64,000 bases of DNA from Octopus vulgaris. Its lineage: Eukaryota. The notes beneath the pieces were generated by a model. It saw only the letters and a list, made by a program, of their open reading frames with translations. It did not search any database and was not told the DNA's origin. Below are positions 1-64,000 of this stretch, in pieces. The position numbers and the translations under genes are program-made. How positions within the stretch are numbered: the first letter of the stretch is position 1; every line of letters starts with the position of its first letter. Location of the stretch: assembly GCA_951406725.2 (NCBI GenBank), contig OX597818.1, forward strand, positions 42,408,001-42,472,000. The letters run 5' to 3'.

Positions 1-800
1 TGCTAACTTTTTCCTGGTAGTGCATGTTCTTCATCTCTAGACTATCATACAGGAGAGCAATACTAAAAGCATCCTTTTAGCCAAGTACTCCCACCCCCTA
101 CACTTAACCACTACATTCTCAAATTAGTACACTTGGGCAAAGAACAATGCTTTGAACAAAATCTCCCACCTCCGTGAATCAGACCCAGCACTGCAACCCC
201 TACAGGACCCTTAGCTGATGAAGGATTCTTCCATGCATTACATGGCCTGATAGCTCTCTTGCTGTTCATCCTTTAGCATTGAAACTGGCTATATCCAGCC
301 AAAATATTCTATCTGTTCAAACCAGCCTCACACACCTACTTTGCAATGACATTCTCAAAGAATACAATCACATTGAAGGTATGAGGTAATGAATGATTGA
401 GTCAAAATAATGTGAATGAATAAGCAATATATTTGACAATCCTTTTGATTGATCCCTTTGCCAGAGGAATTCCTGCAAGCTTGGAGAATAACTCTTGTGA
501 TCATTGTTTCTGTATGCAGTTACTTGCATGGAAATGGCCTTTTTGCTGCCAACTTAATTGTCCAGCTGAAAAGAAGCTAAATTTCAAACAAATGCACTCC
601 ACACTATCTGTATTCTGTATGTGTAAGTAAGCAAGCATCATTATAAATTTGTGTATGATCATTGCAGTAGTCATATATTGGAGAAATTCTTTTCCTTGGT
701 TTACCTTTTTAAAACTAGCTGGTCTTGTTGAGAAAAATGAAGGTGCATGTTGCCTGTCTAGTTGTTTTGTTAAATGTGGATCCTTTTTTGATTCTGTAAA

Positions 801-935
801 CTGCTATTTTTACTCCATTGTATGTCTTATGGCATATTGTGGCATTGATATATACAATAGCTACATAAAATTACTTCATCTAATCGAACTGCTTGGAATG
901 TTCGTCCTTGTGGTTTCGCAACTGTTGTTACATAT
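801..935 (+). ncRNA. Box H/ACA snoRNA candidate, copy 1 (predicted 28S pseudouridine guide, SNORA52/snR5-type site)
   Basis: Hairpin (GCTATT/AATAGC), H box ACATAA 863-868, second hairpin, ACA 930-932. Pocket TCTAAT (879-884) plus TTCGC (915-919) starts 15 nt before ACA and is complementary to 28S GCGAA-U-G-AUUAGA. Confidence 0.75.
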
Positions 936-1424
936 ATTTTACTTATATTTTCTTGTGGTAATACTGAGTTCCCCAGGTGTGTGACCTCATAGACTTGCAG
1001 CACACTGAATCCTTTCAACACCGACCTTCTTGGGACTGCCTCCAGTTCTATGACATAAATCTGTTTTAATTAGAAAGTTATTTTAATAAAATTCTTCATC
1101 GTCTTAAAAATTAACTAAACAAAAGCTGCTTGTTTTATCAAAAATATGGCAACAAAAGGGTAAGACACCTGTGTGCCCAGTAGTAGTGTAATAAGAGGCA
1201 ATTTGATTCCTTGGTATGTCTTTTTAAAACCAGCTGGTCTTAAAGAAAAGCGGAGAATGTTGTCTGTTCAGTTATTTTGTTTAAATGTCTACTTTGTAAA
1301 ACTGGAGCAGTCTCCTGCAAACATCTTCCACAATTTTCATCTACAAGTCAAATGCATGTGTCCATACTAGAGACCATCACGTACCAGATGGACACATGCA
1401 TTTCTTAAGTATTTATAACTTTGG

Positions 1425-1775
1425 GGATACTTTTTGGTTATCTCACCCCCCATTAAAAATTGGCTTATTTCCCTCCGTTTTACGAGAAACATCGGGGCTT
1501 TTGGTTATCTGCTTCAACTGGAAAAGTTGTTTAACCTTCAATAAAACAAAAAAAAATTAAACATTTTACTGAATCTGATAACTAATCATACTATGCCTAT
1601 TGAGGAGGCCAAACAAAATCAATGTGTTGAAGTACTAAATCAATAGGATCTAACTTTTTTGATCCAATCTGTTGTCGCCACATTAACTCGATTTTTTTTT
1701 TTTTTTTTTTTTTTTTTTAGTGGTGAGATAACCCAGTTTTTTAAAGGGGATTGAGGTAACCAAATTAAGTTGGTG
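1425..1775. mobile_element. Degenerate MITE-like element
   Basis: Imperfect ~50-bp inverted repeats (TTTGGTTATCTCACCCCCCATTAAAAATTGG vs CCAGTTTTTTAAAGGGGATTGAGGTAACCAAA). Confidence 0.35.
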
Positions 1776-1898
1776 ACTTCTGCTTTAACAAGTGATTTTC
1801 CTAAACTTATATAAAACTGGCATGTCTTTGTAGAGTGACAGTACACGTCCACTTTTTCGTGAAATTTTGTATATATATATATATATATATATTATAAT

Positions 1899-2039
1899 CT
1901 GCTATTTTTATTCCACTCTATGTCTTAATCTTATGGCATATTGTGGCATTGGTATATACAATAGCAACATAAAATTACTTCATCTAATCGAACCTCTTGG
2001 AATATTTATCCTAGTGGTTTCGCAACTGTTGTTACATGA
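1899..2039 (+). ncRNA. Box H/ACA snoRNA candidate, copy 2
   Basis: Same hairpin-ACATAA-hairpin-ACA layout and intact TCTAAT/TTCGC pocket. Confidence 0.7.
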
Positions 2040-2294
2040 TTTTACTTTTTCTTTAATCAGATTGGGTTGGTGTATCAATAAATTACTGTTGCTTTGTTAT
2101 TGTTCCTGATTGTGCTTTTTTTCTCTCTCTCTCTCTCTCTCTCTCCTATTTCTCTGTTAAGTTTAATGCTCTCTTCTCTGGGGAAAATGAGTTACGTTGC
2201 TTGTGAATTATATCCAGTGTGCCATTTACAATACTAACATGAATGTATACATGTCTGGTTGCTCATGAAATCTCCTAAATCCCTCTATTATAAA

Positions 2295-2429
2295 TTGCTA
2301 TTTTTACTCCACGGTATGTCTTATGGCATATTGTGGCATTGATGTATACAATAGCAACATAAAATTACTTCATCTAATCGAACCTCTTGGAATATTTATC
2401 CTAGTGGTTTCGCAACTGTTGTTACATGA
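2295..2429 (+). ncRNA. Box H/ACA snoRNA candidate, copy 3
   Basis: As copy 1; ACA at 2424-2426. Confidence 0.7.
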
Positions 2430-2702
2430 TTTTACTTTTTCTTTAATCAGATTGAGTTGGTGTTGGGTTTTTTAAACAACTACATCAATAATTTACTGTT
2501 GCTTTGTCATTGTTCCTGATTTTCTCTCTCTCCTGATTTTCTATTTCTGTGTTTAGTTTAATGCTCCCCTAGTTACGTTGCTTGTGAATTATATCTAGTG
2601 TGCCATTTACAATACTAACATGAATGTATACCTTAAAACTAGCATGTCTTTGTAAAGTGGTGGTACACATGTCTGGTTGCTCATAAATCCCTCTATTATA
2701 AA

Positions 2703-2837
2703 TTGCTATTTTTACTCCATTGTATGTCTTATGGCATATTGTGGCATTGATGTATACAATAGCAACATAAAATTACTTCATCTAATCGAACCTCTTGGAA
2801 TATTTATCCTAGTGGTTTCGCAACCGTTGTTACATGA
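2703..2837 (+). ncRNA. Box H/ACA snoRNA candidate, copy 4
   Basis: As copy 1; ACA at 2832-2834. Confidence 0.7.
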
Positions 2838-3120
2838 TTTTACTTTTTCTTTAATCAGATTGAGTTGGTGTTGGGTTTTTTAAACAACTACATCAATAAA
2901 TTACTGTTGCTTTGTCATTGTTCCTGATTGCGCTTTTTTTTTTCCCCTCTCTCTTTTCTATTTCTCTGTTTAGTTTAATGCTCCCCTTGTTACGTTGCTT
3001 GTGAATTATATCCAGTGTGCCATTTACAATACTAACATGAATGTACACCTTAAAACTAGCATGTCTTTGTAAAGTGGTGGTACACATGTCTGGTTGCTCA
3101 TGAAATCCCTATATTATAAA

Positions 3121-3255
3121 TTGCTATTTTTACTCCATTGTATGTCTTATGGCATATTGTGGCATTGATATATACAATAGCTACATAAAATTACTTCATC
3201 TAATCGAACCACTTGGAATGTTCGTCCTTGTGGTTTCGCAACCGTTGTTACATTT
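3121..3255 (+). ncRNA. Box H/ACA snoRNA candidate, copy 5
   Basis: As copy 1; ACA at 3250-3252. Confidence 0.75.
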
Positions 3256-3600
3256 TATTCGTTTTCTTTAATCACAACACTCTGTTAGTGTTGAGTTTTT
3301 AAAACAATTACATAGATTACAGTTTCTTTATTCATACAATATTGTGCAAGCATTTCTACATACAGGTATGGGGTGTTTTGTCATTGTTCCTGATGGTGTT
3401 ATTGAAAATTTTTCCTTGTTTTTATTTCTGTATTTAGTAAATTGCTTTTCTTCAAATGATACTTTGCTGGGAAAATAGTATATTTCTTAATTTCTCTTCT
3501 CTGTGTGGAAAATAAGTTATGTTGCTTTTGCCTTATATCCAGTGTGCCATTTACAACACTAACATATGGCTGCAAACATCATTTCTCTAATAAACTTAAT

Positions 3601-3751
3601 TCCTGCTGAGCTGATTTTACCCTCTTTCATGTGTTTCTAATTGGATAAAGGTACTCAAAAGCTATACTTGTAGGAAAATCATGCTTAAGAATTATATACA
3701 AATGGGTGATGAACCTCTTCCATTTGGAGAAGTCTACAATTCAACTGTTTT
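3601..3751 (+). ncRNA. Unrelated box H/ACA RNA candidate
   Basis: Hairpin TCCTGC/GTAGGA, H box AAATCA, hairpin CAAATGG/CCATTTG, terminal ACAatt. Confidence 0.5.
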
Positions 3752-3801
3752 CAGTTATATTGACAGCAAAGTTGTTTGAATTATACTTATGGCTCAGTCA
3801 A

Positions 3802-3936
3802 ATGCTATTTCGCCCCACATGGTCTTTTTTAAGATAGTATGTGGATCTTGTTTAAAATAGCTACATTAATTACTTCATATAAATCGAGCTGCTTTTGAAT
3901 TTATTCTTCAGTGGTTCCGAGAATGTCGTGACAAAT
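3802..3936 (+). ncRNA. Diverged paralog of the H/ACA array (copy 6)
   Basis: GCTATTTT/AAAATAGC and CCACAT/ATGTGG stems, H box ACATTA, GAGCTGCT/AGTGGTTC stem, ACA 3931-3933; pocket sequences changed. Confidence 0.65.
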
Positions 3937-4071
3937 AACATTAGGTTTTTTGGGGTTTTTTTTCTTCTTTCATTCTATTATTTTATTCCTTACACTTCAA
4001 CTAAAGTGTCTTCATTTTTTAGGTATTACAAGGTAGCTTAAATTTACTTCATACTTTATAGATATTGTAAT

Positions 4072-4200
4072 AACTGGGCTGATAGTTATGTGCTGTTTCT
4101 TCAACATTAACAGTGCTTCACTCTGGCAGAGAGCAATGCTTTTAAGCAATTCATATATCCCCATAAACTGGATGGGTGGTTGCTACTGAAGATTACAATT
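4072..4200 (+). ncRNA. Unrelated box H/ACA RNA candidate
   Basis: GTGCTGTT/AACAGTGC hairpin, canonical H box AGAGCA 4130-4135, AGCAAT/GTTGCT hairpin, terminal ACAatt. Confidence 0.55.
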
Positions 4201-4414
4201 GTGTGGGACTATCATCACAAAAAATAGCCCTATACCTCTTCTGCCTCACAAAATTGCAGCTGATCCTTTTGGTACCTTGCCAGAGGGATCTCTTCTAATT
4301 TTCAATCATAGTGGTTCTGTAAACAGCACTTGGTTTTTGATTTCACCATTTTGTTGACTGGATGTTGTTCTCAGACCAGGGAAACCAGCTAGGGTGCTTG
4401 CATCAGATTGGTTT

Positions 4415-4632
4415 CTGTTTAAACCGGCTATATCCGGCCCATATATTCTACTCATTTTATGCTCAAATTGGCCGGAACCAGTATCTCACACCTACCTTGC
4501 AATGTCATTCTAAAAATAAACAATTACATCTTTCAAATCTTGAACCTACAAGATAATACCAGATTAATTTTTTTTAAATGTAAATGAATAAAGATTACTA
4601 TTGACATATTAATTTGAACGCTAAAGGGTTAA
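4415..4632. mobile_element. piggyBac-like MITE fragment
   Basis: Ends ...CTAAAGGG|TTAA; related copies at ~270-430 and 54788-54994. Confidence 0.55.
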
Positions 4633-5030
4633 GGCATCCCATGCACTCTCAGGATGAGGAAAAGTCTTCTCAATGAGCTTCAACATTGTTTCTGTCTCTT
4701 AAATTTCACTTACAATGCTTTGGTTGGATTGAACCTATAGTAGGAGGCTCTTATGCATGGAACTATGTTCTAAGGTTAACCTGAAATTACATGGCCAGTG
4801 AGTCTGCCATCCCGGATGATCATCTAGTGAATGGGAAAACATTGAGTTACATATTGCATTTGTAGGCATTTATGATGAGCTCTTTTACAACTGTGTGTGT
4901 AGTTTCATTGAGATTTGATTATTTCTAGCTGGTTAGACTCCCTCATTGGCTTGTCCATATAAAGTTTATTTAATTGTAGAGAGAAATAGTGGCACGTTTT
5001 ATGTTAAATTTTTCTGGACCCTTCTCTATA

Positions 5031-5173
5031 AACTATTTTCACTTCATAGTATGTTTTAATCTTATGGCCAATTATGACATTGATGTAGAGAATAGTGACA
5101 TAAAACTGCTTCATCTACTCAAAACTACTGGAGGTTTCACAAATGGTTTTGGGTTGGCCAGTTCACTATATTT
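5031..5173 (+). ncRNA. Diverged paralog of the H/ACA array (copy 7, possibly decaying)
   Basis: Compensatory stems ACTATTTTC/GAGAATAGT and TCATAGT/ATTATGA, H box ACATAA, second stem CAAAACT/GGTTTTG, terminal box ATA rather than ACA. Confidence 0.5.
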
Positions 5174-5469
5174 CAGTTGCTTGATTCATCATTTTACCAT
5201 GTTGCCACGCTGATCCCTGGCAAATAGAGGTGAGCAGTGGAAGAGAATATAATGATGAAACACTGTTCGGTAAATGTTTTAAGGAGATTAGATAGTAACG
5301 TGAGTGGCATGTAGTAGGGGAAGCAGTGAGTAGTGGCTAACAATAATTGGGATTTGATATAGGCAGATCAAAATTATACTTTCCTTCTTTACATGGGGGG
5401 GTAACAGGTCAGAGTAGCTACAATGTCAGAATATTAAGACTAAGACTGAATATAAAGGAAAGATACAAG

Positions 5470-5990
5470 ACTGGCATCCTCCATGCTGTACAAGCATAGT
5501 CTTCTCTTACACTACTTCTGATTCTTAATATCTAATTTTTCCCTCAGCTCATTTTTTACACATTACTTATCCAGTAGGGAATGGTCACATCATTTCCTTC
5601 CAATTCTTGCACACTTTCTGTGAAAACATCTCCCTTGTATTTTCTAATATTTTCTTATTCTGGCTTGAAATGCTTTTAGAACACCTACCACCATTGTTCA
5701 TGAGGTCACCCAGGTAACAAACTGCATCAGCTGTTGGGTGGGTGACTTTTCAAGCCCTTAATCTGACTTTTACTGTTCACCCATTCTTGTGTGTGTTTTT
5801 ACATATGAAATCTCTAGTCACCTCACTTCACTTTGTGTATCCCTAGTTTTGTGGCTATACTGGAAATCTCACTCACTCTTCTTCTGGACATCAAGCATGA
5901 CTGCTTTTCTGACAGCAGTTGAGTTCTGTCCTTCCTGCTGACTGAAAACTCTTGTTTTACCTTGAGTGCATCTCTAAAGTTTTGCATATA
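5470..5990 (-). mobile_element. Degenerate RTE-clade LINE fragment
   Basis: Minus strand gives a CYLGDL-like RT C-terminal motif at ~5700-5725; heavily decayed. Confidence 0.4.
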
Positions 5991-6304
5991 GCACCACATA
6001 TTCTTGACTCCTCTGACCTACTTAATGAATAGGGTTTTAATAATACATGTCTCTATCTAGCCTATATGATCTAATTTGTACTTCAATCCAACACGCAAAG
6101 TCTTACAGGTTTGACACCTGATGTTTTATATTGCTTTTAAGTCAATTTATCACTGAGACCATCTAGGCAAATGGTTAATATTTACATATATCTTATGCAT
6201 GGTTTTTCCAGATATTGTCTGAAAATTAGGTGTTTTATGCTGTGCTATCTGTTGATGCTCTCTTGAAATGTTAAAGAATTGCATTTTTTATTTTTTTCAA
6301 TTAG

Positions 6305-6514
6305 GTAGTAGATGTCATACATCCTGGACGGGCTACTGTACCTAAGACAGAAATCCGTGAAAAATTAGCATCTAAATACAAAACTACACCAGATCTGATT
6401 TTCTGCTTTGGTTTCCGGACACAATTTGGCGGTGGAAGAAGTACGGGGTTTGCTATGATATATGACACATTAGATTTTGCAAAGAAATTTGAGCCTAAAC
6501 ACAGATTAGCAAGG
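6305..6514 (+). CDS. RPS24: 40S ribosomal protein S24 (eS24), internal exon
   Basis: ttag|...|gtatgt; [70 protein letters not shown]. Upstream exons not found in window. Confidence 0.97.
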
Positions 6515-6698
6515 GTATGTATTTTTCTTTCCCTGAATTTTAAATGTGTAATTTGAATCAACATTTAGCTAAGGCTTTGTAAATTGTAAAAAAATATATG
6601 TTGTTTAATATTGAATTGGATAATGTAAAAATTGATGAAATAGATTCAAGATGTAGAAGTAAATGAAAACATTAGAATGGTTTTTGTTTTTCTTTTAG

Positions 6699-6809
6699 CA
6701 TGGTCTCTATGAGAAGGGAAAGATAAGCCGCAAACAGAGAAAAGAAAGAAAGAATAGGCAAAAGAAAGTACGGGGTGTGGCTAAAACCAAAATTGGTGCT
6801 GGCAAGAAG
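6699..6809 (+). CDS. RPS24: RPS24 next coding exon
   Basis: tttag|...|gtaacg; [37 protein letters not shown]. Confidence 0.97.
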
Positions 6810-7030
6810 GTAACGTTTTTTTTTTGTGTGTTTTTGCTGTAAATTGAGCAAAGTCTGCTTTCAGTATTCTTTGTGAGCGGTGCTTCTTCCAAGAAAGCTG
6901 TTGTTGTTCATTTTGTAATTTTCTAATTATCAATACTCCGCTTTCCCATTTAAAGTAGTGATGTAGATAATGCTGTATTTCCTGTATTTTGGTATGTTTT
7001 ACATCATGAAATATTTTGTTTCATTTTTAG

Positions 7031-7061
7031 AAAAAATAAGATTCTACTATTTCTATATCTG
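7031..7061 (+). CDS. RPS24: RPS24 candidate 31-nt cassette exon (KK-stop)
   Basis: catttttag|AAAAAATAA...ATCTG|gtaaga. Confidence 0.65.
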
Positions 7062-7577
7062 GTAAGATGGTTGATATATCTTCGTTTTAATGTTGATGCC
7101 ACCAGTGTTTCCTGAATGTTGTGCTCCACTTTTGAACTGATGTTTTCATTGTTCATATAAATTATTCTTAATTACCTCCTAGCACCAGTCTACCGTATTA
7201 GAATAGTTTATTTTACGCATTGACTTTTTCATGTCTGTAAATATTCGTTTAGATTTTTAACTGTTGTACTTCCATTTATCCATGCTAACTTAGGCATGAT
7301 GGTTTCGGAATTTCAGGCATAATGCTGGAGCATATTTTTTAGCAGCTCTGTTAGCAATTTTCTTGCCTTTAACCCCTCAACCTAAAAGTATGAGTTGGTT
7401 AGTTTACACAGCTGCTTGTGTTGAGACAGATATACATACATTGCCTAAAGGAACAGTACAATGGCAGTTGTATGTATTCATAATTACTGCTTCAGCAACT
7501 TGGTTGTTCTAATTAACCATAAAATAATACTGTTTGTTCATTTTGGATTATACAGGCCAATTTTCAAGTCTTTTCAG

Positions 7578-7860
7578 AAATTTGTATAGATTATATTTGT
7601 ACAGACATGAAAGGGTTTGTATTGTTGTGTGTTCCCCTTTTTTTTTTTTTTTTTTTTGCATGTTACATACAAAATATGACTGGCATTACACTTTTTGCCA
7701 TGTACCATTATGTTGTTTGTAAATATAGTTCCTCTTGCTTTGAAAATTTGTGGGTTTAACTTTACCAAGGTAATTAACCCTTCAGAGCAAGGTTTAAAAA
7801 ATTTTTTAATACACACATCATAATTTGTACTCTGAAATAAAAGGTGAAATTAGTGTTGGT
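7578..7860 (+). CDS. RPS24: RPS24 candidate alternative terminal exon (KFV-stop plus UTR)
   Basis: cttttcag|AAATTTGTATAG; AATAAA at ~7836. Confidence 0.45.
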
Positions 7861-8608
7861 CACTGTTTGTCAATTTGCCATATTCTGTATGTAACTTAAC
7901 ATTTAATTCAGAGAGTGCGTGACAGTAATTGTAGGCATTGAAAGTCACAAATAGTCTGCTTCCTGATCACCTGCTCTCATACACTTTGTTTATGTTTTGA
8001 ATTAAAACTAATCTCCTGGGTATATTTTCTTTTACCATTAAATATACTCAGTAACGTTGGTTTTGTTGTAAAAGTGCTACTGCACATATTAAAAGTAGTT
8101 TAGAGATTTTACAACTATAAAAGTCAATTGATAACGAGTTCATTAAAAGGAGGGTTGCTGATATTCATACAAGAAGTATGAACCTCAACTTGGAGTGGAT
8201 GTGAGAATGCCATCGAGTTAAATCATCCCACTTTATGTAACATTGAGATTTGGTGTTTAACAGTTAGGTATTTTGATGTGAAATTGAGTGTTCTGTTAAA
8301 ATTCCTGTAACAATTTCTTATTTTGTGTTGTTAATTTGTTTTTAGAATTACGATATTAGTTATATCAGTAAAATAGATTTAAAAGACTATTAAATTGTTT
8401 TATGATTACTATAGCATGCAAAGTATTTGCTGTTTGGAGTGTTGAGTTTTTTGATAACATTGTATTACCACTGGGTTATTTTTACTAACATCGTTTGCTG
8501 ATGTGTGTGTGTATATATATACACTTCATTTTGAAATTCATTGGGAATTTAAACTGTAGTTTCTGCTTGAATGGTTTTCTAATTTTTCTTTTTCTTTTTT
8601 CTTTCCAG

Positions 8609-8685
8609 TGAGGAGAATGATCCCGGGCATCTGTTTGATATCTGTTTTTACTGTGGAATAAAGTTGTTCCTGGTATCTGTATTTT
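8609..8685 (+). other. RPS24: RPS24 candidate distal terminal exon (begins with TGA stop; short 3' UTR)
   Basis: Strong polypyrimidine tract and ccag|TGA; AATAAA 8657-8662 followed by U/GU-rich sequence. Confidence 0.65.
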
Positions 8686-9110
8686 TCTGAAGTTATTCCA
8701 ACTATATTTCGTGTTGTGCTCAATTTTTGTGAAGCACCAAATTTCATTTGTAAATTATTTGGTGTATTCATTGTTATTTCAACAACCACATGCAAAATGT
8801 CCTCTATCACCACCACCTCCGTAACATATTTCATTGGTTGTTTGTCTAATGTCTACTTTTGATGAAGCCACCTATTAAAGATAAAGCATCATTTGATCAT
8901 TAAACATTTTTTGCTCATTATATTACATTGGCACCAACTTCAATTATGGAAATTGGTGTTTGATATACTTATGTATAATCATTTTCTAATTTTCTGTAGT
9001 TATTATGTTAGGGCTTCCTAAATGTAGTTCATAACTTTTGTTACTTATGTCATTTAATCATCAATGGAAATAGATGTTTCAATAGTAACCTGTAAGACTT
9101 ATACCTTTTC

Positions 9111-9325
9111 CTATTTCTTTATTGCCCACAGGGGGCTAAACATAAAGGGGACAGGCAAAGGGATTAAGTCGATTGTGTCGACCTCAGTACGTAACTGATA
9201 CTTAATTTATCGAGGATGAAAGGCAAAGTCGACTTTGGCGGAGTTTGAGCTCAGAACGTAGCGGCAGACGAAATACCACTAGGCATTTCGCCCGGCATGC
9301 TAGCGTTTCTGCCAGCTCGCTGCCT
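9111..9325 (-). mobile_element. tRNA-derived SINE, family A
   Basis: Reverse complement of GGCGGCGAGCTGGCAGAAACG...GACTTTGCCTTTCATCC...AATAAAGAAATAG consensus seen ~10 times in the window. Confidence 0.85.
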
Positions 9326-12309
9326 TATACCTTTCTGGTAGGGATTCCTTCTGAAGGGCAGAAGTATTGTTTCTCAAATACAAAGATTCATCTGTCATAA
9401 TATAGCTTTTGAGTGAGACATTGTGAAGTGAATTTTGTATGTTGGGAGTCAGAAATAATTTTGTAAAAGGTTCTTAATAGATGTATATGCTTTGCCAATG
9501 TAAAGCATGAGTTTACAATTGTGACTGGGTGAGTACTGCAATTTAAGAATAGGTTTCATTTAATAATCACAGTTTGTTTATTAGAACAAAACGTAATATT
9601 TTACGTTTTTCTGACCAATAGTCACCTTGAACGTTTGTGCATTTAATATGCGATTTGGGTTTGTTCAATTTCCTGGCAATGCTTATTTGATTATTCCTAC
9701 TGTTTCCAACAAGAGCTTGATGCTATCTCTGCATTACAAACGAATTTCTAAGGTGCTTGCAAGAGTATTATAGAGGTGATTTGCAGCAAGCTCTATAGAT
9801 GACTACAGCTGGAGTAGGCTACTTGAGTATAGCATTTATGGTAACAAGAGTGAAACATCAGTTTCCTCTAGAATGACCATGTTTGCTGATTAGAAATGGC
9901 ATCTTCAAGAGAAAAAGTAGCTCTGTTGCACACCATTTGCAGGTAATGGGACAGTTTATTGAATTAATTGGAGAAGGAAAGACTTTAGAACATCAATAGA
10001 ATAGTTAGGTACAGAGGAGATACAGCACAAATGTGCCAGTCTACAAAGTCCTAAAAAGTAGATTAGGTTGTGGTCTAGGGATCAACAGTGTTCTAAATCT
10101 GAGAATTGGTCATAAGAATTAACTGTAGTCATTTCCTTAAAGGTATATGTGGAGCAGATTGCAGTATTGTGGCTTTAGATTTGAGGCCATTTATGGTTCA
10201 CAATCAAATCTGACTGAGAAGGGAGGAGAGCATTTGGATATGTTACGAGAGATTAGAACAAAGCACAATAATTTGGATCTTAACCTATACATTTGGCATT
10301 GTTAGAGATAGGATTTTACAAACTTAGCTGAAGAAATTCGGGTTTAGAAAAGCTTAACCATGGCTAGGGTAGTTAAGTAGAAGTATGTTTTGGCAGTCTT
10401 AGATTCACTCTCTGAGGAAATATATTATCACAGCTGGAAATAACTTAGATCATAGGGCTGATTAGCAGTTAAACAACCTGGTAAAGATTTTTTTTTATGA
10501 CTGAAATTGAATCTCTTGCAAAGTTTTGATCATGTAGTTCAAGGAACGAAGTAGTAATCATCATTATAGGCCAGGAATTTGTTGGTCTGGGTGCAATTCT
10601 ACAGAAAGTCAAACAAATCAGTTAATTAGGAGCAAATTCCGAGTATAGAAGCAAAGCCTACAGAATAAAATTGGTATATTATGACTGGCTGGTGGAAAGA
10701 TTCTGTATACACAGATTTAATTAGCAATGGGTACCTTCAAATGCCTAGAAGTTGACAGCCAAAGTATAAGGACATGGTGACTAAATTGAGGTAGGTATTA
10801 CTTTTGCCAGCAATGTGAAAGGAACATTATGTAATGCATGATGTACAAAGATATTGTATGTACATTAAATGTACTGATTAGAAAGCATACTTGTGGTGTC
10901 AACTAGAGCATCCAAGGAAATTTTGTGCAGACACACAACAGAGTTTGCTGGAAGATTCAACAATGCTCTGAATTACAGGTACAATTCATTTTGCCAGCTG
11001 AGTAGTCTGGAGAAATGTGAAATAAGGTATCATGCTCTGGGACAATCCACTGCTAAGTATCAAACTCACATCCTAAGATTGTGAACCAAATACTCTAACC
11101 ACTAAGCCATGTGCCTTCACTATTACACTAAGTAGAACAAAGTGACCTATGCTGCATTAATAATCTTGTTTCATGCTAACAACCCTTTAAATGATGACAA
11201 AATCCAAGTAAAATACAATTGCTGGCTCTGGAATTATTTTCCTTCCATATTCTTCATACAGTCAAAATTCTATACAACTCCAAACTGAACAAAAGTTGCT
11301 AGAACAGTACTCTGATATATATGTATGTATGTATGTGTGTGTATATATATATATGTATGTATATACATACATATGTGTTACAATGTTCTACAGTACTCTG
11401 GCAAACAAATGCTTTAGTGAACTTGCTAGATGGAAATTGCAGGAGCCTATTTTGTGTGTGTTGGTTTGTTTACATCACCTATAACTTAAAGGTTCAATAA
11501 AAAGTGACCAGTAGAATAAGTACCAAACTTAAATACAGCATTGGTGTAGTCTAGTGACTAATAAACAAAAGAAATTCATTGTTTTTTTTTTTATCAATTT
11601 ATTTTTAAAAATTCTTTAAAACCATAAAAATATTTTAATAAATACATAGTTGAAACAAAGTAGTAATTCGATTTCAGAAAAAACAGTTGAATAATATTAA
11701 ATACATAGTGCATTGAGCCTTGAGATCAAGAAATGTTTCAGATAAAGGTAGATTAACTGCTTTTCACCATTATGGTTGTTTAACCTCTATAGATCTTCAG
11801 GGAAACACTATTGTGTTACAGAGAACTAAAGTCTGAACTTTGGTAAGTATTTTGTGAGATAAGCAGAAAGATGAAACAAAAGAAAGCCTGAACAGAAGTG
11901 GAAAATGTGTATGTTGAGGGTAGAGTTAGGTAGACACAAACTGGAGAAATCCATACTATACTAGTGTTACCACTCATGACAACTTAGGAAGTATCCTTCT
12001 ACCACTGGGTATATCAAGAAATATAATTTAACCCACTCATACAAAATGAAATTAATACTAATTTTTTTTTTTTTTAAACCCTTAAAATTAAATGTAACAG
12101 ATAAAATATTTTTAAAAAATGAACAAGATTGTGTTGATTTTATTTAATGGGAAATTCACTGGGACTTAAATGTTACTTTCGTCATAAAATATGACTGGCA
12201 AAGTGTAGGTTATCAAATCCCTATACATTGAAACCAACAAGAGCAAGTTCATTATATGCATTCCCTATCCTTCATGCTTCCTTCACTGAGTATTTCTTTT
12301 AACTGCCAG

Positions 12310-12547
12310 GAATATTTAGGCATAACTTTTGAACACCTGATGAAGTTTTCATCTATTATTGCACCAAGAATGGCTAAGGTGCTTTAAGATTATTACTGGT
12401 TGCTGGGTCTAAACCACCAAAGTAGAAAAAGTTTTTAAAAAAAGGTGTTTATTGGAGGAGGCATTCTTCAAAATATTTTTATATAGTTTATCCAAGTAAA
12501 ATTATACAGTAGGTTCCAACATGACCTAAATGTTGAAGTCCAAGTGT
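12310..12547. repeat. ~230-bp dispersed direct duplication, copy 1
   Basis: Near-identical to 13971-14194. Confidence 0.85.
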
Positions 12548-13200
12548 GCACCCCTTTTGTTTCTCATTCCTTCCTATATACATAATGTAAAGCATGTCTG
12601 GAGAAATCAACTTCTTTACCGGTTATTATATATGCACTTATTAACATAGCAACTAAATTATGAAAACTTGCATGGGTGTTAGTTGCAGCTGAACTTATAA
12701 ATATGGTAATCCTTAATGATTAGAAAATAACTTAGACAATATCAAACTGGATTCAATATAACTGGACATGCTTTCAAACTGCATTCTGTACAATAAAATA
12801 TTGGAAATATACAAAGGCTTTTAGTTCAACTATACAGTAATGTATCCTAAGAATGGTAGTTAAATAATTTGACTAGTAACTATTTGAACTCTATGATAAA
12901 AATATATCATCATATGCACTTGCATTATCTCATCACTACCATTATGTTTTAACAGTTGTTTTCCCAAATTGGAAGGGTAGAACAATTCTAAGAGATTTAA
13001 AGGATAGTTTGATCACTTACAGAGAAGCTCATGACCAAGTTTTTATCTCTTCAGAGAAAAGGGTATGATTGATGAATTAATTTTATTGGCCTTGGAGTTA
13101 GGGAAGGCAAAGTGAACTCTAACATGATTTGAAGTCAGAATGTAGGTTAAAAATATGGAACATTTAAATAGCTAAATACTTATTTCTGTCAACTCTTTAA

Positions 13201-13399
13201 CCTTTTTGTTACCATATTTCTGTTGAGATGCTCTTTCAATTAATTCTAAACAAAGAATTTAGTAAAATAATTATCATTAAGATGGTGTTAGGAACAAATT
13301 GTGACTGAGGTTTGGAAGATTTTAATTCAGACTGTTTGAAAACAAAACATTTGTACTACAGAGCCAGACGTAATTTCAGCAGGGTTGGTATCAAAAGGA
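13201..13399. mobile_element. piggyBac-like MITE
   Basis: TTAA flanks, CCTTTT..TACC / GGTATCAAAAGG termini; same family as 42227 and 54577. Confidence 0.7.
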
Positions 13400-13970
13400 T
13401 TAAGAAAAAACATGTATAAAAAAAATTTTTTACTTATAAAAGGATATAAAAAAAATACAATTATGCATTTGGGTGTGAAAACGAAATTTAATTTGGATAT
13501 GTAGAAAAAAAATGGGAAGTTCTGCATATCAGTCATTTATCTGTTAAATTGGAAAAGGTGGACGGTACTTGTAACCTTTTGTATAGGTCTTAAAGGTTAC
13601 TTTTAAAGTTTTAGTCTGAGACGGAGAGGCATTTACAAAAACTAGATTTATAGATTCATGTTGGGAGGAGAGAGGAGTACAAAAATTGTGGGAGAATCAG
13701 TCTAAGGATCTGATGTATTTAATATGGGATCTAAGATGTGAAGCTAGATGTCAACTACAGCACAAGCCAAGCTCTTGTCAAGAAACATAAGCTAAAATTG
13801 TTAACGTTATCAACACCCAGTCTACTCTGTAAAGTGGTTGGCATTAGAAAGGGCATCCAGGTGTATAAGCCATGTCAAAACAGTGAAACCTGGTGCAGTT
13901 CTCTAGCTTACCACCTGTCAAACAAACCAACCCATGCCAGCATGGAAGACATATTAAATGATGATATCAA

Positions 13971-14194
13971 GAATATTTAGGCATAGCTATTGAACACCTG
14001 ATGTAGTTTTCATCTATTGCACCAAGAATGGCTAAGGTGCTTTAAGATTATTAGTGGTTGCTGAATCTAAACCACCAAAATAGAAAAAGTAGAAAAAAAG
14101 AGGGAGGTATTCTTCAAAATATTTTTATAATAGTTTATCCAAGTAAAATTGTACAGCAGGTTCCAACATGACCTAAATGTTGAAGTCCAAGTGT
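13971..14194. repeat. ~230-bp dispersed direct duplication, copy 2
   Basis: Near-identical to 12310-12547. Confidence 0.85.
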
Positions 14195-15739
14195 TTTACA
14201 GCAGGGTTACCATTCCTAACATAAACCAGGAACATTTTTCTAAATTAGGTGAGTTTAAACAAGTAGAATAATTACAGCATAATACAATGCCTGGAACAGG
14301 ATTTCGTCTCACAACTCATTTAATCTACCTCAGAATTTCAAAAATGGCACTGGTTGCTGGCTGAGAAATCTCTGCTTACATTTAAATAAATTAGAAAATA
14401 ATTCCTTAGCAGCCAGATGTCAGTGACTATATAGTTATTTTTAGGATCATAATTGAAGAATTTAATCAATTCAATCAAACAGGTAAGTTTTTTGGCGAAA
14501 ACAAACTGCCAACCAAAGTAACAAAAAAAGTGGGGATGGGGGGGGAATTGTTATACCGTTGCACACCCGCAAACAAACACATATCAAAATTACAATATTC
14601 AGCAGGTTAGACACATAATTCTTTACTTTAATAAGTTTTTGTCTCATATATATATCTTCATGTCATATTTTGAGGTTAGAAACATTGCATGTTATATTAA
14701 TAGTATTTCCAAATACTATTATAATAATAGTATTTTCCAAATACTATATAATAATAGTATTTTCATCACAAAAATATCTTCAGAGTTGATCATTGCCGAT
14801 GTTTTTCAATTCGGTGACTAAATTTCCGTGAAAAACCAAACATCTCGAGGTATCAACACGAAAAAGCCATTCTGATTATATACTTAGCTAATGATAAACG
14901 GAGACCATCTGAATACCATATAAAGTAAATTTAAACCAATTACACACATCATTAAAGATTGTTTTGCTGGTTCAATAATTGTAAAAAATTCTGTGTTGTG
15001 CAAGTTTTACAACAAATAGTGCCCGGTAGCTTAAACATTGAGAAAAAAATTGAAACCATGCAAGGTAATGAATATGTTCAACTAGTTGGATATATTATAA
15101 AGTGCTGCGCAATTTTGAGGTACCAAACTATAAATACACTGTTCGTCTATCTTCAAAAACAAATTTTAGTCACCTTAACAATTGAGAAAAAAAATTATTT
15201 CTTATCTTGACATCAACTACTATTTCGAAGTAGAATTCTGCAATGACTGTTCAGTAATAATTATAAAATACAAGAAATGTTTCGCATATAAGAAAAACAA
15301 TAAATAATGAAAGACAAAACTTTGAGTAACTTTGCGAATGCCCAAAAATAATCAGTTTTATGCTAGAATGTTCTTAAGAAATGAGTTGTGCTTAATTAGC
15401 AACAAAGGTTAACTTTGGTTTCATTAGAAGCAATATTTAGCTTTCAGATGGTGTCGGAGATAACACTAGATTGATAATGCAAGTCCACCTTAGAAATTGA
15501 TAACAGTGGACAAGTAAATTATTAAGGTCTTGGGGAAAAGCGGTGGGTGTTGAATGTTCAAGCTAATAATTAATAAAATAAAGATTTTCTTTATAGAAAA
15601 TATCAACAGTGAATATAACAGATTAACAACTATTACTACTGCCTATAAAATTAAATGATGCTTTAACAAGAATCCCATGAAACAGTAAATTTTAAAAAAT
15701 ATAGATTTCAATTTTAATTGAATGTAGCTATAAGGTAGT

Positions 15740-15779
<40 letters not shown>

Positions 15780-16283
15780 AAGTTAGGTACTTGTCAATTG
15801 TCGTGGTCCCGGTTTTGCACACGCGAATTCGCGCGCGCGCGCGCGCCAGACGTAGGTACTCGATACTCGAGATCCTACGAGGTGACTTGCGCATGCGCAG
15901 TGCAGAATTCGCGCGTGCGCGTTAACCCCCCCCCCCTAAAAAAAAAGGTGTTGGATTTCACTAAAAATATATGTGTGTGTGTGTGTGTGTATATATAACA
16001 TTTTCAATTTTACACAAAAAAATTACATAGTCGCTTTCCTCGCGGATTTACAGAGAAATGAATTAATTACTATTTTACAGAATAAAATTAATGAATTAAT
16101 TATATAAATTAAATAATTCTTGAAAATTAATTAATATTAATAATATTTTTTGAACAAAGTAAATAATTTATAAAACTTGGTTAATCATTTTTTTTACACA
16201 AACGCGAACGTATATAATTTGTGAAACTTTTTTTTTTTTACAGACGTATATAATTTGGTAAACTTAATGAATTAATTTCTTCT

Positions 16284-16704
16284 CATCATCATCATCGTTT
16301 AACGTCCGTTCTCCATGCCAGCATGGGTTGGACGGTTCGACCGGGATCTGGGAAGCCAGAAGGCTGCACCAGACTCCAGTCTTATCTGGCAATGTTTCTA
16401 CAGCTGGATGCCCTTCCTAACGCCAACCACTCCGAGAGTGTAGTGGGTGCTTTTTACATGCCACCCGCACAGGTGCCAGGCGAGGCTGGCAACGGCCACG
16501 GTCGGATTGGTGCCAGTCGAGGCGGCTCTGGCATCGGCCACGATTCGGATAGTGCTTTTTACGTACCACCAGTCCAGGGTCCTGGCATTTGCCGGGTGCC
16601 ACACTTGCCCCAACATGTCTTCGCAAGCAAAGGGGGTTGGCATGGGTGCCTGTCGTGGGATGAGGTTCGATATCAACTTCGCTTGCCTCAACAGGTCTTT
16701 GTGT
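16284..16704 (-). mobile_element. RTE-associated (ATG)n-tailed retroelement fragment in left arm
   Basis: (CAT)n-CGTTTAACGTCCG...GCATGGGTTGGACGG family; mirrored at 17817-18240. Confidence 0.85.
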
Positions 16705-17150
16705 ATAAATGTATAAATTTTTCGCACTAAATTCTTTCCGTAGAATTTATAAAAAAACGCGCAAAATTATTCCGTAGACTTTATCAAATTAAAAAACGCA
16801 AAATTAATATATTTTTTGAAATTGCAAATTATTTAGAATATAAAACAAATTAAGTTAAATTTTAAAAATAAATGTCATATACTTATACTCTGTAAGGTGC
16901 TGTGTTCACACTTCAATTTACTATTTTCTAGAAATGTTGCTTTTCTAATTGAAACAATTTTTCTCAATCTCCATTTAAAAGTCCATAATGCCTCTTGAGC
17001 CATATCAAAATGAACAACTTTGAATTACCCGGTGGTGGTGGTGTGAGGTTCTAATTTTTTTTCTGATCTCTCTTTGCCCCCCCTAGATGGAGGTGTGGTG
17101 GGGAGACAGATGAAAGATGTTTCATTCTCTACTATATATGTATATATATA

Positions 17151-17187
<37 letters not shown>

Positions 17188-17816
17188 CTTAAACCTACAC
17201 GATATAGTCTATAAATTTGGGATGTTTTTGAAAGATAATATATTTTGTCATCAGAATATATATACTTTCTCACACTACAATTAAGATATATTTATTTTAA
17301 ATCGTTCATCTTTTCCCGCGACAACAAAAATTGGGCGCGAAAATTTTTCTAAATATTAGCTGAATGAACAACTGAGATAAAGAGGGGGCAAAGAGAGATC
17401 AGAAAAAAAATTAGAACCTCACACCACCATCACCACCACCGGGTAATTCAAAGTTGTTCATTTTGATATGGCTCAAGAGGCATTATGGACTTTTAAATGG
17501 AGATTGAGAAAAATTGTTTCAATTAGAAAAGCAACATTTCTAGAAAATAGTAAATTGAAGTGTGAACACAGCACCTTACAGAGTATAAGTATATGACATT
17601 TATTTTTAAAATTTAACTTAAGCACCTTACAGAGTATAAGTATATGACATTTATTTTTAAAATTTAACTTAATTTGTTTTATATTCTAAATAATTTGCAA
17701 TTTCAAAAAATATATTAATTTTGCGTTTTTTAATTTGATAAAGTCTACGGAATAATTTTGCGCGTTTTTTTATAAATTCTACGGAAAGAATTTAGTGCGA
17801 AAAATTTATACATTTA

Positions 17817-18240
17817 TACACAAAGACCTGTTGAGGCAAGCGAAGTTGATATCGAACCTCATCCCACGACAGGCACCCATGCCAACCCCCTTTGCTTGCG
17901 AAGACATGTTGGGGCAAGTGTGGCACCCGGCAAATGCCAGGACCCCTGGACTGGTAGTACGTAAAAAGCACTATCCGAATCGTGGCCGATGCCAGAGCCG
18001 CCTCGACTGGCACCAATCCGACCGTGGCCGTTGCCAGCCTCGCCTGGCACCTGTGCGGGTGGCATGTAAAAAGCACCCACTACACTCTCGGAGTGGTTGG
18101 CGTTAGGAAGGGCATCCAGCTGTAGAAACATTGCCAGATAAGACTGGAGTCTGGTGCAGCCTTCTGGCTTCCCAGATCCCCGGTCGAACCGTCCAACCCA
18201 TGCTGGCATGGAGAACGGACGTTAAACGATGATGATGATG
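17817..18240 (+). mobile_element. Mirror copy of the retroelement fragment in right arm
   Basis: Reverse complement of 16284-16704 with ~2 differences. Confidence 0.85.
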
Positions 18241-18525
18241 AGAAGAAATTAATTCATTAAGTTTACCAAATTATATACGTCTGTAAAAAAAAAAAGTTTC
18301 ACAAATTATATACGTTCGCGTTTGTGTAAAAAAAATGATTAACCAAGTTTTATAAATTATTTACTTTGTTCAAAAAATATTATTAATATTAATTAATTTT
18401 CAAGAATTATTTAATTTATATAATTAATTCATTAATTTTATTCTGTAAAATAGTAATTAATTCATTTCTCTGTAAATCCGCGAGGAAAGCGACTATGTAA
18501 TTTTTTTGTGTAAAATTGAAAATGT

Positions 18526-18564
<39 letters not shown>

Positions 18565-19249
18565 TTTTAGTGAAATCCAACACCTTTTTTTTTAGGGGGG
18601 GGTTTAACGCGCACGCGCGAATTCTGCACTGCGCATGCGCAAGTCACCTCGTAGGATCTCGAGTATCGAGTACCTACGTCTGGCGCGCGCGCGCGCGCGA
18701 ATTCGCGTGTGCAAAACCGGGACCACGACAATTGACAAGTACCTTGAAGTTATATCTATTAAAAAAAAATTGAAAAATCTAAGCATATTTTTTTTTTAAA
18801 AAGTGTATTAAGATTACATTTACATAGTCATTCATTGTCTTTCCAGAGACAGATTGCCGACGTGTTTAAAAAGATGACAATTTACAAAACATTTCAAAGT
18901 TGTTTTATGTCAAGTTCTTTTGGTTTTATTTTATTACCTAATGACAGTAAAATAGATTTTTTTTTCCTTAAAATTAAACCAATTTTAAATTAAAAAAAAA
19001 AAAAAAAGAGGGAGAGGGGCCAGGGATTTTATTTATAAATAACAAAAAAACATTAATCAAGGAACTTCCTAAATTTTGTGATCATGTAATTCGATCACAA
19101 TTTGTTAACTCAATTTTATATATTTACACCAAACTAAAAACTGCAAAACAAAACCATGTGCAAAAATGACAAATGACAGATGATTTTTCAAAGTCCTGAA
19201 ATATCTTATGATCTTAATATTTATACCTTCTATTGCAAATATAAACATT

Positions 19250-21106
19250 TTACATAATGCAGCAACTCGGTGTCTTTTTTAATTTTTTAGTAAGAGGAGA
19301 ACTTTCTTCATTACCTGAAATTTGAATATTTGTTTCATGTGGATCTGAATTTGGAAGTGATTCACTATGTGAAGAGGCACGAGGTAAAGATGAACCCTTA
19401 TTAACATATTCTATTGCCTCTTCGGCTAGTTCCAAACCTTCTTCAATAACATCAACGAAACTTTTACAAGGACTGCTAGGTTCAACCACAGAGATAGAAC
19501 TCATTTCTGCAACAACCAGTGGTTCTATAACAGTTACTATTTCTGCAGGACAAGTTGATTCGGTATCTAATTGTGACTGAGATCCTATAACAGAATGGGA
19601 CGAATCGGGCCTCAGAGTTGAAGATGATGACATGTTCATTTCATCCGCATAGTTTACTGCCTCATCGGAAGTTGAATTAATTTTCTCTGATATATCAGTG
19701 GCTTTTTCAAATTCATTGTCAGGTGAAGGTTTTGAGGTTGAACCCAACTCCATTTGATTTTCACTAACCGATTCTGGAGCAGCGTTGCTATTTTTAGTTC
19801 CATTTTTAGAACTAGTACCAAAATTTATTTCATGCTCTATGTGGTAATAACCAGAGATGCCTTTTCGTTTTAACATTGAGCAGAGTTGTATACTACCTAC
19901 AGGCTGGCAGCCAAAATAGCTTTCGATAAATTCCTCATAAACGTCAGGATAAATCTTTTTCAATCCTGTCTTTTTAGTTAATTTTTTACCAACCCTCGAT
20001 AACTTCATCACAGTAACATGAGGCTTGAAATCTGATTGTTTTCCAACTAACCCTTCTGCAAAGAACTGCGCTTGAATTTCTTCAGCAATTTCTTCCAACT
20101 TTGCAACATGGTCTCCTGGCTGGACTTTAGCAAAAACTACTGAATTTCTAAAGTTTCCTAGACCTTGTAAAGGAAGCTTTAACAACTCCTTTTCATATTT
20201 TGGTGTCAGTTTAACTCCAGACCGATCTAATGCTGCTCTAGCCCGGTCTATATCGTCGTCTCCCCCTAAATGCATCACTGCAAGCGTCATGTGAAGACTA
20301 TGAAGCGGTACAACTGCCAAGGAATAATTTCCATTTTTTTTCATAACAGATTTCTGTACATCTTTTAAATTTGTATTAATTTCTGTATCAGAAAACTGGA
20401 TTGAAATAAAATAATTTGGAATTGGTTTGGACGACTTTTTATTTTGCTTTTTCGTTCGTGTTTCTTCGTCACTAAACACGGTTAAAATCGAATTATCATC
20501 ACTTAAATCATTAAAAGTTACTGTTGCACTTTCTTCATCGATAACTGTCTGTTTCGTAACACTGTCATTGCACTCCGAAGATGTCAAGACTTCACCCTCA
20601 GGAACAACCGTTATGTTTTCTGCCTCTTGTTTATCAATAAAAGTTTTAGGGCTAAAAGTTGGAGAAACAGTTTCGTCTACGAGAAAAGTTGTATTAGTTA
20701 ATTGATTTTCCTCTTCAGTATAAGAGTTATCGTTGAAATTACAAGGACTCTTTACAATGTCAGCCTGAGGGACTATTCCACCACGAATTTTTTCTGTCAC
20801 TGAGTCTAATAAAGATTTAGGAAGAATGCGCGACTTAAGTTTTGACTTTGTGTCTTGTATTGATTCGGGAGGAGAAATATCAGCTTTCGGAGGAGGGTCA
20901 GAATCACTTGCTGACATTTCTGAAGACAGTGACGGAGACATAGTAAGGCATTCATCACGGGAAGAAGGATTGTTCGTTGAAGAAGTATCTGTATCGCTAT
21001 AACCCCAGTCCATGTTTAGTGTAAGCTGCGACAACTTCAACGGTGGCTGCAGAGCGCCTATGACACCATGAAAGTTAATAAACAACTTCGACACAGAGCG
21101 AGACAT
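19250..21106 (-). CDS. AKAP7: AKAP7 (gamma/delta)-like 2H phosphoesterase, single coding exon; likely start at Met32 (21013)
   Basis: 618-aa ORF; PNYFISI start of domain, two HxT motifs (SLHMTL, FKPHVTVMKL), FGCQ..IQLCSM..GYY; AAACATGG context at 21013; C-terminus KKLKKTPSCCIM. Confidence 0.85.
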   Translation of the reverse strand: MSRSVSKLFINFHGVIGALQPPLKLSQLTLNMDWGYSDTDTSSTNNPSSRDECLTMSPSLSSEMSASDSDPPPKADISPPESIQDTKSKLKSRILPKSLLDSVTEKIRGGIVPQADIVKSPCNFNDNSYTEEENQLTNTTFLVDETVSPTFSPKTFIDKQEAENITVVPEGEVLTSSECNDSVTKQTVIDEESATVTFNDLSDDNSILTVFSDEETRTKKQNKKSSKPIPNYFISIQFSDTEINTNLKDVQKSVMKKNGNYSLAVVPLHSLHMTLAVMHLGGDDDIDRARAALDRSGVKLTPKYEKELLKLPLQGLGNFRNSVVFAKVQPGDHVAKLEEIAEEIQAQFFAEGLVGKQSDFKPHVTVMKLSRVGKKLTKKTGLKKIYPDVYEEFIESYFGCQPVGSIQLCSMLKRKGISGYYHIEHEINFGTSSKNGTKNSNAAPESVSENQMELGSTSKPSPDNEFEKATDISEKINSTSDEAVNYADEMNMSSSSTLRPDSSHSVIGSQSQLDTESTCPAEIVTVIEPLVVAEMSSISVVEPSSPCKSFVDVIEEGLELAEEAIEYVNKGSSLPRASSHSESLPNSDPHETNIQISGNEESSPLTKKLKKTPSCCIM

Positions 21107-21120
21107 TCGAAATCAGACAA

Positions 21121-21133
21121 GTGCGCATGCGTG
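21121..21133. promoter_or_regulatory. NRF1-like motif upstream of the AKAP7-like ORF
   Basis: GTGCGCATGCGTG. Confidence 0.4.
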
Positions 21134-21939
21134 AAAATATGGTTTGGTGGCTCATTAGAATGTACGGTGTATGCTCGGTGCTTGTCACTATAATTAGGTT
21201 TCAAACTTAATTAATCTTTTAACGTTTTATCTCATTTACTTTTTGTCATATCAACAATGGGTGAAGGCTGGAATTATGTACTCGTCACGCTGATCAAACT
21301 AGGCGATGATTTTACTTTAAAAATAAGCAATAATTTACTTTTAAGTTTAATTAAACTTAAATGTTGAAGAGAATCGAACGGCTTTTGTGTGTTTCTTAAA
21401 TGGCTTACAAACACCTTCCACACTGCAATTGTTTTCGTTTCAGCACACGATCTCAGATCAAATCACTTGCTATGCAAGTACATCTCCGTAATAATTTACT
21501 TATTTTCACTCAAACCAAACTAGGCAAAACAGATCGGGGCAATCTATCGGTGTCTCTCTTCCATACCCGAAATTCTTTCAGCATAACTTCATGAAAATTT
21601 TAAATTTTCCATTTAATTTTGCAGAGAAACATTTCGAAGATGTCGATTACGACTGTGTTAGTAACATTTAAAAAAAAAATGATTATTTCAAATAATTTTC
21701 CACCCGCTCTCGATTCTGTTTCCTCATAACTCTCTTTAAAATGCATATTTTAAAATATTTTGCCGATAATTTTTTGAGTGAATTTCGAATCGTTCTTCCT
21801 CCTCCCACCTTGATTTTGATATCACTAATTCCCGTAACTTGTGTATTGTTCACTCGTGTTTTGTTTATTTATTTATTTCCGTTATATCTTTTGTCTTGTT
21901 TCTGTCATTGGAATGTGGTATCAAGCGCTGCTGGACACA

Positions 21940-21984
<45 letters not shown>

Positions 21985-21986
<2 letters not shown>

Positions 21987-22493
21987 TACTATTTAAGAAG
22001 AGTGGTCCCGGTGCGCACACTCGCGCTTCCTCGCTAGCTAGTCGTGACTAGTCGCTCCTTACTTTGTGTTTTTGTTTTTACTTTGTTTAAAAAATTATTG
22101 CGCCTTGGATACCAATTCCTGGATTTTTACACCTACGGATTACTGTTACCATCCTTCCGGAGTACGCCACTGAAATCGTGATTGGATATATATATATATA
22201 TATATATCCATACGGGATCTTTTCGGACCTAGAAATTATGTTACAAACTGCCGTTCAAACCGAAAAGATCCCGTATGGATATATATATATATATATACTA
22301 TTTAAAAAGAGTGGTCCCGGTGCGCGCACTCGCGCTAGCTAGTCGTGACTAGTCGATCCTACAACGACTACCTAGCAAAGTAAATAAAACACAATTTTTA
22401 AACAAAGTAAAAAGAAAAACACAAAGTAAGGATCGACTAGTCACGACTAGCTAGCGAGTGCGCGCACCGGGACCACTCTTCTTAAATAGTACC
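21985..22493. mobile_element. MITE related to the foldback element, inserted in (TA)n
   Basis: ~110-bp TIRs GGTACTATTTAAGAAGAGTGGTCCCGGT...; extra internal TIR copy at ~22296-22345; internal 26-bp inverted repeat 22201-22285. Confidence 0.85.
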
Positions 22494-22529
22494 ATATATA
22501 TATATATATATATATGCGTGTGTCCATGC

Positions 22530-22767
22530 ACAATGATCTGTTTATAATGATCAAATGTTCGTGCCGCACATTAGCTCACTCTCTCCATCAAATCGGCGTT
22601 GTCTGAACAGGTGCACTGTGTGTCACGCGTCAGGTGTCGAAGTGATCGCAGAGCAACGTGTGATAAAGTGTTTTGCTCAAGAACACAAAGCACCACCCGG
22701 TCTAGGAATTGAAATCACGATCTAGCGATCCTGAGCGCAATACTCTAACCACTAAGCCATGCGCTCC
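22530..22767 (-). mobile_element. tRNA-derived SINE (older family)
   Basis: Minus strand begins GGAGCGCATGGCTTAGTGGTTAGAG (A box) with a TTCAATTCC B-box-like motif. Confidence 0.6.
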
Positions 22768-23519
22768 TTTCCCGGTATACACACGCGCGCGGCGTACTTC
22801 CGCGCAGATTCCATCTAAATTCACTCACAAGACATTGGTCAGCTCGGGATTGCTGAAGGTGCCATGCAGTGGGACTGCCTGAACTCGAAATCATGTGGTG
22901 TTTGAAACATCAATGCTACGTAATCTGCGTTCTCTCCAAAACGTTTTTTGCTACAAAATATCAAAGAGAGATATTTTTATACATATAATGGTAATTTATC
23001 CTCTCCGCAATGTATCTGCAATACTTCATAAAAATGTATGCATTTCTAAGAAGGTTATGAGGAAACAAAACAGAGCACTGATCTGTAGTTATACACATGC
23101 ACAACAAAGTATCTGAAATATTGTCGGCAAATACCAATATGATTAAATAAAGTATACAATTTAAACGAGTTTTACAACTTTATTATTTATCTTTCGCCAA
23201 GCTTTGATCATTCCATTTATTGTTTTGATTATTTTAACAGGAATTATAATTATTAAACTAAATACATTTTATGTTTTGCAACGGAATAACAACTGTTCGA
23301 GATTGCTAATGAAACTCAATCTTTCAGATGAATTTTTCTGCGAGAGATTGTCGGAAATTGTTTTATAAGTTACCATTGTCATTGTTTAGTTCAAGGTTAG
23401 TCCTAATCCAGCAAAACTATGATCAAAGACATTCTAACCGTGGTCATCTTACTGTACTCAGATACACTGCCTTTAAAACTACGTTACCTATTTTCATTAA
23501 GATTTGGTGTTAGGAGGCT

Positions 23520-23686
23520 ACTCGATTACATCGACTCCAGTACTCAACTGGTATTTATTTCATTGACTCCGAAAGAATGAAAGGCAAAGTCAACCACGGT
23601 TGAATTTGAACTCAGAACGTAACGACAGACAAAATACTTAGAAACATTTTGTCCTGCGTGCTAACGATTCTGCCAGCTCGAGGCCT
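23520..23686 (-). mobile_element. SINE family A, diverged
   Basis: GAAAGGCAAAGTC...TTTGAACTCAGAACGTAA...GCCAGCTCG. Confidence 0.7.
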
Positions 23687-26215
23687 TTATATTGTAGTTT
23701 AATGATAGTTTTGTTTCCTCGATATGTATTATGAATCTGTTTTAGCGTTGTTGAAAGAGATTAAGTCTTCGAAATCAGTATTGCAAAATGTTTTAATGAT
23801 ATCCTAGTCAGTGAAAATGAGTAAAGCCTTCCAAAGTGATGCTGTTAAGCCTCAGATTTAACCTGACCAATAGTGTCTTCAGGCATGGGTACACTAGGCA
23901 GTTACTCAGGGGCCCTACAGGTTTAGGAACTCAATGCTTTATGTATGCCGTGGTCTGTAGTTTGCTGCTTATAAATAAATGTAGAGTCCACAGTGTATTG
24001 CTTTGCTCAGAGACCCATAGAGTTGTTAAGATTGCCCTTGGTAGATCTATGGCCAAAAGTGTTAAACCTACGACCACTTGCCTTTTATTCAAACGTTATT
24101 TAACTAATACTACATTACCCAACGCAGTCTTTTAAGATGGAGAAATTTGCTGCTATTTCTAGGTTCATGCAATGACTAATTACCTTGCTAGTTCGACATA
24201 AAACAGTTTGTTAAGGAGGTAGCAAAAATAGACTAGTAAATGTAAAACAGAATGAAAGCTGACTTAATAATGTCACTGTTCCTTAAAATAGACTGATTTG
24301 TAGGAATACGTTCCAGTAAAAGCTTGTAAGGGAGCACTTTTAATTCGAAACTATTCATGCTATACACGACTGACAAGCATTGATGATGCCTAAAATAAAA
24401 GTTGTTTCCATCAAACTTCTCCGAGCATGGGAACATTCAAGTTGATGAGTCTCGTGAACCACCTAGGTAGTGGTCAATTCGAATTCTTGCAATAGTGTTT
24501 GTTCATTAAGAGCTAAACGACTCAGTTCACCGGTACCATAAAGTTGTATAATGTACGACCATCCTCCTCTCTCAAGCATGTACCATGCTTTCGCTATTTG
24601 TTTTAAGTACCTAGGTCGTCCCGAGCAGACATCGACATCCTCTCAGCTTCTTCACCCTTGACCCAAAGGCGCACCCAGATATGACAACTGGAAGGAGAAT
24701 GGTGCATCGATACTCGGATAGAACTTACGGCTTCTCAAAGACACAACCTGTCATCCGGTCCAGCGATTGAATCCATGACATTATCGTCATAAACTAAACA
24801 CCTTAACCACTACGCCACTCACCGCTACAAAGTTGAAACGGCATCAGCATAGTAAAATTGACGAGTACTATGTTAGCTTCATATATATATAATTTTAAAC
24901 GGAAAAGTAGTACCCATTACCCTGTTACAGGGCCTCCATAACTGAAGGGAGGGAATGAGGAAGATATAATGAAACCAGAGGCCTTGCTTGAATGCTTTCA
25001 ACGTAGTAGACTCCGCTAAATGCCCTTAGAGTGCCAAATGGTAGTGATAAACCGAACGACCAGGTATGCTATGGCAGGATTTGAACTCGGAATGCAAAAG
25101 GTCAGAACAAATACCGCAAGGCATCTGCTTAACCGTTCTTACATTTTCACAAAATCACCGCCCTAGATTGGTGGTTTTTGTTTCTTTTTTACCGATCCCG
25201 AAAGAATAAAAGGTTAAGTTGACCTCGGCAGAATTTGAATTTATATTACTGAATTCATTACAGGACGAGGAACTTCGTGTACTTAAATACCCCTTTCGGT
25301 CACAAATGACAATGAGATCGCAACTAGAAAGTTCCCATCTGAGGCACAAGTCCAGGCAAGGTTGTCTGTGAAAGTTGCCCATGCATACAAGGCAAAGGCA
25401 CCAGTAAAGTCGCAACTCATTTCTGTAACCGAGTGAACCAGAGCAACGCGAAACAAAATGTCTTGCTCAAGAACACAACAAACAGCTCGGCTGGGAATCG
25501 AACTCACAATCTTATGATTGTAAGCCCAACGCTCTGACCACCGATCTATGGGATGCTTACGTACTTATCGTCATTGAAATCGGAGGTGAACATCGACCAC
25601 CCAGGAAAGTAACTGATAAACGTTGCCGAGTAATAGGCTATTCTTTTGTTAAATACACTATTAAGTTTCAAATGAATCTGAATTTGTTTCTCGCAGTAAA
25701 CAATATATTTACAATAGTCAGAGAAACCTGGTGGTGCATGTAATACGTTAGTAATTAGCAGGTTTTCGGAGATAATTACATTAACTTTATGTCAGCCCTG
25801 ATTAAGCGTATATATGATTAAAAGCAATCTGATTGCGACCGCCCCACCTTTTTTTTTCTTTGCAAGCCTAGCTTAACAAAAAGTACATAATCCAATGCAA
25901 TCATCTTTCTTTTTTCTCTCAGTTCAATAAGGTGTGATTTAAGGAAATGTTGGGCAGACTTACGATCAAAGACAATCTAACCAACTTATCCAGTGTCCTT
26001 CCTTTTTAAGACTGTTGGTTGTGATATGAAGGAGATTTGGCTACTATCTTTAGCAGACTCCTTAGTTGGTTCGTGCCCCTCCCCCAAATCCTTTAGTTGT
26101 CTTATGCATTAGAATGTCGTAAGTAAAAATTGCAAAATAAATTCTTTATATACATGTATGAAATATTTGAGATTTGCAGGGTAAGAGAAATTTAATGTTC
26201 TGCTACGTGTGTTTC

Positions 26216-26386
26216 CTATTTCTTTACTACCCACAAGGGGACAAACAAGGACAGACAAACGGATTAAGTCGATTATATCGACCCCAGTGCGTAACTGGTA
26301 CTTATTTAATCGACCCCGAAAGGATGAAAGGCAAAGTCGACCTCGGCGGAATTTGAACTCAGAACGTAGCTGCCAGCTCGCCGCCT
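26216..26386 (-). mobile_element. SINE family A with internal deletion
   Basis: Matches family A consensus. Confidence 0.8.
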
Positions 26387-26610
26387 TTGCTACATATGTT
26401 TCCTAAGATCATTAGCTGCAATGTGAAATAGGCTTTTATTTTTGACGTTTTATTTTCAATTGCTCAGTCTGGAGGAAGGGGCGGTATCCATGACTTTTCC
26501 AGGCTGTCCGAAGCCGGCGAGTACGATGCTGTTAATCTTCCGTTTAACCTGTGAACAACGGATCTTTTCGGTTTCATAAACCAGATATAGTGATTGAAAT
26601 CATTAGTTTT

Positions 26611-27302
26611 AGGCGCAAGTGTGGCTGTGCGCAACCACGTAGCTTCGGATCAGTTCTACCGCGCGGCATCTTTGGCAAATGTATCCTGCTATAGCCCCGA
26701 GCCAACCAATGCCTTGTGAGTGAATTTGGTAGACGGAAAATGTGTGGAAGCTTGTTGTATATCTGTATATATATATATCACCGTGACCGACCAGGCTATC
26801 AGATGTTGTTACACATCGCCGGTCACAATGCGCTTCGCATTGTTTTAGCCTTTAAATGACGCCAACCCGCTGGCTAAGCGAGCAGGTCAACAGAAGAAAG
26901 AGTGAGAGAAAGTTGTGGCGAAAGAGTACAGCAGGGATCGCCACCATCCCCTGTCGGAGCCTCATGGAGCTTTAGGTGTTTTCGCTCAATAAACACTCAC
27001 AGCGCCCGGTCTGGGAATCGAAACCGCGATCCTACGACCGCGAGTCCGCTGCCCTAACCACTGGACTATTGCGCCTCCGATATATGTGTGTGTGTGTGCG
27101 CATGCTAGTATCCTTGTGTTTGGTCGTCCCCACCACCGCTTGACAACTGGTGTTGGTTTGTTTACATCCCCGTGACTTAGCGGTTTAGCAAAAGACACCG
27201 ATACAAGTACTACACTAAAAAAATAGTACTATAGTCGATTTGTGCGACTAAACCCTTCGAAGCGGTGCCCCAGCATGGCCGTAGTCAAATGACTGAAACA
27301 TG
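26611..27302 (+). mobile_element. SINE family B interrupted by a minus-strand family C SINE (~26780-27078)
   Basis: GGCGCAAGTGTGGCTGTG head and ...CAAATGACTGAAACA tail, with a nested element in the central (TA)/(TG) tract. Confidence 0.75.
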
Positions 27303-27757
27303 TATAAGATGGAAGACTTCTATAAGAAAGATTCCAGTGGCTCGTCGTTCTGGGAAGTGCGGTGCCTATGGGATTGAACAGAATAAGGATGATAAGCGGA
27401 GGTAGTTAGCTGGGAGTGACAAAGAGGGAGAGAGGAGGAGGAGGAGAGAATATTGGTAGGCCAAGGCAGGGATATGTCTGCGAGTGATTTAATACTAATC
27501 AGAGGGGAAAAGAGAAGGGACAAGCACGATTGTGGGCCAGAGGCAAGAGTGAGTCTGTGAGTGATTTAAGAAACCTGCGAAAATTAGCATGATTTAAAAA
27601 AAAAAATAGGATTGAAAATAAAAGAGTGCGTAACGTCCGTGCATTTTTAAAAAAAAAAAGAAATGACATAAAACTTTAAAGAATCAAAACTACGTTAGGA
27701 ATAGGAAGCCTGAGTTATGTCCCTTAACGTATTTAAGTGATGGTGGGGGGAACTGGA

Positions 27758-27800
27758 CCAATCAGCAAGCAGGAAATAAACGTACGAAATTCAAACGGTC
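27758..27800 (+). promoter_or_regulatory. Candidate G2/M promoter: CCAAT box, inverted CHR (TTCAAA), Myb-like AACGG
   Basis: CCAAT 27758-27762; TTCAAACGG 27790-27798, ~100 bp upstream of the cyclin B3 ATG. Confidence 0.45.
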
Positions 27801-27891
27801 CAGTTTCCTCAGTATATAAACAGTTTACTTGCTGTTCGTGTGTATTGTTGTATTTACATTTGATATATTTTATTTCCTTCAAATCTGAGAC

Positions 27892-30800
27892 ATGGCCACT
27901 CGCAAATTCAAAAGAGATATAGTTCCTCAAACCAAAAGGCCTTCTCTTCGATCTAAAAACGAAGCTCCTGTAAAGGTAAATATTATTTATATACCCGAAA
28001 GCATTCACATATACTCAATGTCGAAATAAATTTGCAACTGCTTAAAAGCTTTATTATATTTTCTTTTTATTCGTTTCAGTTGAAATTATTTTTGGTTTAA
28101 ATGATGTTAATATTCATTGGTTAATATTTAATTTCAAGCCGATATTACAAATATAGCTTTCTGTTTTCCTTTTTTTCTTTTTTACTTGACCGTTGCAAGT
28201 TCATTATCTTCCTTTGAATGAAACCGTTTTAAAAAAATATTCTTTTATGAATTGCTAAGTTGGTCTCTCATTGGTTGTATAATTTCCTGTTTATTCAATA
28301 GCTTTATACATTATATTTTTAATTTTTGTCTCCGTTGAAATTCTGATGTTTTAAATATCATCTCGCGAATGCATTCCTGTAGCTAAATGTTAATTTTAAT
28401 ATTTGGCCCCGAATCAAATCATTCGACTTTGAAATCTGTCTTTTTAAGCCTAGCCTCTTTATAGTCATGAGGTAACGTTTGGGTGAAAGACGTCGTCTAC
28501 AAATACCAAAGGATTAACTTTCGAATATTTTTATGCAAGTAGTTAAAACTTTGTTCGTCTACATTTTAAAAATTTCTAAGTTTTCTTTATTTTATTTTTA
28601 GATTCATTGTGCTGCTGATAATTTAGGTCCCCTAAAACGCACCCGTTCAAAGACTGAAGTCACCCAAGGACCAGACCAGAAACGAAGAGCTGTATTTGGC
28701 GATATTACCAATGTAAGAGAAAATGCACCGACAATTTATTTCATAATTAATAATGAATACACATGAATTGTTATAATGGACAATTACATTTTCACTTTTT
28801 CTACCCCTGCAGAAAAAGAAAAGTACGAAAATAATAGAAAAGGGAAGCAAATTGCCAGTTAAAAAACAAGGTGTAACTAAAATAACAAAATCTACAATCG
28901 TTTTGAAGCCAAAATGCAACCCAAAGCAAGAAGAACCGCAAATTGAAGAACTTACCAAGGCATTACAACCAATTGACTTGGCTCGAGATAACCCAGAATC
29001 TTCTCCAGTTATAATGTAAGTTCCCCTTATTAACATTTATAGGATCTAGTTTTTTATTAGCCAAATAAAAATGATCTATAGTTTAGCTTCAGGTCATTCT
29101 AGTCGTCTTGCCTTTTTATACATCTAGATCAGTGCTTTTCAAACTTTTTGCTGGAGCGGAACCCCAAGGAAACATTCCACTGGCTCGAGGAACCCCTGTG
29201 CAATAATTTAATAGTTTTATGCACACATATCTGCACAGGAGAATTAAAAATTACTGCCGATTTTAGCAGTTTTGTAACTTCTTGCGGAACCCTGGTTGAA
29301 AACCACTGATCTAGATAATGGTGTGTACTTCTTTTCTTAGATTTGAGGGAATTTAGCTGCTATGTCCAACAAGTTGAGAACTCCCTTGTTGGTTTGATAA
29401 CCTCTGCAGTGATCTTGGAGAGAGGTTTCTGTCTGCATACCAGCATGGCAAATGGACATTAAATGATTTTTTTTTTTCCTACTCTTTTTCTTTGTCAACC
29501 CAAATCCTTATGTTTTTTGTTTTTTTTCAAACTGTCATGGTTTGGATGAGACTTGAGACTGTATTTGATCAGTTGCCCTTCTCGATGACAACATTTGTCT
29601 TTGCATATCAAACGATTATGCTGTGGGAAATAACTGTCACTGTTCCCCGTGTCTGTGCAAAGGCTCACGAGGATACACATCCACTCCCTCACTAATCGCA
29701 ATTCTTCCTCGATAGCACTTTCCTACTACCTAGAACCAATTCACTTGCTTCCCATCCTTCATCCATTAGTATTTGCTCCTTCCTTACCACAGTGTCTCAC
29801 CTTCATGCACTATGCCTACCTCTTCCCTGCCTACGCCTGCAACCTACCTAACATCCTGTCATTAGTCTCCTGTCTCCTGTATCATCATTACAAGTCTGCT
29901 GCTCTGTACTGTCAGTCATCTCCTTCCCTTCTAATTCTTACCTTGGTGGTGATTACCTACTTCCCCTTCTTCATCCATTCACCATCTCTCAGATGCTCTT
30001 ACTATTCAGCTGTAACATTCATCCACCTACTACTGATCCTCCTCTCTCTCTCTTTACTCTTTTACTTGTTTCAGTCATTTGACTGTGGCCATGCTGGAGC
30101 ACCGCCTTTAGTCGAGCAAATCGACCCCGGGACTTATTCTTTGTAAGCCCAGTACTTATTCTATTGGTCTCTTTTGCCGAACCGCTAAGTGACGGGGACG
30201 TAAACACACCAGCATCGGTTGTCAAGCAATACTAGGAGGACAAATACACACACACACATATATATATACGACAGGCTTCTTTCAGTTTCCGTCTACCAAA
30301 TCCACTCACAAGGCATTGGTCGGCCTGGGGCTATAGCAGAAGACACTTGCCCAAGATGCCACGCAGTGGGACTGAACCCGGAACCATGTGGTTGGTAAGC
30401 AAGCTACTTACCACACAGCCACTCCTGCGCCTCTCACTTCTGCCTACTTCATACCTCGAAGGTCCACCCTGTCACCTCAACACTTTTTATCACTACTCTC
30501 TCTCATCCTCTGTTCTAAAATATGAGTAGTCATGTAGCTCCTCTTTTTAACTCTCATCTCTTAGCATAAAGCCACCCTCTCAGACTTCAGTCTTGCAAGT
30601 TGCAACCTCACTAGGATTGATGGCAAGAAAAAAAGCACCCAGTACTCTGAAATGGTTGGCATTTGGTAGGGTATCCAGTTGTAGAAACTGCACCAAAGCA
30701 GATACTGGAGCCTGATGAATTTTTGAGCCTATAGAATCCTATCAAACCATCCAGCTCATTAAATTATGACACACACTTGTGCATGTGTATAGCAGGCTTT

Positions 30801-33800
30801 CATACAGTTTCCTTTTGCTTAAATTTAACTTGCATGTCATAAGGATTGATCCTGAAACCTTTTAAAAAAAAAAAAAAAAAAAAGAAAGAAACCCAACATA
30901 TTAACTATGACTGCACCTATTGAATTAAAAATCCTGTTTTTTGTGAGGCTATATCAAACTAATGCGAAGGCGGCGAGCTGGCAGAAATGTTACCACACCG
31001 GGTGAAACGCGTAGCTGTATTTCGTCTGTCATTACGTTCCGAGTTCAAATTCCACCAAGGTCAACTTTGCCTTTTATCATTTCGGTGTCGATAAATTAAG
31101 TACCAATTATGCACTGGGGTCGATGTAATCGACTTAATCCGTTTGTCTATCCTTGTCTGTCCCCTCTGTGTTTAACCCCTTGTGGGTAGTAAAGAAATAT
31201 ATATCAAATATATATAAAGATAAAGCAAGTAAAAAGAATTTGATTTAAAGTTGTAAATGCTTGGAGAATGTATTTCATACTAGCTGTATCGCCCGGCGTT
31301 GCTTGGGTTTGTAAGGGAAATAACTATAAAGCATTTTTAGAGAGTTATAGCAAAAAAATGCATTAAAAATGGGGAAAAAATGATGGTAAATTTTTTTTTT
31401 AAATCGTTGACTCATCGTAGACATTTTTAGAGAGTTACTTCCCTTATATAATAGCGAAAAAATGCATTAAAATGGAAAAAATGATGGTAAATTATTTTTA
31501 AAATCGTAGACGTGCGCTCATACCCAGAAGGGCTCGATATGAATCACGACTATAAGATACCCGGTTTTGGTTAAACTGTACCGCAAAATGTGGGAGTAGT
31601 TAGGAATCTAAATCGTAGGAGACAGACACACAACCTTACTTTTATATATAAAGATTTAGCTGGACTTGGATCACTGCAAGTTCAAATGAATGCCAGTAAT
31701 AGTAGCCTTGTGCATATTTGAGCATTAGATGCAAGCATAGCTGTGTGGTTAAATTCACTTTTTACTCATGTGGGTTTGGGTTTAGTCTGGCACCATGGTC
31801 AGGTGTCTTCTATATTCCTGGGCTGACTTGAGTAGATTTGGTGGATGGTAACTGAAGGAAGCCCATCATAATTGTGTGTTTACTCGCTGGTTGTAAACGA
31901 TGGCTTTACTGACAGTGTTGTCTGCTGCAAAAGTATGGCCAATTTTCTGGACACATTTTGTGCGATCTGTGTAAGCAAAAGGTTTATTCATACAGTGTTG
32001 TTTCCAGTTCTTAACGTAATGTCTGGGAGATAATTACCTCACTTGGTAATAAGTGGGGCTTGGCAACAAGAAGGGAAGGGAATTTAGCTGCAGAAAACTC
32101 AACCCAACATACTTTTGTCTGACTTATGCAAACATGGAAAAGTAGACACTAAAATGATTTTGTTACTTACATTCTAACTAAAATGTGAATCAGATAATAT
32201 ATTTTGCTCCTTTGCAATTTCAAATTGCAATTACATGTAGAATTTTTTTAGATATTGTCGTACAGTGATTAAGGTGTTATAATTTTTTTTTTTTTTTAGT
32301 TTTCACTCAAATCAAATTTAGAAAGGTATTTAGTATAACTTTTCAGTAGCTAATTCTTTCTGATGCTTAGTTCTATGGTAGATCTATGGATTATCTAATT
32401 TCACAAAGTTGCTGCTGCTTAGTGAATTTTACCATACTTCATAACTTGCATCTATCCAAGCAAAGGACTTAGTTTTTTTTTTTTTTTGATTCAGGTATGT
32501 TGCCCATCAATACCATGTAAAATGCCAGTCTCTCAGCTAGTTCTGAATTTTGACTGAGCCATCTGTAGTTTGCTCAATCTCAAGTGGGATAAAATAATTT
32601 TAGTTGTATACTTCAATAACTAATAATCATTTCTGTGAAATCTTTCTCTCTCAAGTTTCTCTCCCCTCTCACTCTCCCCCTCTGTATGTATCTACATACA
32701 CAGATACACACAAATATTTCTTAACAAGGTTGTTAAAGATACCATTTTAAAAAAAAATTTCATCAAAAGTTGTAAGTTTATTATGAATCTCTGTTCTTCA
32801 AATTTCTCTTAAACTTAAAAATAAATATTTTTTTCTGTGAAAGTTTAATAAGTGACTTTCTTCACAGTAAGAATCACCATCTATCTAACGTTATTTTTAC
32901 CATGACCTCTTGCCCAGTACACAAGTAATCTAGACAACTCGCAGATGCTGTCCATCTCCAGTCATTTCAATATATAGTTGAATGGTTACTTTATTACAGC
33001 TATTTTAAAATTCGTTTTATCATTGAGTAATCTGTCATAAGTGAAGTATCTTGAGCAAACAGTACAGTGGCAGCATTCTATCACTGTTTTTTACCGTTTC
33101 TCTCACTGAGTATACTTCCCACTTTTTGCTTTTTCACTCTGTATCTTTTAAAAGAAGTAAGAACAGGATGGAGGTAATTCAGAGAACTGTTACCTCTGTT
33201 GGCCATGAAAGGTTTCATCATCATCGTCGTTTAGCATCTGCTTTCCATGCTGGCATGGGTTGGACAGTTCAACTGGGGTCTGGTAAGCCAGAAGGCTGCA
33301 CCAGGCCTAGTCTAATCTGGCAATGTTTCTACGGCTGGATGCCCTTCCTAACGCCAACCACTCCGTGAGTGTTGTGGGTGCTTTTTACGTGCCACCGGCA
33401 CAGGTGCCAGACGAGGCTGGCAAATGGCCACGATCAGATGGTGCTTCCAAATGACAGGAAGATTGTATGAAGCATGTATACAGACAGCAATTCTACATGA
33501 TAGTGAGACATGGTCCCTGAATGCCGGGGAGATGCAAAATTTAGAGAGGAATGAGGCTAGTATGCTCCACTGGATGTATAATGTAAGTGCTAGTTTTTTG
33601 AGAGAAAAGTTGGGCATAAGAGGAATTAATTGCTGTGTGCAAAAGATGACTGTTCATGGGATGCAGATGGATGCTGACAGCTTCATAAAGAAATGCCAGT
33701 CTCTCAAAGTAGATGAAACATGAAGACATGAGTTGAAGTACTGAAGAACGACCTCAGGATGTTGAACCCTTCATGTGAGATGACAAAGGACCGAAATGCC

Positions 33801-36800
33801 TGATGCCTTGCTGTACTCGAGACCCATACCCTGCAGCAGAAATGTTAAGACCAGTCTCTCAGGTGTAAAGTACTCATGGCATGCCATATAAAAGCACTCA
33901 GGATGCTCTGTAAAGTGATTGGCACTAAGAAGGGCATCTAGCCATAGAAATCATGCTAAAGAGTCTGGTGCAGCTCCCCTTCTTGCCAGTTCTGGTCAAA
34001 CTGTCCAACTCATGCCAGCATGGACAATGAATGTTAAATGATGATGGTGATATTTTCAATGGAAAGAAAATTATGAATCCCTATTGAAATTTCTCTTAAC
34101 ACTTATGAATATTCTTTTTTTTTTTTCTATTGAATTTTATTAAGTTACTTTCTTTACTGTGTTCACTCATAGTCACTTGTATGCTCTCAGAGATGGAATC
34201 TATCCAAGATTTTTGCTGATCAATTTGCTATACCAAGGGGATCTATCAAATATTTTTGTACTTCATTTTTTTTCCTGTATTGCTGTGAATTAAAATATTT
34301 TGGAAATAAAACAAGTGAATCCCTAGTAAATTAAGCAAATTTTTAATGCTTAGATATCTAAAATTGCTTTTTTTTATATTATACTTTGTTTTGTAGAAAT
34401 GGTAACTTATTAGATATTTATTTTATTTTTTTTTAAATTATATTTTATTCTAGAGTTGATCTAGAGCCACCTAAAGTTGAAGAACCAGAAGTACCAAAGG
34501 TAAACTTTAGATCATTTAAAAAATTTTTTTTCTCTGTGCAGATATAGCTTTGCCATTCATTTGTGAGGCTTACAATTTCCCTAAACCCATTATAGTCTTG
34601 TTTTAAAACACAATTGCTATTCATATGGGAACCTCATTGCATTGCTTTTTATACATAAGTAGCAAGCAACAATCACTCCAGATGAATACATGTCCTTAAC
34701 ATATCTAGAACCACATCTTGAAGAGTGTCCTTTCTCTTTAGAACTAGAAAACATTTCAGCCTTAATTACTGACCCACTACAATTCTTGGCTGAGATCAAC
34801 AAAGGAGTATAAGCGCTTACATCTGGGACAGCACTACTGCTACTCAGACATGACTTCCACTGGAGAAAATCCACTTAACTAACTACAAACATGCTCCAGC
34901 TTCTGGTCCACTGACATTGTCTTCTCTCTGCCTTTTCGTGCCGGTGGCATGTAGGAGGCACCATTCGAGCGGGATCATTACCAGCATCACCTTACTGGCA
35001 CCTGTGCTGTTGGCATGTGTAAAAAATTCGAGCGAGTTCGTTGCCACTACCGACTGACTGACTGGCCCCTGTGCCGATGGCATATAAAAGTACCCACTGC
35101 ACTCTCGGAGTAGTTGGTATTAGGAAGGGCATCCAGCTGTAGAAACTCTGCCAGATCAAGACTGGAGCCTGGTGCAGCCATCTGGTTCGCCAGCCCACAG
35201 TCAAAATCGTCCAACCCATGCTAGCATGGAAAGTGGACGTTAAACGGCGATAATATTACAGTATCCTCTTTTCTTTCGAGATGGTTACTCTCATGTTCCT
35301 TCCACTCAGGCACACTTCATCTTTTCTCATTACCTATTTTATGTTCAAGTCCCACACTACTATTCTCAATCCTTTCAGAATGTCAGCCTTTTGGAACTCC
35401 TTCTCTGTCATATCCCTTCTGCAATTGCCAATTTTCAGCAGTCTAAGCAGAATATTAACTACATCAATTTCATCAGCTCTCCAGGTCTGTGAATACTAAG
35501 AGCACTACTCTTTCTTTCAGACCTTGCAAGTAGTGAAAGATAAAATCTAACTTTACAAATTCTGCTGTGTTTTTCTCTGCCATCAGTACAGTTTTTCCTT
35601 TTCATTGAAAGTGCATGACAATTTTTACTAAGCACCCATTGATTTATCTGGGGCCCCATGGCTGTATTAGTATAGTTAAATTTTTTTACATGCACCAGTT
35701 TAATGTGAAAATGCCCTATCAACTCGTACATTTACTTTCATGCAAATTAACAGATCCAGTGGATCATTACTTTTTCTTAAGCTTCTGTAGGTCTATATTC
35801 AAGACTTTGTCTCTCTACCATGCTTTGTATTTCCTACACCTGCTTTTGTATGAAAAAAAAATATATATTGTCGTCTACAGAAGGAAGTTTTAATTTCTTC
35901 TGTTTTCACTTTGCTTTTGCAACATCTACTCTACACTAAGGTAATAAACTTTCAACTATTTCTAGTGAGCTGTCTGTAGTTTATGGGACTTGTTTGTGGA
36001 GGCGCAATGGCCCAGTGGTTAGGGCAGCGGACTCGCGGTTTCGATTCCCAGACCGGGCGTTGTGAGTGTTTATTGAGCGAAAACACCTAAAGCTCCACGA
36101 GGCTCCGGCAGGAGATGGTGGTGATCCCTGCTGTACTCTTTCACCACAACTTTCTCTTACTCTTACTTCCTGTTTCTGTTGTACCTGTACTTCAAAGAGC
36201 CGGCCTTGTCACTCTCTCTGTCACGCTGAATATCCCTGAGAACTACGTTAAGGGTACACGTGTCTGTGGAGTGCTCAGTCACTTACACATTAATTTCACG
36301 AGCAGGCTGTTCCGTTGATTCGGATCAACTGGAACCCTCGTCGTCATAACCGACGGAGTGCTTCCACTATGGGACTTGTTTAACGTGTTTTCCATTTTGG
36401 TATGAGTTGGACAATTTGACAGGGTTTGGCAAGCCACAAGGCTGCATCAAATTCCATTGTCAGCTTTGGTATGGTTTCTTATTTCTTTATTGCCCACAAG
36501 GGGCTAAACACAGGGGACAAACAAGTACAGACAAATGGATTAAGTCGATTACATCGACCTCAGTGCGTAACTGGTACTTAATTTATTGACCCCGAAAGGA
36601 TGAAAAGCAAAGTTGACCTCGTTGAAATTTGAACTCAGAACGTAACGGCAGATGAAATACTGCTAAGCATTTCACCTGGTGCGCTGATGTTTCTGCCAGC
36701 TCGCCTTTGGTATGGTTTCTACAGCCAAATGCCCTTCCTAGTGTCAACCACTTTAGTGTGTATTGGGCACTTTTGTGCCACCAGTAGTAACTCCCTTGAC

Positions 36801-39800
36801 TAAATGGAGGGCAGTGTGGCATAAAATTGGGCACTGAGAAGCTAGTCATCACCATTTAATGTCCATCTTCCATGCTAGAATGGGTCATATGGTTTGGCAG
36901 GAGCTGGCAAGCCAGAACGCTGCGCCAGGCTTTTTATGTGGTGCTGGTGCTTTAAAGTATAAAAGGAATAAGCACAGGACCTTGTTGTAGTGGAGATATA
37001 TGGCTAACGTGCATTATACAAGGGTGTGTAGCTCAGGAGACAATGAAGATGATAATGTTGGGGTACAAGGGGTGGGGGTGCATAAGAAAGGAAACAAATA
37101 GTGGATTGAGGTGGGAGTGGTATTTGCTGCTAATAAGGCGGCGAGCTGGCAGAAACGTTAGCACGCCAGGCGAAATGCGTAGCCGTATTTCGTCTGCCGT
37201 TATGTTCTGAGTTCAAATTCCGCCGAGGTCAACTTTGCCTTTCATCCTTTCGGGGTCGATTAAACAAGTACCAGTTACGCACTGGGGTCGATATAATCGA
37301 CTTAATCCCTTTGTCTGTCCTTGTTTGTCCCCTCTGTGTTTAGCCCCTTGTGGGTAATAAAGAAATAGGTATTTGCTGCTAATTATTTGTGTATTTTAGC
37401 ATCTCTAAATGTTTCCTTTTTGTCAGTCTGCTAGAACTCTGCCTTGTGCCTGTTTGCGTGTTCATTCTATCAACTACAATGGTATGCAAAAATACATGCT
37501 ATTAAATTCTTTCTTACTTTTTCTCAGATAGTACTCTGAGTTTGGCACTTTCAGACTCAGTAAGCAGACTTTTAGACCTTTTTAATTTCTTTTTTTTTTT
37601 TCTAAATTTACAGTTCACTGACATTCTGCTATTTAGGTTTAAAAAGAATTCGTACATACTAACTATAGTAGTAGTAGTAGATATTTATATTTATTTTAAT
37701 AGGTTGATTATGATGCTTTTGATAAAGAACATATGAAAGATCCTTTCTGGGAAGCTATATATGCTAAAGATATTTTTGATTACTATCAAGAACAAGAGGT
37801 AAGACTAACTTTTCTTTTTTTTTATTTCCTTTTTATTAATCAATTTACACAAAGATTTAGCTGTCTTCATACACTGTAAATTCTTAAAGTGATTAACAGA
37901 TTTGCTTTTATGAACTATTACTTCCAGTCCAGATTCTCTACACTATATTTTAGTTGAAGGCTGGCAGCAGCCTTGTACTTCAAATCTTTATATATAAAAG
38001 TAAGGTTGTGTGCTGTCTGTCTCCTACGATTTAGATTCCTAACATTTTGCGGTGCAGTTTAACCAAAAGTATCTTACAGTCGTGATTCATATTGAGCCCT
38101 TCTGGGTATTATCGCGCGTCTACGATGAGTCTACGATTAAAAAAAAAATTTACCATCAATTTTTCCCATTTTTAATGCTTTTTTGTCATATATAAGGGAA
38201 GTAACTCTCTAAAAATTTATTAAATCTCAATGTAAAAAGCTACAGTAACATGCCCACCTTTGTGGTTAGCCATATTGAGATGGCTATTATACTTTACTTC
38301 TCTAAAAATGCTTATATAGTTATTTCCCTTACAAACTCAAGCAACGCCGGGCGATACTGCTAGTACTGAATAAAACAACTTTCAGCAGCTAATTCTTGTC
38401 ACAACAATTTAATTAGTTAAAGCTCAACCAGGAAATGCACTAGGATTTGGCTTTCACCAGTGAAGTAAAATAGCACTTCATTTGATACGAGCACAAAATG
38501 GACACAATGGAAAATTATATTACTCTTTTACTTGTTTCCGTCATTTGACTGTGGCCATACTGGAACACCACCTTTAGTCAAGCAAATCGAACCCAGGACT
38601 TATTCTTTGTAAGCCTAGTACTTATTCTATTGGTCTCTTGCCAAACCGCAAAGTTACGGAGACGTAAACACACCACCATCGGTTGTCAAGTGATGTTGGG
38701 ACACACACACATACATATATACGACGGGCTTCTTTCAGTTTCCGTCTACCAAATCCACTCAAAGGCTTTGGTCAGCCCGAGGCTATAGTAGAAGACACTC
38801 ACCCAAGGTGCCATGCAGTGGGACTGAACCCGGAACCATGTGATTGGTAAGCAAGCTACGTACCACACAGCCACTCCTTCATAATTTTCTTGCTGAGTTT
38901 TCAGACTCTCTCATTTATTTTACCTGAAGGTCCATTAACTGTTTAGAATTGGTGTTTCTGTGACTTCAACAAGTATCCTTTTATAATGTAATGAACATGC
39001 TACGTCTTTCTGCAGAACTCTTGTTTGCTCCAATCAAAAATCTCTTGATCTAAAATACTTTGGCTCTTGTATGTGGCTATACTTGCTCTGATCAATAAGT
39101 ATCCAGACAGTTGCCATAGTAACTGAGCTAAAGCATGCAGAGTGAAGACATTTGGCACAGATTGACTTTAAACTCTGTTATGCTACCAGAAAAACAGTAA
39201 CATGACATTTAGAGGTGATTCACTCCATGTGATTAGATCTCGCCTTACAAGAAGTCTCATAACTAAAAGCATTGCTTGCTCATGTGTCATTCTTTACCTG
39301 GATGGTTCTGCTTGCCAATGTGTCGTTCTTTACGTGGATGGCTCTCTGAACATTGCTTGCCCACGTGTCATTCTTTACCTGGATAGCTCTCTGAACATTG
39401 CTTGCCAATGTGTCATTCTTTACCTGGATGGTTCTGCTTGCCAATGTGTTGTTCTTTACCTAGATGGCTCTCTGAACATAGCTTGCCCACGTGTCATTCT
39501 TTACCTGGATAGCTCTCTGAACATTGCTTGCCAATGTGTCATTCTTTACCTGGATGGTTCTGCTTGCCATATCTTTCAGATCAACTATGTACTTGTTTAT
39601 ATTGTGTTGAGTTAAACGTTTTGCAATATTTTAGTAACTTATTTGCTTTAATCAAGTTGCAACAAAAGCAGCCTTGCATCCAAAGACCATCATGTTGCAC
39701 TGTCTGAATCCACCTTTCTACTTTCTACTACTTGTGTGATCCCAGCTCATTGCCTCCACCTCCTCTTGGTTGAAGTGTTGCAAGCACAGGAAGTGAGCCA

Positions 39801-42800
39801 TGGATTGGAACAAGTAATAATCCAAGGGAGTTCAGTCTGGACTATATATTGCATGTGGCATCAGATCAATTCCCTCAATTTCTTGTAGTTTATTCTGGGT
39901 CACTCAAGCAGTATGAGGTGTTGCATTGTTTTGCTGCAGAAGAACTAGCTTTCTATTAATGAATGCTGGGTATTGCCACACAATGGCTTACATCTGCTCC
40001 AGCTGTTTGGAATACAGGTTGGTATCAATGGTTTGACCATCTCAAACACACTCGTAGAGAATCATCCCCTCATAATTCCACCTGGTGCAAAGCATCACCT
40101 TGTGTTCAAAACATCCACCTTTGTTAAAAGGGCCTGGAAGCTAGCCCTTGCTTAACCGCTACGCGTTAGGATTGCAGAAAAATATATCCCTCAGATAATC
40201 ACTTGTTCCAATCCATGGCTAACTTGCAGAATATTGTAACAGGATGAGAGGTCAGGAACACTGGAGGGGTGTCCGATCTGATCCTGTCACATATACAATT
40301 TAAGTTGAATAAACGGAGACAAAGTGGTTTATTCTGTGGTTACAGGTAAGAACAAGTGCACATGTATCTCTAGTAGGGAAACCGGCAGCCAAATCTACAG
40401 GACTGTTACAAGGTTTTCTCGTGCGAGTCAAGATGGTTCGTGGTTTGTTCCCGCTTCGTTGGGGTGAGGTTCTTTGAGTGTAGGGTGTTCCCTGAGAGAA
40501 AGTCAAGCCACATCCAACCGCTAGCGCTGCTCATGCCAGAAAAGGCCCGATTCAGCGGTCAGGCTTTTAGGTTTCAGTTCCTGCACATGTGCATGAGGAA
40601 AACTTCCGGTGGCCAACCGGAAGCAATCCAATTCTACGCATGTGCGCTGAAACTTACACAGTAGCGTCACTACAATATAAAACCCTTATTTCTGGCAGTA
40701 AGTTTTATGTAACTGCTCTCAGCTGCCAGGGTAGCATGTTACCACTATGGCTTTGTTACCCATCTGCTGCAAATAGCTGACAGGTAGATAAGTTTAACAT
40801 TCCATTCATCTATCTTGGAGTATTTCTCAGTGATATAATTAAAAACTGGTTCTCAAAGGTATATGTCCATCCCATACCAGCATGGGAAATGTACGGTAAA
40901 TGATGTAACAACAGATATATTAGATAATGTAAGACACACAGGGATGATGCTAAAGACCAAACAAGATGGTATGAGATGATGTGACTGCCCCACATAATTG
41001 CTGATGTATCATATACAATTTTCATAAGTTTGTGCTAAGAGAGGCGTAGGAGTGGCTGTATGGTAAATAGCTTGCTTACCAACCACATGGTTCCAGGTCA
41101 GTCTCATTGCATGGCACCTTGGGCAAGTGTCTTCTACTATAGCCTCAGGCCGACTAAAGCCTTGAGTGGATTTGGTAGATGGAAACTGAAAGAAGCCCAC
41201 TGTGTGTATGCATGCATGTTTGTTTGTCCCTCCCCACCCCAACATTGCTTGACAACCGATGCTGGTGTGTTTGTGTCCCAGTAACTTAGCTGTTCGGCAA
41301 AAGAGACCAATAGAATAAGTCCTGGGGTCGAATTGCTCAACTAAAGGCGGTGCTCCAGCATGGCCACAGTCAAATGACTGAACCAAGTAAAAGAGAGTGT
41401 GATATTTTGGCTTGATTTCAATATATTAGTAACAATTATTATGCCTAGCAGACTTATGCTCATCCAACTCTCTAACTTGTGACACTTGGGCTCCTATTTG
41501 TAATACAAATAAACACTGGGCAATTTCTTTTTATATGTTTCAAAATATAAAGGCATATTTTATGTGCTGGCAAATAAAGTTTGTATTTTTTCTATGTCAA
41601 TGTATGTCATGCTTCCAAAATTTTACCCGTTTACAACAATTTTAATGCTTAATTTATGTGCTTTTGATTTCAAATTTTTATAGTGCAATTATGCTGTACC
41701 AGATTACATGTCCAGCAAACAAAATGATATTACAAGTGAAATGAGAAGCATTCTTATGGACTGGTTGGTTGAAGTTCAGACCAGCTTTGAATTACATCAT
41801 GAAACACTCTACCTTGCTGTCAAGCTTGTTGATATGTATCTCTCTAAAGTCGCTATCAAACGTGCGCATCTTCAACTTGTGGGGACTGCTGCAATGTTTA
41901 TTGCCTGTAAATATGATGTAAGTGTGTTTTAAATATGTCTAACATGTGCAGCATGTTGGGAGCTATTTGACTTGAATTTTCTTATACCTTCCTTTTCAAA
42001 ACCTGCTCCCATATCTTGTTTTTAGTTTACTATTTTAGTCCACTTGCCACTCTTGTTTAGCAGATTGAATCTCCATTCAGGCATATTTTTTCTTATACCT
42101 CACCTTCTTAAAAAGAATGCATTGGATAATTTAGTTCTAGATACACTATGTTGTGACTGGATACTCATGGATAGAATATCTTGGAATACCTGACCAATCA
42201 CAGCTGCTGGGACTAAACTCTTTTAACCCTTTTGATACCAACCCAGCTGAAACTGGCTCTGGCTCTGAGTACAAATGTCTTGTTTTCATAAATTTTGAAT
42301 TAAAATCTTCCACAAAACCTTAGTCACAATTTATGTTCCTAACACTAGCTAAACTGTTATTTTACTAAATTCTTTGTTATATTTAAAGTAATTGAAAGAA
42401 ACACAGAGCATCTCAAAATAAATACGGTAACGAAAGCGTTAATTCTTTTTCAGTACCTTCTATAAAATCAGTCGCAGGTACAACACCAATTTTCTGTACA
42501 CTGATGGTCTGAGACTGATAATCCTCACTAATTTATTCTAATTATAGGTACATGAATTTCATTTAATCATTCAAGTACATTTTAGTGTGTTAACAAGGTG
42601 ACTGCCCCTATTTTGGTAAAATCAATAATCTGGAAAGAAAGGTTTTGGAAACTTGATGTTCATCATCATCATTGTTTAGCATCCGCTTTCCATGCTTGCA
42701 TGGGTTGGACGGTTCAACCGGTGTCTGGGAAACCAGAAGGCTGCACCAGGCGCAGTCTGATCTGGCAATGTTTCTACGGCTGGATGCCCTTCCTAACGCC

Positions 42801-45444
42801 AACCACTCCGTGAGTGTAGTGGGTGCTTTTTACGTGCCACCGGCATGGGGGCCAGGCGAGGCTGGCAATGGCCACAATCAGATGGTGCTTTTTATGTGCC
42901 ACCGGCACGAGGCCAGTTGGGGCGGCTCTGGCAACGGCCACGGGGCGGCTCAGGCAAGGCTGGCAATGGCCACAATCGGATGGTTCTCTTACGTACCACC
43001 GGCACTGGTATCAGCTGCAATTTCCATTGATGTTGATCGATTTCGATTTTCACTTGCCTCAACAGGTCTTCACAAGTAGAGTTTTGTGTCTCAAGAAAGA
43101 AAGGTATGCATAAGTGGACTGGCTACATCCCATTTAGAGGCCACGGGTTATGGTCTCACTTGTCCTGCCGGGTCTTCTCACACACAGCATACTTCCAAAG
43201 GTCTCGGTCTCTAGTCATTTCCTCAGTGAGACCTAAAGTTCGAAGGTCATGCTTCACCACCTCATCTCAGGAAGCAGCCCTAAAACAGTTCACCTTTTCC
43301 TGTCCTGTGGTTTAACGAATGTAGTTGTCATGAGGACGGCATTAAGCAAATAGACTGTGTGTGTCTGTATGGGGCTGATGAAACACATTAACTGTCATGT
43401 GTTAACTGTAGAATATATTTTGAATCTAATTCAAGACAATTTTTTTTTTTTTTTCTTTTTCTCAAAAGGAACGCATTCTTCCACAATGTGATGATTTCTT
43501 ATATATGTGTGACAATGCTTATTCAATGGAGAAACTATTTGATATGGAGAAGAAAATTTTTGTCGCTGTGGACTTTCGATTGGGTATCCCGCTCTCTTAT
43601 CGATTTCTTCGGCGCTATTGTAAGGTAAGTTACTGCTAGATGTTTTCTTTTGTCTGTCCTACCATTCGATTTTATCATATTTTCTTATTTTTGTAAATTT
43701 TTAATGTCCTCTTTTTTTGTATAATCATTCGCTCATCTGACCCCAAAATCAGATTGTATTGTCCCTTCTTTGTTGGCCCCTTGTGGGTAATAAAAATCAA
43801 AGTTACTGCTAGATGTTTTCTTTTATAATTTCCTCTTTTTTTTCTCTCCCGTCTTCTCATATGTGATCTATTAAACATTGTAGGTTGCTAATTTTGAAAC
43901 CAAAACGCTGACACTAGCTCGTTACATACTTGAATTATCACTTCTGGACTACAATTTTGCTTGTGACAAAGAGTCTTTGAAGGCAGCTGGTTGTTTGTGG
44001 TTGGCATTAAAGATGGAGGCTCTTGAGTGGGTAAGTTACCATATATCTTTTTCAAGATTTATTTTGTTTGTTTATTTTTTTGGACTACATAATTTTTTAA
44101 AAATTTCATCTAAATTGCAGAATGCTATGCTAACTCATCACTCTGGTTATTCTGAAGAAGAAGCAAAGAAAATGGCTAAGAAGCTTAATTATATGTTGTT
44201 ACATCCTTCATTCAATGCAGTCAATGAAGTTTATAATAAATATTCAAATCAGTAAGTTTCTTTTTTTTTTTTTCTTTTTGTAACTGAGTGGAAGAGATAT
44301 TTACTTTGTACACAATCTTGTTTAAAGGGAGTGTCTATTCTAATATTTAAAACTGATTTTCTTCATTTAACTTAATAATTTTATATCCACTTTTCCATGC
44401 TGACATTGATCAGTTGGATCTTAACATAATGTCATTTGATTTGCAATGGCAACACAGAAAACCAGTCAACTTAGTGACTGGCACACAAGAATGTTTGTGG
44501 TTAGATCATTCTTTCTACTCAATCTTTTCTTATTCAGTGTACTGTCTTCCTGGATAGGTAGCTTGCAATGCAGTTTTCCAAGTCCATATCCTGTTTGTAC
44601 AATTTGTTTTTGGCATAGTTTCTATGGCTACATGCCTTTCCCTAATTTCTTATTTCTTTATTGCCCACAAGGGGCTAAACGTAGAGGGGACAAAGGACAG
44701 ACAAATGGATTAAGTCGATTACATTGACCCTAGTGCGTAACTGGTACTTAACTTATCAACCCCGAAAGGTTAAAGGCAAAGCCGACCTCGACGGAATTTG
44801 AACTCAGAACGTAGCAGCAGACGAAATACCAGTAAGCATTTCGCCTGGCGTGCTAACGTTTCTGCCACCTCATTGCCTTTCTCTAATTTCTGGCAAATCA
44901 AGACCTCATTTCAGTCTTTCCAATGTTTCACACCTACTCTATGATGTGGGGTAGTCATGTAACTCCTCTAGCAAGACACTTGTGTTTGTTCCTCTATCAT
45001 ACTTTATCCTTGCAACATCTGCATTGCTCTATCAAATTTTTACCCCCCCTTCTCTCAAATACAGTTGAGGGACATTTTCCTTCTCTTTTCCCACTACACT
45101 CACAGAGTGGTTGGCGTTAGGAAGGGCATCCAGCCGTAGAAACATTGCCAGATCAGACTGAGGCTTTAGTAGAAGACAGCTGCCCAATGGGGCTGAACCC
45201 GGAACCATGTGGTTGGGGAGCAAGCTTCTTACTGCACAAGCATGCCTGTGTCTATGGAAGATACTTTATGATTGGAAAATTAAAAAAAATTTGTGTGCAA
45301 TATTTTTAGGATTTGTGTGTTTGTAGTGTTTTATATATGTATATATATATATATTGTTTTATTATATATATTATATTTTTATTTTCCAGAGTTTTCATGG
45401 AAGTAGCAGAAATTCCTAAATTGTCAATGGCACAACTAGATTAA
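27892..45444 (+). CDS. CCNB3: G2/mitotic-specific cyclin B3, 10 coding exons (~420 aa)
   Basis: Exons 27892-27975, 28602-28712, 28813-29015, 34454-34499, 37703-37798, 41684-41917, 43469-43624, 43884-44030, 44121-44251, 45390-45444. All GT-AG and in phase (1263 nt). D-box RRAVFGDITN; cyclin box MRSILMDWLVEVQTSFELHHETLYLAVKLVD; LGIPLSYRFLRRY typical of B3. Confidence 0.93.
28602..28712 (+). CDS. CCNB3: Cyclin B3 exon 2 (destruction box)
   Basis: IHCAADNLGPLKRTRSKTEVTQGPDQKRRAVFGDITN. Confidence 0.9.
29130..29308. mobile_element. hAT (Charlie-like) MITE
   Basis: TIRs CAGTGCTTTTCAA / TTGAAAACCACTG; 8-bp TSD ATCTAGAT (29122-29129, 29309-29316). Confidence 0.9.
30053..30431 (-). mobile_element. 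tRNA-derived SINE family B, full length
   Basis: Minus strand begins GGCGCAGGAGTGGCTGTGTGGTAAG with B box GGTTCAGTCCC. Confidence 0.88.
30969..31199 (+). mobile_element. SINE family A, full length
   Basis: GGCGGCGAGCTGGCAG...GTTCAAATTCC...AAAGAAATA. Confidence 0.88.
31280..31654 (-). mobile_element. Non-autonomous Helitron
   Basis: On minus strand: 5'-TC, 3'-CTAG, subterminal GC-rich hairpin, A|T insertion site, no TSD; sister copy at 37985. Confidence 0.8.
33216..34045. mobile_element. RTE LINE relic plus inverted (ATG)n-tailed fragment
   Basis: ORF 33424-33723 GRLYEACIQTAILHDSETW...LREKLGI typical of RTE C-terminus. Confidence 0.75.
34935..35250 (+). mobile_element. RTE-associated (ATG)n-tailed element
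   Basis: GGAAGGGCATCCAGC...CCAACCCATGCTAGCATGG...GACGTTAAAC family. Confidence 0.8.
35996..36367 (+). mobile_element. tRNA-derived SINE family C with TSD
   Basis: GGAGGCGCAATGGCCCAGTGGTTAGG head; 14-bp TSD TATGGGACTTGTTT (35982-35995, 36368-36381). Confidence 0.9.
36478..36706 (-). mobile_element. SINE family A
   Basis: Consensus match; flanked by repeated CTTTGGTATGGTTTCT. Confidence 0.85.
37137..37367 (+). mobile_element. SINE family A, young, with TSD
   Basis: 16-bp TSD GGTATTTGCTGCTAAT. Confidence 0.9.
37985..38363 (+). mobile_element. Non-autonomous Helitron
   Basis: A|TCTTTATATATAAAAG...GCAACGCCGGGCGATACTGCTAG|T. Confidence 0.8.
38521..38877 (-). mobile_element. SINE family B
   Basis: Consensus match. 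Confidence 0.85.
39090..40230 (-). mobile_element. Decayed mariner transposon
   Basis: Minus strand LLQQNNATPH (mariner LLHDNARPH motif) at ~39913-39942. Confidence 0.55.
39274..39568. repeat. Higher-order minisatellite (36/45/45-bp units, 126-bp period)
   Basis: GCTTGC unit starts at 39274, 39310, 39355, 39400, 39436, 39481, 39526, 39562. Confidence 0.9.
40235..40674. mobile_element. Solo LTR (Gypsy-like)
   Basis: TGTA...TACA termini, 4-bp TSD ATAT (40231-40234, 40675-40678), GC-richer than flanks, internal AATAAA. Confidence 0.75.
41043..41396 (+). mobile_element. SINE family B
   Basis: Consensus match. Confidence 0.85.
41684..41917 (+). CDS. CCNB3: Cyclin B3 exon 6 (cyclin box)
   Basis: CNYAVPDYMSSKQNDITSEMRSILMDWLVEVQ...MFIACKYD. 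Confidence 0.95.
42227..42438. mobile_element. piggyBac-like MITE
   Basis: TTAA|CCCTTTTGATACC...GGTAACGAAAGCG|TTAA. Confidence 0.8.
42661..43270 (-). mobile_element. 3' end of RTE LINE (ORF tail, repeat-containing UTR, (ATG)n)
   Basis: Minus strand encodes DEVVKHDLRTLGLTEEM; (CAT)n at left end. Confidence 0.85.
43652..43799 (+). mobile_element. 5'-truncated retroposon 3' fragment with 25-bp TSD
   Basis: TSD AAGTTACTGCTAGATGTTTTCTTTT at 43627-43651 and 43800-43824; ends GCCCCTTGTGGGTAATAAA like SINE family A. Confidence 0.8.
44651..44878 (-). mobile_element. SINE family A
   Basis: Consensus match. Confidence 0.85.
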
Positions 45445-45911
45445 TCATGTTGCCTCATCTGAAAAGTGTAAATATAGAATATGCACAGAAACCACCTAAA
45501 CATCACAGAAAATACTGATACATTTCTGATTATGAATGATTAATTGCCTGAAAATGCTGAGTGTTTGTGGTTGGTGACAGGTTCTAACAGAAGCTGTATT
45601 TTTATTTTACTGTACAAAATTTCATAAAGACCGATATTTTTGGCATTTTGACTTTTTTAAATTTCCGAACTATATCTTACCTGAAAGGTGACGAATTATT
45701 TAATTTTGGCTGTGTTTTTAAAAAATTTCTTTTGTAGTACATGTATGAGTATTATCTGAAATCAGCAAAATACTGGAGAAATTCAGCTAAATTAAAGGGG
45801 GATTCTAATATAAACAAAAAAAAATTGTTTCGGCTTTTTTTTTTTTTTTTTTAAACATCTTTAATTTTTTTATAGAAATATAGTGACTTTGAAAGTTTCG
45901 AAATTATTTTC

Positions 45912-45921
45912 TTTTAATAAA
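45912..45921 (+). terminator. Candidate cyclin B3 polyadenylation signal overlapping a CPE-like motif
   Basis: TTTTAATAAA; second AATAAA at 46046-46051. Confidence 0.45.
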
Positions 45922-47291
45922 CCAGTTTACTCAAAGTTCATTTTTTTTTACCCCCGTTAAATATAACTATTACGAAAGCATATTAGTGTTTAGAATAAGG
46001 AATTTGAAATAACTACTTTTTAGAATTTAGTATAAAGTGTCTATGAATAAAATATAATTCACATTTATGGTGTCGAACTATTTCTTTCACAACTGTCATT
46101 CAGTAGTTAATCAGATTCTAATGGTCCTAGATATTTTAATTAGCTCAACACAGAAAAATAGTATCTTTTGTTTAAGTTTTAGTGTTTATCCTATTGAATG
46201 ACAACTCATATAGTTGTCTCTTTTGATTAAAGAATGCAAGTCAGAATGGATCAGTGAATTGGAAACCTTGTTAATTTTTAACAAAAGTATGATTTGTAAA
46301 TCATTCAGATTGTTGTTTTTCCAAAGTATTAAGCTATCAAAATGCATAATTTCTTAAATTCTACTTATTAGAAATTTAAAATTGCAAATTAAATTTTTAT
46401 TTTTAAACTGTTTTCATTTACACATTTAAATAATACCTACTGCTAAATGTAAATATTTTTACACTTATTGTGTTGGCTATTGCATTTTAGTATTTTGATT
46501 ATGCTATTCTCAACAAGAAACAACTTGGGACTTGCAAAAAAAAATAGTTGTTTCCCCTTTGTAATTTCATAAGCAATTTAGATTAATGTTGGTAATTAAA
46601 TTTATCAATCTGAGTCTTTTGCAGTTGACTTTCTTTTCAATCCAGTACAGTAAATTTTTTTTCATACTTAGGTGTAGTTGTATCCATGAGCATTATAACC
46701 CTTCCTAGGCTGTTAAGATTGTGGTTGATATTCAATTTGAATATTTGCAAATGAATAGGATCAGAGAGGGAGTTTCAAAAAGTTGGGCAATATGCTAATT
46801 AAGACAGGAAACAGAATGAAAAGCACACCTGAGCCAGTAGACTTTACTTGTTGCTTTGTTTGACATCACAGCCTGGCTCACACGTGTCTTTTAGTGGAGT
46901 TCCTTTCTGTTGCAAACATTTGGCCAGATTTGATAATTCCCTAACAAGTCTTAAAAACCATAAACTTCTGAATAATATTCCGAAATTAGTTGTTTTTCTG
47001 TGCTACTCAACTGAAATATCTGCTTTGTGTGGTAGAAGTATCACCATCCTTTCAATGTGTGCGTGTTTTTTTTTTAATTAAAAAAATTTTTTTTTTTTTA
47101 TGACAATATGGTTTTCATAAAGCTTGATCTATCGAAGACCTATATTCTTGTCTAAAATTGTCTTGACTATTCATCAAACCAGGAAAATTCTTTCTGTCGA
47201 CTGCTACCTCCATAAGGCACACATCTGGGATTTTTACTTTTTTTATTCTATTAGTTTTGTTTAGAGCAAGTTTTTGCTTTCGAAAAGAGAT

Positions 47292-47510
47292 CATCATCAT
47301 CATCATTTAGCGTCCGCTTTCCATGCTAGCATGGGTTGGACAGTTCAACTGGGGTCAGTGAAGCCAGAAGGCTGCATCAGGCCCAGTCTGATCTGGCAGT
47401 GTTTCTACGGCTGGATGCCCTTCCTAACGCCAACCACTCCGTGAGTGTAGTGGGTACTTTTTACGTGCCACCCGCACAGGTGCCAGATGGTGCTTTTTAC
47501 GTGCCACCGG
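47292..47510 (-). mobile_element. RTE-associated (ATG)n-tailed fragment
   Basis: Family match. Confidence 0.8.
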
Positions 47511-47559
47511 TGACAAAAATCCTTGAGCAAATAAGCTTTCAGTTGTAAATTTGTTTTTG

Positions 47560-48090
47560 CTTTTAACATCAGCAAAATTTTAGGAAAATTATCAATGGCC
47601 TTAACTGTCCCTTGGATTGATGGATTGCTCTTTCATAGAATGAGCTGACTTGTGTGGGGCTTTCTCTAACCCCGACTGTCAATTCTAGTGTGCCCCTGGG
47701 TTCAATTTTCTTTCCTCATTAACTGACTTGCTGTCACCAACGCTCACTCCTATGCAGATGATACAACCTTTCATTCCCCCTTAAACTTCTGCACCCAAGT
47801 GTCCCCATATGCAGTGTAGTCACCTTGTGACAATTCTGGACTGATTCCATGAACATGAAAATATCCTCCTATAGAGTCAACTCGATCTTGTTTTCATCAC
47901 CGACACAATAACTACACATATCAAGAAAACATCTCACTCCCTTCTCCCTAAACATGAATCCTAGAAGTCACTGCACATGCTAGACTTCATAAATTCTTGA
48001 GGATCTTATGTACACACATACTCAGTGTAGCTAAAGCCGAATCACAAAGACTGTCCTTCATCGGTCAAAAATTATTTCAGCATCAACTCC
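47560..48090 (+). mobile_element. Decayed LINE reverse transcriptase
   Basis: VPLGS (GVPQGS) at ~47690 and YADDT at ~47751-47765. Confidence 0.6.
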
Positions 48091-48171
48091 CAATCTAATT
48101 CTTTATAGAGAAGGAAATATGTTGGTAGGGCTAGAAACTAATTTTGGAGTGCACTTTTTAAGGTCAATATC

Positions 48172-48386
48172 TATTTCTTCACTACCCATAAGGGGCTAAA
48201 CACAGAGGGGACAGACAAACGGATCAAGTCGATTACAGCGACCCCAGTGCGAAACTGGTACTTAATTCATCGACCCCTGAAAGGCAAAGTTGACCTTGGC
48301 GGAATTTGAACTCAGAACGTAGCAGCAGACGAAATACCGCATAGCGTTTCACCCGGCGTGCTAACGATCCTGCTAGTTCGCTGCCT
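48172..48386 (-). mobile_element. SINE family A with TSD
   Basis: TSD TTTAAGGTCAATATC. Confidence 0.88.
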
Positions 48387-49164
48387 TTAAGGTCAATATC
48401 AATGAAAATGTCGGGGCCAATTTCCTGAATTGTTTCCAAGTTTGTATCTGCAAATGGTTTTTTTTTTTTTTTTGTTTTTTTATGCTTTCTAGCCGAGAAA
48501 TGCTAGTATGCATAGGGGACTTCACACTTTTTGAAAGGATTAACCTTTTTATTACCATATTTCTGTTGCAATTAATTTTAAAATAATGAAGAATTTAGCA
48601 AAACAACTCATTGATTTTGGTGTTTGGAATATATATTAACATGAAATATTGAGAGGTTTTTTTAATTTAGATCTCTTTAAAACTGTTGTCAAGCAGTCTT
48701 TCACCACTGCTGCATCTGTCTTTGATGATGGCTGTTGCTCTGAGAGTTATCTTCCGAAGTTGTCAATAGAATGTTTCTATCTGGTACTGTACCCTCACCC
48801 GCTTCGTGTCATATAGTGCTGTTATCTTCAAAAGATTGGATCGATAAAACATCCACTCAGTATCACAGTATAATTACTATATCAGTACAGGCACAACTAT
48901 CTTCTACACATACTCTGTCTACATGTACTGGCCACTGGTCTATTTATAGTGGCTGGTTCCTACCACTTTTTACTGGGACAGATGTACAGTTTCACTATAC
49001 ATCTCCCCTTTTAGTTTCTTAATTAAACAATCAATTTCTTTTATTCCCCCACCTCTTATATAGATATAGATGTACAGATATATATATATAGATAGATAGA
49101 TCTATAGAGATATATAGATATATCTATCTATATATATTATTTTATGTGAAGTGCTATTCAGTGG

Positions 49165-50290
49165 AAGGAATCCGGGGTAGAGGGAGACTCAGGAAGACAT
49201 GGGATGAGGTGGTGAAGCATGACCTTCGAACGTTGGGCCACACACAGGCAATGACAAAAGACCGAGACCTCTGGAGGTATGATGTGACTGAGAAGACCTG
49301 GCAAATAAAGTGAGTCCCCAGCTGTAACCTACACCAGTGTCGCATAACCAGCCCATTCAAAAGTACCTTTGATCGTAGGGCGACATGCTGTGCTTGAGAT
49401 CTATTGAATCGAGTACATCAACAGCAATATCAAATCAAATGGAAATTGTAGTTGTGAGCCCCATGCTGGTAGCACATAAAAAGCGCCATCTGATCGTGTT
49501 TGATGCCAGCTGCCCTGGCCCCTGTGCCGGTGGCACGTAAAAAGCACCCACTACACTCACGAAGTGGTTGGCGTTAGGAAGGTCATCCAGCTGTAGAAAC
49601 ACTGCCAGATCAGATTGGGGCCTGATGCAGCCTCCTGGTTTCCCAGACCCCAGATGCACTGTCCAACCCATGCCAGCATAGAAAACGGACGTTAAATGAT
49701 GATGTGTATGTCACATAGAAGCCCCGGCCCTTCCAAAGTGCCTTGGATCGTAGAGCAACCTGCTGTGCTTGAGGAGACCTATTGAGTCAAGTACGTCCGC
49801 ATCAAAAATCAGATAGAAATTGTGGTTGCGATACCTGTGCCAGTGGCATGTGAGCACCGCCATGACTGGCTTCCGTGCTGGTGGCACATAAAAAGCACCA
49901 TCCGATTGTGGCCGTTTCCAGCCTCCCCTGGCATTTAAAAAGCACCATCTGTACATGGCCGATGCCAGTGCCACCATGACTGGCTACCATGCTGTTGGCA
50001 TGTAAAAAGCACCAACCATTCGTGGCCGTTGCCAGCCTACCCTGGCACTTAAACAGCACCGTCCATACGTGGCCGATGCCAGCGCCGCCTTGACTGGCTT
50101 CCGTGTAGGTGGCACGTAAAAACCACCAACCGATCGTGGGCTTTGCCAGCCTCCCCTAGCACCTGTGCCGGTGGCACGTAAAAAGCATCCACTACACTCA
50201 CTGGAGCCTGGTGCAGCCTCCTGGCTTCCCAGACCCCGGTCGAACCGTCCAACCCATGCTAGCATGGAAAATGGACGTTAAACGATGATG
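49165..50290 (+). mobile_element. Two adjacent RTE LINE 3' ends
   Basis: GRGRLRKTWDEVVKHDL; two (ATG)n tails (~49700, ~50290); internal GTGGCACGTAAAAAGCACC repeats. Confidence 0.85.
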
Positions 50291-50292
50291 AG

Positions 50293-50325
<33 letters not shown>

Positions 50326-51087
50326 TAAAATTTCAGCTTATAAACATATCTTTTCATGTTTGAATTTTAACTGACTGTTGATCCTCGTTTTGGAATGTCT
50401 TCCTCATGTAACAAGTTTTTCAACTATGTAATGTTTGTAGTTTTAATCAGTATTATAAATTGTGTGATTTAAGTTCCTGAAGTTTTATACTGTTCAAACC
50501 CAGTTGTTAATATAGATTTCAAATATTGGACAGTTTGACAGGTTTGGAGAGCCAGCAGCTACACCAGGCTCCAATCTGATCTGACAATGTTTCTACAGCT
50601 TGATGCCCTTCCTAATGCCAATCACTCCAAGAGTGTAGTGGGTACTTTCTATGTGCCACTGGCACAGGAGCCAGTCCGGTGGGCTTGGCATCGTTCATGT
50701 TCAGATAGTACTTCTTACATGCCACTGGCATGGGAGCCAGTCAGGTGGGCCCTGGCATCGATTACGTTCAGATATTTTTTTTTTGCATGCCACCGATATG
50801 GGAACCTGTCAGGGGACACTGGCATCGGCCATGTTCAAAGGGTGCTTTTTACATGCTCAATTTTTATAAATATGAAATGAGGATATAATCATTAAAAGGA
50901 TTATACCAGTGGCCAGCACATAAAAAACATCATATTGGTAAGATTAATATTTAAGTATATAACTCTACCAGATCAAGACTGGAGCCTGGTGCAGCCATCT
51001 CGTTGCCAGCCCTTAGTCAAAACCGTCCAACCCATGCTAGCATGGAAAACGGACGTTAAATGATGATGATGATGATAATTATAGATA

Positions 51088-51270
51088 TATAATTAAGAGC
51101 ACTGGAGGGTCAATGGCAATATATTAGAAGTAGACGTCAAGTGTCTACAAACCACTCTAAATTTGTTCTCAAGACCTTGTGCAAAAATGAGAACAAATTT
51201 AAGTGATTTGTAGCCATTTGACATCTACTTCTAGCATATTGGCATTGTCCTTTCAATGCTCTTCATTATA
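51088..51270. mobile_element. Old palindromic MITE
   Basis: ~83-bp imperfect inverted arms with short loop, TATA at both ends. Confidence 0.7.
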
Positions 51271-52062
51271 ATTATACACTTAAATATGTTACACACACAT
51301 AAGTGGACAAACAATAGAAAAGGCACTCTACATTTAGTAGGAGCATGTAGCATTATTTAAAGCAGTTTGATTCAGCTTCATACAGAAGTCTAGTTTGTTC
51401 AGGCTCAGATTACCAAATAGAGGAGTGTGGGAAGTCCAAGATGGCTACTAAGGGGCTGCTATTGGTCAAGGTGGATCACTTGATGTTATGAGAGTAAGAT
51501 TGATGATTCTCTGACCCCCAGTTCTGTTAGAAAGGGGAATTTCTTGGACCACTTGAAGCTGGTAGAAGCAAGACTCGTGTGTGTGTGCGCACTCGCATAT
51601 ACCCAATGTATGAATATATGGGTATGTTATTGGTTGTGTGTGAATACGTGGGCACTAGTGCCTGTTACATGTGTGTGTGTAAGTATGCATATTCTTGGAT
51701 CTGTGTATAAATGTAAGAGCGGATGTATGTATGTCTGGAAGAGCATACGTGTGTGTGTGTGTGTGTGTGCATTTTTATATTTGTGTGTAAACATGGGTAG
51801 ATGCATGTTTGGGAAACCATCTATGGATGTGTGTGTGTGTTTTTGGCTGATGTGTATACACACACATGCACATACATATTTGCATACCTTTGGTAGTTGT
51901 GTGGGTGTGACATGTATGCTAGTGTGGATCTAGAGGGAGAAATGGGCGTTTGAGGTGGTCCTTCAGTTTATCTATGCTCTGTAAAAGAACTTGGAAGGCT
52001 GAAACCCCAAATAGGCTTTTCATAATACCCTTAAAGCCAGGAACTTTTCAGTAACCCTATAT

Positions 52063-52283
52063 ATAAGGGGGTTGCTGAAAAGTTCCTGGTTTTGAGTAAA
52101 AGAAAATACAGGCGGATCAATTAATTATGATTTTATCCAACATATTCACCTCTCTGATTCACACACTTATTTGAGTGGCCCTTCAATTTTTCTAAACCCT
52201 GTAAAAGAACTCAGAAGGTTGGGCCTCCAGCCAGGCCGTTTGCAAAACCCTTAAATCCAGGAACTTTTCAGTAATCCCTTGTA
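52063..52283. mobile_element. Mariner-type MITE (plus adjacent partial copy ~51945-52060)
   Basis: TIRs AAGGGGGTTGCTGAAAAGTTCCTGG / CCAGGAACTTTTCAGTAATCCCTTG, TA flanks. Confidence 0.75.
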
Positions 52284-52329
52284 CTTTTGCATTAGTGAGA
52301 TATGTTAGTGGTGGCAAATTTTGATATAG

Positions 52330-52918
52330 ACCTGTTGAGGCAAGTGAAATCAAATCAAATCAATCAAAAGCAATATCAAATTCGATGACTGGCATCCATG
52401 CTAGTAGGGTGCCAAGAGTACCATCCGAGTGTGATTGTTGCCAGAGCAGCCAACTGGCTTCCATGCCAGTGGCATGTAAAAGGGCACCATTCGAGTGTGA
52501 TCGTTACCAGCATCGCCTTACTGGCACTTGTGCCCGTGCTAGTAGGGTGCCAAGAGCACCATCCGAGTGTGATCGTTGCCAGAGTAGCCAACTGGCTTCC
52601 ATGCCAGTGGCACGTAAAAGGGCACCATTTGAGTGTGATCGTTACCAACGTCGCCTCACTGGCACCTGTGCTGGTGGCATGTGTAAAAGGATTCGAGCGA
52701 GGTCATTGCCAGTACCGCCTGACTGGCCCCTGTGCCGGTGGCACGTAAAAAGCAACCACTACACTCTCGGAGTGGTTGGCATTGGGAAGGGCATCCAGCT
52801 GTAGACACGCTGCCAAATCAAGATTGGAGACTGGTGCAACCATCTGGTTCACCAGCCCTCAGTCAAAATCCTCCAACCCATGCTAGCATGGAAAGCGGAC
52901 GTTAAACGACGATGATGA
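52330..52918 (+). mobile_element. RTE-associated (ATG)n-tailed element with internal duplication
   Basis: Family match; duplicated ~140-bp block. Confidence 0.8.
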
Positions 52919-53484
52919 TAATATTGTTTGCAGTAAGATTTTATTGCTCTCAGATATGCTAAGCACTCAAAGTAGATTATTGTGCCAACATACTAACACA
53001 ATTACAATAGTATATTTTACAGTTTGACCATAACTTGTAATACTGATTCCTAATCAAGTGATGTAATGTTTTTAGTTAATTTTTTAAGAAACTTTCCGAA
53101 CAGAATACAGATTTGTGAAAACTGTCAAATAGGTGTAAAACAGCCAGAGCATGTTAATGAAAGTCTAAGGAAACTGGATAACTGAATCAAATGTATGTAA
53201 TATCAAAAATTATGAGATAGAATTATTGCTTCATTTGTAGAGTAAGTGAGTTTGTATGTTTTTATTCCAGGTTAGGACAGTACTATGAAATATTTTCTGA
53301 TGGTACTGAGATAAGAAGATAATAGTAGGAATGGATAAGAAAGAGGAAGAGGCAATACAGATGGTTCTAAAAGTTGTAAATGATAAAGTGAATGGAGGTT
53401 TTGTTAATGTAGAAAAAATTTCAGCAGGTTAAGTGGTACAATTGTATGAATGGTACACACAGTACTGGTATTATAAGATGGAGT

Positions 53485-53519
<35 letters not shown>

Positions 53520-54576
53520 CATAAAAGTTAAGATTAGCTCATGTACTTGAGTGCAAGTGACACACTCATGCAAATTTGAAAACCTGATAAGCAGCAGGGT
53601 TAAGATAGATAAGAAAAAGGAAAATTAGGGAGAAAAAAAAATCTGTTGATATTTGTCAGGGGAAGCCATATTAAGGGTGGAAATGCGAAGAGTGTTAGGT
53701 TTGTATGCATGAGCAAATAGATAGATGTAGATGTGGCTGGGTAAGTGACTCGAAGAATTGAAAAATGAGCAGCTGATGTGAAACTCTAATCTTTTATCTT
53801 TATCCTTTAATTGTTTCAGTCGTTATACTGTGGCCATACTGAGACACCACTTGAAGAATTTTTTTGAATGTCAAATGACCTCTTAACCCTACCAAATAGT
53901 GTCCTATTTTTTAAGCATTGAAAAGCTTGCATGCAATAGAGCAGATGAAATTGTTGGGAATATTGATAAAATGTTAGGTAACATGGTATAAGATTTTTGG
54001 TAGGTTGATTAAAGTATTCGAGACAAAGGGACATTTAGGCTGAGAGGATTTGATGGTCCCTCTTGGATTGATTTTTGCTATGAGTAAAGGAGCTTCTGAT
54101 CACAAGGCTGAATGTTTTTATACCCTTCAAAAAAGGTATGGAAAAGCTTGAATTACTTATACAATAATGAATTGAGACTTATAGAAAGTACTACATTGCA
54201 TCAGAAGGCTGGAAAGTTAAAAGAAGGAAATTCATGTTGTGCTTTTGAATAATAAGAATGCTGTCATTTGAATGACAGTTCAAGCTACATAAAAAGTGGT
54301 GCCCTACAACTTTTTAAGAAAACATCAGCTTCTAAAGAAATATTGATACATTTCTTCAGATTTAAGTTGGAGTCTGGGTTTTTGCTGCACAAATGACAGA
54401 GTCAAAGAAATTGTGAAAATGGGATAGCAGGTTTGATGTGTGTAGGAAAAATAGCTAAGGTAGGAATCAGATTTGTAGGTTTGGTTGTCAATTGATGATG
54501 GCTGTATTTTTGAAGCATCAATGGATGATGATGTCTGTTCGCAAATGGAATATCAATTGATGATGTTTGTGTTTAA

Positions 54577-54783
54577 CCCTTTCGTTACTGTATTTATTTT
54601 GAGATGCTCTGTTTCTTTCAATTATTTTAAATATAACAAAGAATTTAGTAAAATAACTTAATTATCATTAAGCTAATGTTAGGAACATAACTTGTGACTA
54701 AGGTTTGGTGGTATATTTTAATGCAAAACTTATGAAAACAAGATATTTGTACTACAGAGTCAGCCGGGTTGGTAACGAAAGGG
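54577..54783. mobile_element. piggyBac-like MITE
   Basis: TTAA|CCCTTTCGTTAC...GTAACGAAAGGG|TTAA. Confidence 0.85.
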
Positions 54784-55312
54784 TTAAACCAGCCATATCT
54801 GGCCCAGATATTTTACATGTTTATATTCAAACTGATGATATCTAGCCTCTCACACCTAACCTACATTGACATTCTAAAAACAAATAATCACATCATTGAA
54901 ACCTCAAAGCTATAAGATAATGCATGATTAATTCAAAATAATTTGAGTGAAAAAGTATTACATTTAACAGAGTAATTTGAACACTAAAGGGTTAAGGATT
55001 AATAAATGATACCATGTCTTCAATTTGTTCAAATGCAAGAAACAACACAAGCAAACAATAGTCTCCAATTGAAACTTGACACATTTCTGTTGGTGTGTTC
55101 ATATACATGCAACCATATAATTATGTATGTATTCATCCATTCAGGCATATACAAATGGAAGAAAAGACTATTGAACATGTTTTGTGGCATCTATATTGGT
55201 TAACATACAGTTTAGCATTATAAAATAGTGACATACCATAGTAGTATGAGCTGTTCTATTGCTGCCACCAGAGTGGTGGTGAACCACTGGCTGCTTACAA
55301 CCCAGATATACC

Positions 55313-55507
55313 TATTTCTTTACTACCCACAAGGGGCTAAACACAGAGAGGACAGACAAACGGATTAAGTCGATTATAGCAACCCTATTGCATAACTGGT
55401 ACTTATTTAATTGACCTCGGTAGAATTTGAACTCGGAACGTAACGGCAGACGAAATACTGCTAAGCATTTCAACCGACGTGCTAATGATTCTACCAGCTC
55501 GCAGCCT
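55313..55507 (-). mobile_element. SINE family A
   Basis: Consensus match with deletion. Confidence 0.8.
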
Positions 55508-56050
55508 TCATATTTCCCACCTTAACATCAGCCACTTCCTATCCAAGGACAGGGTTCCCAACTACCATCGGCTATGCAGACTTACTTCATAACTTGATAC
55601 ATCCCCTGCAATCTCTACTTTCACCTGCATAAACGTGGTGTGCACACATAAACACTCGCACAAAAATCTATATACACACACACCTACACAAGCTCACACA
55701 CACATGCACACACATACATACATTTGATAGTCGATGGGTTTTGACAACTCATGAAATTATTAGCCATTTAATCAAATTTTGATGATCCAAATGATGACAG
55801 CATCCATACACAGACTACTAAAGAGTGATGGATACTTACCAAGAAGAAACTTGGGTGACGATATTTAACTAGTGATGCTTTATTTACATCATATTTTCAT
55901 GAGCATGTGTGGTGAAACAAATTTAGATGTCATAAATATATACACAAATCTGATTCTGTGCATCAACGATTGTCATGTTTTGCTGTAAATGTCATTGTTT
56001 TCATCTTTTATAAAATATATGAATGGGTTTCATGCTATATTAAATATATA

Positions 56051-56433
56051 GGCGCAGGAGTGGCTGTGTGGTAAGTTGCTTGCTAACCAACCACATGGTT
56101 CTGGGTTCAGTCCCACTGCGTGGCATCTTGGGCAAGTGTCTTCTGCTATAGCCTCAGGCCGACCAAAGCCTTGTGAGTGGATTTGGTAAACGGAAACTGA
56201 AAGAAGCCTGTCGTATATATGTATATATATATGTATGTTTGTGTGTCTGTGTTTGTCCCCCTAGCATTGCTTGACAAACCGATGCTGGTGTGTTTACGTC
56301 CCCGTCACTTAGTGGTTCGGCAAAAGAGACCGATAGAATAAGTACTGGGCTTACAAAGAATAAGTCCTGGGGTCAATTTGCTCGACTAAAGGCAGTGCTC
56401 CAGCATGGCTGCAGTCTCATGACTGAAACAAGT
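56051..56433 (+). mobile_element. SINE family B, full length
   Basis: GGCGCAGGAGTGGCTGTGTGGTAAG head. Confidence 0.88.
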
Positions 56434-56469
56434 ATAAAAAAAAATATGTATGTTTATATATTGGATATG

Positions 56470-57110
56470 TCACAAAACTAGAAACGTAGTCAACAAGGTG
56501 CTTGTAAGGACAGAAATGTAATATACATTGGTGAGACATCTGGGAACACCTGGAGAAGGTATGATGACAAGAAATGCCAAAGACCAACATGGAGGCACAC
56601 TGGGTCGAATTGACAGCCACATTTTATCCAAGCACCCGAAGGACCCATCACTTCAACAAATACAAAAGTACATCCTCATATATGAAATATCTTCCATACT
56701 AAATAGGAAATACATGTAGAAGGTAGAGATACCCACAGAGTATACATAGGCAGGTAGTAAGTAGGTGAGTAGACAGACAGGTAAGTTGAATGATAGATAC
56801 ATATGTAGGTAGATAGATACCCAAGTAGTACGTACAAACACATAAAAGGAGACAGAAAGACATGAACATATATACACACAGACACATATGGAGACATGCA
56901 TACATAATTGTGAAATCTAAACGCACATAGCACACAAACTCTACACTCAGAAGAAATATGCCCCAATGACAAACTATCTCAGCACAAGTATAAGAACACC
57001 AAACCCAGAACAAAAAAAAAACAAAATAATGTAAATAAATTGACAACATAACAATTTGCCCAAAAGACAAATCTAAGGGAGACAAACAAAAAAATGCCAC
57101 TGAAGAGTAA
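56470..57110 (+). mobile_element. Penelope-like element relic (GIY-YIG C-terminus)
   Basis: CKDRNVIYIGETS, then AKDQHGG...ILSKHPKDPSLQQI...ILNRK, homologous to the 62550-63030 endonuclease. Confidence 0.7.
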
Positions 57111-57372
57111 TGTCCCTTGATTCCTTGTTATATTCATGTGAATTCACAAGATTCTCAGCAAACTGAACAAGGCTGTGTTTTCCAAAACGGAGGTGAGCGC
57201 TTTTCTCTATGTGATCAGCTTGAAAAATTAAGACATTAGGATATTTTCCTACTTTTCTTAACATGGAAACAATGGTAGCCTTAATTCACAAATAAAGAAA
57301 TTATATCCACCAAAGTAGATATAACATTCATCATTTAACATTTACACACACACACACATATATATGTATGTA

Positions 57373-57410
<38 letters not shown>

Positions 57411-57761
57411 AGTGGTGTGCAAGCAAGGCATGCAAATCAGGCACTGCATACCGTTTATTTCTTATATGACTCAAAAATGAATTTAGAACATAATGTATTT
57501 ATAACCACATTGAAAAGTTGTCCAAATCATTGGAAACTGAGCTCAAATAGTTACTTTGTTCCAAAGGAAACCCGTCCACATTCAATACTTTGCAGTATTC
57601 CCACTCTGCTTCTAATAGGTATACTTAAAGAAAAATGTATATGAAATCTTTTGTCCTCCCCTGCCTATCTGTAAAGTCAATGCCTGTAAGATTCTTTTTT
57701 ATCTCCATAAAATAACTATGGAAGGCATGTTTTGAGAAAAACCCATGTTATATACAGCTTT

Positions 57762-58175
57762 GGTGGCGAGCTGGCAGAAACGTTAGCACGCTGAGCGAAA
57801 TGCTTAGCGGTATTTCGTCTACCGCTACGTTCTGAGTTCAAATTCCGCCGAGGTCGACTTTGCCTTTCATCCTTTCGGGGTCGATTAAATAAGTACCAGT
57901 TTCGCACTGGGGTCGATATAATCGACTTAATCCGTTTGTCTGTCCTTGTTTGTTGTCTCTGTGTTTAGCCCCTTGTGGGTAGTAAAGAAATAGGCATTTC
58001 GTCTGTCGTTACATTCTGAGTTCAAATTCCGCCGAGGTCGACTTTGCCTTTCATCCTTTCGGGGTCGACAAATAAAGTACCAGTTTCGCTCTGGGGTCGA
58101 TGTAATCGACTTAATCCCTTTATCTGTCCTTGTTTGTCCCCTCTATGTTTAGCCCCTTGTAGGCAATAAAGAAAT
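57762..58175 (+). mobile_element. SINE family A with duplicated 3' half, TSD TATATACAGCTTT
   Basis: Two tandem bodies between the TSD copies. Confidence 0.88.
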
Positions 58176-58386
58176 ATATACAGCTTTGGCTTTCCCCTCC
58201 CTTTCCATCAGTTCTTCTTTGTCAACAATTCTTTGTAACTGATGATGGTAATGCCAGAGGTTAAATAGTTGAATGGGTTTGACCTTTTGTCCTAAAAATT
58301 CTGACCAAAACATATCAACAATCCCATAATTCTTAATTAATCAGCTCAAATGTTGCAGTGACTTAGGAATATCTATTTCACTCAGT

Positions 58387-58740
58387 CATCATCATCATCA
58401 TCATCATCGTTTAACGTCCGTTCTCCATGCTAGCATGGGTTGGACGGTTCGACCGGGGATCTGGGCAGCCAGAAGGCTGCACCAGGCTCCAGTCTTATCT
58501 GGCAATGTTTCTACAGATGGATGCCCTTCCTAACGCCAACCACTCCGTGAGTGTAGTGGGTGCTTTTTACGTGCCACCTGCACAGGTGCCAGGCGAGGCT
58601 GGCAACTTCCACGGTCGGATTGGTGTATTTTACGTGCCACCGGCACGGAGGCCAGTCGAGGCGGAGCTGGCATCGGCCACGAGTCAGATAGTGCTTTTTA
58701 TGTACTACCAGACCAGGGATCCTGGCTGGTTCAATTCGAT
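58387..58740 (-). mobile_element. RTE-associated (ATG)n-tailed element, same subfamily as the one in the foldback arms
   Basis: Shared CCAGTCTTATCTGGCAATG diagnostic. Confidence 0.85.
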
Positions 58741-59574
58741 AAGTTTTGAAATTATTATCATTAACCATCCTCTGTATTGAACAAATTTTCAGAAGTTCTG
58801 AAATCAGAAATATAATAGGGCTAATTAATCTTACGTCGATTTTCTAAAATTATCATCTTTCCATTTTGTTGAAACTAATTTACAATTTATGCACACACTC
58901 ACACACATGCACTATTACTTTCATAAGATCTCTTTAGGATTTTCAAAATATTTGTTCAAATGACTGAAACATACACGCATAAATATAAACACACACATTG
59001 AAAGATGTGTGTGTGTGTATGCGTGTGTTTATGTATAAATCATATTGTATAAATAATTTTCTTTTACATTCTTTCAAATTTTCTTTCATCATTAGGTAAA
59101 TGTAACATTTCTTCGTTTTCTTGTATGTTGCGATATTTCACATCTTTGCTACTCCCAACAAATGAAAAGGGACGCTAGGTTTTTGTTCAGTGTTTTTGGG
59201 GCTTTTTAGAATGTTGAATTTTTGCTGTCTTTCATAGTATGTGTGTTTATGTATATGCGTGTATGTTCAATGTGCATGCACATGTGTGCGCAAGACGTAG
59301 TCTTTTAATGTAAGGATCTCAATAAGTATCAGAACAGGCTGCTCAAGCAAGTGTCAAATATTTTCCCAAAATTGGCAAGTAGCCTGATAAAGCAGCTGAT
59401 TTGTCTTTGACAGCGTAACGGTCTAAAATCATGGCCATATTATATAACTAAATGTGTTTTCTTAACTAATTTCAAAATGATTTAGCTCAACCAATAAGTT
59501 TTTATTGCATGACCAACCTCAGAAGTCACTACACACCACAGATACATACATACAGAGGGAGAAGTTTGCTGTCA

Positions 59575-60275
59575 GTCTGATCTGGCAGTGTTTCTACAGC
59601 TGGATGCCCTTTCTAACGCCAACCACTCCATGAGTGTGGTGGGTGCTTTTTACGTGCCACCGGCACAGGTGCCAGGAGAGGCTGACAACGGTCACGATCA
59701 GTAGTTGCTTTTTACGTGCCACCAGCACAGAAGCCAGTCAAGGCGGCGCTGGCATCAGCCACGTTCGGATGTTGCTTTTTACATGCCACCGGCACAGGTA
59801 TCACAACTTCAATCTCCATTTGATTTCTTGATTTTGATGTTGATGTACTTGACTCAATAGGTCTCCTCAAGCATAACAGGTCGCCCTATGATCCAAGGTA
59901 AGCACAGCAGGACGTCCTGTGATCCAAGGTACTTTGGATGGGTTGGGGCTTCTATGTGAAGCTGGTGCAGGAAACAGCCATGAACTCACGTTATTTGTCA
60001 GGTCTTCGCAGTCACAGCATATCTCCTAAAGTCTTGGTCTTTTGTCATTGCTTCTGTGAGGCCCAACGTTTGAAGGTCATGCTTGACCACCTCATCACAT
60101 GTCTTCCTGGGTCTACATCTACCCTGGATTCCTTCAACTGTTTGGGAGTGGAACTTCTTCACACATCTCTCCTCATCCATCCGTAGTACATGACCATACC
60201 AGCGCAGATGTCTCTCTTGCATGGCGCATCCAATGCTTCTTATGTCCAACATTTCACTCAGGGCACTTACACTCT
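59575..60275 (-). mobile_element. RTE LINE 3' end
   Basis: HLRWYGHVLRMDEERCVKK...GRCRPRKTCDEVVKHDL. Confidence 0.88.
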
Positions 60276-60277
60276 GT

Positions 60278-60308
<31 letters not shown>

Positions 60309-60649
60309 TCTGTTTATTTTCTTGTGTTCCTCTCTGTTGAAGAGTGCAGGCTCGAAATGTAAAAGATTTTCTCACTCTCTCGAGTGTCAAACTAATACAC
60401 CTGCCTGTTGTATATACACCTGTCATCATCTTTTGTTTTTCTGTAAATTCAACTATATATATATATATATTGTGTGTGTGTAAACTTTATTCACATGTAA
60501 ATACTATTTCATTGCTTTTATTGCTACCTGGTTGGCCTTTAGCCTTGTATCAGCATGTGCCGATATTTTATCTAAGTAAGCTGTCTGTGTCTGGAACCTT
60601 TATGCTATCAGTTCCGTATCTCGTGGTGTCTCTTTGAGATTTTTCAGTA

Positions 60650-61050
60650 AGCCATTTCATCATTTAAATCTTACTATCTCCATTTCACCTTTGAAAGACT
60701 CATTGAAGTGACTGATAAAGAAAATGGTCCTATGATTCAGGAATTTGGGAAGAGTTTCAACATTTTTGATGGAATAAAATTGATAAAGAAAGCATGGGAT
60801 AAAATTGCCATAAAGAACATGAAAGGAATTTGGGAAAATCTTTGCCCCAAATTAATTGACAATTCTGAAGGATTTGATAATCTTCATGAAGGAATTCAAA
60901 AAGTAACTGACACGATCATAAACATTGCAAAGGAACTGAACTTTGAAATTTCACCTTAAGATGTTAAAGAAGGTCTTTTATGCTGACAATGATGAAATCA
61001 CAAATGAAGAATTGCTAGAAATGGAAAAGTTTGAATGTGAAGAAGAAGAA
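60650..61050 (+). mobile_element. Tigger/pogo transposase relic
   Basis: QEFGKSFNIFDGIKLIKKAWDKI..KNMKGIWENLCP resembles the Tigger DDE C-terminus, followed by an acidic tail. Confidence 0.7.
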
Positions 61051-61149
61051 GAAGAAGAAGAATTGTTGTTATTATTATTATTATCATTTGAAAAATTATT
61101 TAAGAATGATCCCTAGCTTACCATCCATGCAGAGTAAGTAAACAAGAGA

Positions 61150-61637
61150 GACCTGTTGAGGAAAGTGAAATCGAAATCAAATTTGATGACTGACATCCGT
61201 GCTAGTGGAGCACTAAGAGCACCATCCGAGCGTGATTGTTGCCAGAGCAGCAAACTGGCTTCTGTGGCGGTGGCACGTAAAAAGCTCCATTCGAGCGTGA
61301 TTTTTACCAGCATCGCCTTACTGGCACTCGTGCTGGTGGCACGTGAAAAAACATTTGAGCGAGGTTGTTGCCAGTGCCGCTGGACTGGCTCCTGTGCAGG
61401 TGGCATGTAAAAAATACCATTTGAGCATGGCCATTGCCAGTACCGCCTGACTGGCCCTCATGCCGGTGGCAGATAAAAGCACCCACTACTCTCGCAGTGG
61501 TTGGCATTAGGAAGGGCATCTAGCTGTAGAAGCACTGCCAGATCAGATTGGAGCCTGGCGCAGCCATCTAGTTCACCAGTCCTCAGTCAAATCGTCTAAC
61601 CCATGCTAGTATGGAAAGCAGACGTTAAATGATGATG
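61150..61637 (+). mobile_element. RTE-associated (ATG)n-tailed element
   Basis: Family match. Confidence 0.8.
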
Positions 61638-61644
61638 ACCATGT

Positions 61645-63480
61645 TGTGGTGTGTTGGGGGTGTGTGCATGTGTTTCATTCTAGTTTCCTATTCAGGCTAG
61701 GTTTATCTTCTATCATGTGTGTAGCTTCTGTAATTTGTCTAAGCGTTGCGTCTGTTCTATGTGTGGACAAGATTTCAACTTTTATGTTGTTGAACTAACC
61801 CTGATAGCTGCCCCCTCATCAGGATGAGGGGGCAGCCATCGGGGTTAGTATCACCGGTGATGTGGCCAACTTTTTCATGGTATGGTGGGACAGTAGGCTT
61901 AAAAAATGCCTGACACAGAACTCCATACTCATGAACATGTACTCTCGCTATGTCGATGATATCAACATAGTGGTAAAGGCTCCCCCACAAGAGAGTACTT
62001 TTGAAATAGAAATAGAAACTAATACTATGGAGAGCACCCAGCAAATAGCTAACTCCATCCACCAGAGTATTAAGGTCACGATAGACTACCCTACGAAACA
62101 CCCACTATAGACTACCACTACTAGATACAGAACTCTGGCTGGAAGATGTGAATAATAAAACCCAGATCCTTCATTCACACTATGCCAAACCTATGACCTC
62201 CAAATACCTGATCTTCCGGAACTCAGCTATCGCAGACAATTCCAAATTCAGTATATTGATGGCAGACCTCATCAGAGTAATGAGAAATGTGTCTCGCATG
62301 TGTGACCCTACAGAGTTAAAGAGACACATACAACATTTCGTTCACCGCATGCAGTTCTCAGGATACAGCCATAAAGAAAAGGCCAGAGTATACAAAGGAG
62401 CCATGAAGAAATTTGAAAATATCATACGTAACAATAGGAATGGGATTTTCCCACTCTATAGGAGCGTATCATGGAACACCATTGAAAGGACTTAGAAGAA
62501 AATAGGGAAGACCAACTCATGGTATGATAGCCACAAATATCAAAGTGTCATGTTCGTCGACACCACCCCTAGAGGCAAACTGGCGTACTGCTTTAGAAGG
62601 GCCCTAGACAAACTTAAGCGAAGAATTAAGGTTGTTGAAAGGCCAGGCAACCCTATCAAATCCCTAATCAGTAGAACCTACCCTTTTAGTAGAACCCCCT
62701 GTACTGTATATAGATTTAATCCACAAACAAACTGTAAAGCCAGGAATGTAGTCTATAGTATAAGATGTACAGAGGGATGGTGTAGTAACATGACAATGAC
62801 GTATGTAGGAGAAACAGCACGGAGCATAGGAGAGGGGGTAAATGAGCATTGGAGGGAACTTAAGGAAGAGAACTCATCGGTTCTGTACCAGCATGCTGAG
62901 CAGGAACACGGGGGTTCGCTCAACAACATAGAAGTTAAAATCTTGTCCACACATAGAACAGATGCAACACTTAGATAAATTACAGAAGCTATACTCATAA
63001 TAGAAGATAAACCTAGCCTGAATAGGAAACTAGAACGAAACACTAGCACACACACCCAATATACCACAAACTATGACAGAATAAGATCCCCATAAACTGA
63101 TAACAATATGAATATAATATAATACAATACACAGATAAATAAAAGGAATTAAATAACTATATACATTAACAAAATAAATTAAATTAAATACAAAAAAAAC
63201 AGAAAAAATAAAGAAAGGAAAAAATAAGTAGATATAAATAAATGAACAAAATAAATAAAAACAAACTAAACGAACATGTATAAACAGGAGAAATGATAAT
63301 ACAGGCACATTCCCACACACACGCACACTTACAAAACATAGACATACAAAAAAGAAAGAAGAAAGCAAAGGACCACTGATGAGGTCACAGATGTGTGACG
63401 AAAGAACTCTGGCCAAAATACAATTAATATAAAATAAAGTTGAAGCAAGTGAACACCAAATATAGAGTGCATACATTTTC
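61645..63480 (+). mobile_element. 5'-truncated Penelope-like retroelement (Naiad-type features) with inverted 3' copy at its 5' end
   Basis: RT: TGDVANFFMVWWD, RYVDD, YAKPM, RMQFSGY. GIY-YIG: VVYSIRC...C...YVGET...H...HAEQEH. Stops and frameshifts present. 61645-61793 is an inverted copy of ~62920-63068. Confidence 0.9.
63370..63414 (+). ncRNA. Minimal type I hammerhead ribozyme in the Penelope 3' region
   Basis: GGACCA-CTGATGA-G-GTCACA gatg TGTGAC-GAAA-G aa CTC^TGGCC. Confidence 0.8.
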
Positions 63481-63522
63481 ATTGGCTAAACTGGCAACAT
63501 GATCATCCCCAAATACAACAAT

Positions 63523-63587
<65 letters not shown>

Positions 63588-63686
63588 ACCCTCCTTCTTC
63601 CCTTCTTTCCTGAGCGTCCAATAATACTTTACTTGTTCCACGTCCTTGCGTTGTTGTGTTCTTTTGTTTTCTTGTTTGGATTAACT

Positions 63687-63721
<35 letters not shown>

Positions 63722-64000
63722 GTATATATATGTAGATAGATAGATAGATAGGTAGATAGATACATACATATTTACATATAGACACACTTCCCTCTCCCTC
63801 TCACTCTCACGCTCTCTCTCTCTCAGGCTCTCTCTCTCTCTCTGCCCTTTTCATGTCTTTCTGTCTTGGCTGCTATTTCCTGCAGTCAAATTGGCCTTTT
63901 AACTTATCCACAGTGCACCCACCCAGTTTAAAGCCTCATCACCTATTCTGAAAATCTCTTAAGAATGCAAATAAAAGTACAAATAAAAATAAGGAATGGA

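Follow-up and report, generated by a model that had tools for sequence, protein, structure and literature searches.

Pseudouridine 1004 of yeast 25S rRNA, in helix 38, is the site of the box H/ACA snoRNA snR5 (PMC8307265) and has been equated with human 28S-1731, the site of ACA52 (PMC3542256). Together with positions 1042 and 1052, it is among the yeast pseudouridines that matter most for subunit joining in helix 38 (PMC8307265). The chicken homolog of ACA52, GGgACA32, is hosted by the ribosomal-protein gene RPLP2 and carries its guide in the 5' hairpin (PMC2653536). Intronic clusters are the general arrangement of H/ACA loci in Drosophila (PMC3089462), so that several H/ACA RNAs per intron are already known outside vertebrates, and snoRNAs are known to move between broadly expressed host genes (PMC3511168). 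A guide may be kept where its target is gone, as SNORA35 is in mammals though its target, 18S-350, is a C; the opposite outcome is that of pug18S-1279, lost together with a U-to-C change (both PMC6984369). For cephalopods, a giant squid study reports only snoRNAs found by Rfam homology (PMC6962438).

We analysed a window of 64,000 nt of the Octopus vulgaris genome (G000:C5:42408001-42472000, in a 2.8-Gb assembly), for which an earlier note had proposed, from the sequence alone, an H/ACA snoRNA array in one RPS24 intron. A profile search of the window and the 40 kb upstream of it yielded eight related units of about 135 nt with the layout hairpin-H-hairpin-ACA, all on the sense strand and all inside RPS24 intron 2: five of a type that we call A, two of a type B, and one diverged. 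The earlier note had correctly described five near-identical units with the layout hairpin-ACATAA-hairpin-ACA and a tandem array of four with a period of about 400 bp; it had missed the three further units (c0, c6 and c7) of the same intron. The features are the following, positions without a prefix being those of the window.

L007:9665-9803, + strand: c0, type B unit, just upstream of the window
1..6304, + strand: part of RPS24 intron 2, which begins 2,526 nt upstream of the window and is the host of all eight units
801..935, + strand: c1, type A H/ACA-like unit; H box 863-868, ACA 930-932
1899..2039, + strand: c2, type A unit; H box 1967, ACA 2034; 6-nt loop insertion common to c7
2295..2429, + strand: c3, type A unit; H box 2357, ACA 2424; likely c5/c2 mosaic
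2703..2837, + strand: c4, type A unit; H box 2765, ACA 2832; likely c5/c2 mosaic
3121..3255, + strand: c5, type A unit; H box 3183, ACA 3250; TCTAAT 3199-3204, TTCGC 3235-3239
3802..3936, + strand: c6, type B unit; H box ACATTA 3863, ACA 3931; source of the copy on chromosome C23
5030..5170, + strand: c7, diverged relative of type A; H box 5098, ACU instead of ACA at 5165, AUA at 5168
6305..6514, + strand: RPS24 exon 3; Pfam S24e match
6699..6809, + strand: RPS24 exon 4; contig joint 6513-6698; open frame

The host gene is identified by window positions 6305-6514, which encode Pfam Ribosomal_S24e (E 2e-30). Exons 1 (ATG at L007:6276) and 2 (L007:7406-7474) lie upstream of the window, and exons 1 to 4 joined give an open frame of 131 codons. 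The letters of exon 2 stand directly before position 6305 in contigs of two RNA-type runs (X9 and X17) from two studies; the RNA status of these runs is a guess of the search tool, and contigs cannot reveal RNA ends. Because the contigs join exon 2 straight to 6305, the stretch between exons 2 and 3 is one intron, 8,830 nt long, starting at L007:7475 and with GT-AG ends (GTGAG...TTAG), which bears out the single RPS24 intron of the earlier note. RNA-type runs show low-level cover within this intron, and no RNA holder is recorded for the stretch, which says nothing on its expression. Further downstream in the gene, 7031-7061 is a possible 31-nt cassette exon with AG/GT ends that codes KK-stop, and the last exon (8609-8662) opens with a stop codon and has AATAAA; this arrangement resembles the alternative C-terminal exons of vertebrate RPS24.

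All eight units have an ANANNA H box in the hinge, and seven have an ACA 3 nt from the predicted 3' end, the eighth being c7 with its ACU/AUA. The type A units c1-c5 are 86-98% identical in pairwise comparison, each with ACATAA as its H box, and four of them are spaced 390-418 nt apart. The type B units are 86% alike and 63-68% identical to type A; for c7 the identity to type A is 65%. This last unit has a clean Watson-Crick lower stem and an altered pocket, and may be inactive. Identity is confined to the units: it is 86% for c0/c6 and 96% for c1/c5, against 45-52% for their 140-nt flanks (45-49% for c1/c5), where the background is 40-50% (30 random pairs). From the variable columns and the identity of the flanks, c3 and c4 would be recent c5/c2 mosaics from unequal crossing-over, and c1, c2 and c5 would be older; the high identity of c1 and c5 could come from gene conversion. 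A 4.1-kb segmental duplication, of c0-c1 into c6-c7, is not claimed, as spacing and one dispersed repeat are all that back it. Two copies of a high-copy dispersed repeat, at 270-440 and 4420-4610 and about 4.15 kb apart, follow c0 and c6 respectively at comparable distances.

With eight units in sense orientation in one 8,830-nt intron, the locus resembles the intronic H/ACA clusters of Drosophila, where there are likewise several genes per intron and tandem paralogs with diverged pockets; here, however, the genome is that of a cephalopod, and the likeness described is one of arrangement. Clustering and host switching are already known, and every ingredient of the locus has a precedent. The multicopy cluster in an RPS24 intron is real, but the significance of several snoRNAs per intron, which is the usual arrangement for H/ACA snoRNAs in Drosophila, had been overstated; so had the novelty of RPS24 as a host, host switching being general (PMC3511168).

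In folding, the 5' hairpins of all units beat shuffled sequences (z -1.6 to -4.0); for the 3' hairpins the advantage is smaller (z between -0.6 and -2.3 across the units, and between -0.6 and -1.8 in type A). The type A 3' hairpin has its upper stem and a weak or imperfect lower stem, and its 15-nt pocket requires the opening of two terminal upper-stem pairs, with 3 guide bases staying unpaired. Among 39 hand-drawn pairs in c1-c5, 30 are invariant, three have one-sided changes with the pair kept, one has a two-sided change, and the remaining five deviate only through unpaired cells. Stem variants that preserve pairing, as read earlier, are therefore present, but the proportion of paired cells (90.3%) is equalled by 309 of 500 shuffles, so that covariation provides no independent support. 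The CAB box of scaRNAs is UGAG; no UGAG was found in the terminal loops of the units, nor any above-chance target in U2, U4, U5 or U6. The loops of the 5' hairpins sit 18-20 nt from the H box and are therefore outside the H/ACA pocket distance rule of 15 +/- 1 nt (PMC8522698).

The 3' pocket of type A, TCTAAT plus TTCGC, is invariant in all five units, and TTCGC begins 15 nt before the ACA, exactly as had been noticed. At this distance the pocket makes 11 of 11 Watson-Crick pairs (5+6) with the usual eukaryotic 28S site GCGAA-U-G-AUUAGA, that is, type A carries the full antisense element for yeast 25S U1004 / human 28S U1731. Counted directly along L157, a 25S contig of yeast type that contaminates a bacterial assembly, the U is number 1004, and the earlier note's identification of the site as that of yeast Psi1004 (snR5) and human ACA52 is sound (PMC8307265, PMC3542256). 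In one fungal-type rRNA set the site was the sole perfect match of at least 11 bp, when 9 of 300 Markov-resampled sets had any; it was the best match in 4 of 5 fungal-type sets and the second in one, the sets having been chosen for carrying the motif. Descent of the type A pocket from a Psi1004 guide is thus likely on good evidence, which is not decisive because we chose the pocket post hoc among some six types of hairpin. An 18S site before GUCCCUGCCC in other eukaryotes, with 9 bp to the type A pocket, was rejected, as the GAUCAC of the animal's own 18S breaks the match. At least 48 bacterial or archaeal genome records (L138-L185) contain eukaryotic rDNA by contamination, yeast-type and insect-type contigs among it.

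The closest described guide is accordingly snR5/SNORA52 (ACA52, RF00419), which shares with type A the 28S site that the pocket fits and a length of about 135 nt; chicken GGgACA32 is likewise intronic in a ribosomal-protein gene. Type A differs in having its pocket in the 3' hairpin, not in the 5' hairpin as in the chicken homolog, in its host, RPS24 rather than RPLP2 (the host that the earlier note names for SNORA52, and that of the chicken guide; PMC2653536), in its five copies, in the absence of an Rfam match and in the absence of the target U from its own rRNA. Rfam scans of the whole window, of positions 1-10,000 (at E<=10), of loci nearby and of five units taken singly yielded no credible family, so that the Rfam check proposed earlier assigns no unit to a family; the RF00419 model itself, for which 45 candidates were scored genome-wide and the five units scanned by themselves, gave no match at E<=10. 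Nor did nhmmer, a scan for motifs or a model built on sequence only detect a unit homolog in any of 80 RPS24 loci from metagenomes (80 returned of 129 that encode RPS24), a weak negative since many of these loci are short and do not contain the full intron. In the absence of a family and of a homolog, the argument for ancestry is the 11-nt match.

The octopus rDNA was located by a conserved 28S motif, found at 32 places. A tandem array on chromosome C20 (G000:C20:23957096-24072353, L025-L027) has an 18.4-kb unit with full 18S (2,643 nt), 5.8S and 28S (about 4,890 nt), a GC content of 64-65%, and two units that are 99.9% identical. At position 1445 in own numbering, this 28S reads GCGAA-C-G-ACUGGAG. 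Of the 32 places we read 31, parsing 24 with a script and inspecting 7 by eye, and 3 of these end before the site; the base is C in 25 of the 28 copies that span it and T in 3, which are dispersed and decayed, and it is C in 7 of 7 array copies read (8 array places). In the Rfam alignment the helix 38 position remains paired, with G opposite in place of the usual A (U-A to C-G), and the C is therefore a fixed compensatory change and no error. C is not convertible to pseudouridine, so that the predicted pseudouridine cannot form in this genome's 28S. The target that had been claimed, GCGAA-U-G-AUUAGAG, is thus absent from the animal's own rDNA, and with it falls the claim that type A guides that pseudouridine here: membership of the H/ACA class is likely, and the predicted function is wrong for this genome as assembled. 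Among the 10 yeast pseudouridine positions between 960 and 1124, 4 (1004, 1052, 1056, 1110) are not U in the octopus 28S. On this 28S the type A guide retains 10 of its 11 pairs, with one mismatch and one G-U (-9.2 kcal/mol, against -13.5 for the yeast-type site). None of the five pockets has been altered to fit the changed rRNA, which makes strong selection for pairing with the own 28S less likely. SNORA35, likewise an H/ACA RNA that is well conserved although its ancestral target in rRNA is now C, belongs to another family and site, and the octopus guide is also amplified.

We give a probability of roughly 0.55 to the reading of these units as an orphan cluster, that is, H/ACA snoRNAs cut singly from RPS24 intron 2, with a type A pocket derived from a Psi1004 guide and a modification target that has been lost. 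Box H/ACA snoRNAs would likely be excised one by one from the intron; the type A pocket would likely go back to a guide whose target was the uridine of helix 38 (yeast U1004); and, with C at that position of the own 28S and hence no such pseudouridine, the RNAs would likely persist as orphan guides. From the sequence we infer expression as discrete RNAs, binding of dyskerin and its partners, endonucleolytic release of the internal units, and purifying selection. Because the type A pocket still pairs 10 of 11 with the own 28S, a non-modifying contact with 28S in 60S assembly would, we think, be its most likely retained role.

Copies outside the intron bear on separate release. Genome-wide matches number at least six for c4, at least three for c6 and at least two for c7; among the matches listed, those outside RPS24 intron 2 are one full copy, on C23, and one 49-nt fragment, on C29. 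The C23 copy (L189:1499-1632; G000:C23:31256160-31256293, minus strand) matches c6 at 132 of 134 nt and spans from the first base of the c6 5' stem (3802) to ACA+2. Beyond this end come an A-rich run and then a dispersed repeat; another repeat flanks the other side of the copy. Like snoRNA retrocopies, it comprises no more than the mature RNA, with A-rich sequence at its end, and unlike them it is fused to a dispersed repeat, with no target-site duplication of at least 7 nt found. Its outline points to a reverse-transcribed mature snoRNA and would lend indirect support to separately released RNAs; since c6 is the seventh of eight units and the 5' end is exact, cutting would take place between units. 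Retrocopies of snoRNAs were suggested to be mammalian in the chicken study (PMC2653536). The C29 fragment (L011:3340-3389; G000:C29:7040339-7040387, minus strand) holds 49 nt of the type A 3' hairpin and abuts the start of a common SINE-like repeat, of the same kind as that beside the C23 copy.

It is possible, if rather unlikely, that the guides have been retargeted and still make pseudouridine at another U of this animal's RNAs. The strong conservation of the units needs some function, and there are candidates: 28S U1038 with the type A 3' pocket (12 pairs, 3 of them G-U, 15 nt from the ACA), 18S U1918 with the same pocket (9 Watson-Crick pairs, upper stem intact), 18S U1849 with c7 (15 of 17 pairs), and, for the 5' hairpin, U6 U86, given that all three types have kept a 5' strand that suits U6 GUGAAA and that the modification sites listed for chicken include U6-86 (PMC2653536). 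These fits were scored with a simple home-made substitute for RNAsnoop and snoGPS, in one scan of seven unit-hairpin sets against the own 18S, 5.8S, 28S, U2 and U6 and in a second that adds U4 and U5. In the RNAs so covered, 28S included, no target beats resampled controls. The score of U1038 is reached by 5-8 of 20 resampled sets, and the best type A 3' score of the second scan by 18 of 30; for type B, 5-14 of 20 and 18-26 of 30 controls are as good, the c0 5' hairpin giving no pocket in the first scan. For the 5' hairpins, whose loops are too far from the H box for the distance rule, 8-26 of 30 controls are as good in the second scan. Nearest to significance are the c7 3' hairpin (1/20) and a type A 5' match through a weak alternative stem (1-2/20). 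A loose first pocket scan, which allowed guides to invade their own stems, had given c7 with 18S U15 and U1462 and type B with 28S U1598, all lost under stricter geometry. The failure on own RNAs lowers the case for an active guide and not that for an H/ACA RNA, as orphans exist; the type A 3' pocket satisfies the 15-nt geometry though the target U is absent from its own RNA. One U6 copy (L136:1501-1607) reads GUGAAAC, where vertebrate U6 has GUGAAGC, and many copies of U2, U6, U4 and U5 occur in tandem groups.

Two other readings we hold to be improbable. In one, the units are functionless relics, alike through recent unequal crossing-over and gene conversion, as would suit the recent mosaic look of c3 and c4, the weak lower stem of the type A 3' hairpin and the lost target; c0/c6 and c1/c5, however, retain boxes, stems and pocket while their flanks have decayed to background, and a recent RNA-like copy exists on C23. 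In the other, the outer units cap a fragment of several kb as in a SLERT-like sno-lncRNA, or the cluster is a cis element acting on RPS24 splicing. Two snoRNAs in one intron can give snoRNA-ended long RNAs in vertebrates (PMC11028025), and the low-level intron cover would agree with such an RNA, but in the C23 copy an internal unit has both its mature ends, and the last unit, c7, does not have a canonical ACA.

About as improbable is the modification by type A of the yeast-1004 equivalent on further rDNA, of a class missing from the assembly, that would still have U there. Assemblies of rDNA are often incomplete, and the perfect 11-bp fit is retained in all five copies; yet the exact usual site occurs five times in 2.8 Gb, which equals the control count, and never in rDNA, and a looser pattern returned six dispersed, decayed fragments, 78-97% identical to the array, all of array type and consistent with CpG decay. 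No second type of rDNA was found genome-wide with either pattern, and the compensatory nature of the change and the near-identity of two array units also speak against one. A dispersed transposon or SINE family, the outcome that would have undone the snoRNA interpretation, is rejected, as copies outside the intron are few (the counts being lower bounds) and read depth is 2-12 over the array against thousands on nearby repeats.

The cluster corrects a tempting prediction, since an animal's rRNA may be without the target even where one of its guides fits the textbook site. A likely H/ACA cluster, previously unannotated and with no Rfam match, is thereby described. Its five copies that hold a perfect pocket for a site gone from their own ribosome are a puzzle, and they allow a concrete test of what keeps orphan snoRNAs conserved. 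A description of the cluster was not found in the literature on RPS24-hosted or cephalopod snoRNAs, on Psi28S-1192 clusters and on guide-target co-evolution (a coverage that excludes most subscription papers), nor in that on multiple cephalopod rRNA forms. One might speculate, though we think it unlikely, that the GC-rich rRNA of this lineage erased several conserved pseudouridine sites of the A-site finger (yeast 1004, 1052, 1056 and 1110) and that the stranded guide was kept and amplified for a new job, such as mRNA modification or a chaperoning of helix 38 that leaves it unmodified; cephalopods would then be a natural test of H/ACA roles beyond pseudouridylation. Two of the three key yeast positions of helix 38 (1004, 1042, 1052) are not U in this genome, so that both the ribosome and its stranded guides are worth mapping. 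Elsewhere in the window, at 16736-17786, a duplicated unit of 34 nt has its two occurrences in inverted orientation at a distance of some 1 kb, as the termini of a DNA element would be.

Follow-up and report, generated by a model that had tools for sequence, protein, structure and literature searches.

A LINE 3′UTR fragment mirrored in both long terminal inverted repeats of a foldback DNA transposon in Octopus vulgaris

A 2958-bp non-autonomous DNA transposon from Octopus vulgaris was shown to carry the same truncated LINE 3′UTR fragment at mirror positions in both of its long terminal inverted repeats (arms). We put at roughly 0.6 the probability that a LINE inserted once into one arm of an ancestral copy, that this arm templated the other, and that the composite was then amplified by transposition in trans. 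The element lies in a 64,000-bp stretch of assembly GCA_951406725.2 (contig OX597818.1, positions 42,408,001–42,472,000), referred to as the window, and all coordinates are those of the window.

Part of region 17190–19300 was present in 20 of 24 listed sequencing runs, with no declared RNA run among these 20. Contigs from four of the 24 runs (X1, X2, X4, and X5) were aligned to 17190–21200, which represents the right arm, the right flank and the gene behind it. X1, X2, and X4 are DNA runs and X5 is RNA by guess only; X1 may be related to the source of the window and is not independent of it.

Structure of the Carrier Element

The element and its parts were located as follows (TSD, target site duplication):

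15786–18743, no strand: whole non-autonomous foldback DNA transposon, 2958 bp, with GGTAC..GTACC termini (GGTAC..GTGGTCCCGG) and without a transposase ORF
15777–15785, no strand: left TSD, 9 bp, adjoining an (AT)16 run
18744–18752, no strand: right TSD, 9 bp
15786–17084, plus strand: left arm, a long terminal inverted repeat, delimited by arm alignment
17381–18743, minus strand: right arm, a long terminal inverted repeat, delimited by arm alignment
17085–17380, no strand: non-palindromic spacer, 296 bp, holding a (TA)26 run at 17133–17185
16208–16265, plus strand: subrepeat with a 36-bp period, flanking the LINE fragment on its outer side and with a mirror counterpart in the right arm
16736–16806, plus strand: tandem subrepeat of 34 bp, flanking the LINE fragment on its inner side and with its mirror at 17716–17786
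17570–17671, no strand: 51-bp tandem duplication, right arm only, derived
21985–22493, no strand: smaller relative of 509 bp that shares the terminal motif, lying in a TA run a short way upstream of an AKAP7-like gene

When the two flanks were compared over lengths of 4–12 bp, 9 bp was the sole match for GG..CC ends, and from the base composition such a match is expected by chance with a probability of about 1e-5. That the terminus is CC was indicated by an X5 contig from another copy of the family, whose loose end behind 18743 starts with A. An alternative reading with a 7-bp TSD and AGG..CCT ends was contradicted by this loose end and by the 509-bp relative. This relative also contains a third, GG-less end at 22296–22360 and a small TA-flanked hairpin (22189–22226/22260–22297); outside it, 21932–21964 and 22494–22526 form a perfect 33-nt inverted repeat with 11 non-TA bases that resembles an outer mirror shell.

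The two arm ORFs scanned (115–158 aa) contained no Pfam family, and no autonomous partner with the same ends was found within the 64-kb window. An Rfam search of 15700–18800 gave no match above threshold; a sub-threshold mir-297 match lay on a (CA)n run and was rejected. In metagenome contigs, the exact 27-nt terminus gave no match. A degenerate form of the terminus gave 120 loci that were regarded as chance (BLAST similarity to the element, 0/120; both orientations, 0/120; median GC content, 65%).

With 1.3-kb arms and a 9-bp TSD, internal subrepeats, no transposase, dispersed copies and an apparently empty site, the element shows the features of a foldback TIR transposon. The TSD, the apparently empty site elsewhere and the high copy number of the family (see below) support that 15786–18743 is a real TIR (cut-and-paste) DNA transposon of the non-autonomous foldback type. 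An earlier reading of the sequence alone (the sequence-only reading) had proposed that a DNA transposon here carries a retroelement in its TIRs, and this proposal is borne out.

The LINE Fragment in Both Arms

The two inserted fragments and the copies most useful for comparison were:

16284–16699, minus strand: 5′-truncated LINE 3′UTR fragment, left-arm copy, with a (GAT)4 tail, a 26-bp deletion after 16511 and no flanking TSD seen
17823–18240, plus strand: mirror copy in the right arm, with the mirror of the 26-bp deletion at ~18011
58387–58726, minus strand: free LINE 3′UTR copy, closest in the window, keeping the 26-bp segment
42660–43266, minus strand: longer LINE remnant, with an ORF end followed by the 3′UTR from which the insert derives

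The fragment is GC-rich and approximately 417 bp in length. As the sequence-only reading had it, the same fragment sits at the same position with the same breakpoints in both arms, and the junctions were identical on alignment. The "about 2 sites" at which the two copies had been said to differ were resolved into a single substitution over 415 columns plus two gaps of 1 bp in G-runs. Compared to the free copy at 58.4 kb, the arm fragments showed 17/303 and 16/305 differences (Fisher p = 1.2e-4 for arm–free copy versus arm–arm difference), and each of the seven other copies in the window differed from the fragment at 9/230 positions or more. Four sites (16319, 16373, 16435, and 16458) have a state that is common to both arms and is found in none of the 6–7 window copies covering them.

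The internal deletion noticed earlier was likewise confirmed: 26 bp are missing in both arms and kept in the 58.4-kb copy, and since the 42.6-, 59.6-, and 50.0-kb copies also have matching sequence there, the gap is a deletion in the arms. The free copy, previously given as 58387–58740, does belong to the same LINE 3′UTR; however, its match is limited to ~300 bp at the 3′ end of the insert, which extends ~113 bp further in the 5′ direction.

The insert starts at a position corresponding to 85 nt after the ORF stop in the 42.6–43.3-kb copy. Over 32 residues, the ORF remnant at 42.6 kb shares 72% identity with another ORF end, at 60.0–60.3 kb, which is followed by the same repeat. Because it lies downstream of an ORF stop in longer copies and ends in a (GAT)n tail, the fragment is identified as a 5′-truncated LINE 3′UTR; the position behind an ORF end, the 5′ truncation and the short tandem-repeat tail are all as expected of a LINE 3′ fragment. 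No TSD was found around it.

The sequence-only reading had called the fragment an RTE tail. Its LINE-type 3′UTR was confirmed, but the RTE clade was not: the ORF remnants gave no Pfam family and no homolog at E ≤ 0.001 among 26 candidates, their Atlas matches were to unnamed clusters only, no match was found in 8 of the 12 supplement files of PMC9115989, and no RT domain linked to the LINE copies was present in the window. Microsatellites are described as common in RTE (PMC9115989). The (GAT)4 tail is a microsatellite-like 3′ end of this kind, a trait that is not RTE-specific. The C-terminus of the LINE ORF may resemble those of RTE elements, and together with the tail this makes an RTE origin plausible.

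Comparison of the Two Arms

Alignment of 15786–17081 with the reverse complement of 17384–18743 showed 1291 matches, 2 substitutions in 1293 aligned bases and seven gap events. The substitutions lie at 15928/18603, on the edge of a C-run, and at 16567/17956, where the base at 17956 is private to the right arm, making this arm the odd one. The gaps comprise 2 bp in a C-run, 8 bp in a TG-repeat, 1 bp in a T-run, a single G in G-runs (two events), an indel of 6 bp and the 51-bp duplication, and five of the seven are homopolymer or microsatellite slips. The likeness spans the entire length of the arms and is not confined to patches. Region 16284–18240, first recognized as mirrored, is indeed so, but the mirror extends much further and covers 15786–18743.

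A joint from 17569 to 17621, skipping the 51-bp unit, was found in contigs of two of the four runs (X2 and X4), and the duplicated form was present in none of the listed contigs of the four runs. From these joints, arms without the duplication are common in the family and the duplication is derived, in agreement with its earlier description as a later event restricted to the right arm.

The Family in Sequencing Runs

In X1, X2, and X4, the arm bins reached hundreds of times the depth of the gene. An inner-arm contig of X2 (17451–17562, no differences) had a depth of 2847.6, which is 2.00 times the summed depth (1424.3) of the two contigs at the spacer/arm boundary. The spacer/right-arm boundary was present in X2 without any difference. 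This ratio of depths suggests that two arms per spacer is a trait of the family and not an assembly fault. With a gene contig depth of 16.5 in X2, the values correspond to roughly 86 elements and 173 arms, figures to be read as orders of magnitude since depth is no copy number. The family is estimated at roughly 100 copies or more.

The insertion site itself is apparently empty in two of the four runs, as judged from the alignment start alone. In X2, a 4184-bp contig (record 16) aligned only from 18744, the first base of the TSD, and was preceded by 1551 other letters; in X5, a 226-bp contig (record 31) aligned only from the same base, after 17 other letters. The insertion at 15786–18743 is apparently recent and polymorphic. 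X4 was uninformative on site occupancy; its record 24 was considered as an empty site but dropped, because it runs on the minus strand and merely stops near 18797. X1 contains the right junction on a contig as deep as the gene, 27 nt of which belong to the element, below the 31-nt bar.

Several bases that are rare in the family were found to be common to the two arms. Within the LINE piece, another base made up 95–100% of the depth at 17865 and 95–99% at 18205 in all four runs, both arms having the rare state. Outside the LINE piece, both arms have T at 17771, where G accounted for 100% of the depth in X2, X4, and X5 and 90% in X1, and both have T at 18353, where A made up 53–100% of the depth depending on the run. 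The mirroring thus reaches beyond the LINE piece. Among the 28 substitution rows listed in the right arm (the table has 83 further rows), the arms agreed in 26, differed in one (17956), and one fell in the 6-bp indel. Agreement of the arms follows from arm identity alone; it is the shared rare states at 17865, 18205, 17771, and 18353 that are evidence for copying.

One X5 contig (record 27) spans the arm/LINE junction and reaches 27 nt into the LINE; it has one difference, consistent with G at 17771. Since the site at 15786–18743 reads empty in X5, LINE-bearing arms are likely to be present at other loci. Because this contig joins the LINE to an arm consistent with G, the T at 17771 likely arose after LINE entry and would have been mirrored later. 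In X1, the residual at 17771 (~69-fold, summed over overlapping contigs) may mark a T-bearing sub-lineage. A residual at 17865 in X2 (~111-fold) was considered as 2 × 56 arms, and this was rejected as a residual of similar size is found at the arm-private site 17956.

Expressed as arm equivalents per ~86 elements, X2 contained ~90–92 long arms at 18284 and 18683, ~135 at 17771 and ~32 that skip 17765–18305. These depths fit both "mostly two" and "mostly one" LINE-bearing arm per element, contigs being unable to phase the arms. No clean pre-insertion arm was found among the listed joints of the four runs (166 further joints were hidden, and joints are undercounted in X1, X2, and X4). The only LINE-less arms listed, from X2 and X4, have a joint from 17764 to 18306. 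This 541-bp skip (17765–18305) exceeds the fragment at either end, taking an additional 58 bp on the inner and 65 bp on the outer side. The short arms form a subfamily at ~30–40-fold gene depth in X2 and X4, which lacks the LINE piece and appears to have a second skip (18335 to 18659, 323 bp, replaced by 18 other letters) at a depth equal to that of the first (529 in X2). A variant spacer/arm boundary was detected at similar depth in the same two runs. The 541-bp skip extends beyond the fragment, removes part of the arm subrepeats and is paired with the 323-bp skip, all of which favors a deletion over an ancestral empty arm.

Origin of the Mirrored Arms

The two fragments share their ends, their internal deletion and rare bases. 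In the sequence of events that we favor, a single retrotransposition would have placed the LINE fragment in one of the two arms of an ancestral copy. During repair of a break, or of the gap left by an excision, DNA synthesis would then have switched template across the 296-bp spacer and overwritten the opposite arm, so that the LINE fragment and point changes close to it were copied as well. The 9-bp TSD, the apparently empty site in two of the four runs and the many copies are partial evidence that the composite moves as a single unit, presumably by means of a Merlin- or Mutator-type transposase encoded elsewhere. Since then, the arms have diverged by two substitutions, repeat-length slips and the 51-bp duplication.

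The copying of the arms probably took place in an ancestral copy and predates the insertion at 15786–18743, because the whole 2958-bp unit arrived by transposition and the arm/LINE junction is also found in X5, where the site reads as empty. Using a rate at which a Jukes–Cantor distance of 0.09 corresponds to 25 My, as implied by the accessible part of PMC13282606, the two substitutions place the last equalization of the arms near 0.2 My ago (0.03–0.8 My). At the same rate, the fragment would have parted from the closest free LINE copy of the window near 8 My ago, which is an upper bound on the insertion.

The sequence-only reading had one arm templated from the other by snap-back replication or conversion. 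A single insertion that was later mirrored is upheld by the junctions, the deletion and the rare bases, but a template in the element's own arm and one in the arm of a sister copy are indistinguishable here. Copying of the second arm from a sister element, in which opposite arms of two copies undergo ectopic conversion or crossover and the product later transposes, is in our view rather unlikely. Such a model has been proposed for TIR extension and chimeras in Galileo (PMC3573991, as far as available), and a numerous and homogeneous family would offer plenty of donors. However, the T at 17771 is absent from the depth in three of the four runs, which leaves few donors, the element's own arm is only 296 bp away, and the arms match over their whole length and not in patches. 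Somewhat less probable still is that the transposon captured host DNA already holding the LINE fragment, in the manner of a Pack-MULE, and that the enlarged arm was then mirrored, which would alter only the first step. The lack of a TSD around the fragment fits such a capture, as does the fact that the only listed LINE-less arms also lack, within their 541-bp skip, 58 bp on the inner and 65 bp on the outer side of the fragment. Both of these extra flanks, however, contain units of the arm's own 34–36-bp subrepeats, and the short arms, appearing to carry the 323-bp skip at equal depth, look like deletion derivatives.

An assembly artifact, in which a fold-back or chimeric read doubled one arm, would also give arms more than 99% alike, and the whole element is spanned by no listed contig; the contig comparison starts at 17190 and leaves the left junction outside, and the X1 junction contig falls short of the 31-nt bar. 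This explanation is nevertheless very improbable, given the 9-bp TSD at both ends, the 51-bp duplication and 6-bp indel by which the arms differ, the intact spacer/right-arm boundary in X2 and the 2.00-fold depth of the inner arm over the boundary. Two LINEs inserting independently at mirror positions would have found identical targets in identical arms, but they would have had to share the 5′ truncation, the tail length, the 26-bp deletion and the rare bases; with 1/415 differences between the arms against at least 9/230 to each of the seven window copies, this can practically be dismissed.

Relation to Known Elements

The closest parallel was found in Galileo, a member of the P superfamily in Drosophila willistoni and D. 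mojavensis, whose non-autonomous copies likewise consist of two long TIRs (PMC4168063; PMC3573991). Fragments of transposable elements occur in both Galileo TIRs; in the authors' interpretation, they entered a single TIR and were passed on to the second (PMC4168063). Besides, independent Galileo insertions share a composite TIR, tandem-repeat changes are one-sided and conversion was proposed as the cause (PMC4168063; PMC3573991), and a repair model has been put forward for the copying of TIRs (PMC3573991). In the accessible text of PMC4168063, the transferred passengers are pieces of DNA transposons (P, Mar, and 1360), whereas the passenger in the octopus element is a LINE 3′UTR. Galileo has TSDs of 7–8 bp (PMC4168063; PMC3573991), in contrast to 9 bp with GG ends here, a length outside the 7–8 bp of Galileo and P elements. 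In addition, the octopus family, unlike Galileo, apparently has 100 or more copies and is polymorphic at this site. The octopus element thus works like Galileo but is not a Galileo. The spread of transposable element pieces from one TIR to both is already published for Galileo (as given in the available part of PMC4168063); the passenger here is a retroelement, and the element is no new kind.

As for classification, Merlin and Mutator are the two candidate superfamilies. The Foldback-type Mutator elements Tm1 (PMC3169594) and MuTAnT (PMC4486113) share with the octopus element a 9-bp TSD, long modular TIRs with subrepeats and non-coding copies, and MuTAnT has G-run termini and favors TA microsatellites (PMC4486113), in which the octopus element and its small relative appear alike. 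At 1.3 kb, the octopus arms are longer, and they resemble each other far more closely than do the TIR pairs of Tm1, which average 93% (PMC3169594), and no mirrored retroelement is mentioned in the accessible parts of the Tm1 and MuTAnT descriptions (PMC3169594; PMC4486113). The 9-bp TSD lies within the 8–10 bp of Mutator/MULE (Foldback) elements and the arms are long and modular, with no transposase linking the octopus family to Mutator. The 509-bp relative has an even-length TSD in its TA run, which fits 8 or 10 bp.

Merlin elements, as described in the available part of PMC8101967, have terminal 5′-GG-3′, an 8- or 9-bp TSD and internal tandem repeats, as found here, but their TIRs are 24–462 bp in length, compared to ~1300 bp in the octopus element. 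A DDE_Tnp_IS1595 transposase is absent from the element. TIR length is regarded as a weak criterion for classification (PMC3573991), and Repbase files non-autonomous elements by their termini and TSD against known members (PMC4455052). The GG ends and 9-bp TSD fit Merlin; the modular arms, the TSD and the TA runs fit Foldback Mutator. The accessible supplement of PMC13282606 annotates 18 Merlin and 55 Mutator families in O. vulgaris, and this family may already be catalogued in the curated repeat library of that study.

Conversion from TIR to TIR has been shown in a bacterial insertion sequence (PMC3004938). The arms also resemble Y-chromosome palindromes, in which derived changes are fixed in both arms and the median conversion tract (542 bp) is on the scale of the insert (PMC13252187). 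These palindromes are large and fixed chromosomal structures, whereas the octopus element is mobile and 3 kb long, and its arms can first be renewed and then multiplied through transposition. In the literature searched, which covered the field in part and was without Repbase and most subscription papers, no description was found of the octopus family or of a LINE or SINE mirrored in both TIRs.

Neighboring Gene and Other Features of the Window

An ORF on the minus strand (19250–21112) encodes an AKAP7 2′-5′ ligase-like domain and falls into one 90% cluster with Octopus sinensis XP_029636507.2. The predicted AKAP7-like 2′-5′ phosphoesterase-domain protein is encoded by one uninterrupted frame of 618 codons, with long acidic low-complexity flanks, and the gene is possibly a retrocopy or a single large exon. 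The element lies ~0.5 kb behind its stop codon (18744–19250). Contigs of X5 cover 19022–21160 and 18744–18952, and the insertion site may be in or near the AKAP7-like 3′UTR.

Elsewhere in the window, inverted arms of 158 nt (90% identity) at 61644–63069 surround broken ORFs (61808–62978), two of which were without a Pfam match and which look like a Penelope-type RT with a GIY-YIG end. An inverted pair of ~380 nt (30053–30432/56050–56444) showed 92–93% identity over a distance of 25.6 kb. A repeat of ~408 bp is both dispersed and tandem at 778–5132, with 2.4 tandem copies at 2272–3274 and partial copies at 778, 1882, and 5033. A cyclin C-terminal domain exon was detected at 43884–44255 (Pfam E 1.5e-14), and a weak remnant of a DDE_1 (pogo-like) transposase at 60651–60959 (E 0.001, below the cut-off).

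Implications

A more far-reaching reading is that arm renewal is a routine part of the transposition cycle of this family, the arms being rebuilt much as retrotransposons renew their LTRs, and that an active element plants inverted LINE pairs. We regard this as speculative and unlikely. If arm renewal were routine, any insertion or mutation in one arm would be either doubled or erased, and the LINE would have been mirrored first and the T at 17771 later. The inverted LINE pairs would then form a 1.3-kb hairpin if transcribed, here ~0.5 kb behind the AKAP7-like gene. With read-through of this gene in carriers of the insertion, the transcript would hold such a hairpin; octopus is known for heavy RNA editing.

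The element represents a clean and young example of TIR homogenization with a 417-bp marker. As the family is numerous and apparently polymorphic, the rate and the template of arm rewriting should be measurable, whereas the studies on Galileo drew their inferences from three copies. A retroelement piece spread by a DNA transposon would inflate counts of LINEs and SINEs and would mislead the dating of insertions and automatic repeat annotation in octopus.

Follow-up and report, generated by a model that had tools for sequence, protein, structure and literature searches.

A cephalopod AKAP7-like 2H phosphoesterase is likely farnesylated at a conserved C-terminal tail

The closest described systems are the vertebrate AKAP7 (AKAP18) proteins, the AKAP7-like enzymes of invertebrates and the CNPase of vertebrate myelin, all of which are 2H enzymes. 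Mouse AKAP7 and an AKAP7-like oyster enzyme, the latter reported to be active in 2',5'-oligoadenylate degradation, cleave 2',5' bonds and leave 2',3'-cyclic phosphates (PMC8406329, citing Lopp et al. 2019 for the oyster enzyme). OAS and RNase L are reported to be absent in Aplysia (PMC9334734), and the cellular job of the AKAP7 enzyme domain, its mammalian substrate included, has been called mysterious (PMC10835031). Location decides whether mouse AKAP7 can dampen RNase L: the full-length protein is reported to be nuclear in macrophages, and during infection RNase L is blunted by the cytoplasmic forms alone (PMC4161237). The short AKAP7 forms are reported to be lipidated, while long forms reach sarcomeres, vesicles and the sarcoplasmic reticulum (PMC12221368, PMC3508976, PMC13025221). 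Lipidation of vertebrate AKAP7 is reported to be confined to short forms that lack the domain, and to be N-terminal. The initial annotation of the Octopus locus considered here gave this background correctly for the short isoforms, while its description of the long isoforms as soluble is imprecise, given their reported occurrence in the nucleus, on vesicles and at the sarcoplasmic reticulum. AKAP7-like enzymes are by definition without a PKA-binding domain, and a vertebrate origin has been proposed for the AKAP7 PKA helix (PMC3508976). CNPase is reported to have an isoprenylated C-terminus, and an upstream start that gives rise to a longer, mitochondrial form (PMC7072810, PMC3290555, PMC3832489).

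The window, a 64,000-nucleotide stretch of Octopus vulgaris DNA (GCA_951406725.2, OX597818.1:42408001-42472000), consists of animal DNA rich in repeats; of its thirteen stop-to-stop frames of at least 130 codons, one is clearly a protein-coding gene. The frame of this gene (19250-21112, minus strand) is open over 620 codons up to a TAA stop at 19252-19250, and residue numbering starts at the ATG at 21106 (Table 1). Translation to this stop bears out the C-terminal end read in the initial annotation, KKLKKTPSCCIM-TAA, with SPLTKKLKKTPSCCIM as the residues just ahead of the TAA. With Octopus sinensis LOC115211903 the product shares 99 % identity, and no second cephalopod copy was found among the seven and six matches of two word-index homologue searches (322-1028 residues).

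Transcript contigs from four runs of four studies (of 20 runs listed), the RNA status of which is a tool's guess, were checked over positions 18700-21600. Single contigs run unbroken over 18820-21131 (X1), 19022-21094 (X5), 19064-21136 (X7) and 19107-20938 (X10). The stop codon is crossed by contigs of all four probable RNA runs with no joint listed, so that splicing ahead of this stop, which the initial annotation had named as one outcome that would count against it, is not seen in these contigs. Depth is zero at 21222-21318 in all four runs and the X5 contig has an adapter-like loose end at 21094, presumably a cDNA template-switch primer, both of which fit cDNA of a minus-strand transcript. 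As contigs drop rare variants and a donor-like site (CAG/GTAATG) is located at 19314, a rare isoform could skip the tail. At 20407 one X10 contig has C instead of T (A to G in the sense of the transcript), replacing Ile234 with Val, the majority residue of the family at this position; this single contig fits an allele or A-to-I editing alike. A palindrome, TGCGCATGCG, is found at 21122-21132, where the transcript contigs begin; it resembles an NRF-1 site, and the same word occurs in the arms of the foldback element that lies beyond the stop codon.

The foldback element is flanked by a 9-base direct repeat, TTGAAGTTA (15777-15785 and 18744-18752), and its long arms together with this repeat suggest an insertion of the Mutator-like class. 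A contig of run X5 passes from 18744 straight into sequence matching 15731-15760; the animal concerned is thus without the element, and its insertion site is likely spanned by the 3' UTR. The end of the element is also found in other flanks on other contigs. At 62085-62978 two adjacent frames split by a stop resemble a decayed retroelement, with a GIY-YIG-like motif recognised by eye.

Table 1. Features of the AKAP7-like locus and its surroundings; positions are counted from the first base of the window.
Feature	Position	Strand	Remarks
AKAP7-like protein ORF	19250..21106	minus	Single exon; 618 aa from first ATG, 587 aa from second
Contig-start region	21094..21136	minus	X7 21136 and X1 21131 (above first ATG); X5 21094 (between the two ATGs)
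In-frame extension	21014..21106	minus	31 codons from first ATG; basic, acid-free, amphipathic, presequence-like
Acidic Ser/Thr-rich N-terminal region	20420..21013	minus	From second ATG
AKAP7-type 2H phosphoesterase domain	19817..20419	minus	Residues 230-430; Pfam PF10469, AKAP18 structures
HMT motif	20285-20293	minus	Residues 272-274
HVT motif	20012-20020	minus	Residues 363-365
Ser/Thr- and acid-rich linker	19463..19816	minus	Predicted disordered
Acidic helix SFVDVIEEGLELAEEAIEYV	19403-19462	minus	Residues 549-568; net -7
Basic run KKLKK	19274..19288	minus	Residues 607-611; predicted second membrane signal
CaaX box CCIM	19253..19264	minus	Residues 615-618; Cys615 predicted prenyl acceptor, Cys616 lineage-specific
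Foldback element	15786-18743		2,958 bases; arms 98-100 % complementary; about 500 bases past stop codon

The domain of the Octopus protein matches the Pfam AKAP7_NLS family (PF10469) with an E-value of 1.2e-38 and 133.5 bits, against a curated cut-off of 24.4, and its best PDB sequence match is AKAP18 (E 1.6e-39). It is modelled by AlphaFold at pLDDT values of 89-99, and the top four rows of a Foldseek comparison with this model are AKAP18 (E about 1e-21, 39 % identity, rmsd about 2). Both catalytic His and both Thr residues are invariant in a 63-sequence family alignment, and octopods share 72-73 % identity with the cuttlefish-side proteins over the domain. The initial annotation was right in assigning an AKAP7-like domain with both HxT motifs (HMT and HVT) intact. 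Its wording of the activity as that of a 2-5A/cyclic-phosphate esterase is imprecise, as AKAP7-type enzymes are reported not to open 2',3'-cyclic phosphates but to leave them as products. By analogy with the mouse and oyster relatives, the domain is predicted to cut 2',5'-linked oligonucleotides. About two thirds of the protein is low-complexity, and the distance from the domain to the C-terminus ranges from 170 to 345 residues among coleoids. The C-terminal flank is modelled by AlphaFold at low confidence, and when the last 80 residues were modelled in complex with the domain, without alignments, the score was 0.03 against a mark of 0.34, which speaks neither for nor against a contact.

At 90 % identity the cephalopod proteins form six clusters, namely the O. 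sinensis and Octopus protein, O. bimaculoides, P0004 (octopod-side), Argonauta hians, P0006 (which groups with cuttlefish) and a Sepia pharaonis-containing cluster, so that the coleoid sampling comprises two deep lineages, the octopods and the cuttlefish side. The tail, for which the initial annotation had asked conservation in related species, is kept in all six. The cluster ends read CCIM, CNIM, CSIM, CSIM, CSVM and CVLM/CILM, with Cys at -4, an aliphatic residue at -2 (I, V or L) and Met at -1 fixed throughout, while -3 varies freely. Among the twelve residues before the Cys, four are basic in octopods and seven in the cuttlefish-side proteins, and the basic run followed by C-x-[IVL]-M is found in 17 of 18 coleoid rows. 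The exception, a 439-aa Sepia pharaonis model (P0011) without the tail and the domain end, which terminates in Phe-rich low-complexity sequence, is read as a faulty gene model since the tail is present in nine of the ten proteins clustered with it. When octopods are aligned with cuttlefish-side proteins, the last 15 residues match gap-free with a BLOSUM sum of 25-31, as opposed to -13 to -19 for the preceding 15, and the 36 residues before the tail share 11 % identity. A basic run with a C-x-aliphatic-X end was obtained in about 1/200,000 draws at the composition of the C-terminal region (range 5e-6 to 1e-5). A fixed Cys, aliphatic residue and Met around a free -3 position is the pattern that would result from selection for a prenyltransferase substrate, and a CaaX box with a terminal Met is a farnesylation signal. 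The tail is thus likely a selected prenylation signal that was gained in cephalopods. Considering that the octopod tail has no more than four basic residues and is preceded closely by acidic ones, its plasma-membrane binding may be weak. The combined prenyl and palmitoyl modification proposed for the CCaX end in the initial annotation does not hold as a feature of the gene: the second Cys occurs in one of six clusters (N, S, S, S and V/I in the others), and is most readily explained by substitution at -3, a position that tolerates change.

A homologue search over 1.84 billion representatives gave 966 matches, the best 150 of which were read; among these the nearest relatives by sequence are invertebrate AKAP7-like proteins, with up to 48 % identity to a Sinanodonta protein. 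Among 228 non-coleoid rows, which are redundant, rich in corals and mostly represent one isoform per gene, a Cys at -4 is found in three and the full motif in two, and no CaaX end occurs in fourteen bivalve and gastropod rows (eight named genera) or three Lingula rows. The two full-motif rows, P0114 and P0080, are cnidarian-side singletons with a basic run and CMVM or CDIL, the close relatives of which are without it, and fall in a 17-row group with corals in a quick tree. Their tails are read as sporadic independent gains or faulty gene calls. An ancestral cnidarian CaaX was considered and rejected, with only P0114 and P0080 ending in Cys-x-x-x among 83 matches to P0114. The quick tree, from which eleven cephalopod rows that were truncated or nearly duplicate and all rows with no more than 160 matching columns were left out, unites the coleoid rows in a single clade (SH-aLRT 100). 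The clade is nested in a group of 22 rows (95), most of them molluscan or brachiopod. This group also includes a tunicate row, which renders the deep branches unsure. The simplest reading is that the cephalopod line gained the tail; none of the rows was identified as coming from Nautilus. Among the open-access papers listed for AKAP7 and CaaX, cephalopod or 2H prenylation, there was no report of such an AKAP7 tail, and molluscs, prenylation and CaaX are not mentioned in the accessible part of PMC12083921.

Taken together, the cephalopod AKAP7-like 2H phosphoesterase is likely farnesylated at its conserved tail, which would tether the predicted 2',5'-cutting domain to membranes. Following general CaaX biology, Cys615 would be farnesylated, with removal of the last three residues and methylation. 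Binding to anionic membranes would occur through the lipid and the lysines, as in KRAS4B, a polybasic-CaaX protein with a terminal Met that binds the membrane by these means. The enzyme domain would be held on a long, flexible, disordered linker at the cytosolic face of membranes and would, if it acts as its relatives do, cleave 2',5'-linked oligonucleotides independently of metal and leave 2',3'-cyclic phosphates. The cephalopod line probably gained the tail and lost the PKA-anchoring helix, so that what had been a kinase anchor bearing an enzyme domain became an enzyme placed at membranes, and the upstream ATG may, with about even chances, add a mitochondrial form.

This last element can be extended to two products as in CNP2 and CNP1, a long mitochondrial form from the first ATG and a short prenylated form from the second, a proposal that falls just short of an even chance. 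The first ATG stands in a weak context (CGA-ATG-T) and the second (21013) in a strong one (AAC-ATG-G), and there are contig starts above the first as well as between the two. In all six coleoid clusters the second Met is preceded by 31-46 in-frame residues that are basic, nearly acid-free and amphipathic. In the NCBI models of Octopus sinensis and O. bimaculoides, translation begins at the first ATG; gene callers, however, extend to the first ATG by default. Under a home-made presequence rule, which is crude and was written after seeing the sequences, seven of seven coleoid first-Met starts pass and none of the seven second-Met starts, against backgrounds of 82/1283 internal Met starts and 110/681 (16 %) open ATG frames in the window DNA, where 520 of 2601 ATGs stay open for 31 codons. 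Outside the cephalopods 46 of 143 family representatives pass the rule. Presequence-like N-termini are seen among P0020-P0166, including bat (P0144), gecko (P0052), bivalve and brachiopod proteins. Trypanosome AKAP7_NLS proteins are mitochondrial ribosome subunits according to PDB sequence and fold matches, and CNPase itself provides a precedent. However, identity in the extension is 13-17 % between octopods and cuttlefish-side proteins, below that of the acidic region behind it, and another ATG at 21128, in a different frame, overlaps the first. No paper on an AKAP7 isoform with mitochondrial targeting was found by title in the open-access literature. An overlooked mitochondrial isoform in the AKAP7 family is thus possible, and if true, a mitochondrial form across animals would point to a substrate other than antiviral 2-5A.

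Alternatively, the protein could be a membrane AKAP, in which the acidic helix (Table 1) would bind PKA and CCIM would carry both prenyl and palmitoyl groups, but this is unlikely. The putative PKA helix of the initial annotation is present and conserved; its PKA part is not borne out, with a helix-profile score of -3.7 at best and no match to the RI/RII-binding domain of AKAP7 (PF10470) at E-values up to 1, a domain matched in 10 of 41 relatives scanned. The helix is amphipathic and shares 81 % identity with Argonauta, compared to 29 % in the linker, and 48 % with the cuttlefish-side proteins, compared to about 20 %. In every coleoid cluster its core keeps a distance of 58-61 residues to the C-terminus, while the distance from domain to end varies widely, and it is modelled as helical at pLDDT values below 50. 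It meets five of the six positions of an AKAP consensus, but so do 57 % of shuffles of the same 24 residues. The profile, built from 25 family helices picked by eye, gives -1.1 to -9.4 for three other coleoids, and in seven coleoid proteins no segment of the C-terminal region scored better than its shuffles (p 0.34-0.75). When invertebrate helices are left out of the profile, their scores range from -3.6 to 36.8, with 11 of 13 at 7 or above; two of these thirteen presumed helices nonetheless fall under 2, which leaves some room for a PKA helix with a low score. The helix lies 120 residues beyond the usual post-domain position in the family; AKAP-like helices far from the domain in amphioxus make such a displacement possible, while prolines flank the helix core in P0006.

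An AKAP-like helix follows close after the domain in vertebrates, amphioxus, a hemichordate, bivalves and abalone, and is absent in coleoids, where the sequence at this position is polar and contains proline. A downstream exon with an AKAP helix was rejected, the four best scores of a six-frame scan of the window (10.6-16.4) being copies of one repeat, and the ESM Atlas gave no usable match for residues 535-617. For the double lipid, CCaX ends with both modifications are cited for PRL-3 and brain Cdc42, but double lipidation is not general for CCaX proteins in the accessible part of the same source (PMC5095905), and the second Cys is restricted to a single cluster here. More probably, the acidic helix binds some partner near the membrane. 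Lacking a PKA-binding domain, the Octopus protein belongs with the AKAP7-like enzymes and should not be filed as an AKAP. PKA-helix look-alikes follow the domain in P0020 (Sinanodonta), P0039 (Haliotis), P0045 (Mizuhopecten), P0126 (Mytilus), P0023 (Glandiceps) and P0024 (Branchiostoma, four copies). A profile from invertebrate helices alone scores the vertebrate AKAP7 helix at 14.9, and these putative invertebrate PKA helices sit badly with the vertebrate origin proposed in PMC3508976.

An equally improbable role is that of a prenylated membrane scaffold or AMP-binding sensor, with catalysis having no physiological part in cephalopods. The AKAP18 domain has been crystallised with AMP and proposed as an AMP sensor with a protein-docking surface (PMC3290555, PMC12221368), what 2-5A-cleaving enzymes do in invertebrates is described as unknown (PMC8406329), and most of the protein is low-complexity. 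Invariance of the His/Thr pairs across the family alignment argues for catalysis, although ligand binding alone could also conserve them, and the high identity of the domain across the coleoid split and the reported activity of the oyster homologue point the same way. That the tail is a chance ending, or solely a nuclear import signal without lipid, is very improbable given the three fixed positions around a free -3 in all clusters and the low chance expectation, even though an unprenylated basic run by a CaaX box can act as a nuclear signal in PRL-3 (PMC5095905), mouse AKAP7 is reported to be nuclear (PMC4161237) and the two cnidarian-side singletons show that such ends can originate sporadically.

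The preferred reading, a farnesylated and membrane-tethered 2H enzyme, can be set against the known systems. Proteins of the KRAS4B type and PRL-3 share a basic run followed by a CaaX box with a terminal Met, but their catalytic domains are unrelated and the CC form is not conserved in the coleoid proteins. The invertebrate AKAP7-like proteins, including the oyster enzyme, share long low-complexity flanks and several keep an AKAP-like helix right after the domain, but unlike the coleoids, the fourteen bivalve and gastropod rows are without a CaaX end. Vertebrate AKAP7 gamma/delta shares the 2H domain (39-40 % identity, rmsd about 2) and both HxT motifs, while the Octopus protein differs in the lack of PF10470, a CaaX box in place of the helix, a single exon and long acidic flanks. 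With the active site kept, the PKA helix absent and the membrane signal fixed, the coleoids would represent a natural experiment in which selection kept the enzyme and not the kinase anchor, and the pattern suggests that the substrate or product of the AKAP7 enzyme matters at a membrane.

The layout itself is closest to that of CNPase, an enzyme of another 2H branch, the disordered tail of which has an isoprenylation site at the C-terminus, so that the "unusual architecture" of the initial annotation was an overstatement; within the accessible literature, a precedent was found in the 2H superfamily (CNPase) and none within the AKAP7 family. CNPase also uses two starts (CNP1/CNP2), the longer form adding a mitochondrial signal, and the Octopus gene has two in-frame ATGs with a presequence-like extension. 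However, CNPase is reported to open the 2',3'-cyclic phosphates that AKAP7-type enzymes make, its tail of about 20 residues places the active site near the membrane as opposed to 170-345 residues among the coleoids, and its kinase-like N-terminal domain has no Pfam match in the Octopus protein. No CNPase entry occurs among the four Pfam matches, the six PDB sequence matches or the best 35 of 58 fold rows (E <=0.001). As the Octopus protein is AKAP7-type by sequence and fold, and its predicted reaction is different, the likeness is read as convergent. A broader, rather doubtful proposal is that coleoids rebuilt AKAP7 as a counterpart of CNPase, dropping the helix, gaining a prenyl anchor and using two starts to reach membranes and mitochondria, with the mitochondrial form being old across animals. 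If the prenylation of the coleoid tail is true, this protein would be a second, independent prenylated 2H enzyme beside CNPase.
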